Assembly (NCBI GenBank): GCA_037379345.1
Contig: CM074519.1
Location: 35,366,103 to 35,430,102 of the forward strand
DNA: 64,000 nt
Source: Perna viridis
Lineage: Eukaryota
Direction: 5' to 3'
Part shown: positions 1 through 64,000 of the stretch, piece after piece
Layout: every line of letters begins with the position of its first letter
Position numbering within the stretch: position 1 is the stretch's first letter
The notes under the pieces: model-generated
Told to the model about the DNA's origin: nothing
Databases searched by the model: none
The model's input: only the letters and a program-made list of their open reading frames with translations
Translations under genes and position numbers: made by a program

Positions 1-10
1 TACATTATTT

Positions 11-208
11 AAGAGTAATCAAGGGAACCAAGGTTATAGCGGTAATCAAAAGAATGTAATCCAGGGGCAAAGACCTGACATGGAAAACAGACATACACAA
101 CAAAGAACATAAAGTAACTAAAATCATGCATACAAAGTAACAAAAGCAAATGAGCAACTCGGACTCCATTAAAAACTGGGAGAACGGACCAGGTGCACCG
201 GTAGGGTA
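11..208 (-). repeat. Dispersed ~220-bp non-autonomous repeat, copy 1 of 7 seen
   Basis: Near-identical sequence (AAGAGTAATCAAGGGAACCAAGG...GGACCAGGTGCACCGGTAGGGTAA) recurs at 319, 12290, 13215, 29330, 57282 and 60414. Strand label is arbitrary. Confidence 0.9.
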
Positions 209-318
209 AAAACTAAAATACATTATTGAAACAAAATCAATTGCCGGTTGTTTTGAGCAAAGGAGTGAACATCAATGTCACTAGTTCAGCCACCAATACT
301 TAATAAATAGTTCATGAT

Positions 319-537
319 ACTAGAAAAGCAGAGGACGCTTACCCTACCCGTGCACCTGGTCCATGCGCCCAGTTTTAGTGGAGTTCGAGTTGCATATTTA
401 CTTTTGTTACTTTGTATTTACTATTTTGGTTATTTTATATTCTTTCTTGAGTTTATCTGTTTTTCATGTGTGGTCTTTGTCCTTGGACTACATTATTTTG
501 ATTTCCGCTAGAATCGTGGTTCCCTTGATTGCCCTTT
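319..537 (+). repeat. Dispersed ~220-bp repeat, copy 2, inverted relative to copy 1
   Basis: AGCAGAGGACGCTTACCCT...GTTCCCTTGATTGCCCTTT is the reverse complement of 11-208. Confidence 0.9.
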
Positions 538-1689
538 CATTATATATAAGAAGCAACAGAAAACCTGAAATGCTCAATATCGTAACAAGTATTTATGATT
601 TACAAACTACAGTGTAACCTTTTTTCAACCGAACCACATTTATACTGTAGAATTTTTACGGTTGAAACACCTGTGTTCGATTTCTCCACATTCAACATAC
701 ATTCAAACTGACATAAAGGGATTAGAGAAGCATCAGGTGTAGATAGCTATTTGTTTCTTTAAAGTTCGTGTTTCAGGTTTTTACTGTAGTTACTTATCAA
801 TCAATTTATACAACAGAGATATGCACTTTCAAGAAAACAATTGAGTTATTCTTAAATGATAGAGCTTCAGACCCCAAAAATTTTTCAAATGTAATGGAAC
901 TTGAACGTCTAACGCAGAAAAAGTACTAATCCAGAGATCGTTATATTTTCAATGAATTGCGATTATTTTTCAGACGCTGTCGGTATATTTTTGCTTTTAA
1001 CTCTTTGACCTTAAAGACCTCGGTAGCAAATATCCATACATTGGTAAAAGCTGTATGCAGTTGGAATTTCACTTTCGACAGAAACTTGTCATGCGTGCTT
1101 TCGTCATATGTTACTTTAAATGATGTGCATTATGAAAAATCAATATTGACTAAAATAATCTTCGTAAGAAATAGTAATGTTAGTTTCTTCGTTTGATAAA
1201 ATTTTCTTAGATTCTGTATACGATTTAAATGGACAGAAAAACAGAAATACATTTATTTACTATCAAAAGTGTCAAAACCTGTTATTGTTCCGAGAATATA
1301 TACTGTAGATCGGTAAATAAAAAAAGATTGTGCTGGATGTGACTTTTACGAGGCTTTGTATTCAAAGGCAATATCTTTATTATAATCACCTTAATTGAAA
1401 ATGAGATACTGGAACACAATTGTTATGAAAACGTTATTTATATCTTAATGATGATATGAATAGTTAATGGCGAACTAAAAGTTATAAATAGAAAAATATA
1501 ACTTATTAGTTCGGCTTTAAGATCAAGTGTTTAAGTAAACCTTTAGATCTATAATGTTAAATGTAATTTACGAATACAAACTATTAATATTTCATTTAAA
1601 TACTCGGAAATAAACAAAATGTTATCTCAATGAAAATATAAGTAGCTATTCACACTAAACAGAAAATGCAAAATCTAAAATGTAATGCC

Positions 1690-1870
1690 GATTTTGCATG
1701 ACAATGCAGGTGTGATTTGCCATTTGTCCCAGTTGTCACAAAAGCTAGCAAAGTTCAATTGTTCTAATATAAAAGTCGTTATCCACAACCTCTACGACCG
1801 TAACCATAACTTAATTGATCGATATGAAGTGTTTGTTTCCAATATAACGACCCGCTCCAATTTGACACAG
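1690..1870 (+). mobile_element. Penelope-like retroelement, C-terminal remnant
   Basis: Translates LYDRNHNLIDRYEVFVSNIT, resembling the KFYGRHHxLxDRYxxSVSxM end of bivalve Penelope-like ORFs (recalled, not searched). Confidence 0.5.
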
Positions 1871-2339
1871 ATGGTCTCAATTGTCGTCGGACTTGATTTT
1901 CAACGACTCTTTAAGTTGGCCATTTGTGGCACTTGTCTACTTCAAAAAGAATAAATGCATGAATCCATCGATACAGGCTCAAAATATTTTTTTTCTCGAG
2001 GTAAATCTATCTTATTGGTAAAACCTGTGAGTCATTAATCTTGAAAGTATAAATATTTTAAGTAGGCTAATGTGTCAGTTTTCAAAGATCCTAATGTAGC
2101 CAAGACATTGTGTACTACACATGATAAATATGTTGTGCAAGCAGACAATAACCCCGAAAAAAGCATTGTTTTTTTCTGCATGACACATAACATCCAATGC
2201 TTACATCGGATGTAGACGTAAAACATTTAGCATTTATTAGACCTATACTGATATCACATTCTCCAAAGAAGAGATAATGAAAAACTGTGTTATACTCGTT
2301 TGGTCTCTCTACTAAAGAATATAATTGTGATCTACTGTC

Positions 2340-2600
2340 CATGTACTGGATTCCAACGCTTCATAGCTGGATCTGCAAAACGTATTACAAAACCTCTTTC
2401 GAATATTTACACTAGATGGTTTTTAGTCTTGCAACGGCACTTGTTACTCCCATAGTGGTATCAATTCAAAGTGGTTCCTGCAAAACTCGGAAGATCTTCT
2501 GGAAATTCTCCATGCCAGATTATTATCAGAATACAATAGCTTCAAGACATGATTTTTCATTTTTTCATACTACTATTCCTCACACCCACTTAAATCATAA
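2340..2600 (+). mobile_element. Penelope-like reverse transcriptase remnant
   Basis: Frameshifted pieces MYWIPTLH, TKPLSNI, KNSEDLLE and HDFSFFHTTIPH match the Penelope RT motifs LYWIPKLHK, TKPLS, KNS and FDFSTLYTTIPH. Confidence 0.65.
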
Positions 2601-3634
2601 CTATATACATTAAAATCGTTGTTACTCTAGAAAAAAAATGTACCCCTAGATACAGATAAGATTAGCCAAACTATAAGAAGTCTGGTACGTTACAAAAAAA
2701 TCAACTTAAGTTTTTGCAGTTTTCTTATTCCGTACCATATATAAACCCGATGAGTAAAGGCAGGTACTTGCCCAATATTTGAATCAATGACTCGTCCATT
2801 ATCCTATTTTGGTGGGGTCCAAATAAATCATTTACTTTTATTGTTTTGTGTGTTTTTCATTTGTTTTGTTGTTTCTAACTCGTTATTCCTTTGATGTGCC
2901 CTTGTTCCTTGAAATATATTAACATAAAAGTGATGTGACCTGAAATGTTCCCGCAGAACAAAACTTTATACGACCTGGCCTTATCTAATCTTTGTCCGAA
3001 TTTTCTTATGTCCCATTGTTACGTAATGATATTACAGGAGTATCAGCCATCTTGCAGAACATTTCAGCCCATAGTACATCGGTTCATATTACCCGTTTTC
3101 GTCATTTATCCCCCTCTTGAAGCATATTTTATAATTATACTTTTGACTTTTCGTGTTTTTGTTTTGTTTTCAGTTAGCTTTGATTATGTATCCTTTTTTA
3201 TAATTTTGCACATTTCTTTTTGAGTTTCAGTTTCTTTTTTGTTTTTGGGTGTGTATATAACATTATTTTGGATTTTGTTATGTTTCTTGTTGAATATAAA
3301 TTTACCTTTCTCTTTCGTTTTGGGATTGTATAAATGCATTACTTTATTTTGCATTTGTTTCCTTGTTCATTGTTTTATTCAAGATATAGCTTTGGTTATG
3401 ATTTGTAATCTTGTCTTCACTGTTATGGCTTGGTTATGATTTGTATTCTTATCTTCATGGGCATTTTCATGTTAATGTTTACTATAACTGCTCATAAGGG
3501 GACTATAACCCTGCAGTCGGTTGAACCTTGTACATTTGGAGAACAATGTGCATGTATTACGCATATTGAACACTATTATGGTGGATAGACTTAGCACTTA
3601 TGACACTCAAAAAGTGTTGCCATTTCTAAAACAT

Positions 3635-4390
3635 CCAACTCAGAACAGCAATCAGTGAAATTGTTTTATTGTTGACAACACAATAACAGAAAATGATTTG
3701 CTTCTGATAACATGCACATCTCCATATGGTAATTTCCATTGAATCTACATTCAGCTTCATAACAATCCTGTAGGTTATTAGAGAGGAGATGTAGACAATA
3801 CATCTGCAGCATCAGACCAAATTTTGCTGAATAATGTTTGTAGATTCTATTTTCTACAATTTTTGTCCAAACATAAATTTCTGACAATATGCACATCCCA
3901 ATATGGTATTTTTTTCAAATCAATCATGCAAGTTGTCTAACTTAAATTCCTGACAACATTCACATCTCCATGTGGTAATTGAACACTTCTTTGAGTTTCA
4001 TAACAATCTTGTTAATTCCAACCGTCATAACTTCTACAATTGTTGTTCAAATATAAATTCCTGACAATATGAGGATTTCTATCTGGTCATTTGACACTCC
4101 ACTTTCATGACAATATTGCAATTCGTTAAGTCGACGTTTTGCTAAAAAAAATGATGGCTTAGTTCAGCAGCCACCTTTTTAATAATTCATGTCCATAATT
4201 CATGTCCAAAAATAAATTAATGAAGGTGTACACATCCACATGTGATTATATTACATTAAGTTTCATACCATTCCACAAGCTGCTTAGAAAACAGTTAAAA
4301 CAGACAGGCCAGCTAACCGATTGGCCGACGGACAGACGTTCAGACGAACAGGCAGACTGATTGAAATCTGTATACCCCTAAAATTACTTA
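3635..4390. mobile_element. Pearl/HINE-like non-autonomous element
   Basis: Repeated CACATCTCCATATGGTAAT / GAGTTTCATAACAATC cores followed by GACGGACAGACG...TATACCCC; paralogous copy at 15795-16735. Confidence 0.6.
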
Positions 4391-4630
4391 AAGCATTTGT
4401 CATTTTAGTCATATAAAATAATGTATAATATCAAGCCATGAAACAAGATTTTATAGAGTATCATTGTTTTCATTTTTTTTCTTTAGACAAAACTTAGATA
4501 CATTGTATAATGGGATAACGATGAGGTTAAAACTAGTAAAAACTGAAATAAGTTGAGCAATATCAGTGATATAAACAATTTGCAAAGACAAATATGGAAC
4601 TATACTTTAATTTATCAAAAGTGAATTTCA

Positions 4631-7600
4631 CGCGGGTGTGTTAAGGAGTTTTCTTGTACCTCTGGTTGACGTCTGATCACGCACACAATACGTGACATTT
4701 TAAATTGGGAGAAATTTTTTCGGAAGTAACCAAAATCTTTGTAACTAACACATAAGAATACTTTTAGTGTTAAATGAAGTCCTCAGTTCTGTTAATATAT
4801 GAAATTAACGGTTAAAGAAACCCTCATCTTAATAAAGAAACACAACATAACAAAACTGGCAGCATTTTTTGTATCGATTTCGACGTCACAGAGAAGCTTG
4901 AAACGTCAGAGCACCTGTAGTAAATAAATGAGACGTCATGCTTGCATTTACCGAGACATTACACTTCAATTATCGATGAATTCTGCAGTCATACATGTTA
5001 CCAGGAAAACAATTCTCCAAGTTTGGGTAAGTTGTACTTTAAAGTATCTTTGTTATGGTAAAAGACGGTTGTAACTATGTACGGGACCGGCTTGGCCGGG
5101 GTTCATTCATCACTGACCTACTAACAACATCGAGCAACTGTCATGAGTTTCAAAAATCTTCATTTGCCAAAATGTGTATGAAATAATAAATATATTACAA
5201 CCCAACCGCAAATTTGTAAATTGATACTAGTAAATGTCTGTTTATATAATCTTCTTTAAATAGTTTTAATCAACTTGTAATGTACTTCTTTTAGTTTTAA
5301 AACCACTGATACAAATATTGTTGCCATTTCAATATTTTTCAATGACATGTGAAATTAATTGATTATTTAATTCACTTTTGGCCCTGGGTTGACTGACCAG
5401 TAATTTAATTGCATGACAGATATGCTAATTTGAATTTTACTGTCTTTACAGAGATATTTCCCAACTCCAAGCTTCAAACCCATACTAGACAGCAGGACAA
5501 CCTTATATAATATATCATTTGGGTGACAGTATGGACTCTCGTTAGAATATTACCAAACTTCATCAGTTTTCAGCTGAGATTGACAAGAAATTTGACTTTT
5601 TATTTGTGAATAAATATTCCCTGGAACTTAGATGCAGGATTCAACTTTGATTTTTAGAACTGTATGTAAAGTTAACAGAAGGAAGCATTTACTTGCCATA
5701 ATTCATGTGTACATTATACATGTACATTGAAATTGGATGTATTTGTGAAATACAAGTAGTTATATGTGTTCAATGGAAAGTGCATTTGAAAAAAAAGTTT
5801 TTTGTCAAATTGTGTTTTACCTGCATTCCAATGCCTGGATGGAGGTGTTAATGGAATTATAGGACAGGTACAGTGATCAATGTGATTAACATAACTTTGT
5901 ATAGCTACATGTAACACTTCATATTGTTGTGTATACACAATTATTTTGAAACTAAAATGTTAAAACAATGGGAATGCCGCGCTGACAGGAGAGTTCCACT
6001 TATTGGTCACGCGGAAAAGGGGAGATAATGTAATTTTCGTTTTGGGTTTTGTTGTAAAGAAACCGGAAGTGAACATGCTTGCTAAAAAAGCATAAAATAC
6101 ACACTTTTCACATAGTTAATCGCTAAAATATTTAAAAATAAATGTTTTTCAAAGACTTAAGATATGTTTTAGAGCAAAAACTGAACCCAAAGGTGCAACG
6201 ATTTGTCGAGACGATCATTTCAAAAAGGGGGACGTGATTCTTTTTTCAAGTTAGGGATACCCTGGGCTATATTTAACTGACGCAATTGCATCCCCTGTCT
6301 TCGGATTGGTCTATAATATGATTTTATGATAGAAATGACGCAGAGCTTTCTAAAAATACCAAATACTATCCATCATTCAATGCGAAGCATAGTAAATAAA
6401 GTGGTTAAAAATATGAAAGTTGAGGGAAAAAAATCGACAGTTTGCGGCTGTTTTGAAGCGATTGTAAAGCAATGATGAAGTAATGGTATATTCCACGCCT
6501 TCAATATGAAGCAGGCTAATTTTGGGTCGTCTAGACAATGTAACAAACGATTTGAAGCTATGAAGAAAGATACATGCTGTGAGTGTGACGTACAAATGAT
6601 ACCAAACCCGACGCCCAACAGCTCATCATGTGTTTCATGATTTTTTTTCGCTATCATAATCAGCTTTTTTTCTCGTAATTCATTCTCGATTGAATCATAT
6701 TTATTTACTCTTGAAGGACATATTGACGTGAACATTAATTTCTTTTTTTATAAATTTGGTGGGGGGTCTTTTGCGGTAATCTCTGTGAATCCCATAAAAA
6801 TGCTGGTTGTTTTGGGATTTAAAGATACATGTATTACACAGTTAGACATAAATTTTCTGAAGGTAGTACATAAGAAAGGGAAATAATTTTCTGTAAAGGA
6901 CTTTCTTGGATATTTGTTCCTTCCAATGTAGGTCCATATTTGTAATAAATACAAGATATCAAAATATATTAGTTCTATATAAAATGTAATGTAAAACTGT
7001 CAAATTGGTGAAATATTTAGACAGAGGATGTTTATTCTTGCAGGAAAGTGAATTATCTTTGTGAGAGGAATAGCTACTCTTCAACAATTATTTTGATATG
7101 TTGGCATGTATCATCAGTACCAGTAACCTCAGATTGACAAAGACCAAATAGATGTAAAAAAAACACATAAATAATTAAGGTTGACTTGTGCATACATGTA
7201 CATTTGTGTTTGAAAAACAGCATTCAGCATTCATACATGATAAGATGTGTCTCAATGACAGAAACTTAAAATATGGACTTGTGTGATTAACAAAAACAAA
7301 CTGACACAGATTTCTGCTCTAAAGCCGAAAATACAACTAAGAATCTGTATTAAATTTTAGCATGTGGAACATGAGCGAATTACGACTGATTCTTTTTAAT
7401 TTAAAATTGGAGATGCGAATAATTTCCTTAAATTAACTTTTGTTTTATCTTGTTCTTAAATATTTATGTTACAAACGAGGAAATACATCATGGCAAGTAT
7501 TGAATTTTTATACACGAGACTTCAATACATTTGTAATTTCATTGTTTTAGCAAATGATTACACATGCATATTTATAAGTGTTGAAGTGTTGTCCAAAATA

Positions 7601-10080
7601 TCTTGAAATAAAAAAAAAATCTACAACTTTTTGACAGGTATTTTTTTCTCCTAGCTTACTTCTGTTAATTTTATGTTCTATTTAAACTGGTTGTTTAATG
7701 AAAATAACTGATAATATATTAAGATTGTGATGGTATACAAATGTAAAAATATACTTGTATTTACTTATCCTTTTCTATAACCGCTGTAACCTTGATTACC
7801 TTGATTACTCTATGATATATATTGTAAATGGGTGAACATTTCTATAACCATATTTTTTTTCATGCCAGTTCACGAACAGTGTAACTGGAGCTTTTTTATA
7901 GTATGTCAAACGCTGGTTTGAGTGAGTAATTTTGAGTTCTCACCATTGAGGAAAAACAGCCAACACATAGCTACTTTTTCTGAAAAAAAAATGTAATTGC
8001 AATAATCCCATCTGTCAGATTTTATTTGAAACAGTATGTTAATGCATGTTCATGTACATAAAACATTTTAGTAGAGTGGCAATAACGCCAGAAATATATT
8101 AGCAAAATAAAATAAATACAAGCTGAATGTTTTGTTCTGGATTTCTATGGTATTAAATGGTATTCTATTTGTTAGAATAGAGAACACACGTCAGCCAACA
8201 GAACCTCAAATATCCATCTTTTGTGTACAAAGGAAGACGGAAACCAGTTAAATACCAAAGATACTACTGTCAACATTCAGTTGTCTGATTTACATCAAAG
8301 AAAAAATTTGGAGTTAAATAGAGTGGTTGTTTCTGGAATCGAGAGACTATATACCATCTTGCCGTCCCACTTATGGTCGTACTTTGTAAAAACAATCCCG
8401 GGATGCAATTGTGTCAGTTATTTCGGACAGTGGTATTTACCCGCCATATTTTTTCCTTAACTCTCGCCGACTAAGCGCCCGACTATCCAGGTAAATTTTG
8501 AAGAAAGTGGGCATAGAAAAATGTTGACAGTATGTCAGTCACCTCGAAAAATATGTTTTCTTATACAATTCGGTTTATCTGGACCTAAATTCTCATAATT
8601 TATGACAAAACAACACAATTATCAGAGTCGCACGATGTAAACAAAGATCAACTGCCAAGACGATACTAGCGCCACCACGAAAGAATCGGTGACGAACTGA
8701 TCTTTCCGGTGGACTACTTTTCTACCTCCACCGAACGCGGCGTTCCGACTGAAAAAGAACATAATTCACATCATAAATATTTTCCAGGGAAATATGTTTA
8801 CAGTACATGTTCAAAATGTGTTCAGTCATAAAATCAGATCATACTTTTCCTTTTGCAATCTTAATCTGAACAAAAGTTCATAGGTCATACATGTGTTAAC
8901 TATGAACATTACAACAGACCTTGAAGTATGTTCATAGCCATATTATATAAGAGAAAATCATTGAACTATTGTATGAATATACATGTACATGTATAAACAC
9001 TTAGCCCTAGCATCTTTTTAAAACAAATATTTGTGTAGTGGTGTGCAGACATATATAAAGCTAAAAAAAGCTAGTAATGTACCCCCTTTAAATAACTGTT
9101 ATAAACATGTATTCATTGAATGATGATACTTCATTTGGTACTATGGTGAAGTGTATTTATGTCTGTGTGTGTGTGTGGGGGGGGGGGGTGCTATGTCAAA
9201 AATTTAAAGTCATAACAAATTTTGAATGAAAGGAAATATTGCCAAGAAATTGTTGGATATGGAATATTTTCTAAGATAACATACAAAAGGGTTGGGGGTA
9301 ACCATGTTTTGTTCAGTAGAAAAGGGAGACATCTTAAACACAGGTTATCGATTTTTCTGAAAATTTTATTATGAATAACTACAATATTCAATGAAAAATG
9401 TTTTTATTTGTAAAAATATAAGAAACTCAAAATGTAGTCTGCTATCGCAACTAAATCGGTTCTTCACTGGTATCCGTCACATGTCAACGTGTCTGAGGTC
9501 CCCGTTGCTCTTGTTTCAATGTCGCCGCTATGTGAAAAATTATATGGTTTAGAAAATGCAAAATGCAGTGGCATGCGCTATGTTGATTTACTTGATTTAT
9601 TATTTCATTTTAAAAAGCATATTTTATTTTACCTGAAAACTGCTGCGGGAAGTTATCTATCAGTAGCGTTTTGTTTTAATATTCGTTGAAATACAAGAAA
9701 ACGCAAACTCATCACAAGCAAGTTACGAGCCATTTTTTAATATTCATGTAGATTTTTCACACTTCCCGCAGCACCTTTTGAAAAATATACATATTCATTG
9801 ACCTACTATTAAAATTTGGATGTACAATCATCTTCCCACTGCACTTTTGACATTTATGTGGTTCGACCAAGGCTTGATTAACCGATCACGTGACTAATTT
9901 TTATTGCACATTTTGACATTTTGTTGATCGTTTTGTGTTTTGGAGGTTTTATTTTATGAACTTGTATGCTAAAAATATGAACATCGACGAAATTCCACGT
10001 ATTAAGATGAGTTTAAAAGTAGCTAGTTTTCGTAGATGAAAATATGACAATTTATAACATTTCTCCTTAACACGCCCGTG
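4631..10080. mobile_element. 5.45-kb non-autonomous TIR DNA transposon, CACTA/EnSpm (CMC)-like
   Basis: Left end CGCGGGTGTGTTAAGGAG versus reverse complement of right end CACGGGCGTGTTAAGGAG (16/18 match). 2-bp CA duplication at 4629-4630 and 10081-10082. Empty paralogous site near 17000-17017. Confidence 0.8.
5966..8751. mobile_element. Possible ~2.8-kb TIR element nested in the 5.45-kb element
   Basis: CAATGGGAATGCCGCG at 5966 versus reverse complement of right end CAGTCGGAACGCCGCG (13/16); AAAA on both flanks. Confidence 0.4.
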
Positions 10081-10249
10081 CAATAAAAGCAATCTACGTA
10101 AAAATATTTTTGTAAGTAATATTATACTTTTACTTTCAGTTCATTTTGGTTTTTATCAAAACACTGGTCATCGAAATTAATTGTGTTCATTTCATCTTTC
10201 ATAACATATTGATTATCTATAAAAGTACCTCAACAAAATGTGATGTGTT

Positions 10250-11370
10250 TCGTGACGGGTTGTTCAAGAACGAAGAGATTTTTTTACAAATTATATTCAT
10301 CACCTTCATATCCTTCGTTTCAAATAAGTTTACTTCTGTATGAAAATAAAGTGGCAAGTTTCCCCTTTGAATGTAAAGGATTAGTAGCTTGCACATATAT
10401 TCATCTCTTACAGCAAGTTAGTCTTATTCCCATTCGTGGTCGTACGGCTGATTTTCACATTCTCAAAATAGAATGTGCTTTAGATGGTAGGATGTGAGTT
10501 CTTGTTTCATTCCGTCAGGGTAAAACAATAACTGCATTTTTTTAATTATTCGTTGGCTTTTCTTTCGGCAAGTCCCATTTATATCAATTTGGTCCAATAG
10601 AATTTTTTCTCACATGTTACAAATGAAAGTGACCAATAGATAGGGTCCTTTGCTACATAATGTATGCCCTCCTGTTTTATTTCTTCGATTTATTTATCTG
10701 ATGGCCATTCAGCACTTGGTCTTGGCCATCTGAACTTCTTTTTGAAGGGGACATGACTCTCTATAAGGGGTGCCGTGTCCATGCTGATCTCCTTTCCTGC
10801 TATTTCGGGATGACTCAAGGTTAATGTAGCAGCTGGTGATGATGATAATGTTTTAGTATCAATAAACTTCATATTTTCCGAGGATCGATTTACCGCCTCT
10901 CCAACTAAAGTTTTGAACCATCGCTTCACATTGATTGGTAAAATATAATCATCGATAGTCAAACAACAAGGTCCTTCATTTAGTCACCGTTCATTCCCTT
11001 TTCTCATTGTATTTCCTAGATATATAGAGTTTTTCCCCACGGGGGCTGGTGGCAATTCGTAGCAAGTTATTTCTACGTCTTGTTTTTGCTCATTATATCT
11101 AAAATATGATGGTGGTGTTGATGATGTCCATTGCAGCCGACCCGCGTCCAAAACTACACTGTAATCGAACTCGTCCGCTCGTTTTTCTTTTAGATGTGAA
11201 TAGTAACTCCCAACATTCAGTGGTTGTGTCTTGAATTGTGGATCCCTTTGATGAACAAAAGTTAGAATATCATGAACAATTGGTTTAACAAATTCAACAT
11301 TTTTCCTCGTCTCATCTTGTGTCATTTTTATTTGCCTCTAATAATAACGATTCAACATTTGGTTATCCAT
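10250..11370 (-). pseudogene. cGAS-like receptor (Mab-21) pseudogene, copy 1
   Basis: Colinear with 17327-18454 (MDNQMLNRYY, GSYYSHLKEKRADEFDYSVVL, EISMDTAP, LTSYHLK). Nonsense codons at 11338-11340, 10984-10986 and 10690-10692; +2 frameshift in an A-run at ~10603-10608; further downstream stops; a ~165-bp deletion removes the native stop codon. Confidence 0.93.
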
Positions 11371-11416
11371 ACTGGTGACTTTTTCCGTTATGCAATAATG
11401 TATCGTTTTAGGTTTC

Positions 11417-11471
11417 TTATATATGTGAATTTCCAAAAGGTTCATGTTTATTTTAAGAAGAGGTACTTTCC
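11417..11471 (-). promoter_or_regulatory. Putative cGLR copy 1 core promoter (TATA plus two kB-like 10-mers)
   Basis: Minus strand reads GGAAAGTACC (11462-11471), GGAAATTCAC (11425-11434), ATATATAA (11417-11424). A similar layout occurs in copies 2 and 3. Confidence 0.5.
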
Positions 11472-11549
11472 TATTGTGTAAACATTGCCCTACTTCGAAT
11501 GTTCCAGTAACAATGAAACTGGCATATCAGTTAAAATTCAAGAATATAT

Positions 11550-11885
11550 ATATATAGAAGGATCTGAAAAAATTCCCAAACGATGTTAGAACTGTCAAAT
11601 TTGCGATACATTCCGATTACATTATCTTCCCTGTATCAATTTGATCCTATGGAGCTACACACTCTGAGACGTTTAAACTACACCCCAACTCTAGAATCGA
11701 TAAAAATTGGGCGTTTCCTCAGCGGAATTCGAACCCCTTCTCTTCTCTGACATCTATGCCAACAAGGCCTGCACTCCGACGCTCAAGACCACTCGACCAA
11801 CTAGGCTATACAAAAATATGGTTTTCGTTAACCGAGTGATACTTCCTCGTAAGTAAATCTAGAGCGCGAACATTATAAAAAGGAC
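11550..11885 (-). mobile_element. tRNA-related (SINE-like) repeat upstream of cGLR copy 1
   Basis: Minus strand has A-box-like TGGTCGAGTGG (~11790-11800) and B-box-like GGTTCGAATTCC (~11724-11735). Absent from the paralogous position in copy 2; related sequence at 31400-31570. Confidence 0.6.
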
Positions 11886-12131
11886 AATATTTAAGTGATT
11901 AACTGTGATCTCAGTTTTCGGAAACTCATTTTCGACATGTAATAATACATTAGTTGACATCTAATGTAAACCTGTGGTTTAATATTTAAGAATGCAAGCT
12001 AGATTTGTCAATACATTGTTGTCAATAAATGTCGCTTTTGAAAATGTTACAAATAATTTTGTTCTTGAATAGACAGGTATTGTGGTGCACAAGAACCCCG
12101 TGACCAGAACAGTCCAAATAGAGATATAATG

Positions 12132-12159
12132 TTTCTACTTTCACTGTCACTTTCATTTT
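12132..12159 (-). promoter_or_regulatory. ISRE/IRF-E-like motif upstream of cGLR copy 1
   Basis: Minus strand AAAATGAAAGTGACAGTGAAAGTAGAAA; related motifs at 14018-14043, 18963-18985 and 28889-28908. Confidence 0.4.
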
Positions 12160-12289
12160 ATGTTTTAAAAAGGTTACTCTTTTAATGAAAGTACTCTTTT
12201 TTGATAAGAAAGTGTCTGTTGTGTCTTAGTAAAGCATTTCCTCTCAAGCTAATCCAATTTTCGAATATTCTCTCACAAAAAAAGAATGA

Positions 12290-12436
12290 AAGAGTAATCA
12301 ATGGAACCAAGGTTCTAGCGGTAATCAACCGAATGTACTCCAGGGACAAAGAACAGGCGCGGAAAAAAGATATACACAACAAAGAACATAAAGTAACTAT
12401 AATAATACATACAAAGTAACAAAGGCAAATGAGCAA
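12290..12436 (-). repeat. Dispersed repeat, copy 3 (partial)
   Basis: Matches 11-157; absent from the paralogous region 19100-19150. Confidence 0.85.
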
Positions 12437-13214
12437 AAAATGAAAAAAATAAAATGAAAAATAAAGCTAAAGGATATTTGAATTGCTTTGATTTATTTTG
12501 GGAAAAATATTTGTTTTAAAAAATGAGAAAAAACAATAATTTTCGCCAGCAATATCAAATAAAACTGTGTTTCACTCTCAGCTTTAAATAGCGTTAACCA
12601 TATTTGAAGGGAAAAGAAAACAAGTCGCAAAAACAAAGTTAATTGATTTTCCTAGACAGAAAAAAATAAAATCCCCCCTCCCCGTAAGTCAAATCGTTCT
12701 GTACTGCCGCTTTTGGATATTTATGATACAAGATTGACCTTACGTTTATTTCTCTCGACGTTTTAGTAATTATTGTATTATCATACCAGTCAAAATATAC
12801 TTAAGAAATGGTTGTGTGTTATAATTCCTGAGAAGAAATTTTCGTCATTTTGACATCAATGAGTCAACCTATCCGGTATTGGAATTTGTGCAAAGATCTG
12901 ACATATTTTTGTCCTTTCAAATTATAATTACTTGCATGACCCGACTTCGTGCTTTTTAGCAATAATTTGCAAGTATCTTCCTTACCATTTGAAATTCAAG
13001 CAAGGGTACATAAATATTATGCCGTATGCATTATTCAAATTAATCCACCGAGCATTAAAATGACACATTGTACATCAAATTACTTTGTATATCTGATAGG
13101 TAAATACATTCATTTTGAATAATGATTATACTTTGGCTTGGTATCTAGTATTACTATTAGAAGTTCATTATTTCAAGTAAACCAAAATCGTTTTCAAATG
13201 TTAATAACAGAGAC

Positions 13215-13418
13215 AGAGGACGCTTACCCTACCGGTACACCTGGTCCATGCTCCCACTTTTTAGTGGAGTCCGAGTTGCTCATTTGCTTTTGTTACTTTG
13301 TGTGTATGATTTTAGTCACTTTATGTTCTTTGTTGTGTATGTCTGTTTTCCATGTCTGGTCTTTGTCCCTGGATTACATTTTTTTATTACCTCTATACCC
13401 TTAGTTCCTTTGATTACT
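13215..13418 (+). repeat. Dispersed repeat, copy 4
   Basis: GAGGACGCTTACCCTACCGG...TTCCTTTGATTACT. Confidence 0.9.
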
Positions 13419-13554
13419 GATAGACAAGTAGTGGCATAAAATCAAATCTTTTGTCAATATAATGTAGCTCGACCTGCACAATTAGTGCTGAGATAACCCT
13501 CCCCTGCACCCCTCCAACTCATCGTCTCAAATAAGATTTTCAGGTACCCGTGTA

Positions 13555-13869
13555 CCTCCCATTTACGAATAAATTTGTCGCCTAAAAATATTTGTGTATT
13601 TTGTTGGCCACTTTTTATACCTCATTGAAGCAAAAATCAAAAGTTAGTGTGTTCTTTTTCTTTTCTAATTGTGTTCAAAATGTAGTATTATTTTGTGAAC
13701 TTATCCGAGAATATTCTAATAATATGGTTATGAAAAAAGCTTAAGCGAGCTTGGTACTAAATCATTGTTATTTAGAATTATTATCGTATTTGATATGCTG
13801 TATTCATCCTTTGTTTAATGATAATGTTTGTAATATTCTTTGGCGACAAAATGATTCGTAAATGGGAGG
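13555..13869. mobile_element. MITE/foldback element
   Basis: CCTCCCATTTACGAAT..TTTGTCGCC and GGCGACAAA..ATTCGTAAATGGGAGG inverted repeats flanked by TA; weaker symmetry extends to ~13480-13950; longer paralog at 27942-28746. Confidence 0.65.
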
Positions 13870-14399
13870 TATTAGTGTAATTGAAAATCAGTATAAGGTT
13901 GCATTGGCGAGTGGGAGGGGTACAAGTTTGACCCTCCCAGCTCATTGACTAAATGTATTTAACCGTAGCCTGTGCATTTTTGAGTTAAAAGGCAAGAGAC
14001 CTTTAAATAAATTAATGTTTCTAATTTAACTTTCATTTTCATTGGGTCGATAAAAAGGGTTCTTTCCCATAAATGAACGTAGCAATGACCAAAGACGACA
14101 GAAGATTATGGAAAAAGATGCACCCGATCCTGTTACAGCAAATTCAATTTCAGTCAGATATAATAACCTTTTGTCTAGCTTACAACAGCCTTTAAGTGGA
14201 CATAACATTAGACCAAATCTTTGTTCACTACCTGTCACCCTTCTGAAATTCGACGGAGGAGGTATTGACCCTTTTCCGATCAATACATATTGTCCTTCAT
14301 TACATCTGACGTGGCCAAATTCCATCTTTTTAAACCTGTAAAATCGGAGCTCTTCACAATACGAATCGAAAATGTATCCATATTCCATTTTCCAACAAG

Positions 14400-15125
14400 A
14401 GAATAGATGATATCAACATCAGTAATATTCTTCAAGGTAAAGATGTAGTGTCCAAAATCCCACCATGTTTAAAAAAAATCAATCGGTTCCGTTTACAAAA
14501 AGTAGTAAAATTTTCAACCATAAAAAAGTATTGCAGAATCTATGCATTGAGGAATACTTCAAGTCCCATCTGACATGTAACTGTGCTTCTTCTCTGTTTA
14601 ATAACAGTCCATCTGGTAATGTCATCACTGGTTATATGAATATCATTAAGAATGAACTCCTACGGAAGGTATTTTCTCATAGTCCAAAATTCAGAGAACC
14701 ACAACGCCTAAATTAGAAAATTAATTTAAAAAACCCTAATTGATGTTGTTGAAGATTATGCCAGGTCATGGATAAAGAGAGAAAAGGATCAATGGCTACG
14801 AGTTCTTGTCAGATTGGATACGTACCATCCGATCGTTGGTACGGAATCGCATCGACAAGAAATGTGTCAATAAAAGACCGTATTTTACGATCGTGAGCTC
14901 TTGAATGCATTTTATCGCTACAAGAGAAATATGTTATCGTCCCTGCGGACAAAGCTTCAGACAACATAGTATTTGTTTGTAAAGCCTCAATTGCCTTATT
15001 AAGAAATTGGGCATTGATAGCAACCTCCCAGGTAATGCCACGTACAAAAGTATAACTGGCAAAAAATGAAATCCTAAACAACCATACGTCCTTCATGTCT
15101 TATTTCAACATCGAAACAGAAACTG
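14400..15125 (+). mobile_element. Penelope-like element fragment A
   Basis: SKIFNHKKVLQNL..CNC..GNVITG..SPKFREP and YVIVPADKASDNIVFVCK (ADK motif); frameshifted. Confidence 0.7.
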
Positions 15126-15199
15126 ATTCCTAATTTGATAAATTTAATTGACAAAAATCCAAGACGGGAAAGAGACATGGCCATCGCCACTATACGTCA

Positions 15200-15797
15200 T
15201 CTAAGTAACATGATATCTCCATAGATGGTCTCCTTCCTTTCATACAAAAACCTCTTGGACTTCATCACATTAGAACCAAACTATATTCTATACCTCTCAC
15301 TCTACTACACTCCCTTTACAAAATAAGTCTTGACACACCTGTTTCTGACCCCACCTCATCATTTTACATACTTGTTGCCATCATTTTGGATATTGGTTTC
15401 CACAGACTCTTTACACCAGTTTGTGTGAAAAGTCAAGATGAAGAAAAACGATCATTTCTTCCACTACCATTTGTCAACAAAGGTATAGATGCAGTTAATT
15501 TGGCTAACATCCTCCATCACAAAAACGTCACCACCAAAATTCCCCCGTATTTCAAATACAAATCCATACCAATTATTTCATATTCATATACTTCACCCAT
15601 TGCATCCAAAATTTTCAATTATAAAAGGCTCTTGCAGAACCTCGAGATTGAGGATTCGAGGCTAAACCACCTGACTGTTCTTGCAAAAACTCTCCATTCA
15701 AATATGGTCCTTCTGGTCACGTCATTACGGGAGATTTAACCATCGTCGAAAACGAATCTCTGCGTAATATCCTTTCTAAAGGTCCCAAGTACCGTGA
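15200..15797 (+). mobile_element. Penelope-like element fragment B
   Basis: FVNKGIDAVNLANILH..PIISYSYTSPIASKIFNYK..CSC..GHVITGDL..LSKGPKYR, homologous to fragment A. Confidence 0.7.
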
Positions 15798-16735
15798 CAA
15801 TAAAATTCCTGACAATATTCACATCTTCATGTGGTAATCTAACACCCATTGAGTTTCATAAAAATCTTGCCAGTGGTTTCGGAGGAGTTGTGGGCAACAC
15901 ATCAGTGGCATCAGATCAAGTTGTGCTGAAAAATTCCAAAGTTCCAACCGTCATTATTTCTACAATTTTTGTTCAAACATAAATTCCTGACAGTATGAAC
16001 ATTTCCATATGGTAATTTGACACTCCACTGAGTTTCATAACAATCTTGCAAATCGTTAAGTCGAAGTTTTGCAAAAAAATAATGACTTAGTTCAGCAGCC
16101 ATCATTTCTATATTTTATGTCCAAACATAAATTACTGACAGTGTACACATCTACATGTGGTTATATTACATCCCACATAGTTTCATAACAATTCCACAAG
16201 CTGCTTAGGTCTCACTAACCACTTCTAACGTTTCAATTACTTTACTTGTTAAAAAAGTAATTTTCAGTCTCACTGTGAATTCCCAGGACAAATGACATCT
16301 TAAAGCTGCATACCATTGCGAAGCTTGGAAAATAAGGCTTCCAAAATCATTATGCTAATGGTACGATGATAGTAGAAATTCTTCACAAAATTTACTTCAA
16401 TAAATAATAAAGAAATCCACATTTTTACCTGTTCTGCTAACTGACAGCATGGAGGCAAATTACTCACACATGTAAACAATATTCATACACTTTTGTAGTT
16501 AATTACATATATGATTTTAAAGTACACATTCTCAGCTTTTAATCATAATGCACACAAATAATGCACTTACAATGCATGTGTCTAGGTTCAGTGTGTGTTG
16601 GTACTACATAGGGAGTGGCCATTTGACCCGGAAGTGGTTAGTGAGACCTTAGAAAATAGTTAAGACAGACAGGCCGACGGACAGATGAACAGACGAACTG
16701 ACAGACTGATTGAAATCTGTATAACCCTCAAATTA
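15795..16735. mobile_element. Pearl/HINE-like element (paralog of 3635-4390), interrupted by a MITE
   Basis: Colinear with ~3940-4390. Confidence 0.6.
16208..16648. mobile_element. PIF/Harbinger (Tourist-like) MITE, 441 bp
   Basis: Perfect 18-bp TIR GGTCTCACTAACCACTTC / GAAGTGGTTAGTGAGACC; TTA duplication at 16205-16207 and 16649-16651; single TTA at the empty paralogous site 4284-4286. Confidence 0.9.
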
Positions 16736-17326
16736 CTTACTCAAAGCACTTGTCATTTTAGTAATATAGAAACGTACTTCAAACGTTTAGTATCAAGTCA
16801 TGAAACAAAATTTTATAGAGTGTTATTGTTTTTATTTATTTCTTTAGACAAAAACTTCGATACATTGTATAATGGGATAACGATGAGGTTAAGAAGCTAA
16901 TAAAGCTACAATTAGTTTACCCAAGTTGACAAATATTAGCTAAAAAACAATTTGCAAAGACAAATATGGAACTATACTTAAGCTTAAATTTATCAAATGC
17001 GAAACTCGATTAAAGCATTCAACGTAAAAAGAATTTCTGTAAGTGATATTGTACTTTTACTTTCTATTCATTTTGGTTTTTATTAAAACATTGGTTATCT
17101 AAAATATTTTGTTCATTTCATCTTTCACAACATATAGATTATCTATAAATGTAAATCAACAAAGTATGATGCGCTTATGCATTAATTTAATTTCAATATG
17201 CACACAGAAGATCAATACCATGTCAATAATGAAAACCGTAACTTAAGTGAATAAGTATTACACATGTTCCGCGCGAACTCCAATGATATTACGTGCTCGT
17301 AATAATCCAGACAAACTGTCGCTCCA

Positions 17327-18454
17327 TTATTCCAAATATCGTGACGGGTTGTTCAAGAAATTAAAGATATTTTGGCAAATTATATTCATCACCTCTCTAT
17401 CCTTCGTTTCAAATAAATTTACTCCTGTATGAAAATAAAGTGGCAAGTTTCCCCTTTGAATGAAACGAATCAGTAGTTGGCACATAGATTCAATTCTGTT
17501 TGCGAGTTGGTCTTGTTCCCATTCGTGGTCGTACGGATGATTTTCACATTCCCAAAAAAGAATGTTCTTTAGGTGGTACGATGTGAGTTCTTGTTTCATT
17601 CCGTTCGGGCAAAACAGTTCCCGTAATTTTTTCATTATCCGTTGACTTTTCTTTCGGCATGTCCCATTTATATCAATACGATCCAACAGAATTTTCTCAC
17701 ATGTTACAAATGAAAGTGACCAATAGATAGGATCTTTAGCTACCTCGTGTATCCCCTCGCGTTTTATTTCGTCTATTTTAAGCTGGGTAGGCCATCTAGC
17801 ACTAGATCTTGGCCACCCAAACTCATTTTTGAAGGGTAGATGTCCTTCTATAAGGGGTGCCAAATCAATACTGATTTCTTTCCCTGCAATTCCTGGATGA
17901 CGCAGAGTCAATGTGGCAGCTGGGGATTCTGACAGTCGCTTAGCATCAATATATTGCATTTTTGCCGATGGTCTGTTTACTGCTTCCCCCAATAAAGATT
18001 TGAATCTGCGTTTAACTTTAATCGGTATAATAAAACCATCGATAGTTAAACATCCTGGTCCTTCATTCAGTCTCTGTTTATTCCAGTTTTCCATTTCTCC
18101 GAGGTACGTTAAGTGTTTACCTACTGGCCCTGGTGGCAAAGCATAAGATCTTTTTTCTACATCACGTTTCTGTTCATTATATCCGAAATACGCTGGTTTT
18201 GTTGATGATATCCAATGCAGCCGACCCACATCCAACACTACACTGTAATCGAACTCGTCCGCTCGTTTTACTTTAAGATGTGAATAGTAACTCCCAACAT
18301 TCAGTGGTTGTGTCTTAAAACGTGGATCCCTTTGATGAACATAAGATAGAATATCCTGAACAACTGGCATAACAAAGTCAACATTTTTTCTCGTCTCATC
18401 TTGTGTCATTTTTACTTGGCTCTCATAATAACGATTTAGCATTAGGTTATCCAT
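17327..18454 (-). CDS. cGLR: cGAS-like receptor (Mab-21 family nucleotidyltransferase), intact, single coding exon, 375 aa
   Basis: VGSYYSHLKVKRADEFDYSVVL fits the G-S..[DE]h[DE]h NTase motif; third carboxylate in ISIDLAP; Mab-21 C-lobe WSLSFVTCEKILL, CRKK..RIMKKLR, LTSYHLKNILFW, LPLYF...NLF. The ORF track extends to 18541, but the MDN start at 18454 is shared by all three copies and lies downstream of a TATA element. AATAAA on the minus strand at 17079-17084. Confidence 0.95.
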   Translation of the reverse strand: MDNLMLNRYYESQVKMTQDETRKNVDFVMPVVQDILSYVHQRDPRFKTQPLNVGSYYSHLKVKRADEFDYSVVLDVGRLHWISSTKPAYFGYNEQKRDVEKRSYALPPGPVGKHLTYLGEMENWNKQRLNEGPGCLTIDGFIIPIKVKRRFKSLLGEAVNRPSAKMQYIDAKRLSESPAATLTLRHPGIAGKEISIDLAPLIEGHLPFKNEFGWPRSSARWPTQLKIDEIKREGIHEVAKDPIYWSLSFVTCEKILLDRIDINGTCRKKSQRIMKKLRELFCPNGMKQELTSYHLKNILFWECENHPYDHEWEQDQLANRIESMCQLLIRFIQRGNLPLYFHTGVNLFETKDREVMNIICQNIFNFLNNPSRYLE

Positions 18455-18501
18455 GCTGGTGGCTTTTCCCGTTATGCAATACTGTATCGTTTTAGGCTCC
18501 G

Positions 18502-18566
18502 TATATATATATGTGTGTGTGAATTTTCTGAAAGTTTTCATATTATTTTTAGAAGAGGTGCTTTCC
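18502..18566 (-). promoter_or_regulatory. Putative core promoter of the intact cGLR
   Basis: Minus strand GGAAAGCACC (18557-18566), GAAAATTCAC (18519-18528) and a (TA)n TATA element (18502-18512) about 50 nt before the ATG. Confidence 0.5.
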
Positions 18567-18962
18567 TATTGTGTATTATATTCATTGTCCGACTTCGAAC
18601 ATTCTAGTAACAATTAATGTTTCTTATCAGTTGAAATTCAAGAGTACATTAATATTTTGGGTATATATGAATATTCAAGCACTAAATAATAATACTGTAA
18701 TTTCGATGAGAAGTTCATTAATTACAATTTATTAAATATGTCAAAAGGGAGGTAATACATTTAAGTGATGAAACTCGTTTTCGACATGTATTAATATTCA
18801 AGTTGACATCTAAACCTGCAGTTTAATGTTTAAGAATGTAAAGTAGATTAGTCAATACAACTTGTGTCAATAAATGTCGCTTTTGAAAATGTAGCAAATA
18901 TTTGTGTTCATGAATAGCACGTAATGTAATGCACCAGAACCACGTGACCAGAACCTATAATG

Positions 18963-18985
18963 TTTCTACTTTCACATTCACTTTT
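18963..18985 (-). promoter_or_regulatory. ISRE/IRF-E-like motif upstream of the intact cGLR
   Basis: Minus strand AAAAGTGAATGTGAAAGTAGAAA, positionally conserved with 12132-12159. Confidence 0.4.
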
Positions 18986-21312
18986 GTTTTATAAAGGAAT
19001 TACTCTTTTAATGGAAGTACTCTTTTTCATAAGAAAATGTTTGTTGTGCCTTAGTAAAGCATTTGCTCTCAAGCTAACCAAACAATCGAATATCCTCAGA
19101 AAAAAAAGAATGAGAAAAAAATTAAACGGAAATTCAAAAAAGAAAAATGATATTTGAATTGCTTTGGTGTTTTGGGGGAAAATATGTTGGGGTTTCCAAG
19201 AATGAGAAAAAATTTTCACCAGCAATATAAAATAAAAACTGTGTTTTACTCTCTACTCTAAATATCTTTAACCGTATATTTGAAGGGGGAAATGTTTTAT
19301 ATCTGTCGCGGAAAAAATTAATTGGTAGAAAAATTTTTGTATTTATTTATCATATCAGTTAAAAGATACTTAAGAAATAGTTGTGTGTTACATTTCCTGT
19401 AAAGAAATTTCGACATTTTAACATCAATAAGTCAATCTACCCGGTATAACATTTTGTAAAAAAGATCTGTCTGACACATGTTAGTAGTTTCCAACTAAGT
19501 TTTTGCATGGCCCGACTTCGTTCTTTTAGTAAAACAACAAATGTAGTTTGCAATTATCTTGCTAACCATTTGGAATTTAAACAAACATTATTTCATATGC
19601 CCGACAAATGTTTGTGTACACTTGTGTGAATTCCAGATGGTAAGCAAAATCATTGAAACGTCGAGAGAAATTAAACGTGAGGCCAGTCTTGTATCATAGA
19701 TTTCCCAAAGCGGCTGTAAAAAATGATTTAATTTTCGTAGGAAAAGGGGGGGGGGCATTGTAAAGGTTACAAGCCCAGCTTTTCTTTTCTCTTTCTACCA
19801 ATAATTTTTTTTCGCGAGAGATATAAAACATTTTTTCCCTTCAAATATACGGTTAAAGCTACTTAAAGGTCAGCGCTTTATGAATGAATACTATAAAATA
19901 CTATAAAGTCCGAAGTCCAATTTCATTCATTCTGTATTCAGCAGTTTTCATATAGGCACAATCAAGCCCCAGGCCAATGCAGCTTTGAGTATGATACTCA
20001 ATATAATGACAAGTATGGAGTCGAGTATGAAAAAGATGGACATCGGCATTGATCAAAAGTTTGAATACATAAGACAAGAAATTTTAGCTGTATCAGCAAG
20101 AGTACGGACACTAGAAAGTGCTATTGCGGACTTTCGTGTGAACATTTCTGATTGCGAGTCAAGCTGTCAGGGGGTTAGCAATCTGTTTTCTATAAAACTG
20201 AGAAAAAATATAAAGAATGCTGAATTACAGATTAAAACGAACACTCGTACCTTGATCCATCAAGATACTAGAATTAAAGAGATAGAGAGGTAACCTGTCT
20301 TACAGCCAGTTATACAATATGCCGCTGAGTCTAAAGAAATTAAGAAACTGAAAGCTGATGTTCTTGATCTGAAATGTCGATCAATGAAGTACAACTTGAT
20401 ATTTACAGGTCTGTACCGCAAAAAAGATGAGGACACCGAGTCTTCAATGTGTAGTTTTCTGTATAACGAGCTTGGTATTAAACACCACCTTGAAATTGGG
20501 AACGTGCATCAATTCAAAGCTCCACATGGTGATAGAAGAAGACCTCCCATTGTGGCTAGATTCCTCTATTGGACAGATCTGGAATATGTTCTAAGTTGCG
20601 CCGACATACTTAGAGGTAAACCATATGGTATAAAAGAACAGTTCCCGCAAGAAATTGAACAGAGACGAAAAGATCTGTATCCGGTAATGAAACAGGCAAA
20701 AAGAGGCAATAGGCAAGTTACCATGGTTCGTGACAAGCTCTTTATAGACAATGTATTATATGTCCCAGATGAAGCAGTTAACGATCCAACTGCTGATAGA
20801 CTAAACAATAGCCATGCAAATCATCAGACCTCTCCAAAGGCTCCGTCCGTTACTGATACACCACCAAGCAAACGACAAAGGCATGGACCTTCTCCTCAGC
20901 ATTCAGAGGGAAGAGCTGGACATACCTAGGGAGTCGGTGCAAAGGGACAACCAGATAAAAATGTTCCATAAAAATAAAATTGTAAATAATTATGGTATTG
21001 ATGACCTGAAATGCTTGTTTTTAAATGTTTGTGGCATAAAAAGATTGTTATCACCAGATTTTAATGATTTAGTTTGTAAACATGATATTTGCATTTTTGT
21101 AGAAACAAAATTAACAGACCTAGATATTTTAAACGTACCAGAGGTTTACGAGAATGTCACCAAAAACCGAAAGAAATTCAAAAGAGCATCGGGATGAATA
21201 ATCGTAATTTTCAAAACATTCTTCAATCTAAAATTTTACAAAAATTCTTATATAACATTAGTGGTTGATTTCAATGCGAAAACTGAATCATTATCAGATT
21301 TTGTAATACCTG

Positions 21313-21967
21313 TACTCCTACAACGTAAGAGGTTGGAATTCCGTTCCTCCATACCCCAACCTCTTACTTTCGAGCGCCATATTGCATAACGCTCGTTCCG
21401 CCGTTCCTTGAAATCGGCAGAATTATATTAAACTATTTTACATTTAAAACGTTTTATACAGTTTCTTTACTATTACACGGAGAAGGTGACTAAAGAAAAA
21501 CAATGACCTCCCTGATGAGAAAATCCAGCAATCCTGGAAATCCTTTGTAAAAGCAGTTAAAATGAACTCCATATTTGGTTTTTAGCTTTTTGAGTGTGTA
21601 ATTCCGGTTGATAAAATTACGGATTTTAAAATTTGCAAAACGAACATATCAAATCAACCAACGAATTGCCTTTACCAACTTTAAGTCCGTTTTGTCAAAA
21701 ATATATTGTATTCCGTAAAATTGGTGACCTAATTCAAAATTGCTGGTTATTTTGACAACTGTCTTCATTACAAATGTTTTCTAGGTATTTAACAAATATT
21801 TAGGATTTTTTTTCGTTCTATTTACGGTAGGTTAAACTTTATTTATGTAAATAAAAGACATAAAGTATTTTAAAACACATCTTTAGCGAATTAGTCAGAT
21901 GCTAGATGTTAGGATGGCACCCAGTCAGAAAACAGCTTGCCAGGCAACCTCTAGCATTGCTGGAGTA
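21313..21967. mobile_element. 655-bp MITE with 10-bp target duplication (Mutator-like)
   Basis: Imperfect TIR TACTCCTACAACGTAAGAGGTTG / CAACCTCTAGCATTGCTGGAGTA; GTAATACCTG at both 21303-21312 and 21968-21977; interrupts the LINE endonuclease. Confidence 0.85.
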
Positions 21968-22296
21968 GTAATACCTGTTGAAACTGCTGTTAATATTTTT
22001 AATCTGAATGATGAAGATATACTAGAATACTTCTATGACTGAGAAAGGGTGTCAAAATGCTCCAAATAATTACGGAAATAGACTCTTGGAAATTTGTAAA
22101 AAGAATAATTTATATATTGCTAATTCTAGAGTCGGCTCGGACAGGGGCATCGGTAATAAGACATGCAGAGATTCTAGTGTTGTTGATTATTTAATTCTAT
22201 CTTCTATTTTATTCCCACTTTTTTTGTATTCAGATTGTCAATGTATGATATCTTTCAGTTTTCAAATCGAATCTTTTGGTAGCATTTCCTCAAATA

Positions 22297-22826
22297 TGTG
22301 CCCCGTGCAGGTCCGGGTGTTAAAAGAATAGGCCTACAGCAGCGCTAAGCTTGTCGTAAAAGGCGACTAATAGTGTTCAGTAACCTAGCCGGGGGCTAGG
22401 CGCTCTGCCCACAGAGCAACTGGGATGTGTGCCCCAGGTGGTGGAATGGGGTACCCCTGGCATGTTACATGCTTGGGTTGTCAGGCAATAATACGGAAAA
22501 CCTGACCGCAAACCATAGTGGTGCACCGTGTTGGGAAAGATGTCACGTTCCTCGCTTGTTACAGAACCCTACGGTGGTATTCGAATGGAGTAAGAACCTT
22601 TGCGCTCCGCCACAGGAGGATAAATTGCCCGACCTTACCCATCCCTCCTTTACCTTGTGCCATTCAAAATTTGTCAACCCTTTTATCCTTGTGTCCCATC
22701 CCTTTTTTCATTGCATCATCATCATTTCAAGTTCATTTTATCATCCCTTTCATGTTCATCGCCTGAACATAGCTGAAATATTACTGATCGGGCGTTAAAT
22801 CCCAACAATCAATCAATCAATCAATC
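22297..22826 (+). mobile_element. 5'-truncated SINE with (CAAT)n tail
   Basis: GC-richer insert in the LINE; GCTTGTCGTAAAAGGCGACTAA hairpin core (recalled from Meta/Deu-type bivalve SINEs); tail GCTGAAATATT...GGCGTTAAA..(CAAT)n; possible TCAAATA duplication. Confidence 0.75.
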
Positions 22827-23317
22827 AAATAGTGTAGATAAAAGTATTCTGGATATCGAAGATGGAATACCGAAAGAATGAAGACAAAATCCGTGTTCGG
22901 GAAGATCCGGAAGGATTATGATCAAATACTTTATTAAAACTTGAAGAGCTGTCTATAAATAGCCTTCAACTCAAATAGAATTGGACAACATTGTGTCGGA
23001 TATTGGTAAAAACTTTATAAACACAACAGCCGAAACTTTTGATAAAGTTGTTAAACGTAAACCATTTAATAAACATGAAAATTGTAAACCGTGGTAGAAT
23101 AGAGAATGTGCAAAATCCAGAAAGAAATTTCATAAAGCACGGAAAAAATATAACATTTTGAAAAAACGCTAACAATAGACTCTGAATGAGACAGGCAAGA
23201 ACATAAAGCAACATAAACAAGTATTTGCTGACTTTCAACAAAAAGCAGCTGATGATATTCGCAATATTTCCACAAAAGATCCAAAAGAATTATGGAAAAT
23301 CTTAAATGATAAAATGA

Positions 23318-24421
23318 GGAAGGTGAAACCTTTTAACGCTCCCGAAGAAACATTATTTCAAAGAACCTTTCTGGCTTTTTAATACTAGTTTGTTTACATT
23401 TTCAGAGCTCATATTCCTGGTTGTTTTCTTGTTTGGGTCAGTGATGTTATGAGAAGTGTGCAAAGAGGTAGGAGGAGTCTCTATAGTATAATTTTGGTGA
23501 AAAGTATAAGGAGGTATTATGGGTTCTGAAGTATATTGATCATGGTCAAATTTGGACAATGTACTTTCATTTACAACCTGGGAGTTTGACAGTGGGAATT
23601 CTGTATCACAATGAATATAATCATGGTCAACTAGAAATTTATTGGCAGTATTTAAATTTCGACCATTTTCTTTAGGCTTACTCGAAAATTAAGTATGATT
23701 AGCCATAGTACTATTTCTTATATCAGCATGAGATATTGGCTTTAACGAGAATTCCATGGTTTTAGAGGGTGAAATAAAGCTCGACGGAACTTTTGATGAC
23801 ATTTTTTTCACACAAAACTTAACAAATTGCTCTTACCAAAATATACAGCCACACACTTCAAACAGTTTTAGCGAGGGCAGACGACTAAAATAATTGAGAA
23901 TGCGCATTGGCTTCTGTAGAGCTCGTGCACATTCCCGAATTGTTTAAACCATAAGCAGGTGTTTTGATTTTATTTCTTTAATGATTTTGTTTGTTTGTAT
24001 TATTTGTGTATGTCACCTCGCAGTTATTCCTTTAGCACAAACACCATGTTAATAAACGAACTCAAAAACGGATATACGTTAATATAAGTCTCGATTATTG
24101 GTTCGATTGTCGTTGTCCGAAATGTCTTTGGGTCGTTTTGGCAATAGTACAGAATTATGGGTAATGGTATTTTCGTAAACATTGGAGCGCCTTCTGTTGA
24201 CTGTTTTGACAATCCATATCTTGAAAAAAATATAATATGTTTTGAACTTAATCAAAAATGCTACTGAGACTGGTTATGTTCTCAATCACATTTTTCGAAG
24301 TGTACGAAAATGAAGCTGTCATTATACTGTTTTTAAATTCCTGAGTTTACATGCACAAACCGGATATTGATGCCTTTTCTGCTCATAAGTATACATGACC
24401 CAGTTGATAATACAACCATAA
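23318..24421. mobile_element. 1.1-kb unclassified insertion in LINE ORF2
   Basis: LINE reading ELWKILNDKM resumes at NKMKMDENSLISLETLYEHF; ATAAAATGA on both sides; no TIR seen. Confidence 0.6.
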
Positions 24422-24741
24422 ATAAAATGAAAATGGACGAAAACTCTCTTATATCACTTGAAACATTATATGAGCACTTCAAAAATTTGAATCAAACTGA
24501 TGTCTTAGAAAACGACGATGACTTACAAAATGAAATCTTAAATGAAAACGTAAGTGAAGAAGCTGAAAGTTTCAAATCTGAAAAAAATATGAAAGCTTTT
24601 GGCAATGATAAAGTATTGAATGAATATATAAAGTCTACTCTAGAAGAAATGATGCCAATATATGTTAGATTATTTAATATTATTTTAAATACAGGAATAA
24701 TACCAGAAAGTTGGTTTTCTGGTATTATGATAACTATTTAT

Positions 24742-26466
24742 TAAAGTACTCATGTACCGAATCAATTTATATCGATCGTTTGAGTTTTTACGCGTCAAAT
24801 AATCGTTATATTGCAAAAAATGGGATAAAAGGAAAGTACGGTAATCGAATTCAATAGTATCGTAACATAAGCTTAGTGTTATAAATGGTTAACATTGAAC
24901 TCTTTGTTTTATTTTTAAATTCACCGCTTAATTACGAAGGACATTTTAAAAACACAAACACCAAAATTCATAATGCATCGTAGCAGTGCGCCATTTTGAG
25001 CAATATTCAGGTTCGATATCGGTTTACATGGAACACCTAGATGAATGAACAAAAAACTTTCCGACATAGTGCATAATTGAGTTACAAACTACTAGTTGGC
25101 CATTCCCAGTTTTTAAATTTTCAGGTCGAAATTCAATTTATCGACCTCCAGGTCAAAACTATCTGTTAAATCACGCAAACTTAAGCCACAATCATTGAAA
25201 TAAACCATATTTTAAGAAACATGTTCCACCCAAACAGCTACATTTCTCAATTGAAATTGAAACACCTATGGAAAGCGCTTAGTACTGGGTACCTAGTCTA
25301 GAGACACGTACATTAACAAAAACGATAAAATCTTATAATATAATCTGAGGGGTTTGCTCCCATTATCAAATGTCCAGCCCGACTAGTATAACACGAAAAG
25401 GGGAATCCCAGATTTGGGGGTCACTTGCGTCAACTCATTTCCCCTAATAAAATCGAACATATTGCTATCTACACCCTTGCAATCAATCTAATAAATAAAC
25501 CCAGGTACAACCATCAAATACTTCTTATTATACACAGTCGGATTTCATGTTTGATAGTGAGACAAGCCCCTGTGATATAATTGTACCAGACATGCCTGGT
25601 ACATTTACGGCTCTGGGGCACCTACACCTCTATTTTAATAACATACACATGGCCAAAACAGTCAAATAGAATGATTATTGCAAAAAGCAATAACACCAGA
25701 CCAAAAAATGACACAATACTGGAGAAATGCATCATCTAAATTTCTATGCCATCCTCTATGCAAAGTTTCAGTGTATTTGCCATCTGCGGGCTTCCGATGT
25801 CACGAAGTGGTAAACGTAATAAAATACACGATACAGTGAATGATAAGTCAGGATGGTTTCAGGCCTTATGCTATCCTTTTGTAACAAATCAGCCAAAAGA
25901 TGAGCTGCAAATAATAGCCTGAAACCTTCTTCTTTATACAAGTTTCTTGATCGGAACCACTGCCCCTTTTATCCGTCAAGGCCTGCATGAGATATCTGGG
26001 AGACAGTTCTTGCAATTGGTACTCAGCATTCCTCTTTATATTCTAATTCTATGATTGAAGACTATCTATAGTCTTGCAGGGTTTGCATTTCTAGTTAAAC
26101 ATGAAATGGTTTATTATGAGTTTAAAATTAAATAGACAACTTGAATATATCGACACTGAATGAATTGTTTATTCGGGTAAATGCATAGAAATAAACAGGT
26201 ATAAACCAAATTAATCAGCATATCTAGTTTGCAGTAAAAGTTGTTAATTGGGTTTGTTTATTGGCGTCCATAACACAGAATTGAAATTAACATATTAGAA
26301 ATACCTACAAAGTGGACCTAACTATCTACATGTGAACCTTAATGGGGTATGCCAATGGGACTATTTTTCTGTGGTAGTGTAAGATAATTACAAATGCTAC
26401 CAGGATTTACAAATCTTACGGCTCTGGCGACTGCTATATCAATTCTGATCTTCGGTCTAAATTGAT
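24742..26466. mobile_element. 1.7-kb unclassified insertion in the LINE RT
   Basis: Splits the conserved ..ITIY|KNKG.. RT motif exactly; no ORF of 60 aa or more inside. Confidence 0.7.
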
Positions 26467-27941
26467 AAAAATAAAGGTTCCATAACATTGAATTCATGTT
26501 TCAGTAAAACTTTCTCTGCGGGACTGAATAATAGACTGAATAAATTGATTGAAGAAACTGACCTCATATCCAATGCACAAGCAGGTTTCCGCAAAGGATT
26601 TTCTACTGCAGACGATACTGCGCTTTTGTCCGAAACGGCAGAGGGGTTACAAAAACTACTTGATGTGAGATCTTGTGGAAGTTGGTGGCTTCAATTTGAT
26701 ATTAGTAAAACCAAAGTTGTTGCATTTAGTGAAAAGAAATTTAAGCCTAGGCACATATTCAAAATCTGTAGTGAAGAGATTGAGATTGTAGATTCTTATA
26801 CTTACCTTGGTATACTTTTTCAATTTTAATGGTAATATTTGTAAAGCGGAAAAAAAGTTGGTTGATCAAGCACAAAAGGCTTTATACGCTCTTTACAGGA
26901 AAATAAAAAATATTGCTATTCCCATTGATTTGCAGTTGAAACCATTTGACTCATTAGTAACTCCGATTTTGATGTATGGTTCAGAAATATGGGGCTTTGA
27001 AAATACAGATAGTCTTGAGAAATTACACCTTCAGTTTTGTAAAAACATTTTAAATGTGAGGAATAGCGCCCCAAATTGCATAATCTATGGTGCACTAGGC
27101 AGATTTCCTATGGAAATAATAATTAAAAGCAGACTTACTTTATATTGGTATAGCTTACTGGCTGACAATAATAAATTATCATCTATCATGTGTAAGGTAC
27201 TGTTTGCATCCCAGAAATCCGAATAACTTTAAGTGGATATCATTTGCTAAGTCCGTCCTAAACGTTGCAGGACTTACTTTTGTTTGGCATGATAAAAAAA
27301 AAAACTATGGACAGAAATGTACTGAAAACCATTGTTGAACGACAGTTAAAAGATCAATTCATTCAATCATGGTTCTCAAATGCTAATAACTCTTCAAGAG
27401 GCGAATTTTATTTTGAGTTCAAAAAAGAATTTAAGTTAGAATCATACTTGTTAAAACTTAGAGTGGGTGAAAGGCACCAAATCGCCAAACTGAGATGATC
27501 CAGTTTTGAAAATACCATTTGAAACAAGTAGATGGTCTAAGATTCCAAAAGGTCAAAGAGTATGTCATCCTTGTGGGCAGAGAATCGGAAATGAATTTCA
27601 TTATTTCTTTCTGTGTAAGCATGAAAAGATCAAAGAAGTTCGAGATAAATATTTACCAAAATATTATACTATTAATCCGCAGATTTATAAATTAAAAAGG
27701 CTTCTTGAATTTTGTCATAAAGAACTGTACATTAATTTGGCATCATTTATTAGAAATCTTGCTAAATTGCTGTGAAAACCAACCTTTCATTCGTTAGATA
27801 CTTTATATCTTGATACTGTGTTGTGTATTATTTTTATGTTTTGTAATTATTGTATGTGTTGTTGTGTGATTTGTGTGATATGATAGTGTCCTCTTGTACA
27901 CCTATTGTGTCTGAGTTATCAATAAAGTTGTCTTGTCTTGT

Positions 27942-28746
27942 CCCACATATGAATCAATAAGTCGCATGAAAATATTTGTATTTTTGCTGGCCACTTTTTA
28001 TATCTCATTGAAGCAAAAATCCAAAGTTTGTGGTTTTTGTTTTAATTCTTTAAACTTCTACTTTTTGTATCATCATACAAACCAAGTTTCTGTTTTTTTA
28101 ACAGTATAAAAAAATTGCGGCTACGCTTAATATACGTAAGACTTGTAATCTCCAACTCCAACGGAAAATCGCTTAAAATGGAATTTTCCTTAAAAAGTCG
28201 CATAAATTTGAGTTAAAAATAAAGATACTATAAAACTCACAATAAGAGGAATTAAGATAAAAACTTATCCAACATATCTGCTCAATATGGGCACTAATTT
28301 GTTTTTTTTTTCGTTTTAGTGTTACGATTGTTAAATTACTGTAATAAGGGAGATTTTTTTTTTATAATATAATTAAACCCTTGTTGCCGTTTTCTCTAAT
28401 GTTAGAACAAGGCATTTTATGATAAAGTGCATTTCAAAAAAATATTTTTTTCAAATGAGCCCAAGTATTAATGTTTGAACTATTATGAGTTCATTTAGGT
28501 GACAAAAATGTACATCAATATGACGAAAAATGATAATAATAACGCAGCTGGTGCAAACTGTACACTAATACTGTGAACTAATCCGAGAATATTCTTAGGA
28601 TATGGTTTTTGAAAAAAAAAAAGCTTTACCGAGCTTGGTACCAAATCCTTGCCATTTACAATTATTATCGAATTTGCTATGCTGTATTCATTATTTGTTA
28701 ATATAATTAATATTCTTTGGCGACAAAACGATTCGTAAATGGGAGG
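27942..28746. mobile_element. Longer paralog of the 13555-13869 MITE, left end abutting the LINE tail
   Basis: 27942-28030 and 28570-28746 align with the two arms at 13555-13869. Confidence 0.55.
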
Positions 28747-29329
28747 TGTAAGTGTAAAAATCATTATAAAGTTGGCGAGTGGAGGTGTTCAAATTTGCAC
28801 CTCCCAGCTCATGGTCTAAATGTATTAAGCCGTATCTTGTGCATTTTCAAGATAAAAGGCAAAAGATCTTGAACTAAGTTAATTAATGTTTCTACTTTCA
28901 CTTTCACTGTTACTGGGTCCAAAAAAGTTTGCAACGTTTTTGTTGTTTTTTATTTTTGTCCCAGGAAAGTCAATATTTCATGTTTTCTCTCAACTTTAAT
29001 AAAACTTGAAAATTATCAGCTAATTAATAAGTAAATAAAAGTGGGAAAAGACAAAAACGAAATTGAACTTTACTACTTAACAGCAGACATGTTATGTACC
29101 CTGCCCTTACTTATGCAATGAAGGACTCGACAGGCCTGTTGTTTATCTTTCCAACTTGAATTTAAAATGGTATCTTGCAAAAAAAATGCTGTTCGTAATG
29201 TAAATTTTCTACAACGTGTTTTCTTTATTTTTTAAATAATAAGTCAATTGATTAGATATTGTATATAGGACAATCTGACAAAACTTTTAAAACTAAATCA
29301 ATACTTTTTATAAGTTCAACATTTTTAGC

Positions 29330-29497
29330 ATTTTTAGTGGAGTCCGAGTTGCTCGTTTGCTTTTGTTACTTTGTATGTATTATTTTAGTTACTTTATGTT
29401 CTTTGTTGTGTATGTCTGTATTCCATGTCTAGTCTTTGTCCCTGGATTACATTCTTTTGATTACCGCGAGAACCTTGGGCCCCATTGATTACTCTTT
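29330..29497 (+). repeat. Dispersed repeat, copy 5
   Basis: TTTTTAGTGGAGTCCGAGTTGCTC...TTGATTACTCTTT. Confidence 0.9.
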
Positions 29498-29687
29498 GAA
29501 CAATTAAGAACAAATGTTAAATATGTGTTGACCGTTTCTAATCATCTGATACCCGAATTGGCTACTCACACTGATTTTTTTTTATTATTATTTTGTTGTT
29601 TTTTTTATATGCGTTTTTAAAGTCTTTTCATCATTTCCCTCTGAAATATTACTTTATCTATCTACACCATAAATGACGTTTCTCTCT

Positions 29688-30809
29688 TCACAAAAAATGT
29701 GTTGGATTGTTTAAAAAGTCAAATGCATTCTGGCAGATTCTATTCAGTACTTCCTTATCCTTCGTTTCTAACAGATTCACTCCGATGTGGAAATAAAGCT
29801 CTAATTTCTTCCTTTGAATTGACCGTATAAGGCGTTCACACATTGATCTAACTCTCATCGCTAGTTTGTCCTGTGTCCAGTCCGAATCATCATGAAAATC
29901 TTCACATTTCCAAAACAGAATGTTCTTTAGATGATGGGACGTAAGTTCTTTTTTCATCCCACTCGGGTAAAATATATCCCGAAATCTCTTCATTATCTTT
30001 TCTTCCGGATTGTCCCGTTTGAATCAATGCAATCTAAGAGAATTTTCTCACAAGTCACAAATGCGAGTGACCAATAAATTGGATCTTTAGCTACCCCGTG
30101 TATCCCCTCACGTTTTATTTCTTCTATTTTCATCTTTGAAGGCCATCTTGTATTTGACCTTGGCCACCCTAACGCATCGACGAAGGGAGTGTGTCCCTCT
30201 GTAAGGGGTGTCAAGTCAATATTAATATCTTTCCCTGGTATTCCAGGATGACGCAGAGTTAATGTAGCGACTGGTGCATGAATCCGATAGCCTTTTGGCA
30301 TTAACACATTTCATATTAGCCGAAGGTCTATTTACTGCCTCTCCAAATAAAGCTGTGAATCTTCGTTTCACTTTTATTGATAAAATAAAACCGTCGACAG
30401 TCAAGCAATCAGATCCTTCATTTAATCTCTGTTCGTCCCATTCTGGAATATTTCCTATGTGTATTGTGCCTGTTGGGGCAGGTGGTAGTTCGCATGAAGT
30501 TCTTTCTATGTCACATTTCCGTTCATTATATCCAAAATACGCAGCTGGACTCGGTTTTGATGCCCATTGCAACCGACCCACGTCCAACAATACACTGTAA
30601 ACGACCTCGTCCGCTTGTTTTACCTTAAGATGAGAGTAATAGCTGCCAACATTCAGCGGTTGGATCTTAAAACGTGGATCCCTTTGGTGAACATATTAAG
30701 ATAGAATGTCCTGTACAATTGGTATAGCAATGCTAACATTTTTCCTCGTCTCATCAAGTATCATCTTCACCTTGTTCTTATAAAAACGATTTAACATTTG
30801 GTTATCCAT
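29688..30809 (-). pseudogene. cGAS-like receptor (Mab-21) pseudogene, copy 3
   Basis: MDNQMLNRFY start; in-frame TAA at 30696-30698; GSYYSHLKVKQADEVVYSV (DEFD changed to DEVV); frameshifts near 30275 and 29995; C-terminal fragments ELTSHHLKNILFW and FLNNPTHFL. Confidence 0.93.
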
Positions 30810-30875
30810 GTTCAAAAATAGTTTTGATCTAGTATAACTCTCAGGCTACTAATGATTAATTTTGTTTTGATTTTC

Positions 30876-30929
30876 TTTTATATACGTTTTCAAAAAGTTT
30901 CCACAATATTTTTAGACAAGGTACTTCCC
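30876..30929 (-). promoter_or_regulatory. Putative cGLR copy 3 core promoter
   Basis: Minus strand GGGAAGTACC (30920-30929) and TATATAAAA (30876-30884). Confidence 0.5.
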
Positions 30930-31399
30930 AATCGTGGTAAAATTTTCTGTACACCCTGCTTATCAGTTCGTGCGAGCTGACAAGCAGTCCGTATTGATTC
31001 TCTGATTACGTAAAAGAATCTGTCAATACAATGATGCCTTATAGGAATATGGTATGAACACTTTATAAACAGAGCCACAGATACGTTAGAGGAATCAGTC
31101 AGACATGAAACCTTTGTATATTACCTTCAGACGTAAGGATGTCTTCCAGGAATCTGCCAGACATATTAGTATACGAACTACTTTGGATTAATTCGCGATA
31201 CGATACGGACTGATTCCTCCGAGGAACTTGTCAGCGTGACAATCTGCCAGGTGCTATCAGTTCTAACGTCAAAGGGACGTTATTCATTTTTGTTGAAAGG
31301 GTTTTGTTTCTTCAGATTTTTAGTTATCTTCATAACTTTATGGTGAAGTCAAAATTTAAATATATATCGAAGTATCAGAATTTGACGACTCTAGTTGCT

Positions 31400-31570
31400 G
31401 CACTGCTCCATAGGTTAAATTGATACAGGGTAGATAAAGGAAGCACAGGAGGGTCTGAAAAATGCCCAACGATGTTAGAACTGTCAAATTTGCGAAGCAG
31501 ATTTTTGGTCGTTCTGTCCTGCATAAAGTTCAGCGCCCTAGACCATTCGGCCAGCTAGGCCATATAATAA
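31400..31570. mobile_element. Rearranged copy of the tRNA-related repeat at 11550-11885
   Basis: Shares AACGATGTTAGAACTGTCAAATTTGCGA and AGACCA.TCG.CCA.CTAGGC; one segment is inverted relative to the other copy. Confidence 0.55.
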
Positions 31571-32169
31571 TGTAGCTAAAACATGCAAAACCCAGGCAGT
31601 GGGTGGCACATGACAAATTTTGTTTTCAAAATAGCTTTCCTCCATTTCACATCTCAAATGCATCCTTTCTCTAAGTTGAATGTTTGTTTTTGATTAACTA
31701 CAACAATTAAAAAGAAATAAATTACACAGAAAGCATTATAATTCATTGAAAAAATGTAGATAACTCTTTAATTTGAAAAAAAAATTGGTTGCTTTGTTAA
31801 GGAAATTTTCAATCATTTTCAGAGCCATCCATGGTCCATTTAAAACAAACTTTATATTATTTGAAATACATATACTATATGCATTACATTAAAATTCAGT
31901 GTGATAAAATTTACCTTGCGCCATCAATATCATAGGATCTGCCCGATTATTACATGGACAGCCTCTTGTATTAATTATTTACTGAACAATTGGTTTTAAG
32001 ACTATTGTATGTATCCATGTTTATGTACAAACGGTGTGTGTTGAAATATTGTTTTTGTTTTTGTTGTTTGGCGATGGAAAATGTCGAAATCACTGTAGAG
32101 TTGAAGTTCTTGTCCATTTCTGATCTCTATATTGCTGGTAGCCTAAAAATAAAAAGACAACAATATTAA

Positions 32170-32490
32170 AGTGCTATTCTTTAGAAGAATCAAGTAGTTT
32201 AACGTGCTGAGAGAATATCCGTCTTCCAAAGTAATACCAAATTCTAGAGAATTTATTTTGGGTATAAGATCGTTAACGAAGAGTGCGAATAGAGTGGGAG
32301 CTCAACTGTCTCCTTGCCGTACTCCCTTTTCTACCGAAAACCAATTAGTTAATTGTTCGTTTATCCTTATACAACTCCTTAGATCGAAATACATATTCTT
32401 AATTACTTGGATAAATTGTCCGTTAACACTGTATGCAACAAGTTTTTTCCACAGAAATGTGTGATTGATATAGTCAAACGCCTGTGAAAA
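32170..32490 (-). mobile_element. Non-LTR retrotransposon RT fragment
   Basis: AFDYINHTFLWKKL...GVRQGDS*APTLFALFVNDL. Confidence 0.85.
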
Positions 32491-34686
32491 TCCCCGTATC
32501 AGAGGAATGTGTCTTTTTTTCAATATTTTCCGATTTCGCAAGACAACAATTAAGGAATGAATGTGATACAAGAACGAAACTTGCGAAATTCAAAATTTTA
32601 CTCCTGATTCAAGAACGACACAAGTCTTGTGTGTAATATGGAGTTGAATAGTTTAGCAACGTGAGACATTAAGGTGCTTCGTTTAAACACTAGTTTTGGC
32701 TCTTGTCTTTTTTCGTGTGATGTTTGATGTCGAAGCATATTAGTATATTTTGCACACCGATCTGTGCATTTAAGGAATGACTGTTTTCCATCAGGTAACC
32801 CTAAAAGTCATTCAGGTGAAGAAAAAAAACGAAACAGGAGGTGCACTATACCATTTCATAAAAAATGTGAAGCTTAACTTAATCAACAAGAGCAGTTGCG
32901 TATATAAAAGGACCTTTCAACTGTTTGAGCACGCTTGAGCACCTTTAATGTTGATCGAGAAATCAATGTGCAAATAAGTCCACTTCGAACACTAATAATC
33001 ATGCATATTTTATTATTCTAGTGATAATCCCCAAAATACACATGTACTCAGTTTAATTCTTTAATTCTTGAAGTTTGGTTATTTTACATATATACAAATA
33101 CATTTCTATTTACACAACAGAATTAACTCGTGTAGTCCCCATCCCGTTTGTTGGTCCATATATAACTTAATCCTGACCAACTACGACAGAGGGGATTTTC
33201 TGTTGAAAATAGGTAAATCATGCTAAGTAAAAAGTGAGTCTACACGTTGACGTACTCCCAAATAGTTAGAGTGGGGAAACGGCAACAGAGCAGCCCAGTC
33301 GCTTGACTGAGTTCTTCGGTCAGGTATTTCGAAGGCTCAGCTTCGCTACCTCCAACTACTAACACACATCTACTAACACAATCCCCGTAAGGGGCGGTCG
33401 TACGAGATCCGTAAGGGTAGTCAAGACCGTATAAACCACCAATCGCGTAAGTATAAAGTAGTTTTTCAGTGAACTTTCTGACATCGAAAACAATTATTAT
33501 AGTGGGTTTGTCGCGACCGCAATCTTAAATAAATCGCTCGTTGGGAATTACACTAGTGATAGCAAATTTTTCAGTTTCGGGGAAAAGTCAAAATTTCTAT
33601 TACTGGTATTGCCATTTTCAAGTGAATCTAATTAACATTTCATCAATAGCAGAACATATAAAATATGTTGATATTTACCAACAAAACATTTCAGAGGTTT
33701 AGTTTGAAAAAAAATCTATCCAATTGTTGCTTTTTAAATATTATGGTTAAACATTCAGCCAAATATTTAACAAAATTTTCATCATGACATATATTTTAGT
33801 ACCATTTATGTATCCTCTCATTAAAAAAAATATATTTTTTTAATTTTTGGTATTTGAAACATACCTAATTTTTTGCATTATGAATATTTATACTATCTAA
33901 GCTTTTTAAAAAGTACATGTTTATCATCGAACTTATAACTGAAAACTTCCATAAAGGTATGTCCATATTTTTTTTTTGAATTAATTGGTGGTCATATAAA
34001 ACTAAGATTCTGGGACCCAGAAATATGAAATATGCGATACCACCCTTGTGTACACTACAAATACAGATATGACATATCTGTGGAAGCTTTTTTAGAAAGT
34101 TATTACAGAAGCAAATATATCATAATGTTATTTAAATATCTCTGGTTTACATTAAATATTTAAAACAGTTCATCAAAATACGTAAATGTATAACTAGAGA
34201 TTTGTCTTCTATATGAATAAACAACAAGGAGTTAAATTTACTCTAAAGGTCCTTGACAACAACAACTAACTTTATCATAACGTAATCGTAAAATCGTTAC
34301 GTTGTTGTGTGTCATTTTATTTTTTTAGAATCACGGTAATTAGCTGATATTTTCTGTTGTTTTGAAATGACCCCTAACCGGAAGTTATTGAGTTCATTGA
34401 GTGGCCATTTGCAGGATGAACGAAGGATTTGATGAAGACACCGGACTTTTGCATCACAACTCAAAGCGCAAATAAAAAAACTCTTTGGAAAAAGTGATTG
34501 AGTAATAACTGAGGTTTGTGCTCGGATGTTTCTTTTGAAGAAGCACATCTCCTGGTGCAGGTGATTCGAGGTTAAACATACCCCTATCATAGACTACTGT
34601 CACAGAGCGAAAGTACATGAACTGTCAAACTTATATTTCTATTTTGATTATAGTGTAATCATTGTTACAAGTTAGTAAATACAAGT

Positions 34687-35709
34687 ATGTTTCGTTTCGG
34701 TCACAAGAAGACTGACAAAGAAAAGAAGGAGAAGGATGAGAAGAAAAAAGAGAAAAAGGAAAAGAAAGATAAAAAAGAGAAACAAAGAGAACCAATGACT
34801 CAAGAAGAAATGAGTAGACTTGATGAAGTAAAGAAGGGGATATTCAGACGCGTAAGCGATAGGGATAAAAATAAAAGATCATCAAGTAAGTATGTATCAC
34901 AGGGGGATGTTGTACCAAGAGATAGCAGTGATAGTAGTATTAGTTCTGGTGCTAAGAGTCCAAGTTTAGAAGAACTTGCTAAACCAACTGCCCGACCAGT
35001 ACCTGAGCCAAGAAAGAATCCGCCTGCTCCTGCAACAAAACCTAAAAGCATTTTAAAGGCTAAGTCCAGTAACCCACAGACAATAAGCAAAGAAATGGAT
35101 CCTCAAAAAGTTCAAGAGAATACAATTAGTAACTGTCTTAATGCTCATTTGATTAATGAAAGCAATGGTGATGTCAATCATGCAGTAAATGGAGATTCAT
35201 CCCCACAACTTCCAGTGTCACCTCCCAAATCCCCTCCAGAAACACCAGAAAAGTCCTTTAAAGCTAAGCTTTCTTTGCCTGACATCGTTCCTCCAAAACC
35301 ACCAAGAATCAGAGAACTAGTTCTTCATAGACAACCAACAGGAGGATTTGGCTTCAGCTTGAGAAAAGGTATAATTACTGAAAAAGGGGGTGGTGACAGT
35401 CAAATAACTAAACATTATGTGATATTTGCTGAACCAGGTAGTGGGCCAAGAGCTCCACAGACAGGGCTTATTCCTGGGGATCGTTTAGTAGAGGTGAATG
35501 GTGTTAATGTTCAGAATATGACAAGAGAAGAAGTGGTTGAATTGATACAGAAGTCAGATGATATGCTGAAGGTTTGTGTGCAGCCCATACCAGAGCTTAT
35601 AGAGTTGAGTGTTCGGCCAGCTTTAGATGGTGGACAGGTAGAAATTCAAGATGATGTTGTCAAAGGAGGAACCCTGAAGAGAAGCTCTAGTCTCCGCTAC
35701 AAAAAAGGG
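34687..35709 (+). CDS. MYO18A: Unconventional myosin XVIII, coding exon 1 (KE-rich region, Pro/Ser-rich linker, PDZ domain)
   Basis: KKEKDEKKKEKKEKKDKKEK...MTQEEMSRLDEVKKG; PDZ GGFGFSLR..IFAEPG..GLIPGDRLVEVNG..VQPIPELIELS; phase-0 donor GTTGGT at 35710. Confidence 0.92.
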
Positions 35710-38700
35710 GTTGGTATATGATGTAATTGTATAATCATAGTGATACATTTATAGTCCATTTCAGAGTAAAACAAAGCTAGTCTTACATTTTATTCTTGCA
35801 GTACCAAATAAGGTGACCTAAAGGTTACATGCTTGTTAGTACCTTAAAGTACATATACAACATGTATACAGTTTACTGTGCCATTAATTGGTACACACAT
35901 GATGTGTACATAGATGTAATTTTGCTTTTGTACTTTCTATTACTATGTGTGAATTGTGACATGTACATGTATTTTTTACATCAAAAACTTTAAATGAATC
36001 AGGATCTAAAAAAAATACAAGGAAATTGTGCAAATCTTAAGGATAAAAATAAATGTTCAAATTGAAACTGTATTCTATTATTCAACAAAACTACTGGGTA
36101 CAGTGAAATCTGCTGTTCAAAATACATGTAGTGTGGAGTTTTGCAGTAGGTTTTTACAACTGTACTATCAGGCACATCTACAGTGTTCAATCTAGAAATT
36201 GCTCACAGGAGTCGTCGTGGCTGAAGCAACTTGTCAGAGGGGACATGGAAATATGGGGTCAATAAAAAAAAATAACCTCTATCCACAATATAGTGACCTG
36301 TACCAGAAAAGGTGTCATTAAACCAAAACAGATTGGTGCTATCATAGATGATTTATGTGGTCATGGTGGTGGAAAGAAATAATTTGATACAATGTTACAA
36401 ATTGAAATTTGAAAAAAATGGTGTTCTGAAATTGAAACACCAAACAGTTACATGTAAGGTATTCTTTCTTTATTTGTACCAATAATTGTCTTCCTTCAGC
36501 ATCTGTATTAACTTGGCAATTGGAAGCCATCAAAGTTTAATTTTGCACTGGTATGGCTGTCACTGGCACTTGTACATGTACAAAAAATGTATCTATCAAT
36601 AGTCGGTCCCTCTCAACTCTGAACTGGTATGTTTTTTTATTAGACACGCCTCAAATGGAACTTCCGGTTTAAAGATGGCATCCGGATTGAGGCAAATTAA
36701 ATTTTTTTTTTCTGTCCGGCAGATAATTGTTTGGTCTATTAGATTTTGTTAGGTTACCAGACCAAATGTCCGACAGGTTGAAAAATCGATTTTGCCAGGT
36801 CTGTCATCCTAACCCTTACATTCTTGTAAAATTGTACATTCAATACATGTACCAATATCCAGTACTGTTGATCAGACTTTCTTTTAATTGACTTCATGTA
36901 CATGTATTAGTATGCTTGACATGTAATTACAATATACATATACAGTGTATGGCATTAATTATAGGATTATTAAATACTAATTACATGTGCATCATCATAT
37001 ACATGTAACGTTTAGTACCTGTCATTTTGTCCTTGATATTTAGAATACATAGGATGTATACATGTACATGAACGTACTTATCCATATTAAACAAATATAT
37101 AGTTTTTTGAAAGTAGATATCAGTTTATTATAGTTAAATTCTAGTTAACCCGATCTAATGCCTGTCATTATTGACACATTTAAAGAGATCAAATCACAAG
37201 TAATTATATTCATGCAATATACTATAATTGTGTAACTTTGCTATTAGGTAGTACATTAAAGTGTCATGGTGAAGGCCCATGTACAACAAGTACACATGCC
37301 ATTTTCTGTTAATCATATGAAATTATGATTGAATAATTATTGACCAGTTCTGTGCATCAAGTCCTGATGATGGTTTTCCATACATGTGCATTACTCATTA
37401 TTGAAAAAATACATATACAGGAATCTGTTTTTTTTTACTCGAATATTTACATATACAGGTATACATGTACATGTATGTAAACATGTTAGTGTATATGTAT
37501 GGAAAGAATGGTAAGAACTTTTAATAATAATGTGCATGTAAGTTTTCGAATACCTCTTTGACAACTCCCCCATAGTACTGGGTCATTTTTAAACAGGTGG
37601 TAATATATCACTTGGTGTGAAAGGTGACACCTTGTTACCACATACTACATATCATATTAATTAATTTTACCCCTACAGACCAAAAGAAAATGCTTCTATG
37701 CTTTTAATCTGTTTTAGCAACTTATTGTTTTTGAAACTGATTTTCCTATTCAGATTCATCAATCTATTTGTGTAGTATAAATACAGTTTCTGTTGTATTG
37801 GTACCATCACATTTTGTCAGTAAAATATGTTTTGAAAAAGTCCCTCTACTTGGAATTAGACAGATAAGAAATGAAACAAGATAAGCTTTAGAATATAAAG
37901 TTTATCTTTCCACCTGATGATTTAAAGTTTTATTTTATCCTCAAAACCTTGTGTTAACTTTGTGTATTATAGATGAACTTTAGGTTAGAGGATTATGGCA
38001 ATAAATTAACGGTTTATGTTACACAAGGAAGTATAAAATAAATATCATGTATAACATGCTATAACTGCATAATGTTGATAAAAGACAAAGAATAGTGATC
38101 CAGGATTGATCATGGGTACATAGTTAAGAAAAAGACACTGGAGAGTGAGAGTGAAATTTATGCACCGTTGTACATGTAATATAGCTGTTTCTTGGTCCAA
38201 GTAGGACTAAAGAAGGCAGAAGGATTTAGATAATTAAGATAGTTCTGACTTGAATAACCCATTTCCTTTTTAAAGTGCAGAGGGGTGTATCAAAATTAAA
38301 GATGGACACTGCTGTAATCCATACATGTACATGTATATTCACACCTAAGTTGATTAAGGTTTGGTTTATTAATTTTGAATGGTGTTTAGTACATGTACAT
38401 GTACTACAGATCTCTACATGTACATGTACTACAGATCTCTGCATAATGTAGAAATACAATATGTATTACTGGGCTAACACATCATAAGAACAAGCTTGAA
38501 TTGAATTACAAATATTTAGAAAGGAAACGGTGTATTTTGATTATCTCAATTTGTTAATCATTTGGAGTCTTCTCTTTTAGAATTTTAGGAAAATATTTTC
38601 ATTGAATTAAAAAAATTAAAGATTCAGCATCTTGCAGAAAATTTAATAAAGTATATAGGTATAGCATTTAGAATTTACCTGTATACATACAATGTATGGA

Positions 38701-41700
38701 GCTTTTAAATATAAGTGAAATTTTCCCATATAAAAGGTCTAAAATGTACCAGGTTCATAACATTTACCAGTAGTTCATCATAGAATTCTTGGGAGCATTA
38801 TTGAATCATTTCAATTAACTCAATATTCAATAGACCCTATTGAAGATCTTGCACTTCTCTTGTCTGTTTTTTTTTTTCACTTTTGGATTGGAAAGAAGAT
38901 GAATTTCTCTCATATATGTAAGTAATCTTTTGTATTTGATGTTTGCTCATGTACAACAGTTGTGGATGACCATGTCTTCATGGTCAGTGGCTAATTATAG
39001 GAAATAGAGATCTTTAGTGTTTATAATGCATTTACATATATGTCTTGTATAAAACATTTACTTACCTATTCTGGAAGGTGTTGACAACAAACAAAGTAGA
39101 GTTATTTCCCTTAGGTTATTGAGTAGTGTTAGAAGAAAATGTGTAACCAAGGAAGAAAATGAGACAAATAGTGATAAATTTTGTTAGCATGGAAGTGTGA
39201 CAGGTTTTTATGCTGTTCCATGATATAAATAGATTTTGGCCTAACAGTAGGTCATAGCTAATATACTGGTATACAAAGTGATTGGCAATGTCATAGATAA
39301 GTGATCTGTGATTTTGCAGTTATAATGACAGTTGTTGAAAATGATGGTGGTATCCTTTTGACTGTAAAGGTATATATAGATTGCCTGTAAAATACAGGAT
39401 AGGCATGAATCGTTGTTTCTATTAAATTGTGAGATTTCTACTTCTTGTGTAAAAAATTTATTGTTTTTAACTAGTTCCATGCACGGTCATGCAAAAAGCA
39501 AAATTTCTCATCAGTCATATACGAAATCTTAGATCTGCAATAGAGTCTTTTGTAAGAACCAATAATTTTTCAAAATTGACAAGTACAATGTCTACCAGGA
39601 AACTGAATCATAAGATGAACTGCCAGAATTGTATATAGTGTATATACTTTTAAGCCAGTCTAAATCTGTACATGAGATTTTCATAATAACAACTAACATT
39701 TCAGATGTTTCTGTTAACAGTACTAGCTGCAAATGATTGGGTGATATTATGTACATGTACATTTACAAATGACCTCCATTGGACAATTTTATTCCAAATA
39801 CATTGAACTACCAAAAATGCAAAATATGGCATTTTTTTTCTCTATGAATCAACTTTTTGCATCTTATACATGAATGTCTGTATATAACTAGTGAAATGAT
39901 ATCAATATTAAATGGGTATACATGAACATGTGTTAACAAAGTACTTAGTCTAAATGTAAATAGCATTGAATTATTTTTGCTTTGTTATCAACAATTTCAT
40001 TTCATTTATCAAAATCCATGTCCAAATCAATTTATTTTTAAGTTAAAAATATCTTTTTATGTCCTTCAATATTAGGAACTGAGAAATTATGTCAAAATTT
40101 GATGTAACCTAAAGAAAATGAAGAGAATGTTTCACAATAGGTGTATATAATTACACCTGGGCAGATTTAAGACAGGTAGATCAATGTTGTTCCTCAAATA
40201 CACATCCACTCAATATGGTAGAACTGTTTAGTAAATGTATACCTATCAAGTACTACTCAGTCATTTTAGATTTGTAAAAAATAGCAAAAAACCCTGGTAT
40301 TATCTAGTTACTAAAACTTGTTTAGATGTTTGAGATTATAGATGATCAAATTTGTGAAGCAACTCTGGAATGTTTAATGCATCCTTGCATGTTGAAATTA
40401 TGTTTTTTTTAATTCATGTCGATTAGGTACATGTACACGATGTATAAATGTATAGATACAAGCTTAACATTATCAATAAAATTGGATGAGCCAGGTGACA
40501 AAATTGCATGAGAGCTTAAATGGAACACATTTGAAATCATCTATCCAATTTCATTCACTAATTTTAATAGACCTTTTAAAAGACAGGATTGTTAAGAAAG
40601 TGTTCAGTGGTCTGTAAAAAGATTTCCTAGGGTATAAGCTTGTGGTTTCATTGAAGAAAATGACAAAAATTTGGGATGTGGAATGGTTTGTGGACAATTT
40701 TATCTATTAAAATTTGAATAGGGCCAAGTAATTACAAATTGTGATAGGTAGGGATTTTAACATAGGATAAAAGGATTTTTGTGGTAAACACTGATTTAGG
40801 TTAAATACAGGTAGACAGGATTGGAACAGGTGCCCCACTAATTGCTTCTTAATAGGATGGTGTTTGATATTCTGTAAATAAACACAGGAACTTTAGGACT
40901 ATACTGGATAAGATACATGTACATGTTTGTGATATACATGTTGTGCACATCTAAGGATTACTACATGTAGATGAACATTTTTCTGGAAAGTTGACTATTT
41001 CATAGTCTTAAGATCAGTGGAAGTAAAATAGTTTAGAAAATCCATGAAATTCCTTTGATTAAGTTTACAAATGTAATTTATTTAAATCCATTTCTGCTGA
41101 ATTTGTTACATTTATTATATGGATACAAGTCTATTCGTAGTTGAGAAAAAAATCAAAGACTTTTGGTCAGCATTATATGCAATGAATATAGATTACCATA
41201 TATCTATCAATTTAGTCACTCAAGGAGAAAATTGTTTTGTTTGGAATTAAACCTCTGTGCAAATGAAGGAATAAATTAAACGTTTGTAAACAAATACAAC
41301 TGTAAATCTTACAATATGTGTACGTGGTTGTGGTCAGTCAATTAACTTAAGCTAATTTGTCAGGAATAGAAAAAGTGACAAAAACTACTAGTTTGAAAGC
41401 AAAATAAATTCTAAGCTTTAAGTATTTGTATAAGTAACTATACTTGCATGATGGATTAGTATAATTAAGTTTTATATGTGAAAGTATGTTTATGGCCAAA
41501 TCTGTGAATTTTTTTTTTTTGTTTTTGATTTTGTGTTTTCGTAAAACTTTCAATATGGGAACTAGTTACATTTGATGGATCTTACTCATAATTTACCTAG
41601 TGCAGCCGTATACTGAATGAGCCATTTGAGAAATACGGATATAGTGTTAGGAAACTTTGAAGTTTGAGATTTGTCATTCTGTGTGTTAAAATTGAAAAGA

Positions 41701-41713
41701 ATTAGATTTAAAT

Positions 41714-41788
41714 ATGTCTACAAGGATAGTGAGAAAACAAAGTCCAAGGAGTAAAACACCTCAAACTAACAACAAAAAGTTACGAAAG
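41714..41788 (+). CDS. MYO18A: Candidate alternative first coding exon of myosin XVIII (25 aa)
   Basis: MSTRIVRKQSPRSKTPQTNNKKLRK followed by AAG|GTAAGG; phase 0 matches the exon at 55069. Confidence 0.5.
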
Positions 41789-42948
41789 GTAAGGAAGCTG
41801 TGTTAACTTTACTGTTGAACACAGGCTGATTCCCAAAGAATATTTAAAAGTATTACAAAATTCACCAACATTGTTGCTTACTCAAGTCTGTTAGACTTTT
41901 GATTCCCTATTATCTTTTTTTCTTCCTCAAATCTACACTAGGATGCATTTTTAAAAAAAGAACATTAACAAAATCACTGGTAAGACGGTGGCACTTTTAT
42001 TTGATATGTTCTAAAATATCCAAACAAATTCTGGGATCACTTGGAGAGTCGGTCAAGAGCCAATGTCCCTTAATTTCTTTCACAGTCTTTGAATTTGGAA
42101 ACAAAAGGAGACAATTTGTCCTTTTAATTTTAATCCTATAGGAGTTAATGTACCTGGTGTATGCAAATGAATGGTCCATTGAAATTACAAAGATACAATG
42201 TAGCTCTTAATTCGTATCTATCATCAACTTTTTGGGACATGAATTTCCATAAAAAAATGAGGTGCATTTTAACGTCAGTTTGTTAAAAAGAAAAAGATCA
42301 TAATCCCCCAGTCCCTTGGTTTATATTAACAAAAATTATAGTAAAATCTTCTTGATATACATAATGTAGTAATTCTCTCAGTGTTGTGAAGGATGAATGG
42401 TGAAGTTTATTAGAGTTTACGTTTTGTATTACATGTAAACAATCCTATGGAATATAAAGTGTTGAATTGGATTTAGATATGTAACGATTGTGTCCCAGGG
42501 TTATAGATGTATTGATTTCCAACTCAAATAGATTTTTTTTGCGTTTAAAATACCGATAGTGATCAAAGTGAATAGGGCAACAGTAGGTCGAATGACCGTT
42601 GGCATGTGGGACAAATGCAGATTGATAATTCTCGAAAGAATTTTTTTAGATTGTCGATTGATAAAGTAGCTGTCTGATTCAAGTTCTTCTAAAATTAATA
42701 AATCATTTGAGATATTGGTTTACGCATGAGAAGCTATCTTGTCATTTCTAGTCCGAACACATAATTTTGTCTACCTTATATATCTAATGTTGGTAGATAT
42801 CATTCTTAGTATCAGGTTCATGACTTATTACAGTACATGTACTGCAGAGGTGCTATTTATGGCTTAAATATTTATATACAATAACAGAATGAAGATTGGA
42901 TTTTGTCAGAACCTTAAAACATTGGTTGGAAATGCAAACCCTCCCCCT

Positions 42949-43500
42949 TTTTGTTCACCTGGCCGAAGGCCATCACTTGGCATCTCTCTTCATCGTCAGT
43001 TGTTAACAGTTTTTCAAACTCTTCTCCTCAGACACTATTTGATCAATTGGAACCAAAACTTGGTATGAATGTTCCTTTGGGTATCCTGCATAGAGCTTTT
43101 ATTGGGATTTTTGATCCATTGATAAACATGGCTGCCATTACAAAAAATAGAACATAGGGGTAAGACAGTAGTTTTTTGCATTTAACTCCAAAGTCATTAG
43201 GTTTAGTCAAATTCTGACATGGAGGTTAAAGTATTCAGCATGATAAGAAACATCTGTGATCAAATTTTGTTTTAATCCATTAAGCTATGTTGGAGTTATT
43301 GCCATTTTTTTTTTCAGCCAATATCTTGAAAATTGTGATAAGATAGAAAGAAACTTTCAATTAGTGAAATGATCCTTTTGATAAGTCCTACCAAAGTCTT
43401 CTTGAGTCAAAATTGTTGGACAACTACTTGTTGAATCTATTGCCCTTGAAATGCAAAGTTCAACCAGGTGAGCGATTCAGGCTCCTGGGAGCCTCTTGTT
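42949..43500 (+). mobile_element. Helentron-associated (HINE-like) element
   Basis: TTTTGTTCACCTGG at the left and CCAGGTGAGC...AGGCTCCTGGGAGCCT hairpin at the right (subterminal inverted repeat plus 3' palindrome). Confidence 0.7.
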
Positions 43501-46500
43501 TAGAAAAAATGCTTGTGATATTCCAGGGTTTGGTAAAGAAAACCAGTAGGTGTGTCTCATACATGGAATATTTTACATGAATGTAATAATAAATCTGGCA
43601 TCCTTAAAAAAACCCTGGTTTCAGTCTTAAATTCAGTCTTTCAAATTTTCCCCAGGCCTTTTATATGTTATTGCATGCGACCAGGACTGACATCCGCAGA
43701 ATTCATGAAAAGTTTTATATTTTGTTAATGTGCTTTTTGAACTTGAGAGATTCTAATAAAAAAAATTGACTAACCTGGGAATTCAGAATAATTGTGTAAG
43801 AAGGTCTAATTCACTATAAAAGGATCATGCAAATAACTATGTAATTTATAATCTTTTTGGTCCAATTTCTTAAATGTTGTAGGTCCATTTTACATTATTG
43901 TTTCTCTTTACATTCTTAAAAGTAAACTTAAACAAATGTATTCTGATTTGCATTGTAAATAAAATTGTTTTTAATGTTAATTGATGTGATACTAATTCAT
44001 GAAATGGAGACCAGAGAAAACTAAGTTGACCTATGAATTAATTTGTTTGTTTGAATTTTAGTGGAAAAGCTATAGGGGATGCAAGTCTAAATTTGTCTTG
44101 CTTTCTTTATTATGATAACTTAGTACATGTATTTCTAACTTAACTCTGTCCTACATTCTGATTTTTGTTTCTGTAATTTTGAGGTAAATAATTTTAAGAA
44201 GTAAGAATGGGACTCTAAGTGGATAGTTGGGTAATTTGGTTAGGGGTAGTCCTGGTAGATCCAGGATTTAAAGCTAGAGGGTTGTCCAGCAGAGCAATAC
44301 AAACATTTTAAGAACAATTACTGATTATCTGCACATCTAGTACAAGATGGAAAGGATGGCTGTTAATGTATGTTTTACTAAACCAATTTGTGCATTGCTT
44401 TTTCCTATTTTTCTTTAGTTTCAATCCTTGCTTTGTTAAATGTCAGTATTGAGAAGGGCACAATGATACCCCCGCCTGTATATTTTTCTATAAGTGTTGT
44501 CATACATGTAAATAATATTCCTTTCATCTGATGTTGTTTGTGTTTACTGATGTCTGGATCAAGTTGTAAATTTGCCTAGAAACTGACTGTAAACAATTAC
44601 AGGATTTTTTATGTTTATGAATTACAATCTAGTGCACTTACCTTATTGACAGACATCAGGAGTTCAAAACTATGTCCAGTCCTCTTCACTTCCCATTAAA
44701 GCACCAAGGTTTGGGGTTACCTGTTGGTTAGAATTGAATAGTTAATTATCGTCATTGTTGTAGAAGACATTTCATGCTGATACGAAAATACCTTAATAAA
44801 AAACACCTTGGTTTTCATTGATAGGTGAAGTAACGACTCATTTCTTCGGGGATTTAACTACAGCTCTCGGCCATGTTCATAGGTCATGTTCAGCAGTGCA
44901 ATCATTAGATTTTTATCAATCATTTAACTGTCTTTTTATGGTCAAGGTTAATTTGACATTTTTCTTCAGAGATAATTTCAAATATAGTGTACTATTCTTG
45001 TGACTTGGTTGGTCAATAAAAGCTGATTGGTATTGTGTATGAGAAGGTCTATAAAATATTAGTGGTGAAATTGAAGTGGTCACTTTGATTTAAAATTTTT
45101 TTAATATACACCAGGATATTTTTCTAGTTTAATTAGTGATAAAGTTTCCTACAAAAGCTAAAAATGGCATGGTGGACATAAAAGATTAAAAACTTTAGTC
45201 TATATAACCTAAGAGAAACTTGACACTTTGTGAAGTGTTAATTACTTTGGAATGGAATGAGCAAAGAAAAGGTAGAAGTTATTCAGGTATTTGGAAAGTT
45301 CTGTTAATATAGAAAGGAGAAAGGCATAGGAAATATTGGAATTATTCAGATATTTGAAAATATCTGTTAGCATGAAAAGGAGAAAGGAATAGTGTGTACA
45401 TATAGTTCTTTAATTGTGTACTTTGGTAATTTTTTTTTTAGCAGTTTAAACATTTTATTGCTCAAAGCACAACGGATTAGACTTGGATCACACTTGGGAT
45501 GTCTTCTCCAATAATTTTTTTAATAAGTGGATTTCTTAAGAACAGATGAGCATCCTTGGAAAACTGTGACATCACAATTACCGGTTCAAGTTAAAATCAT
45601 TGCTTGACTAAAATAAAATCACAAAAACTACAAAATCTGGTGTCTCAAAAAGAATGGTTCTCCAATGACTCACAAAGTTCTATGAAATGGATTATGTTCC
45701 TGTAAGATGTATATATACCAGTACATGTATTAGTAAAAATGAAGAATCTTCTTGTTTATTTAACCTGCAATGGAAAATTCTGTGAATGAAATGGTTTTTG
45801 TACATTTTGTTTTCTTTAGTCATCATATGGAGTTGTTGCCAGGAGGGACATGTGCCTTACTTTCATAATTTACAATAGTTTTTTTTTTCACTTGTCATGC
45901 ATATTTAATTTCATTTTTGTTATTCACACCTTAAAGAAGGTATATGTTTTAAAGGTACATTTCAGCATCTTCATTACGAAAATTACATCCATTTTGTGAA
46001 CTTATGCTAATTGTAACATGATCATCCATTTGTTAATGTAAAATTAATGCATGATATGAAAATTGCATGATATTTTTAAGGAAGGATTGGAATGATTTAG
46101 AAAATAGTGAGACAGATTTTGATATTTATAGAAATTATTAAAAGGTCTTTGGATACAATGGCCCCGTTTTATTGTGAAGTGTTGACTCAGACTTTTTAAA
46201 CTTTTATATACTAAGGGACGTATATATAGTGGCGAAATTGTTTGAACAAAAAGGTATAACGGTGACAAATAATTTGAATTGATTCTTGATCGTAGGAACT
46301 ATCAGTGTGTTATCATGGACAATTTACTGAAGTGATTTATTAAAGGGCTGGTAGAAATTCACTGACAGTTAGCAAAGTTAATCTGAGTTTAAAGCTTATA
46401 AGATGCAATGTAAGGCTGAGTGTTGGGCAATAATTTCATTAAATCTGTTTTAATCCACTAATTATATACTTGGCTTTGATTTTTATGCATCACTGGAATG

Positions 46501-46783
46501 GTCAAGTTGTTCTGTTTTGTGCAGTGATTTGAAAGGAATTTAATTGTGCATTTCATGAATGTGTGCAGTTTAATGTTTAAGTGCATTTTGTAACATAAGC
46601 ACTTTAGTTTATTGTCCACTTTCTATTGATAGAGGATTAGATATGTAGTTTTGTGGATAGTTTTAGTTATCAATGTGTTTTAGAATGTGAATTGCTGTGT
46701 CATAATTTAGAGTCTATTTCACACTTAAGACTTTAAGCTAATATTAATTTCTACAACTAAATGACATAAATAAGGATTATAAA

Positions 46784-47146
46784 ATGGATGCAAAGTTTTA
46801 TATGGATTCCAAATTCTTTCGGAGAAGTTCAACCCCAACTCCAAACAACAATAAAGTAACTAGGCGAAGGGGAAGTGAAAGTGAAGCTACGTGTATGACA
46901 GGAAGTGCTAATGTAAAACAAAACTTGAAACGAAGGGGAAGTGTCAACATTGAAATAAATGATCGTTCTCTTGTAAATAAGGAGTTAAGAAAGAAAAGGC
47001 ATCCTTCAGGGGGTGACAATCCAGCCTCACCTAGGAGAAATAGTGTTAAGCAACCCTCCTGGGGAGATAACCCATCCTCCCCAAGAAGAAACAGTTCTGT
47101 ATTTGATTTTGATAAATTTGTTATCAGTGCCAGAGTTATTCCTGAG
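46784..47146 (+). CDS. MYO18A: Candidate alternative first coding exon of myosin XVIII (121 aa, basic/Ser-rich, PDZ-less isoform)
   Basis: Clean ATG-initiated ORF in an AT-rich intron, ending at GAG|GTAAAT in phase 0; several RRxS motifs. Confidence 0.7.
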
Positions 47147-48009
47147 GTAAATTAAATTTTTGAAAAATGAAAATGAAAATACTTCACTAATTTTGTTAAA
47201 ATATTGCATGATGATACAATACACTTGTACATGTAGTTTTAGGAATAATCTTGTAGCATTGCAGACTTAGATTCATAGGCAGAAGACCCAGCATACACCC
47301 CCCCACTTACAGGTAAAATAGGAAAATCATGAAATCTTGATTTTCTACCTCCAGAAAAAATTTTGTTACTTGTTTGACAAGGCTTTTTTTCTATTTGTGC
47401 TCCCTTACTAGAAATCCTGGATCCACCTTAGTATTGCAACATAAGAGATAAAATATGATAGATCAGATTTAAAAGCTGAACAACATATACTAGAACATAG
47501 TTGTTTTAATGACATAGGTTACAGACACACAGTCATTTAATCACAATCATACAAGGTATAAAATAAAAGTCTTGTTCTTTTGTCACACATGTGTCAAAAG
47601 CTGTGTTTTACTCAATCTCTGGCTTATGTTAGTACACATCTTCAGTAATGAAAGGTTAAACAATATATGTATAGGTTAAGTTACTTAGTATGTATGGGTC
47701 ATTGACTTTAAAGGGTAAGTCTGCCTCTGTAGATGGAATAGGACTAAAAGTGGGTTCAAGTACCATTAATATGAGTACAACATGTAAATGTCCATTATAA
47801 TAGTAAAGTATACAAGCTTTTTCTATTAATCAACTAGCCAATTGATAGATAAAATGTAATGCTACTTTGGCTTATAGTTGAATTTTATCTACAGTGACAT
47901 TTGTACTTACTTGGTAATCAAGCCTATTTATATGTAGTCCAAACTCTCCTTACTAAGAATGTCAGTTCATTTACAAATGTATTATTGCCATATTAAAAAA
48001 GATTATGTT

Positions 48010-49890
48010 TTAAAAAGTTCTAAAGCATTTCATTCACAGATCTGTACACCAATGTCCCCAGTGAGTATTATTTCCTGAACAACATTTCCATGATGTTCAA
48101 TACAACTATATGATGTGTCCATTCAAATAAATTGTACAATTGTTCACAAATGTTAATTACTCTGACTTTTATGTATATTATAAATCTGTATATCTTTTTA
48201 ACATTTCTTTTGTGCAATTCCTCCACGTCCATCGTTTCGCTTTCAGAAAATGTTCTTCCAATGTCAAAAAATGTTCTTCCTCAGTGAAAAACTGTTCTCC
48301 CTTTGTCAAAAACAAGTCTTCCTCTCTTTTAGGATGTAAGAATGTACTAATACACATCCTGATAGTATAAACACTGTTGAATTCCATCCCTTCAGCTCAG
48401 CAAATTAAAAGTTTAAAATAAATTTCTGTGCACTTTACAATACAGCCGAAGATAAGAAGGATTGTATCTAATTAGTTCACTGATTAAAAGTTTTGTTTTA
48501 AATCTCCCTCTGGCCTGGTATGTATTCCTGGTGTAAGTGGTGTAGTGGGGTGTCAATTCTATAGTTGAGTAGTTCTTTAATTACATCCTGTTCTATACAG
48601 CGGAATTATACTGATGTTGAAACTGGTATAAGTGGCTTCTTACTTTTCATTAGGATTTATTTGGAAGAGCGCCACTCTGTTATTGAATACAATATATAAT
48701 TATAATTGAAACAGTAAGGATCTTAGTAATTTGAGCATTTACAAAATGTACTTGCTGTGCAGGAGTATTTCAGGAAAAAATCATTTAATCATTTCAGATG
48801 AGTTGTGAATTTATTCTGTTGCTCTTTTGAGTTTTTTTGGATATGTGATCTGACCATAACAATGGGCCATTTTTTAATGCCTGACCTTCCAAAATTTCAT
48901 TTTGAGGTGTATCAAAGTGTTGAAATGTGAATATTTGTATAAATGTCAAAATGTGAACTTGGATGTACCGCAGTGTTATTGTCATCATTTTTATATGAAA
49001 TGAAACAAAACAACATGATTTTGATAAATGAACTTGTCCTTACCGACATCTTGTCATCGGAGATCTAAATGGCCATCCATCCTTGGAAAACAGTTTTTGT
49101 CTTTCGGTCTCCTATAGTGTTGAATTTCTTCTTTTGTTACTAATTTGGAGAAGTTATTCTCATTGCAGTAAACATTTGTTTCACTACTTTTGGATAAACT
49201 ATTTGTTTATAACGGTACTCGGTATTAAATTCTCTGTGTGTGGATTTGTTGTAAACATTGCTTGGTGATATCCACAATGGAAAAAAATTGTTCTCTGATA
49301 GAAACTAGTGCTGTACAAATCTAAATACTAAGTACCATCATTGTTTACTTTTCTCTTCTTTGAATCCAAGTATTCTGGAGGGATGCCATGTTCACTTAAC
49401 TCTTTCCCTTTTCTTTTCATGTAAGCACTATTGGAAAAGTACAGAATATATATATATATAGCATTACCATAAATGATAATTCTGTCACATCTCCATTTCA
49501 TTGAAATTTTAACAGGTATTTTTACGAGTATTAAATCTACCATACCCTACTTTCAGCTCTGTATTTATATAGGAGGAACATCAATTGATAAAACCGTAAG
49601 CTATTGAATGAGTGAAATTGTCTTTTACAAAAGCTCTACATAAGTCGTCACGGAAAATAAGTCCACATCCATACTTCTCTTTGAATAGGAACAACATTTA
49701 GAAGTCATCCAATGATATTCAAAAGCTGTTGAATTTCGGTTCTCACATTTTTCACTCATAAGTAATGGGAATGGTTACAAAGCATACATGGTTTTATGCT
49801 GCAACTCATGTTCTTGGAGACAGTTAGGATTTAGGAATGGTACACTCTTCGGTTGTATTAGTGGTATGACACTACGATCATTTCTACCTG
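48010..49890 (-). pseudogene. Possible decayed multi-exon gene fragment nested antisense in the myosin XVIII intron
   Basis: Exon-like block 49044-49428 bounded by TTTTCCAATAG and GTAAGG on the minus strand, reading AYMKRKGKELSEHGIPPEYLDSKKRKVNNDGT* with later stops; second acceptor-like site near 48680. No family recognised. Confidence 0.25.
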
Positions 49891-50102
49891 ACCTTTATGC
49901 TTCACACCTGCAGTGTACATAGATATCAATTAAGATCTTGGGACAAGTTGATCTTTTAAACAATTATGTGCTTGTTGGATTAACATTCTCATTCCTTAGA
50001 CTTCTATTTTAGCAAGTTCAATAACATGAAGCTTGATATTCTAAGTGTGTTCTGTGATTTGTGTTTTTGGAGTAATATGGCTAGTTAATAAAACTTTGTA
50101 AC

Positions 50103-50156
50103 ATGTCTCAGTCAATTAGGAATAAGCCATTAAAATTTGGTGTCCTAGCTGGAAAG
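50103..50156 (+). CDS. MYO18A: Candidate alternative first coding exon of myosin XVIII (18 aa)
   Basis: MSQSIRNKPLKFGVLAGK followed by AAG|GTAAGC, phase 0. Confidence 0.45.
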
Positions 50157-52112
50157 GTAAGCTAATTTACACCTATTTTAATTACCTGTGTAAATATACC
50201 TTTATCGTTTTATGTTTTGTTAAGCCATTCAAACAAAATTTAAGTCTTTAAAGAAAGGTTGGAAGCCATGGCCATGGACAAATACTGGGTTATTGTTAAA
50301 AAAAATCAATGTTTGATCTTTTCATCTTAGATTGGAATTTAGTTTTATTTTGTGAAGGGAAAAGTTACTGAGAAACTATATGTATGTATTGAGGTCATGT
50401 AAAGTTTATCTTTTGGATAACTACATAGCCTCTACTCTGAAGAAGTTATATATATATATACTGCTATCACCTTGTTTGTTTTATTGACCATGAAAAACAT
50501 TTTTTGACTGGAAAGGGGTTTTCATACCCTGCCTCACATGTTGGCTTGGTAATACATGTATATGATACATTTCACTGTATATTTGACAGATTTGTGTGTC
50601 CTGGGGTGCAATAGTAGGAAAAGGCTGGGGCCATGGGCCCATTGAAGCTGAAAAGGGCCCATTAATACTACAGAACTTTACTAAGAATGTTAATAAATGG
50701 CCCATTTAAATCTTGAATACTTGTAATAAATGCTGAAAATGGCCAATTTAATTTTTGTTCTGACCACAGGCCTGGGTGGTGTCCAGATGATCAGGTTTTA
50801 ATTGTTGAAGTACATAGTTTGCTGGGGTATTGTTTCTTTGGTAAATTCTCTCCTTGAATGGCCTCCACTTTCTTTTCAGCTAACTTAAATTCTTTTTTTT
50901 GGGGGTATCATTTAAGTACATGTTTGTAGTTTTCAAGCAGTACATGTATATCTGATAAAAACGTCTTGTTTGTAAATTAAATTTGTTTTAGTATAGATAC
51001 ATAAGATTTATTACTTAGTTATTATATACAGCTGAGGGGTTCTATTCCATTGAAGATCAAAACCATTTAATCTAAAATAATCTTTATTTACCATATTTAT
51101 GTACATTCCTCTAAATCCAGAGTTTTAAACAGTATTAACTAAATAGAAGTGACATAATATTACCATTCTCTCTATATTTTGTTTTGAGGATTGGCCATAC
51201 TGAAACTACCAACTGATGGTTCCTGTCCATGTCTTCAACTTTGATAACATGATATGATTATGGGTAAATCTTGAAATACTGAAACTCCAAATTATTCTGC
51301 TTATACCAATTTTGACTTGTATGTGTACTATACACAAACTTACACAGGGTTTACTCCTATGCTATGGGTACAATGGAAGAAATAGCTCGAGATTTGGCTG
51401 ACCATGAACCTATTTTGATCCACCATTATTTCATGTTGTAATGCTTGTACTAAGTCAGGAACATTAAGGATATTTTACTTTTTCTGGGTTCTTCTTGACT
51501 TTTCCAGTTCATACAATATTTCCCTCCAATTTATGATTATGAGTTTGGTAACTTAGTAATTACCTTTATGAAAAATATGCTATACTCACACATCTGATAG
51601 TGTGAAAGAACCATACTGAAAGTCACCCTGTATGGACAAGAAATTCTACATACAATAAATACTAGCGTTACGATACAATATTCGTCTTGTATCAAACATT
51701 AGAACTACAAATATTAGTCTATTTATGAAATTGATTTAACAAAATATAAATGCAATTTTGCCATGTCAAGCCGTGAAAAGTTAAATGAAGTTTAATAATT
51801 AAAGGATTAGGATCAACAAGCTCACAATTGGCCTTTGATATAGTAAATAGTTAGGGTATTGATACTTGTGAGAGCTGATTGAACTTGTTGGAGGGTCGAT
51901 GATTTAGGTCTTGGCAGTGGTCCACACACATCACAATCATAGTAAAGTTTATACTTTTGATTTAAATCTGAAAAAAAATGAAAGGGCTAGATTTGCTATA
52001 AATATTATACAAGAATACTTAAATATCTAGAAAAATTATTACACTACATGTGTTACGTAATTTATTTGTTTTTCTCTTTTGCCCATTTCTTGTAAAAATT
52101 GATGATAATGCA

Positions 52113-52670
52113 CTTTTTGTACCCCGCAAACAAAGTTCAGGAATCACCCAATATGTCTGTCTGTCTGTCCGTCTATTCACATTTCTTGTCAACACATCTG
52201 CTCCTAAACCACTTAAGGGATTTTGATAAATTTTATAGAAAGGTTAGGCATTGTATGTAGAGGTGCATGAAGGAATAAAGTTACTGGCAGAGGACTCTAA
52301 TGGGAGATAATTCAACTTAAGTGATTTACATTTGAAAACCTTGTCAGCCAAACTTCTAAACCGTGTAAAGGATTTTGATGAAATTTTACAGGAAGGTTAG
52401 GCATCATGATTGTGTAGATGTCAGAGAATTCAAAAGGGAGTCTTAAGGGTTTACATGTTGAAACCTTGTAAGCACAACTTTTCCTTAATTTCTGCAGGGA
52501 ATTTTATGAAATTTTATTGGAAAGTTGGTATGTAGATTTGTATGAAAGAATATAGCACTTGTAGAGGATTCCAAAAGGAGATAATTAAATTTATGGGTTA
52601 TATATTTAACTTCATATTCAAATGGGAGGGGTGTGTTATCTTTTTGAGCTTGCTCACAGTATTCTAGTAC
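52113..52670 (+). mobile_element. Pearl/HINE-like element
   Basis: TTTTTGTACCCCGC start, (TCTG)n microsatellite, three ~140-bp internal repeats (GGATTTTGATGAAATTTTA..GAAGGTTAGGCAT), end in CTAGT. Confidence 0.6.
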
Positions 52671-55068
52671 GTTTTTACCATAGAATTGATACTGTTAACT
52701 GATATGGACAGGTACAATGAAGAAGGAATATCACTACAATTTACTGAATAGTGCTAATGTGATATGATATGTCTGAGTTCCAATTTATTGTCTTTTTGTG
52801 TCATAATTTATGATTTTCATTTCTTTTGGTCCACTTCTGAGAAACTGTTACAAATAAATAGAAACTAAAAAAATCAATAAAGGTTAATTGAACAAAATTA
52901 TTGGGGCTTGAATTAATTTTAAATGTAGAAGTCATCAGACAACCCCTTGTCAGAGTTACTGCCCGTTTTTCCTTCTTTTTGACATTTTAACCTTAATTAC
53001 TTACAGTAATTCTTAAATAGCTCTCTGAGACCCACATAAGCAATTCTGGCTCCTTGTGGCCCGTATTCCCAATTCTGCTACCTTGATGTTAATACTTTTT
53101 GCTATTACAAAGTCCAACATGACATTGCACCCCCACTCATTTGGTGCATGTAAGTTAATATAATACAGCAACCAAATCTCACACCAAATTTGAAATGTAT
53201 TTATCCGTTAGGAGTGGAGGTAATTATGGCGAAATTTAGACCGAGGGAATAATGGGTGGAAGGATGGACAAGGTAATATACCTCAAATTGTTGAATGGGG
53301 GTATAATCATATTAAGTACAATGAAACCTGTGTAAATCAACCCCTTTCACACTGTTAGTTTGGTTTAGAAAGGTGTTTTGTTTATCAAGGTTCAAAGTGC
53401 ATTTTAATTAATATTAAGGGACTTTGTGAAGAGTGTCTGGTTTAGGCATGTTTTTTTAGTATTCAGGGTTAAAATAGGTTTTACTGTACACAAGTTGTCA
53501 GTACTGTAGTTACAACCCAGGATCATTATTTTCAATAGAACCATGCTGAAGTTACCAAATTTACAATGGCCTGATTTGGGTATACACACATGGCCATGTG
53601 TTTTTAAATTTTTGGCCAGTTTACACTCATGCAAATGGCTTATAGTATAGTAAATGTTGGTTGTGCAGACAGGCAGGTAAAATATTTTTGTAACATTTTT
53701 CTCTACAAATATAAACCACTAGGTATTTGGTACACAACTTCAGTATGGAGTCCTACATGGTGATATGCAGTTTCAGGTCTGTCACGAAAATAAAACATGG
53801 AAACATTATTTGCTGGAAACAGTACTTTAGGGCAACCCAGCCATTTCTGTCTCTGACCCATTTTAAGGTAATTTGAAAAGCTTCAAACATCTGAAATAAT
53901 TAAAAACTGTAATATTTTCATAGTAAATGTTCTTAAGCCTTGACATTATCTCTTAGAAAATAGACATTATTAAATATGATAATTTACTCTTGACAGGTCA
54001 TTAATCTTCATATTGAATATGAATATGTTAATTATAAGCTTTGGAAAATAACTTAAGGGTTTTGATTAGGTGTAAAATTTCAAAACCATTAAACTATGGT
54101 GTATATGAAAATGAGTATTGTGGTAGTAGATTTAAAAACATATGTATTCATTTAAAATCAGGCTTGAATATATCTGGTTTATTCAAGTTGGACCCATGCA
54201 GACTTATTTTATAACATTATTCTGGCTAGTGACAAGACCTAAGAGCCTTGAAACTATTTTTGTATTTATAATATGTACCAGTTAAGTAATTTTTAATGGT
54301 CATTAAAACTTTGGAAGCACTGTTGATGATATTAAATTTTACTCAGACTAAGATCCAAGCCACATACCCTATAATATCACTTGCGGGTACATGAAAACTA
54401 CATGTAGGTTTTTTTCGCTGATTTGTAACCTTCCATTATTATATTTTAAATTCTGACTGTAGACTGTAGAATCTATGGACAATGATTTAGTTTTAAGAGT
54501 TACGAAGGTCATTGATAGTAACAACATTTATACGAGAATGAAGGTGTGATGTGTTCAAAAAGGCAGAGATTATTCCATTGGCCTAATCTAGAGAGAGTTC
54601 TCCATGTTTGTGTCCACTTCTCCTATTTGTCTTTGACAGGGAGAATTTTTAATAGATTACATTGACAAAAATGTCAATGTCATTATTTTTTAAACCTTCT
54701 CTTTGACATTGTTATCTAGATTAGGCCCTGTTGAGTAGATAGAAATGTATTGAAATGTCTTTTTGGAACCAATAGATTCACAGAAGGCAATTCCTTTTGT
54801 GATTTGATGGAAAAGTGTTTGTTAATTCCATGTACATGTATATATTACTAGTACTATTTCCCACACAATAATTCTGCGGAGGGTGAAATGTTTTTCACTG
54901 GTTCTTATGTCAGGTTTTTTTGCACAAGTTTGTAAAAGGTTATGGTTAAAGAATAATGACTTACCTGTTGCAGAATATTATATAAAAAAACACCCGAATG
55001 TTGATTATATTCTTTTAAAAGCATATGTGATACATATTTTAAATATAAATGTACTATTTCAATTTCAG

Positions 55069-55266
55069 GCTCGTTCAGAGACAGAGGTACAGACTGAAAA
55101 AGAATGGATGGAGTCGGAGAAAGTCTGGCTTGTTCACAAAGGAGGATTTGCCTCAGCATGTATCATGAAGGCCAATGGAATGGCTTCCCTACCAGAGGGA
55201 CGTGTCTGTATCAAACTTGACCATGGAGGGGACATCTTAGAGGTAGATGAAGACGACGTGGAGAAG
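55069..55266 (+). CDS. MYO18A: Myosin XVIII coding exon 2 (SH3-like N-terminal subdomain of the head)
   Basis: TTTCAG|ARSETEVQTEKEWMESEKVWLVHKGGF...LEVDEDDVEK|GTATGA; 198 bp, phase 0-0. Confidence 0.93.
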
Positions 55267-55694
55267 GTATGATTAGCTGTAGGCTGAGTTTTAAAATCCG
55301 TAATTAAGAGCTGAACACTACAAGTTCTGTATACAAAGCAAAATGCACAGTAAAAAGGGATCATAGCGTAAAACAGTATTACTGATTGTATAATAAGGTT
55401 CAACAATAAAACATGGCTGATTTGGATCAAAAAGAAAAAAAAGTCTACAATCCCAAAATAATAATCTTGATGAAAATGCAAGTTAAAGAATAAAGTAATG
55501 AAAAAGAAAATATCTAAAATATTATGGTTGTCTGGGTATAATGACAATTATCTCAATATTACATAATTTTCACAGTAGGTTTTAGTCTAGCTCTACATTT
55601 AGCTGAATTTGAAAAAAATAAGTGCAGTCATTCTCAAGTACTGAAAAATAAGATCCTGTTAGATTTAAACAGTTCATATCATTATTTAAGATCT

Positions 55695-56020
55695 GCATTT
55701 GGATTATTTACTTGTGGTCCAAACCCAGACAAATTGTTCATGGTACATCACGTACTGGTACAACCATCTCTGTCTCATGTGTGTACAATAAATCTGACAA
55801 GGGTCTGTATTAGGATTATTTACTTGTGATACAAATTACTTACATTTGTACAACCATCTCTGCTTGATGTGTATAAAAAATCTGACATTTGTGACCAGTC
55901 TAAGGTCTAGGTTTGGTTTAATTACTTGTGATCCAAAAACTGAACAAATTACATTCATGGTACATCTTGTATTCCATGTGTATACAAGAAATCTGACATT
56001 TGTGACCAGACTAAGGTTGA
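55695..56020. repeat. Degenerate ~105-115-bp tandem repeat, about 3 units
   Basis: Recurring ATTACTTGTG..ACAAATT..AATCTGACA. Confidence 0.6.
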
Positions 56021-57281
56021 ATGTTGAAAACATCTTTTCATGTTGACCTCCGTAAGAATGTTTAAGTATGGCAAACAACATAATAGGCCAATGATTATAT
56101 GGTGGTCTTGTCAATTTCAAGGGCTGATGTAACATTGATATGTAAAAAAATTGTTTATGTTTAAAACCTTATTGTCAATTTTAGTAGATGTACATCTAAA
56201 ATTTTTGGTCATGCAGGTTTGATGTTGTCATACTGCAGTAGGTTGTACATGTATTTGTGCAGTTTTAAATTAAATTTATTTAAACTTTGAATGTTAGGAA
56301 AAAAATGAAGTGCAAAATGATTTAGATTTGAGTTTTTCATAGATAAATATTAAGTTTAGGTAGATAATGTCTTTAAGACTGTTCTTAATTTATTTAGGAA
56401 TATCCCTATGATCTTATGCAATTATATGATCAATGTCCATTCTACTTTATAATATTTCAGTCATTAGTGTAGTTTTTTGAAGGTTAAACTGGAAAAATGC
56501 AAATAATCATTGTATAATTAGGGTAAATGACAACTGTTGTGAAAATATGACATGGATTGCTGTCATACAAGAGTTTGAATTTAGACTTACAAACAAACTA
56601 CAAGATTCTTGCAAAATGTGAAAAAAGTTGAATTAAGACTTACAAACTACAAGATTCTTGTAAAATGTGAAAAAAGATACTAAAGTAAAGCATTGAGGTT
56701 AAGGCCCGAAGATTGAGAGTTTCAACATGTTTTATACCATCTATCTATAGCTATCTTTCACCTATAAATACTTTATATGATGACAAAAGAAGTAGATAAA
56801 ATACCACAGGTGATAAAACTCTGTCCACTTCTGGGATGTGTGTTATGTTTTTACCTGTACTAGTAATCCCTCAGGTGTGAATTTTAATTATGTGACAGAT
56901 AGAAAAGATAAATATCAATAGCTGTCTCAAGTATGTTATAAAATACTTCAATGGTAGTTTGTTGTGATCAACGATTTGTGTCGATTCGGTAAATTAATTA
57001 CCAACTAGCTGATCAAGTGCAGTTCACTCTTCATTCAAAATTTTAGACCCAGTCAAATTAATAGCCTGTCATTACTATAGACTTTCATGTAATTGATACT
57101 TAATTGGTCATTAGTTGTTTAAGTTATGTAAAAACTGTCTGCTAAATGGTTCAATTTCAAGATAGTCTGTTAAAACCAGGAAAATTTAGAAAGCTATAAC
57201 ATTGGACATTGACCATGAAAAGGTAGGCCGCTGCTATACATGCCATGGCTATAAGATCCTTGTATTGTCCCATCTGTTTAA

Positions 57282-57510
57282 AAGAGTAATCAAGGGAACC
57301 AAGGTTATAGCGGTAATCAAAAGAATGTAATCCAGGGACAAAGACCCGACATGGAAAACAGACATACACAACAAAGAACATACAGTAAATAAAATCATAC
57401 ATACAAAGTAACAAAAGCAAATGAGCAACTCGGACTCCACTAAAAACTGGGAGCATGGACCAGGTGCACCGTTAGGATAAGCGTCCTTGGCTTTTCTAGA
57501 AACACCCGCC
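57282..57510 (-). repeat. Dispersed repeat, copy 6
   Basis: Near-identical to 11-208. Confidence 0.9.
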
Positions 57511-58142
57511 GAATAAATCAGTTTTCATGGTGCAGATGGATATACCATGATAAATGATCAAAACACACACACACTTGTACTAGCCCAAAACAATTAAAAC
57601 CATACACAGTTCTACTTAGGCCAAAACAATTAAAACCATACACAGTTCTACTTATACCAAAACAATGAAAATTATACCGTCATCACTTCACTTCAAATAA
57701 TAGACTAAATGCCTTCATCAGGAGCAAATAACAATAACTGAGAGGATACAAGGCTAACTCTGCTTTTGCTCTGTAAAGCTTCTATAAAGGAACTTTCTCA
57801 TTGGTTTTTTTTTGTGTATTTCTCTGCCTGCATTGCAATCTCTGAGTGAAATACTATTAAACCATAGTGGAAGGGCAATAGTCCAGATGTTTTTGGTTTT
57901 TACTGTGATAATTCGGTCTTCTGCCAAGAACTGAACATAATTGTCAGCTACCAATGATTACACTGATGTCAGTAGTACAAAGAATAATAACAGTTTTGAA
58001 AGTTCCACTCAGTACGTCACCTGCATTACATCTCCTATTTGCAGGCTAGCTGCAATTTTTGTAATATTCCTTTTATTGATGTATTCTGTACATGCAATAC
58101 AAGTTTATAAATATCTCAATTAAATTATACTATCTTTTGTAG

Positions 58143-58530
58143 GCTAACCCTCCACAATATGACAGAGCTGAAGACATTGCTTCATTACGATTCCTGAATG
58201 AGTCCAGTGCCTTACACATATTACGACAGAGATATGGCGCAAATTTGGTCCACTCATATTTCGGTCCCTCACTGGCTGTGGTCAACCCCATGCACCCAAT
58301 ATCCATCTACTCAGAAAAAGTCATGCAAGTTTTCAAGGGATGTAAACAAGAGGACATGCCACCCCACATTTATGCAATGGGACAGATCACTTATCGTGAG
58401 ATGTTACAGTCCAGGTCAGATCAGTCCATTGTGTTTATGGGGAGGAGTGGAAGTGGAAAGACATCAAACTCTCGGCATGTTATTCAGTATCTTATAACAG
58501 CTGGTGGTAGTGTGGGGAATATATTAACAG
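58143..58530 (+). CDS. MYO18A: Myosin XVIII coding exon 3 (head, P-loop)
   Basis: [32 protein letters not shown]...MPPHIY...[15 protein letters not shown]; 388 bp, phase 0-1. Confidence 0.95.
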
Positions 58531-59504
58531 GTGGGCTGTGTTTCCTATGGTAGAAATGTGTAACTTATATGGATAAGTCAACATAAATTAATACTTCAGC
58601 TTTTTTAAAGCAATGTTTTTCTAATTAAAACTGTAAATTCTTCATTAAATTATGTATGGACCAAATTATACACCAAGCAGTCAATTCTTTTGAAAAATAT
58701 GTTAAAGTAATTACCAGTTATATTCAGATGTAGTCAGGTTCTGAAGTACTTACATTACTAAGAGCTTCCGTTGTACTCTAACCACCCAGAATTAACTTGA
58801 CCATACTGAATTACAAATATGCCATATTACATAATAATATTAAGTGTTACATGGTCAGGTTTGGATGTCAAACCAAATGATAAAAACTTGATACAAAATA
58901 TACTTCATAAATGTTTGCATACGGAAATTAGATGTAAGGAAATGGTGCCCACTTATTATAGAAGTACCAGCTCTAATCTTGTCTCAGCCATATCCTGGTA
59001 TCATACATGTATATTACCTGTTACTGCCAGAACTCTTAGGTCTTGTTTTGTAACTCAGAATATCTTGTTAATTGGGCAATTACTCTCTGTTAAGATAAAA
59101 CTTCAACACTTTTGGAATTTAGGTTTATGACATTTGTCCAAAATCTGGTTTAAATGCAAAAAAAAAAAAAATGCATAACACTTAATCTGTTGAATTTTAC
59201 TGAACTTTTGTTATAGAACTGTAATATATTGTCTATAAGTTTTTATTGTCTAGTCAATGGTCCCTGGGAGTTCACGCTACCAAGGTTTGACTGTATTTTT
59301 CATGATTTTTTAATGAATTTTACATTTTAATCTCTAAGAAGTCACATGACATACCATTTTGGAATTTGGAACTATGAACATCATGAGATGAACTTATGAA
59401 CATTTCCCACTTTATGATTCTGACTGGAAAGAGTTAGAATTTAGTGTTATGTCAATAGCACATTTCTTTCCTTTTTTGTCATTAAAGTAAAATATCTTTT
59501 TTAG

Positions 59505-59647
59505 CTGAGAAACTCTCTGCTGTGAATACTTTGATGGAAGCCTTTGGTAACAGTAGAACATTGCTAAACACCAACGCCAGTCGCTATGCTCAGCTGACTA
59601 CACTTGATTTTGACCATTCTGGTCAGATTACTTCAGCTTCCATACAG
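59505..59647 (+). CDS. MYO18A: Myosin XVIII coding exon 4 (switch I region)
   Basis: EKLSAVNTLMEAFGNSRTLLNTNASRYAQLTTLDFDHSGQITSASIQ; 143 bp, phase 1-0. Confidence 0.93.
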
Positions 59648-60070
59648 GTACATGTATGACTAAGAAGGTTATCACATCTGAAAATACTGGTACCACTGTG
59701 CAGATACTTGTAATGATATGGTCACATACCTACTTTCATATTGTCACAGATGACAAGACAAAGTTTAAATTGTACCTTTAAGATATTATTAGTTATATGT
59801 TGCCTAAGAAACATGTACATGATCTTCAATGTTCGTGGTTTTGGTGGGAAGACCAGTCCACGAAATTTGGTTACCATCGAAAAGGATTTCCATTGATGTG
59901 TATACTGATAATCTCAAAACCACGAATTCAAGAATTCATAAACTTGTGCTTTTTCCCTAATCCACGATAATTGGTATACACATACTCATTTTGGATAGTT
60001 TCAAGATAGAAGATTCTGTAAAGTACATGCACCTCCTTAGATTCTTATTTTTCCTACCTTAATGTTGCAG

Positions 60071-60171
60071 GTTTTCATGTTTGAGAAGTCCCGAGTAGTA
60101 AGAAGACCAGAGGGAGAGCCTAGTTTCCATGTATTCTACCAAATGTTGGCTGGGCTTGATTCTGCTTTAAG
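60071..60171 (+). CDS. MYO18A: Myosin XVIII coding exon 5
   Basis: TTGCAG|[34 protein letters not shown]|GTAATG; 101 bp, phase 0-2. Confidence 0.93.
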
Positions 60172-60413
60172 GTAATGTAATATGGTGGCATGAGATATAG
60201 TACTGAAGTCTTATAATATAGGTTGATTGACCAGCACACACAATAAACTTTAATGGATTTTTCTCCACAAAGTTGAATGTTCAGTGTTATTTTGCACCCA
60301 TTTTGAAAATTCCCATTAGGTTTTGCACAAGTAGGCATCTGTCAAGTATAATTTCAATCAGTTTAGGCATTTGTGGGATTTAGTGTGGACGAATTCATAC
60401 ACAGGAATTAATG

Positions 60414-60640
60414 AGAGTAATGAAGGGAACAAAGACTCTTGCGGAAATAAAAGAATGTAATCCAGGGACAAAGAACAGACATGGAAAACAGACAAACACA
60501 AAGAAGAATATAAAATAACTTAATTAATACATACAAAGTAACAAAAGTAAATGAGCAACTTGGACTTCACTAAAAACTGGGAGCATGGACTAGGTGCACC
60601 AGTAGAGTAAGCGTCCTTTTCTTTTGTAGAAACACCCACT
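60414..60640 (-). repeat. Dispersed repeat, copy 7
   Basis: Diverged match to 57282-57510. Confidence 0.85.
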
Positions 60641-60976
60641 GAAAAGAAAGTAAGAAAGGAAACAAACAGAAAACGATGTCACCAACTATAGTTGAAAAAT
60701 TTATCAAATAAAAACCAGGATCTTGAGCCACATTTAAAACTTGATAGTGACAAAGACAAAGCATAGAAAACTAAGACCGTATCAATAAACAACATTCTGA
60801 AACTAGAACTAGAAATTAACTAGAAATGAGTGAATAAGAGGACTTAACCTTTGAGGAGGAACAAGGTACCACCACATTGATAAGACTGATTCTGCAGTCA
60901 GTTTCACATAAAAAAAATTTTGTGTTAATTCTGTCGTAAGTTATGACATCACAATTGTGTCCTATTGTGCTGTTAA

Positions 60977-61371
60977 GTAGCACTCCAGCTAAGGATCATG
61001 CAAAATGTCATTCATGGGTAAAAAGCCTACATATTTTTATTTTTGATATTTTGTTTGAAATGTCATAGTAAACAGAAATTAACATGTGGTTTTTCATATA
61101 ACCTGTGCTCTTAGGAGATAAAAAATTATAGAGTGCACTGTAGATTTCAAAATTAAGGGAGATAACTCTGTAAATGATGCTCAAATACAATAAAATCTAC
61201 TGGATTTTCAATGTTGATTATCTTCTAAGAGCAGGCAGATTTGAAAGAATAATTACATATTTCATGATATAGACCCATAAAACAACTTCATTACAAAAAT
61301 AAAAATATGTAGCCTTTTTTAGAGTGTATCACATTTTTCAGATTTTGCATGATTCTTACAAAGACAGCTAC
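60977..61371. mobile_element. TTAA-flanked foldback MITE (Kolobok/piggyBac-type target)
   Basis: TTAA|GTAGC..TCATGCAAAAT..CTACATATTTTTATTTTT mirrored by AAAAATAAAAATATGTAG..ATTTTGCATGA..GCTAC|TTAA. Confidence 0.55.
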
Positions 61372-61567
61372 TTAAAATTTATGACAGTTTTACACTTAAT
61401 GTGGAGGTCTTTCCAGATTTATAGTATGGACTTAAGATAGAAAAAATTCAGTCTTTTTTTATATGTTTTTATTTTTAATTAAATGTTGAATTGTGTTTGT
61501 TTAAATTGCTCACCATGTCAGACTGGAATACTGTCTAATATTTACCTTTAATGTCATCTATTTATAG

Positions 61568-61628
61568 GAATGAGCTACAACTCAATAGCCTGACAGAGCC
61601 TAACTTGTTCATGACACCATTACAGAGG
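61568..61628 (+). CDS. MYO18A: Myosin XVIII coding exon 6; the gene continues beyond the window
   Basis: TTATAG|(R)NELQLNSLTEPNLFMTPLQR|GTAAAA; 61 bp, phase 2-0. Confidence 0.85.
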
Positions 61629-63111
61629 GTAAAATATTAATTTAAATTAGTACAACTATATGTAATTAATTATTTTTTAGTATATCATTCATTAATTCTG
61701 AGAGTTTGCTAAATTTTAACCTTAAATATTTTCTTGATGATATGTAGCAATGGGTCTTGGAAAAAGTTGTAAATGAAATATTTTTGGTGAAGAATTATAT
61801 TGTAAAAGAAAAAAAATATCCTTTTTCTTTGAGGAAAGGAATCTGTTCAAAACCATGAAGCCAAGTCTTAGAAATTAAAGAACGAAAGCTGTAATTTATT
61901 CCCTGCAGATAGTCTAAGGTTAATTTAACAAGAAAATATAAGTGTGCGTATTGTTCAAATGTGTATCCATGAAGACATTATAATTTGTGACAAATTTTCT
62001 GTGAAATTATCTACTGGCTGTGTAGAGAAAAGGGAGTTAACCCCTGTTCAGATCCCAGTCAGATGAACGTTTACTCTTAATGCCAAATTTTCCTATAAAC
62101 TAAATGTATGCTGTCATTGTGAGAAATGAGCAGAAGAATATTTTTCTTGAAAGTAGGGTAACTAAATACTGTGCAGGGCCATTCTAAAAAAAATTTCTAG
62201 TCTTCATCAGTTTTATTGTTCAACATTTTTTAACCAAGGATGTGATTTTGTTATTGGGATTTGCAGATTTCTGCTTTTACAAATTTGAATTTGAATTTTA
62301 TTGTATATTTACCTAGGATTTAGTAAGTTTCTGCTTCTTTGTTGATCCTGGTTTCTTATCTCTGTTCAAATTGAATACTGAATAACAATATTGTTTAAAA
62401 CTTATATTAAAGATAAGCATTTAATAATACCATACAACTCTCAAACTTTTAGCATGGGTTCATTCCAACAGTTGTAAGTATCACATGACTTGCTGTTAAT
62501 GCTCTCACCAGGTGGCAGCAGCTGTTCAAGTTTTTACTTTCTTTAAGCTTGATTATGTTCTCATGTTAATGTTTCAGATATGATTGCTTGGGTTTTTTGT
62601 TACCTATATGCATTTTTGGGAGTGAATTGTTCCTATCATTTGATGGGTTACTTATCATTTGTGTATTAGAAGCTTTTCAATTTGATGTTTTCATGTTAAG
62701 TTGTGGGTCAGTGTTGTTATGTGGTTCAAAGTGATTATTACAGTTAATAAGCTTGCCAAGTTTAAAGAAAGTTTCACAAACATTATTATTAGGTAGCTGC
62801 ATGTAAAAGTTCATTGTACAGGCTTTCAGTGACTCCTTTCAGCATATCAAAAATCAGTTGTTTTGGGGGTGAATTTCAAATGAGTATATATACAATTTAA
62901 AGTTTATTGGTTGCCATATACCATACTTTGAAAGTTCTAAAGGCTGCACAAGATCCATCACCTTTTTTTTTTCATTGTGTACCAATTTTCATGGTTTCAA
63001 TATTTAGTCAAACCACATACTGTTATTAAAATTTCCAGCTAAAATTTGAATGTATTACTTGAATAATGGAACTCAAGAACACACACAATTACCAAAACAA
63101 ACCATGAAAAG

Positions 63112-64000
63112 TTGATATCCACGACCTTCACACAACATCTTACCATTGATATCCACGACCTTCACACATCATCTTACCATTGATATCCATGACAAAAGTA
63201 CCTTCACACAACATCTTACCATTGATATCCACAACAAAAGTAACCTTCACACAACATCTTACCAATTATATCCACGACAAAAGTAACCTTCACACAACAT
63301 CTTACCATTTATATCCACAACAAAAGTAACCTTCACACAACATCTTACCGTTGATATCCATGACAAAAGTAACCTTCACACAACATCTTACCGTTGATAT
63401 CCATAACAAAAGTAACCTTCACACAACATCTTACCATTGATATCCATGACAAAAGTACCGTCTCGTCTCACAACATCTTACCATTGATATCCATGACAAA
63501 AGTAACCTTCACACAACATCTTACCGTTGATATCCATGACAAAAGTACCGTCTCGTCACACAACATCTTACCGTTGATATCCAGGACAAAAGTAACCTTC
63601 ACACAACATCTTACCGTTGATATCCATGACAAAAGTACCGTCTCGTCTCACAACATCTTACCGTTGATATCCATGACAAAAGTACCGTCTCGTCTCACAA
63701 CATCTTACCAATTATGTCCACGACAAAAGTAACCTTCACACAACATCTTACCGTTGATGTCCATGACAAAAGTAACCTTCACACAACATCTTACCGTTGA
63801 TATCCATGACAAAAGTAACCTTCACACAACATCTTACCAATTATATCCACGACAAAAGTAACCTTCACACAACATCTTACCATTTATATCCACAACAAAA
63901 GTAACCTTCACACATCTTACCGTTGATATCCACGACAAAAGTAACCTTCACACAACATCTTACCGTTGATATCCACGACAAAAGTAACCTTCACACAACA
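63112..64000. repeat. Intronic minisatellite, 43-bp unit with 34-, 42- and 47-bp variants, running off the window end
   Basis: Unit CCGTTGATATCCATGACAAAAGTAACCTTCACACAACATCTTA, about 20 copies. Confidence 0.95.

What the first reader, a model, noticed from the sequence alone, without database searches (positions are those of the whole stretch)
17327..18454. Intact stand-alone cGAS-like receptor with a complete catalytic site and an unusual N-lobe insertion
Seen: a 375-aa single-exon Mab-21/NTase protein with GS, E-x-D (ADEFD) and third D (ISIDLAP) all present. It has no zinc-ribbon insertion between CEKILL and CRKK and no fused domains. A long Pro/Gly/Trp-containing stretch follows the catalytic strand (GRLHWISSTKPAYFGYNEQKRDVEKRSYALPPGPVGKH...NEGPGCLTIDG) and is retained in both paralogs. 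Known: cGLRs are animal pattern-recognition enzymes that make cyclic dinucleotides for STING signalling and are expanded in bivalves. Inference: this is a catalytically competent innate immune sensor with unknown ligand and product, and the insertion may define a distinct subfamily. This is my best candidate for an undescribed system in the window.
Basis: partly seen in the sequence, partly recalled or inferred. Interest (0 to 1): 0.85.

Follow-up and report, generated by a model that had tools for sequence, protein, structure and literature searches.

The report
Intact, expressed mussel cGAS-like receptor gene
This is a real, transcribed, single-exon gene for a cGAS-like enzyme with a complete catalytic site in a mussel-like bivalve, but it is an ordinary member of an already catalogued, untested family branch, and its "unusual insertion" is a variable-length loop shared by that whole branch.

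Summary
Window 17327-18454 (minus strand) encodes a 375-aa Mab-21 nucleotidyltransferase with G54-S55, E67/D69 and D197, no zinc ribbon and no fused domain. Four stranded RNA-seq runs cover it as one unspliced transcript. The AlphaFold2 model (pLDDT 90.5) superposes on cGAS at Z about 35.

Three corrections:
- Both paralogs in the window are pseudogenes, so this is the genome's only intact copy of the clade.
- The N-lobe "insertion" is not peculiar to this gene. Its Pro/Gly motif is shared with the coral dsRNA sensor Sp-cGLR1. The truly extra part is a beta-hairpin of about 20 residues, in a loop that ranges from 10 to 57 residues across relatives.
- The gene belongs to a conserved clade that databases auto-name "mab-21-like 3": Mytilus 70-72% identity, scallops 52-55%, chiton 41%, lungfish and amphibians about 35%. 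In my tree amniote MAB21L3 falls in the same clade but has lost the active site. The developmental MAB21L1/2 ortholog lies on another chromosome.

Most likely function (inferred, not shown): a nucleic-acid-activated cyclic-dinucleotide synthase that signals to STING. Ligand and product are unknown. No clade member appears among the proteins tested in the 2023 cGLR screen preprint.

Verdict: new member of a known kind, modest interest.

The parts
17327..18454 (-). Coding sequence of the 375-aa cGAS-like receptor (stop codon 17327-17329). It starts at the ATG at 18454, in the context accAGCATGG.
   Evidence: ORF list and translation. Homologs of 370-376 aa align end to end with the 375-aa model. 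RNA coverage stops before the upstream ATG at 18541.
17060..18480 (-). Approximate mRNA: one exon of about 1.4 kb. The 5' end lies near 18456-18500 and the 3' end near 17060, with weak read-through to about 16910.
   Evidence: Stranded RNA-seq depth of 10-100x appears on one orientation only between about 16910 and 18460. Depth is zero from 18571 upward and there are no joints. Both ends are approximate.
18502..18511 (-). TATA-like run (TATATATATA) 48-57 nt upstream of the ATG. A candidate core promoter.
   Evidence: Sequence. Its position fits the RNA 5' end. Function not tested.
17079..17084 (-). AATAAA poly(A) signal 242 nt after the stop. An ATTAAA also starts at 17191.
   Evidence: Pattern search. 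Coverage falls in the bin 16910-17060.
17681..18289 (-). Mab-21 nucleotidyltransferase domain (residues 56-258).
   Evidence: Pfam PF03281, E 6.4e-19.
17366..17659 (-). Mab-21 C-terminal helical domain (residues 266-363). It carries S292-Y293-H294-x-K296, the counterpart of SYHVK in cGAS.
   Evidence: Pfam PF20266, E 2e-21. Profile alignment to pig cGAS.
18290..18295 (-). Codons G54-S55 (the GS motif of the activation loop).
   Evidence: Translation. G54 is invariant and S55 nearly invariant in 41 homologs.
18248..18256 (-). Codons E67-F68-D69 (the first two metal-binding acidic residues).
   Evidence: Translation. Invariant in 41 homologs.
17864..17866 (-). Codon D197 (the third catalytic acidic residue, in ISIDL).
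   Evidence: Translation. Invariant in 41 homologs.
18026..18211 (-). Expanded N-lobe segment (residues 82-143). The truly extra beta-hairpin is about residues 84-105 (window 18140-18205). The LPPGPVG motif (106-112) and the strand and helix at 116-126 have counterparts in Sp-cGLR1.
   Evidence: The AF2 model is confident here (pLDDT 85-92) with strands 90-93, 98-101 and 116-118 and helix 122-126. Gaps against Sp-cGLR1 and cGAS fall here. Loop length is 34 aa here against 10-57 aa in relatives. The segment alone has no Pfam or PDB match.
10248..11370 (-). Pseudogene copy A: 81% nucleotide identity to the intact CDS, six in-frame stops (codons 11, 128, 226, 301, 314, 316) and a 2-nt insertion. 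It shares about 600 nt of upstream flank and the 3' flank.
29685..30809 (-). Pseudogene copy C: 75% nucleotide identity, frameshifting indels (+4 at nt 530, -7 at nt 809, and others) and D69V. No flank similarity was detected.

Best explanation
The gene encodes a functional cGAS-like receptor (cGLR) of the 'MAB21L3-like' branch of the Mab-21 family.

Shown:
- It is intact, transcribed as one exon and conserved.
- It has the cGAS fold, with the GS loop and all three catalytic acidic residues in place.

Inferred:
- At rest it is an inactive monomer. Binding of a cytosolic nucleic acid along the basic platform, formed by the N-terminal spine helix and the CRKK helix, reorders the GS activation loop.
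- The enzyme then joins two NTPs into a cyclic dinucleotide that activates a STING receptor.
- I favour double-stranded RNA over DNA as ligand. There is no zinc ribbon, and the closest solved relative is the dsRNA sensor Sp-cGLR1.
- The product is probably not 2'3'-cGAMP, because the guanine-reading arginine of cGAS (R376, numbering from memory) is a serine here (S246).
- The expanded beta-hairpin lengthens the loop between the strands that correspond to human cGAS R236 and K254/R255, the secondary DNA and nucleosome contact surface. It most likely alters ligand contacts or self-association there. It does not touch the active site.

The two dead tandem copies fit the birth-and-death turnover usual for immune gene families.
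For: - Domains and motifs. Invariance of the catalytic residues in 41 homologs.
- Only 4 conservative departures at 112 conserved columns.
- dN 0.20-0.22 with dS saturated (above 1.5) against the M. galloprovincialis ortholog.
- Strand-specific expression in 4 RNA runs, unspliced.
- AF2 pLDDT 90.5, pTM 0.88.
- VIA-align Z 33-35, rmsd 2.2-2.5 A over 320-336 residues to mouse and human cGAS.
- The best sequence match among solved structures is Sp-cGLR1 (8GJY), E 1e-28 for the single sequence and 1.7e-51 for the family profile, aligned end to end. Sp-cGLR1 is dsRNA-activated and makes 3'3'-cUA (PMC9980059).
- No zinc ribbon; W-R-L-S-F of cGAS is W-S-L-S-F here; E253, K275 and S292-Y293-H294-K296 are conserved.
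- pI 8.96, in the range that PMC9980059 associates with nucleic-acid-sensing cGLRs.
- The genome holds at least one STING ligand-binding-domain exon (31 bits, above the cut-off).
- It holds at least 37 Mab-21 matches.
- Tandem pseudogenes.
Against: - There is no biochemical evidence at all. An intact active site does not prove activity. PMC9980059 lists human Mab21L1/2 among proteins with complete putative active sites, yet no nucleotide product is known for them.
- The clade includes vertebrate MAB21L3, whose one reported role is developmental (cited in PMC4897736).
- The preceding residue is V-G-S, not the [QT]GS of the census motif.
- Ligand preference is argued only from the missing zinc ribbon and a relative at 27-33% identity. 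The oyster Cv-cGLR1 senses dsDNA.
- The STING evidence is one weak exon hit.
- RNA run metadata are hidden, so no immune induction is shown.
Confidence: 0.6

Rival explanations
1. It is a MAB21L3-type protein with a non-immune role, for example in cell fate or epithelial differentiation. It acts through binding to protein or RNA, and the conserved acidic residues serve structure or a non-cyclase activity.
For: - In the tree the gene falls in a 41-row clade (SH-aLRT 96) that also holds lynx and bird MAB21L3.
- NCBI names nearly all close homologs 'mab-21-like 3'.
- An Atlas feature search with the scallop homolog gives chordate MAB21L3 clusters first.
- MAB21L3 acts downstream of Notch in Xenopus multiciliate cells and ionocytes (cited in PMC4897736).
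Against: - Amniote MAB21L3 has lost the active site (GS to DT/GI, E67 to Q, D69 to L, D197 to E) and sits on a long stem of 1.37 changes per site. The window gene and its molluscan, hemichordate, lungfish and amphibian relatives keep all of these residues.
- That pattern suggests the amniote state is derived.
- Identity to amniote MAB21L3 is only 25-26%.
- Tandem duplication with decay, and many amino-acid polymorphisms, are more typical of immune genes than of developmental regulators.
Confidence: 0.2
2. It is an active nucleotidyltransferase but not a nucleic-acid sensor of the cGAS type. It could be constitutively active, activated by a protein or small-molecule ligand through the expanded hairpin, or make a linear or otherwise non-STING product.
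For: - In the 2023 screen some active cGLRs, such as Sp-cGLR2, have unknown ligands (PMC9980059).
- The expanded hairpin creates a surface absent from characterised cGLRs. Its sequence evolves faster (dN 0.35 against 0.16-0.22 elsewhere), while its aromatic core (W81, Y/F90, W124) is conserved.
Against: - The basic pI of 8.96 and the conserved basic CRKK helix fit nucleic-acid binding.
- The closest solved relative is a dsRNA sensor.
Confidence: 0.15
3. It is a decaying relic: the last copy of a dying cluster, still transcribed but no longer under selection in this species.
For: - Two of the three tandem copies are dead.
- 11 of the 12 listed coding SNPs are non-synonymous.
- Mytilus and scallops keep several intact copies, whereas this genome has one.
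Against: - The frame is open over 375 codons.
- Only 4 conservative changes occur at 112 conserved columns, fewer than in several Mytilus paralogs.
- All catalytic residues are intact.
- 11 of 12 is not significantly above the roughly 73% expected by chance (my estimate, p about 0.12), and the SNP list is truncated.
Confidence: 0.05

Closest known systems
Sp-cGLR1 of the coral Stylophora pistillata (PDB 8GJY; dsRNA-activated, makes 3'3'-cUA)
   Same: - It is the best sequence match among solved structures, aligned over residues 3-373 (E 1e-28 single sequence, 1.7e-51 family profile).
- It has the same GS / ExD / D site and no zinc ribbon.
- It shares the L-x-x-P-P-x-G motif after the catalytic strand and the SYHLK motif.
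   Different: - Identity is only 27-33%.
- The window protein has about 21-23 more residues between the catalytic strand and the third Asp: 15 in the hairpin around residues 82-103 and 6 around 125-130.
- The position equivalent to cGAS R376 is S here and C in Sp-cGLR1.
- Ligand and product are untested here.
Vertebrate cGAS (for example mouse 4K96, human 6CT9)
   Same: - The bilobed fold matches: Z 33-35, rmsd 2.2-2.5 A over 320-336 residues.
- The catalytic triad, E253 (cGAS E383), K275 (K414) and S292-Y293 (S435-Y436) are conserved. The cGAS numbers are from memory.
   Different: - Identity is about 20-24%.
- There is no zinc ribbon (a 9-residue gap) and no disordered basic N-terminal tail.
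- R376 is replaced by S.
- About 29-36 extra residues sit in the hairpin loop between the strands of R236 and K254.
- It is not a cGAS ortholog.
MAB21L3 of amniotes (lynx P0204, birds P0122)
   Same: It falls in the same broad clade in my tree (41 rows, SH-aLRT 96), separate from MAB21L1/2. NCBI uses the same name for the mollusc homologs.
   Different: - Amniote MAB21L3 has lost the GS motif and all three acidic residues.
- Identity is 25-26%.
- Its exact sister relation is unresolved because of a long branch and support of 81-90.
MAB21L1/MAB21L2 (developmental; PDB 5EOG)
   Same: Same fold and same Pfam domains. These are also single-exon genes (PMC4897736).
   Different: - This genome has its own true ortholog on contig C10 (670 bits, E 6.5e-201 to human MAB21L1).
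- The window protein is 28% identical to that ortholog.
- MAB21L1/2 lack GS and the third Asp.
Cv-cGLR1 / Cg-cGLR1 of oysters (PDB 8GJW; dsDNA-activated, make 2'3'-cUA)
   Same: They are bivalve cGLRs with the same fold (Foldseek E 1e-16, TM 0.73-0.79).
   Different: The relation is much more distant: phmmer E 9e-9, C-terminal part only, 18% identity. They belong to a different branch of the family.

Membership tests
cGAS-like receptors (cGLR; Mab-21 family nucleotidyltransferases with an active site) | Mab-21 NTase core plus C-terminal helical domain, with the bilobed cGAS fold | tested here: met
   Pfam PF03281 and PF20266. AF2 pLDDT 90.5. Z about 35 to cGAS.
cGAS-like receptors (cGLR; Mab-21 family nucleotidyltransferases with an active site) | Active-site motif h[QT]GS ... 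[DE]h[DE]h ... h[DE]h (PMC9980059 methods) | tested here: met
   G54-S55, E67-F-D69-Y and I-D197-L are present and invariant in the clade. Two deviations: V53 replaces Q/T, and the spacer is 125 residues against the stated X50-90. Sp-cGLR1, an accepted member, has K at that position and by my count a spacer of about 102, so the motif is not applied strictly.
cGAS-like receptors (cGLR; Mab-21 family nucleotidyltransferases with an active site) | Ligand-dependent synthesis of a cyclic dinucleotide | not testable with these tools
   Needs recombinant protein and a nucleotide assay.
cGAS-like receptors (cGLR; Mab-21 family nucleotidyltransferases with an active site) | A STING receptor in the same genome | tested here: inconclusive
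   One exon-sized match to PF15009 on contig C2 (31 bits, above the cut-off, E 5.8e-5, with 1 stop inside the match). The gene model was not reconstructed.
cGAS proper (vertebrate-type DNA sensor) | Zinc ribbon H(X5)CC(X6)C between the EK-IL and CRK motifs | tested here: not met
   Only DRIDINGT lies between the two motifs. There is a 9-residue gap against pig cGAS.
cGAS proper (vertebrate-type DNA sensor) | Arg that reads the guanine base (human R376, numbering from memory) | tested here: not met
   W-S246-L-S-F here against W-R-L-S-F in cGAS.
MAB21L1/MAB21L2 developmental proteins | Very high conservation with the vertebrate proteins (orthology) | tested here: not met
   The true ortholog is elsewhere (L007, 670 bits to 5EOG). 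The window protein scores 81 bits to 5EOG. The two form separate clades with support 100.
MAB21L3 family (broad sense) | Groups with vertebrate MAB21L3 to the exclusion of MAB21L1/2 and other cGLR lines | tested here: inconclusive
   The quick ML tree places lynx and bird MAB21L3 in the same 41-row clade (SH-aLRT 96). However, cGAS, MB21D2, Sp-cGLR1 and Cv-cGLR1 could not be included, the amniote branch is long, and no AU test was run.
MAB21L3 family (broad sense) | Degenerate active site, as in amniote MAB21L3 | tested here: not met
   The window protein keeps GS/E/D/D. Lynx and birds have DT or GI / Q / L / E.

The most novel reading that the evidence does not exclude
The MAB21L3-like clade is an old bilaterian line of catalytically intact cGLRs. 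It is kept in molluscs, hemichordates, lungfish, amphibians and sturgeon, and degenerated only in amniote MAB21L3. Its length-variable beta-hairpin (10-57 residues, on the surface that is cGAS 'site B') would be a lineage-specific ligand-recognition or oligomerisation module. On this reading the mussel enzyme senses a ligand, or makes a product, different from every characterised cGLR.
Probability: 0.25. Interest if true: 0.55.

Novelty: new member of a known kind. Interest (0 to 1): 0.3.

Why it matters
Bivalves carry tens to hundreds of cGLRs, and only a handful have a known ligand and product, so one more intact gene is not news in itself.

What this analysis adds:
- This gene is the single surviving copy, in its genome, of a clade conserved across mussels and scallops, with relatives as far as lungfish and amphibians.
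- It is expressed, and its nearest solved relative is a dsRNA sensor that makes 3'3'-cUA.
- No member of the clade appears among the proteins tested in the 2023 screen preprint.

That makes it a reasonable, low-redundancy candidate for biochemical testing. The comparison also suggests that amniote MAB21L3 descends from an enzymatically intact ancestor, which bears on what MAB21L3 does in vertebrates.

Tried and rejected
- An exact-sequence look-up of the protein in public assemblies found nothing, so the 5' UTR could not be checked against transcript contigs.
- A full-text search for '8GJY' gave only irrelevant hits. I identified the entry instead by short-motif search in the screen's Table S3 and by the Foldseek titles.
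- The ESM Atlas could not read the window protein because the machine was busy. I used the scallop homolog P0029 instead.
- A third homolog search seeded with a sturgeon protein did not reach amniote MAB21L3. Those proteins came from cluster look-ups.
- The insertion segment alone (68 aa) has no Pfam or PDB match.
- Pairwise dN/dS is not usable as a ratio because dS is saturated.
- The bacterial promoter/terminator scan of the 3' region was irrelevant for a eukaryotic gene.
- Pfam found nothing in the ORFs at 15386-15736, 20384-20926 and 20814-21194. My first impression of a LINE element there is therefore unverified.
- Rejected: the 404-aa ORF from the ATG at 18541, because no RNA reaches it and homologs start at the MDN... 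position.
- Rejected: orthology to MAB21L1/2.
- Not done: a tree that includes cGAS, MB21D2, Sp-cGLR1 and Cv-cGLR1. Those sequences were available only as text in a supplement or in PDB alignments, and I did not type them in.
- Not done: complex prediction, because I make no claim that the protein binds a partner protein.
Full report
**1. What is in the sequence**

The only long ORF in the area runs on the minus strand from 18541 to 17327 (404 aa). Three lines support that model.
- Homologs of 370-376 aa align with it end to end from M-D-N.
- RNA coverage stops at about 18456-18500 and is zero from 18571 upward, so the ATG at 18541 is not transcribed.
- A TATATATATA run lies at 18511-18502, 48-57 nt upstream of the ATG.

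Pfam finds Mab-21 (6.4e-19, residues 56-258) and Mab-21_C (2e-21, residues 266-363) and nothing else. G54-S55, E67-F-D69 and D197 are present. The window contains no N, and base composition (about 33% GC) is uniform.

**2. It is expressed and unspliced**

Four raw-read RNA-seq runs of the same organism were laid on 15400-19900.
- Reads cover about 16910-18460 in one orientation only (first mate on +, none on -). In a usual stranded library this means RNA from the minus strand.
- Depth is about 10-20x in one run and 55-100x in another, at similar sequencing depth.
- No joints fall inside the gene.
- Coverage drops after the AATAAA at 17084.
- The M. galloprovincialis ortholog is likewise one uninterrupted 1122-nt gene.

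A pile-up of read ends at 18456 could be the transcription start or a 5'-UTR splice acceptor (...ccaccAG|C). I could not resolve which, because the loose-end rows were truncated and the reads tool is capped at one call. The adjacent block at 16155-16760 has high depth on both strands and many loose ends. It is a dispersed repeat, not part of the gene.

**3. The paralogs are dead**

A six-frame search of the whole 723-Mb genome finds only three loci of this type, all in the window. Codon-aware alignment gives the following.
- Copy A (10248-11370): 81% nucleotide identity, stops at codons 11, 128, 226, 301, 314 and 316, and a 2-nt insertion.
- Copy C (29685-30809): 75% nucleotide identity, indels of +4 and -7 nt among others, and D69V.
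- Copy A shares about 600 nt of upstream sequence and the 3' flank with the intact gene. Copy C shares only the CDS.

So this genome has one functional gene of the clade. The next best hits elsewhere are at most 30% identical.

**4. Fold and nearest solved relatives**

- AlphaFold2 with a 41-sequence alignment gives pLDDT 90.5 and pTM 0.88, with no segment below 50.
- VIA-align gives Z 33-35 and rmsd 2.2-2.5 A over 320-336 residues to mouse and human cGAS. About 40-50 residues have no counterpart.
- By sequence the best solved relative is 8GJY: E 1e-28 for the single sequence and 1.7e-51 for the family profile, aligned over 3-373.
- 8GJY is Sp-cGLR1 of Stylophora pistillata. It is a dsRNA-activated enzyme that makes 3'3'-cUA (PMC9980059).
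- Next come MAB21L1 (5EOG), cGAS, and only then the oyster dsDNA sensor Cv-cGLR1 (8GJW, E 9e-9).

**5. The 'insertion'**

The distance from E67 to D197 is 130 residues. It is 107 in Sp-cGLR1 (counted on the sequence) and about 94 in human cGAS (my knowledge of that sequence).

The profile alignment shows that the Pro/Gly motif is not inserted: family 'aLpspPvG' aligns to 'GLSEPPIG' of Sp-cGLR1. The extra material is 15 residues within about 82-103 and 6 around 125-130. Against pig cGAS the alignment breaks between family positions 83 and 145, which is 62 residues against 33.

In the model this region is ordered (pLDDT 85-92), with strand 79-81, a hairpin at 90-93 and 98-101, strand 116-118 and helix 122-126. 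The strand LDVGRLHW aligns to LEVPRIQL of cGAS. The hairpin therefore lengthens the loop between the strands that carry human cGAS R236 and K254/R255. That is the secondary DNA ('site B') and nucleosome-binding surface. This last identification is from my knowledge of cGAS and was not tested here.

Across 54 relatives the loop equivalent to residues 82-115 varies widely:

| Group | Loop length (aa) |
|---|---|
| MAB21L1/2 | 11 |
| Lungfish, amphibians, sturgeon | 12-20 |
| Amniote MAB21L3 | 29 |
| Mussels and scallops (divergent Mytilus paralogs included) | 32-35 |
| Chiton | 43 |
| Pinctada / Ruditapes group | 44-57 |

Within mussels and scallops W81, P110 and W124 are invariant or nearly so, while the hairpin surface varies. 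dN there is 0.35, against 0.16-0.22 elsewhere. The segment alone matches nothing in Pfam or the PDB.

Conclusion: this is a clade-wide, length-variable hairpin, not a peculiarity of this gene.

**6. Which family branch**

Close homologs:

| Relative | Identity |
|---|---|
| Mytilus species | 70-72% |
| Unnamed transcriptome and metagenome sequences | 57-69% |
| Scallops (Ylistrum, Mizuhopecten, Pecten) | 52-55% |
| Chiton | 41% |
| Hemichordates | 28-37% |
| Lungfish, salamander, caecilian, sturgeon | about 32-35% |

Nearly all are auto-named 'protein mab-21-like 3', and a few 'cGLR1'.

In ML trees (IQ-TREE quick, LG+C20):
- The window protein is sister to a Mytilus group (support 94).
- That pair sits inside a mytilid clade (97-98).
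- The mytilid clade sits inside a Mytilida + Pectinida clade (support 96 in the tree, 92 in that).
- With real amniote MAB21L3 (lynx, three birds) and vertebrate MAB21L2 added, all 'mab-21-like 3' lines form one 41-row clade (96). MAB21L1/2 plus the genome's own ortholog form another (100).
- That own ortholog (contig C10) scores 670 bits to human MAB21L1.

For MAB21L3 the answer is more nuanced. The gene shares a clade with it. However, amniote MAB21L3 sits on a stem of 1.37 changes per site and has lost the site entirely: GS to DT/GI, E to Q, D to L, D to E. Molluscan members, most hemichordate members, the lungfish and amphibian members and one of the two sturgeon members keep GS/E/D/D. PMC9980059 likewise states that Mab21L1/2/3 lack a predicted functional active site.

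Limits: characterised cGLRs and cGAS are not in my trees, because they had no usable sequence reference. The trees are 'quick' and no AU test was run.

**7. Constraint and polymorphism**

- The protein departs from the family consensus at 4 of 112 conserved columns: Y90F, V155L, W281F and L356M.
- Of 12 well-supported coding SNPs in the RNA reads, 11 change the amino acid: D2N, M29I, I82T, G188E, K209E, R353I, E354K, C360Y, F364V, F364L and N365K. Seven of the 12 fall in codons 353-365, six of them amino-acid-changing.
- I82T is fixed in all four runs, so the reference allele is private or an error.
- The list is truncated and 11 of 12 is not significant, so this is only a lead.

**8. Mechanism (inferred)**

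- The residues that hold the triphosphates and bases in cGAS are conserved: E253, K275 and S292-Y293-H294-K296.
- The guanine-reading Arg is S246 here. It is T or K in other bivalves and R in the lungfish and amphibian group.
- The pI is 8.96, and the CRKK helix is basic and conserved.
- There is no zinc ribbon, which in cGAS is associated with B-form DNA preference (my knowledge).

Together with the Sp-cGLR1 relationship, this favours an RNA-type ligand and a product other than 2'3'-cGAMP, signalling to STING. One STING ligand-binding-domain exon was found on C2. None of this is shown. No sequence carrying the clade's motifs appears in the table of proteins tested in the 2023 screen preprint.

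**9. Verdict**

The interpretation 'intact cGLR with unknown ligand and product' is reasonable. The claims of an unusual insertion, live paralogs and an undescribed system are not upheld.

It is a new member of a known kind, a sensible candidate for biochemistry, and of modest interest.

**10. Procedure notes**

The only typed letters were short motifs used to search a paper's supplement.

Noticed in passing
window 16155-16760: A block with very high RNA depth on both strands (up to about 275x), many loose read ends at 16206-16208, 16413, 16539 and 16649, and fixed differences from the reference. It behaves as a dispersed, transcribed repeat lying just 3' of the gene.
   Followed up: no
window 18210 (codon 82): The reference has ATA (Ile). 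All reads in all four RNA runs have ACA (Thr), as in the Mytilus homologs (W-T-T). The assembly allele is private or an error.
   Followed up: partly
window 17360-17397 (codons 353-365): A cluster of seven SNPs, six of them amino-acid-changing, in the last helix. Different alleles are heterozygous in different runs, so several haplotypes appear to segregate.
   Followed up: partly
window 18455-19054 versus 11371-12370 and 30810-31809: The upstream 600 nt of the intact gene matches copy A (79-80% identity with indels) but not copy C at blastn level. This check finds it shared only with copy A.
   Followed up: partly
window 19985-21197 (+): Three overlapping or adjacent ORFs (102, 181 and 127 aa) look like the start of a non-LTR retroelement, with a coiled-coil ORF1-like part and then a possible endonuclease start. 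Pfam gives no match for the two that were scanned, so this is unverified.
   Followed up: partly
window 34687-35721 (+): A 344-aa ORF with a Lys/Glu-rich N-terminus and a PDZ domain (PF00595, 3e-11).
   Followed up: partly
G000:C10:26290516-26291640 (locus L007:1462-2586, minus strand): The genome's true MAB21L1/2 ortholog is also a single open frame. It scores E 6.5e-201 to human MAB21L1.
   Followed up: yes
proteins P0204, P0122, P0255, P0256 versus P0073, P0210-P0214, P0077: Lungfish, salamanders and a caecilian carry several 'mab-21-like 3' paralogs with an intact GS/E/D/D site. Amniote MAB21L3 has lost it. One sturgeon copy (P0215) has also lost GS, while its paralog P0221 keeps it.
   Followed up: partly
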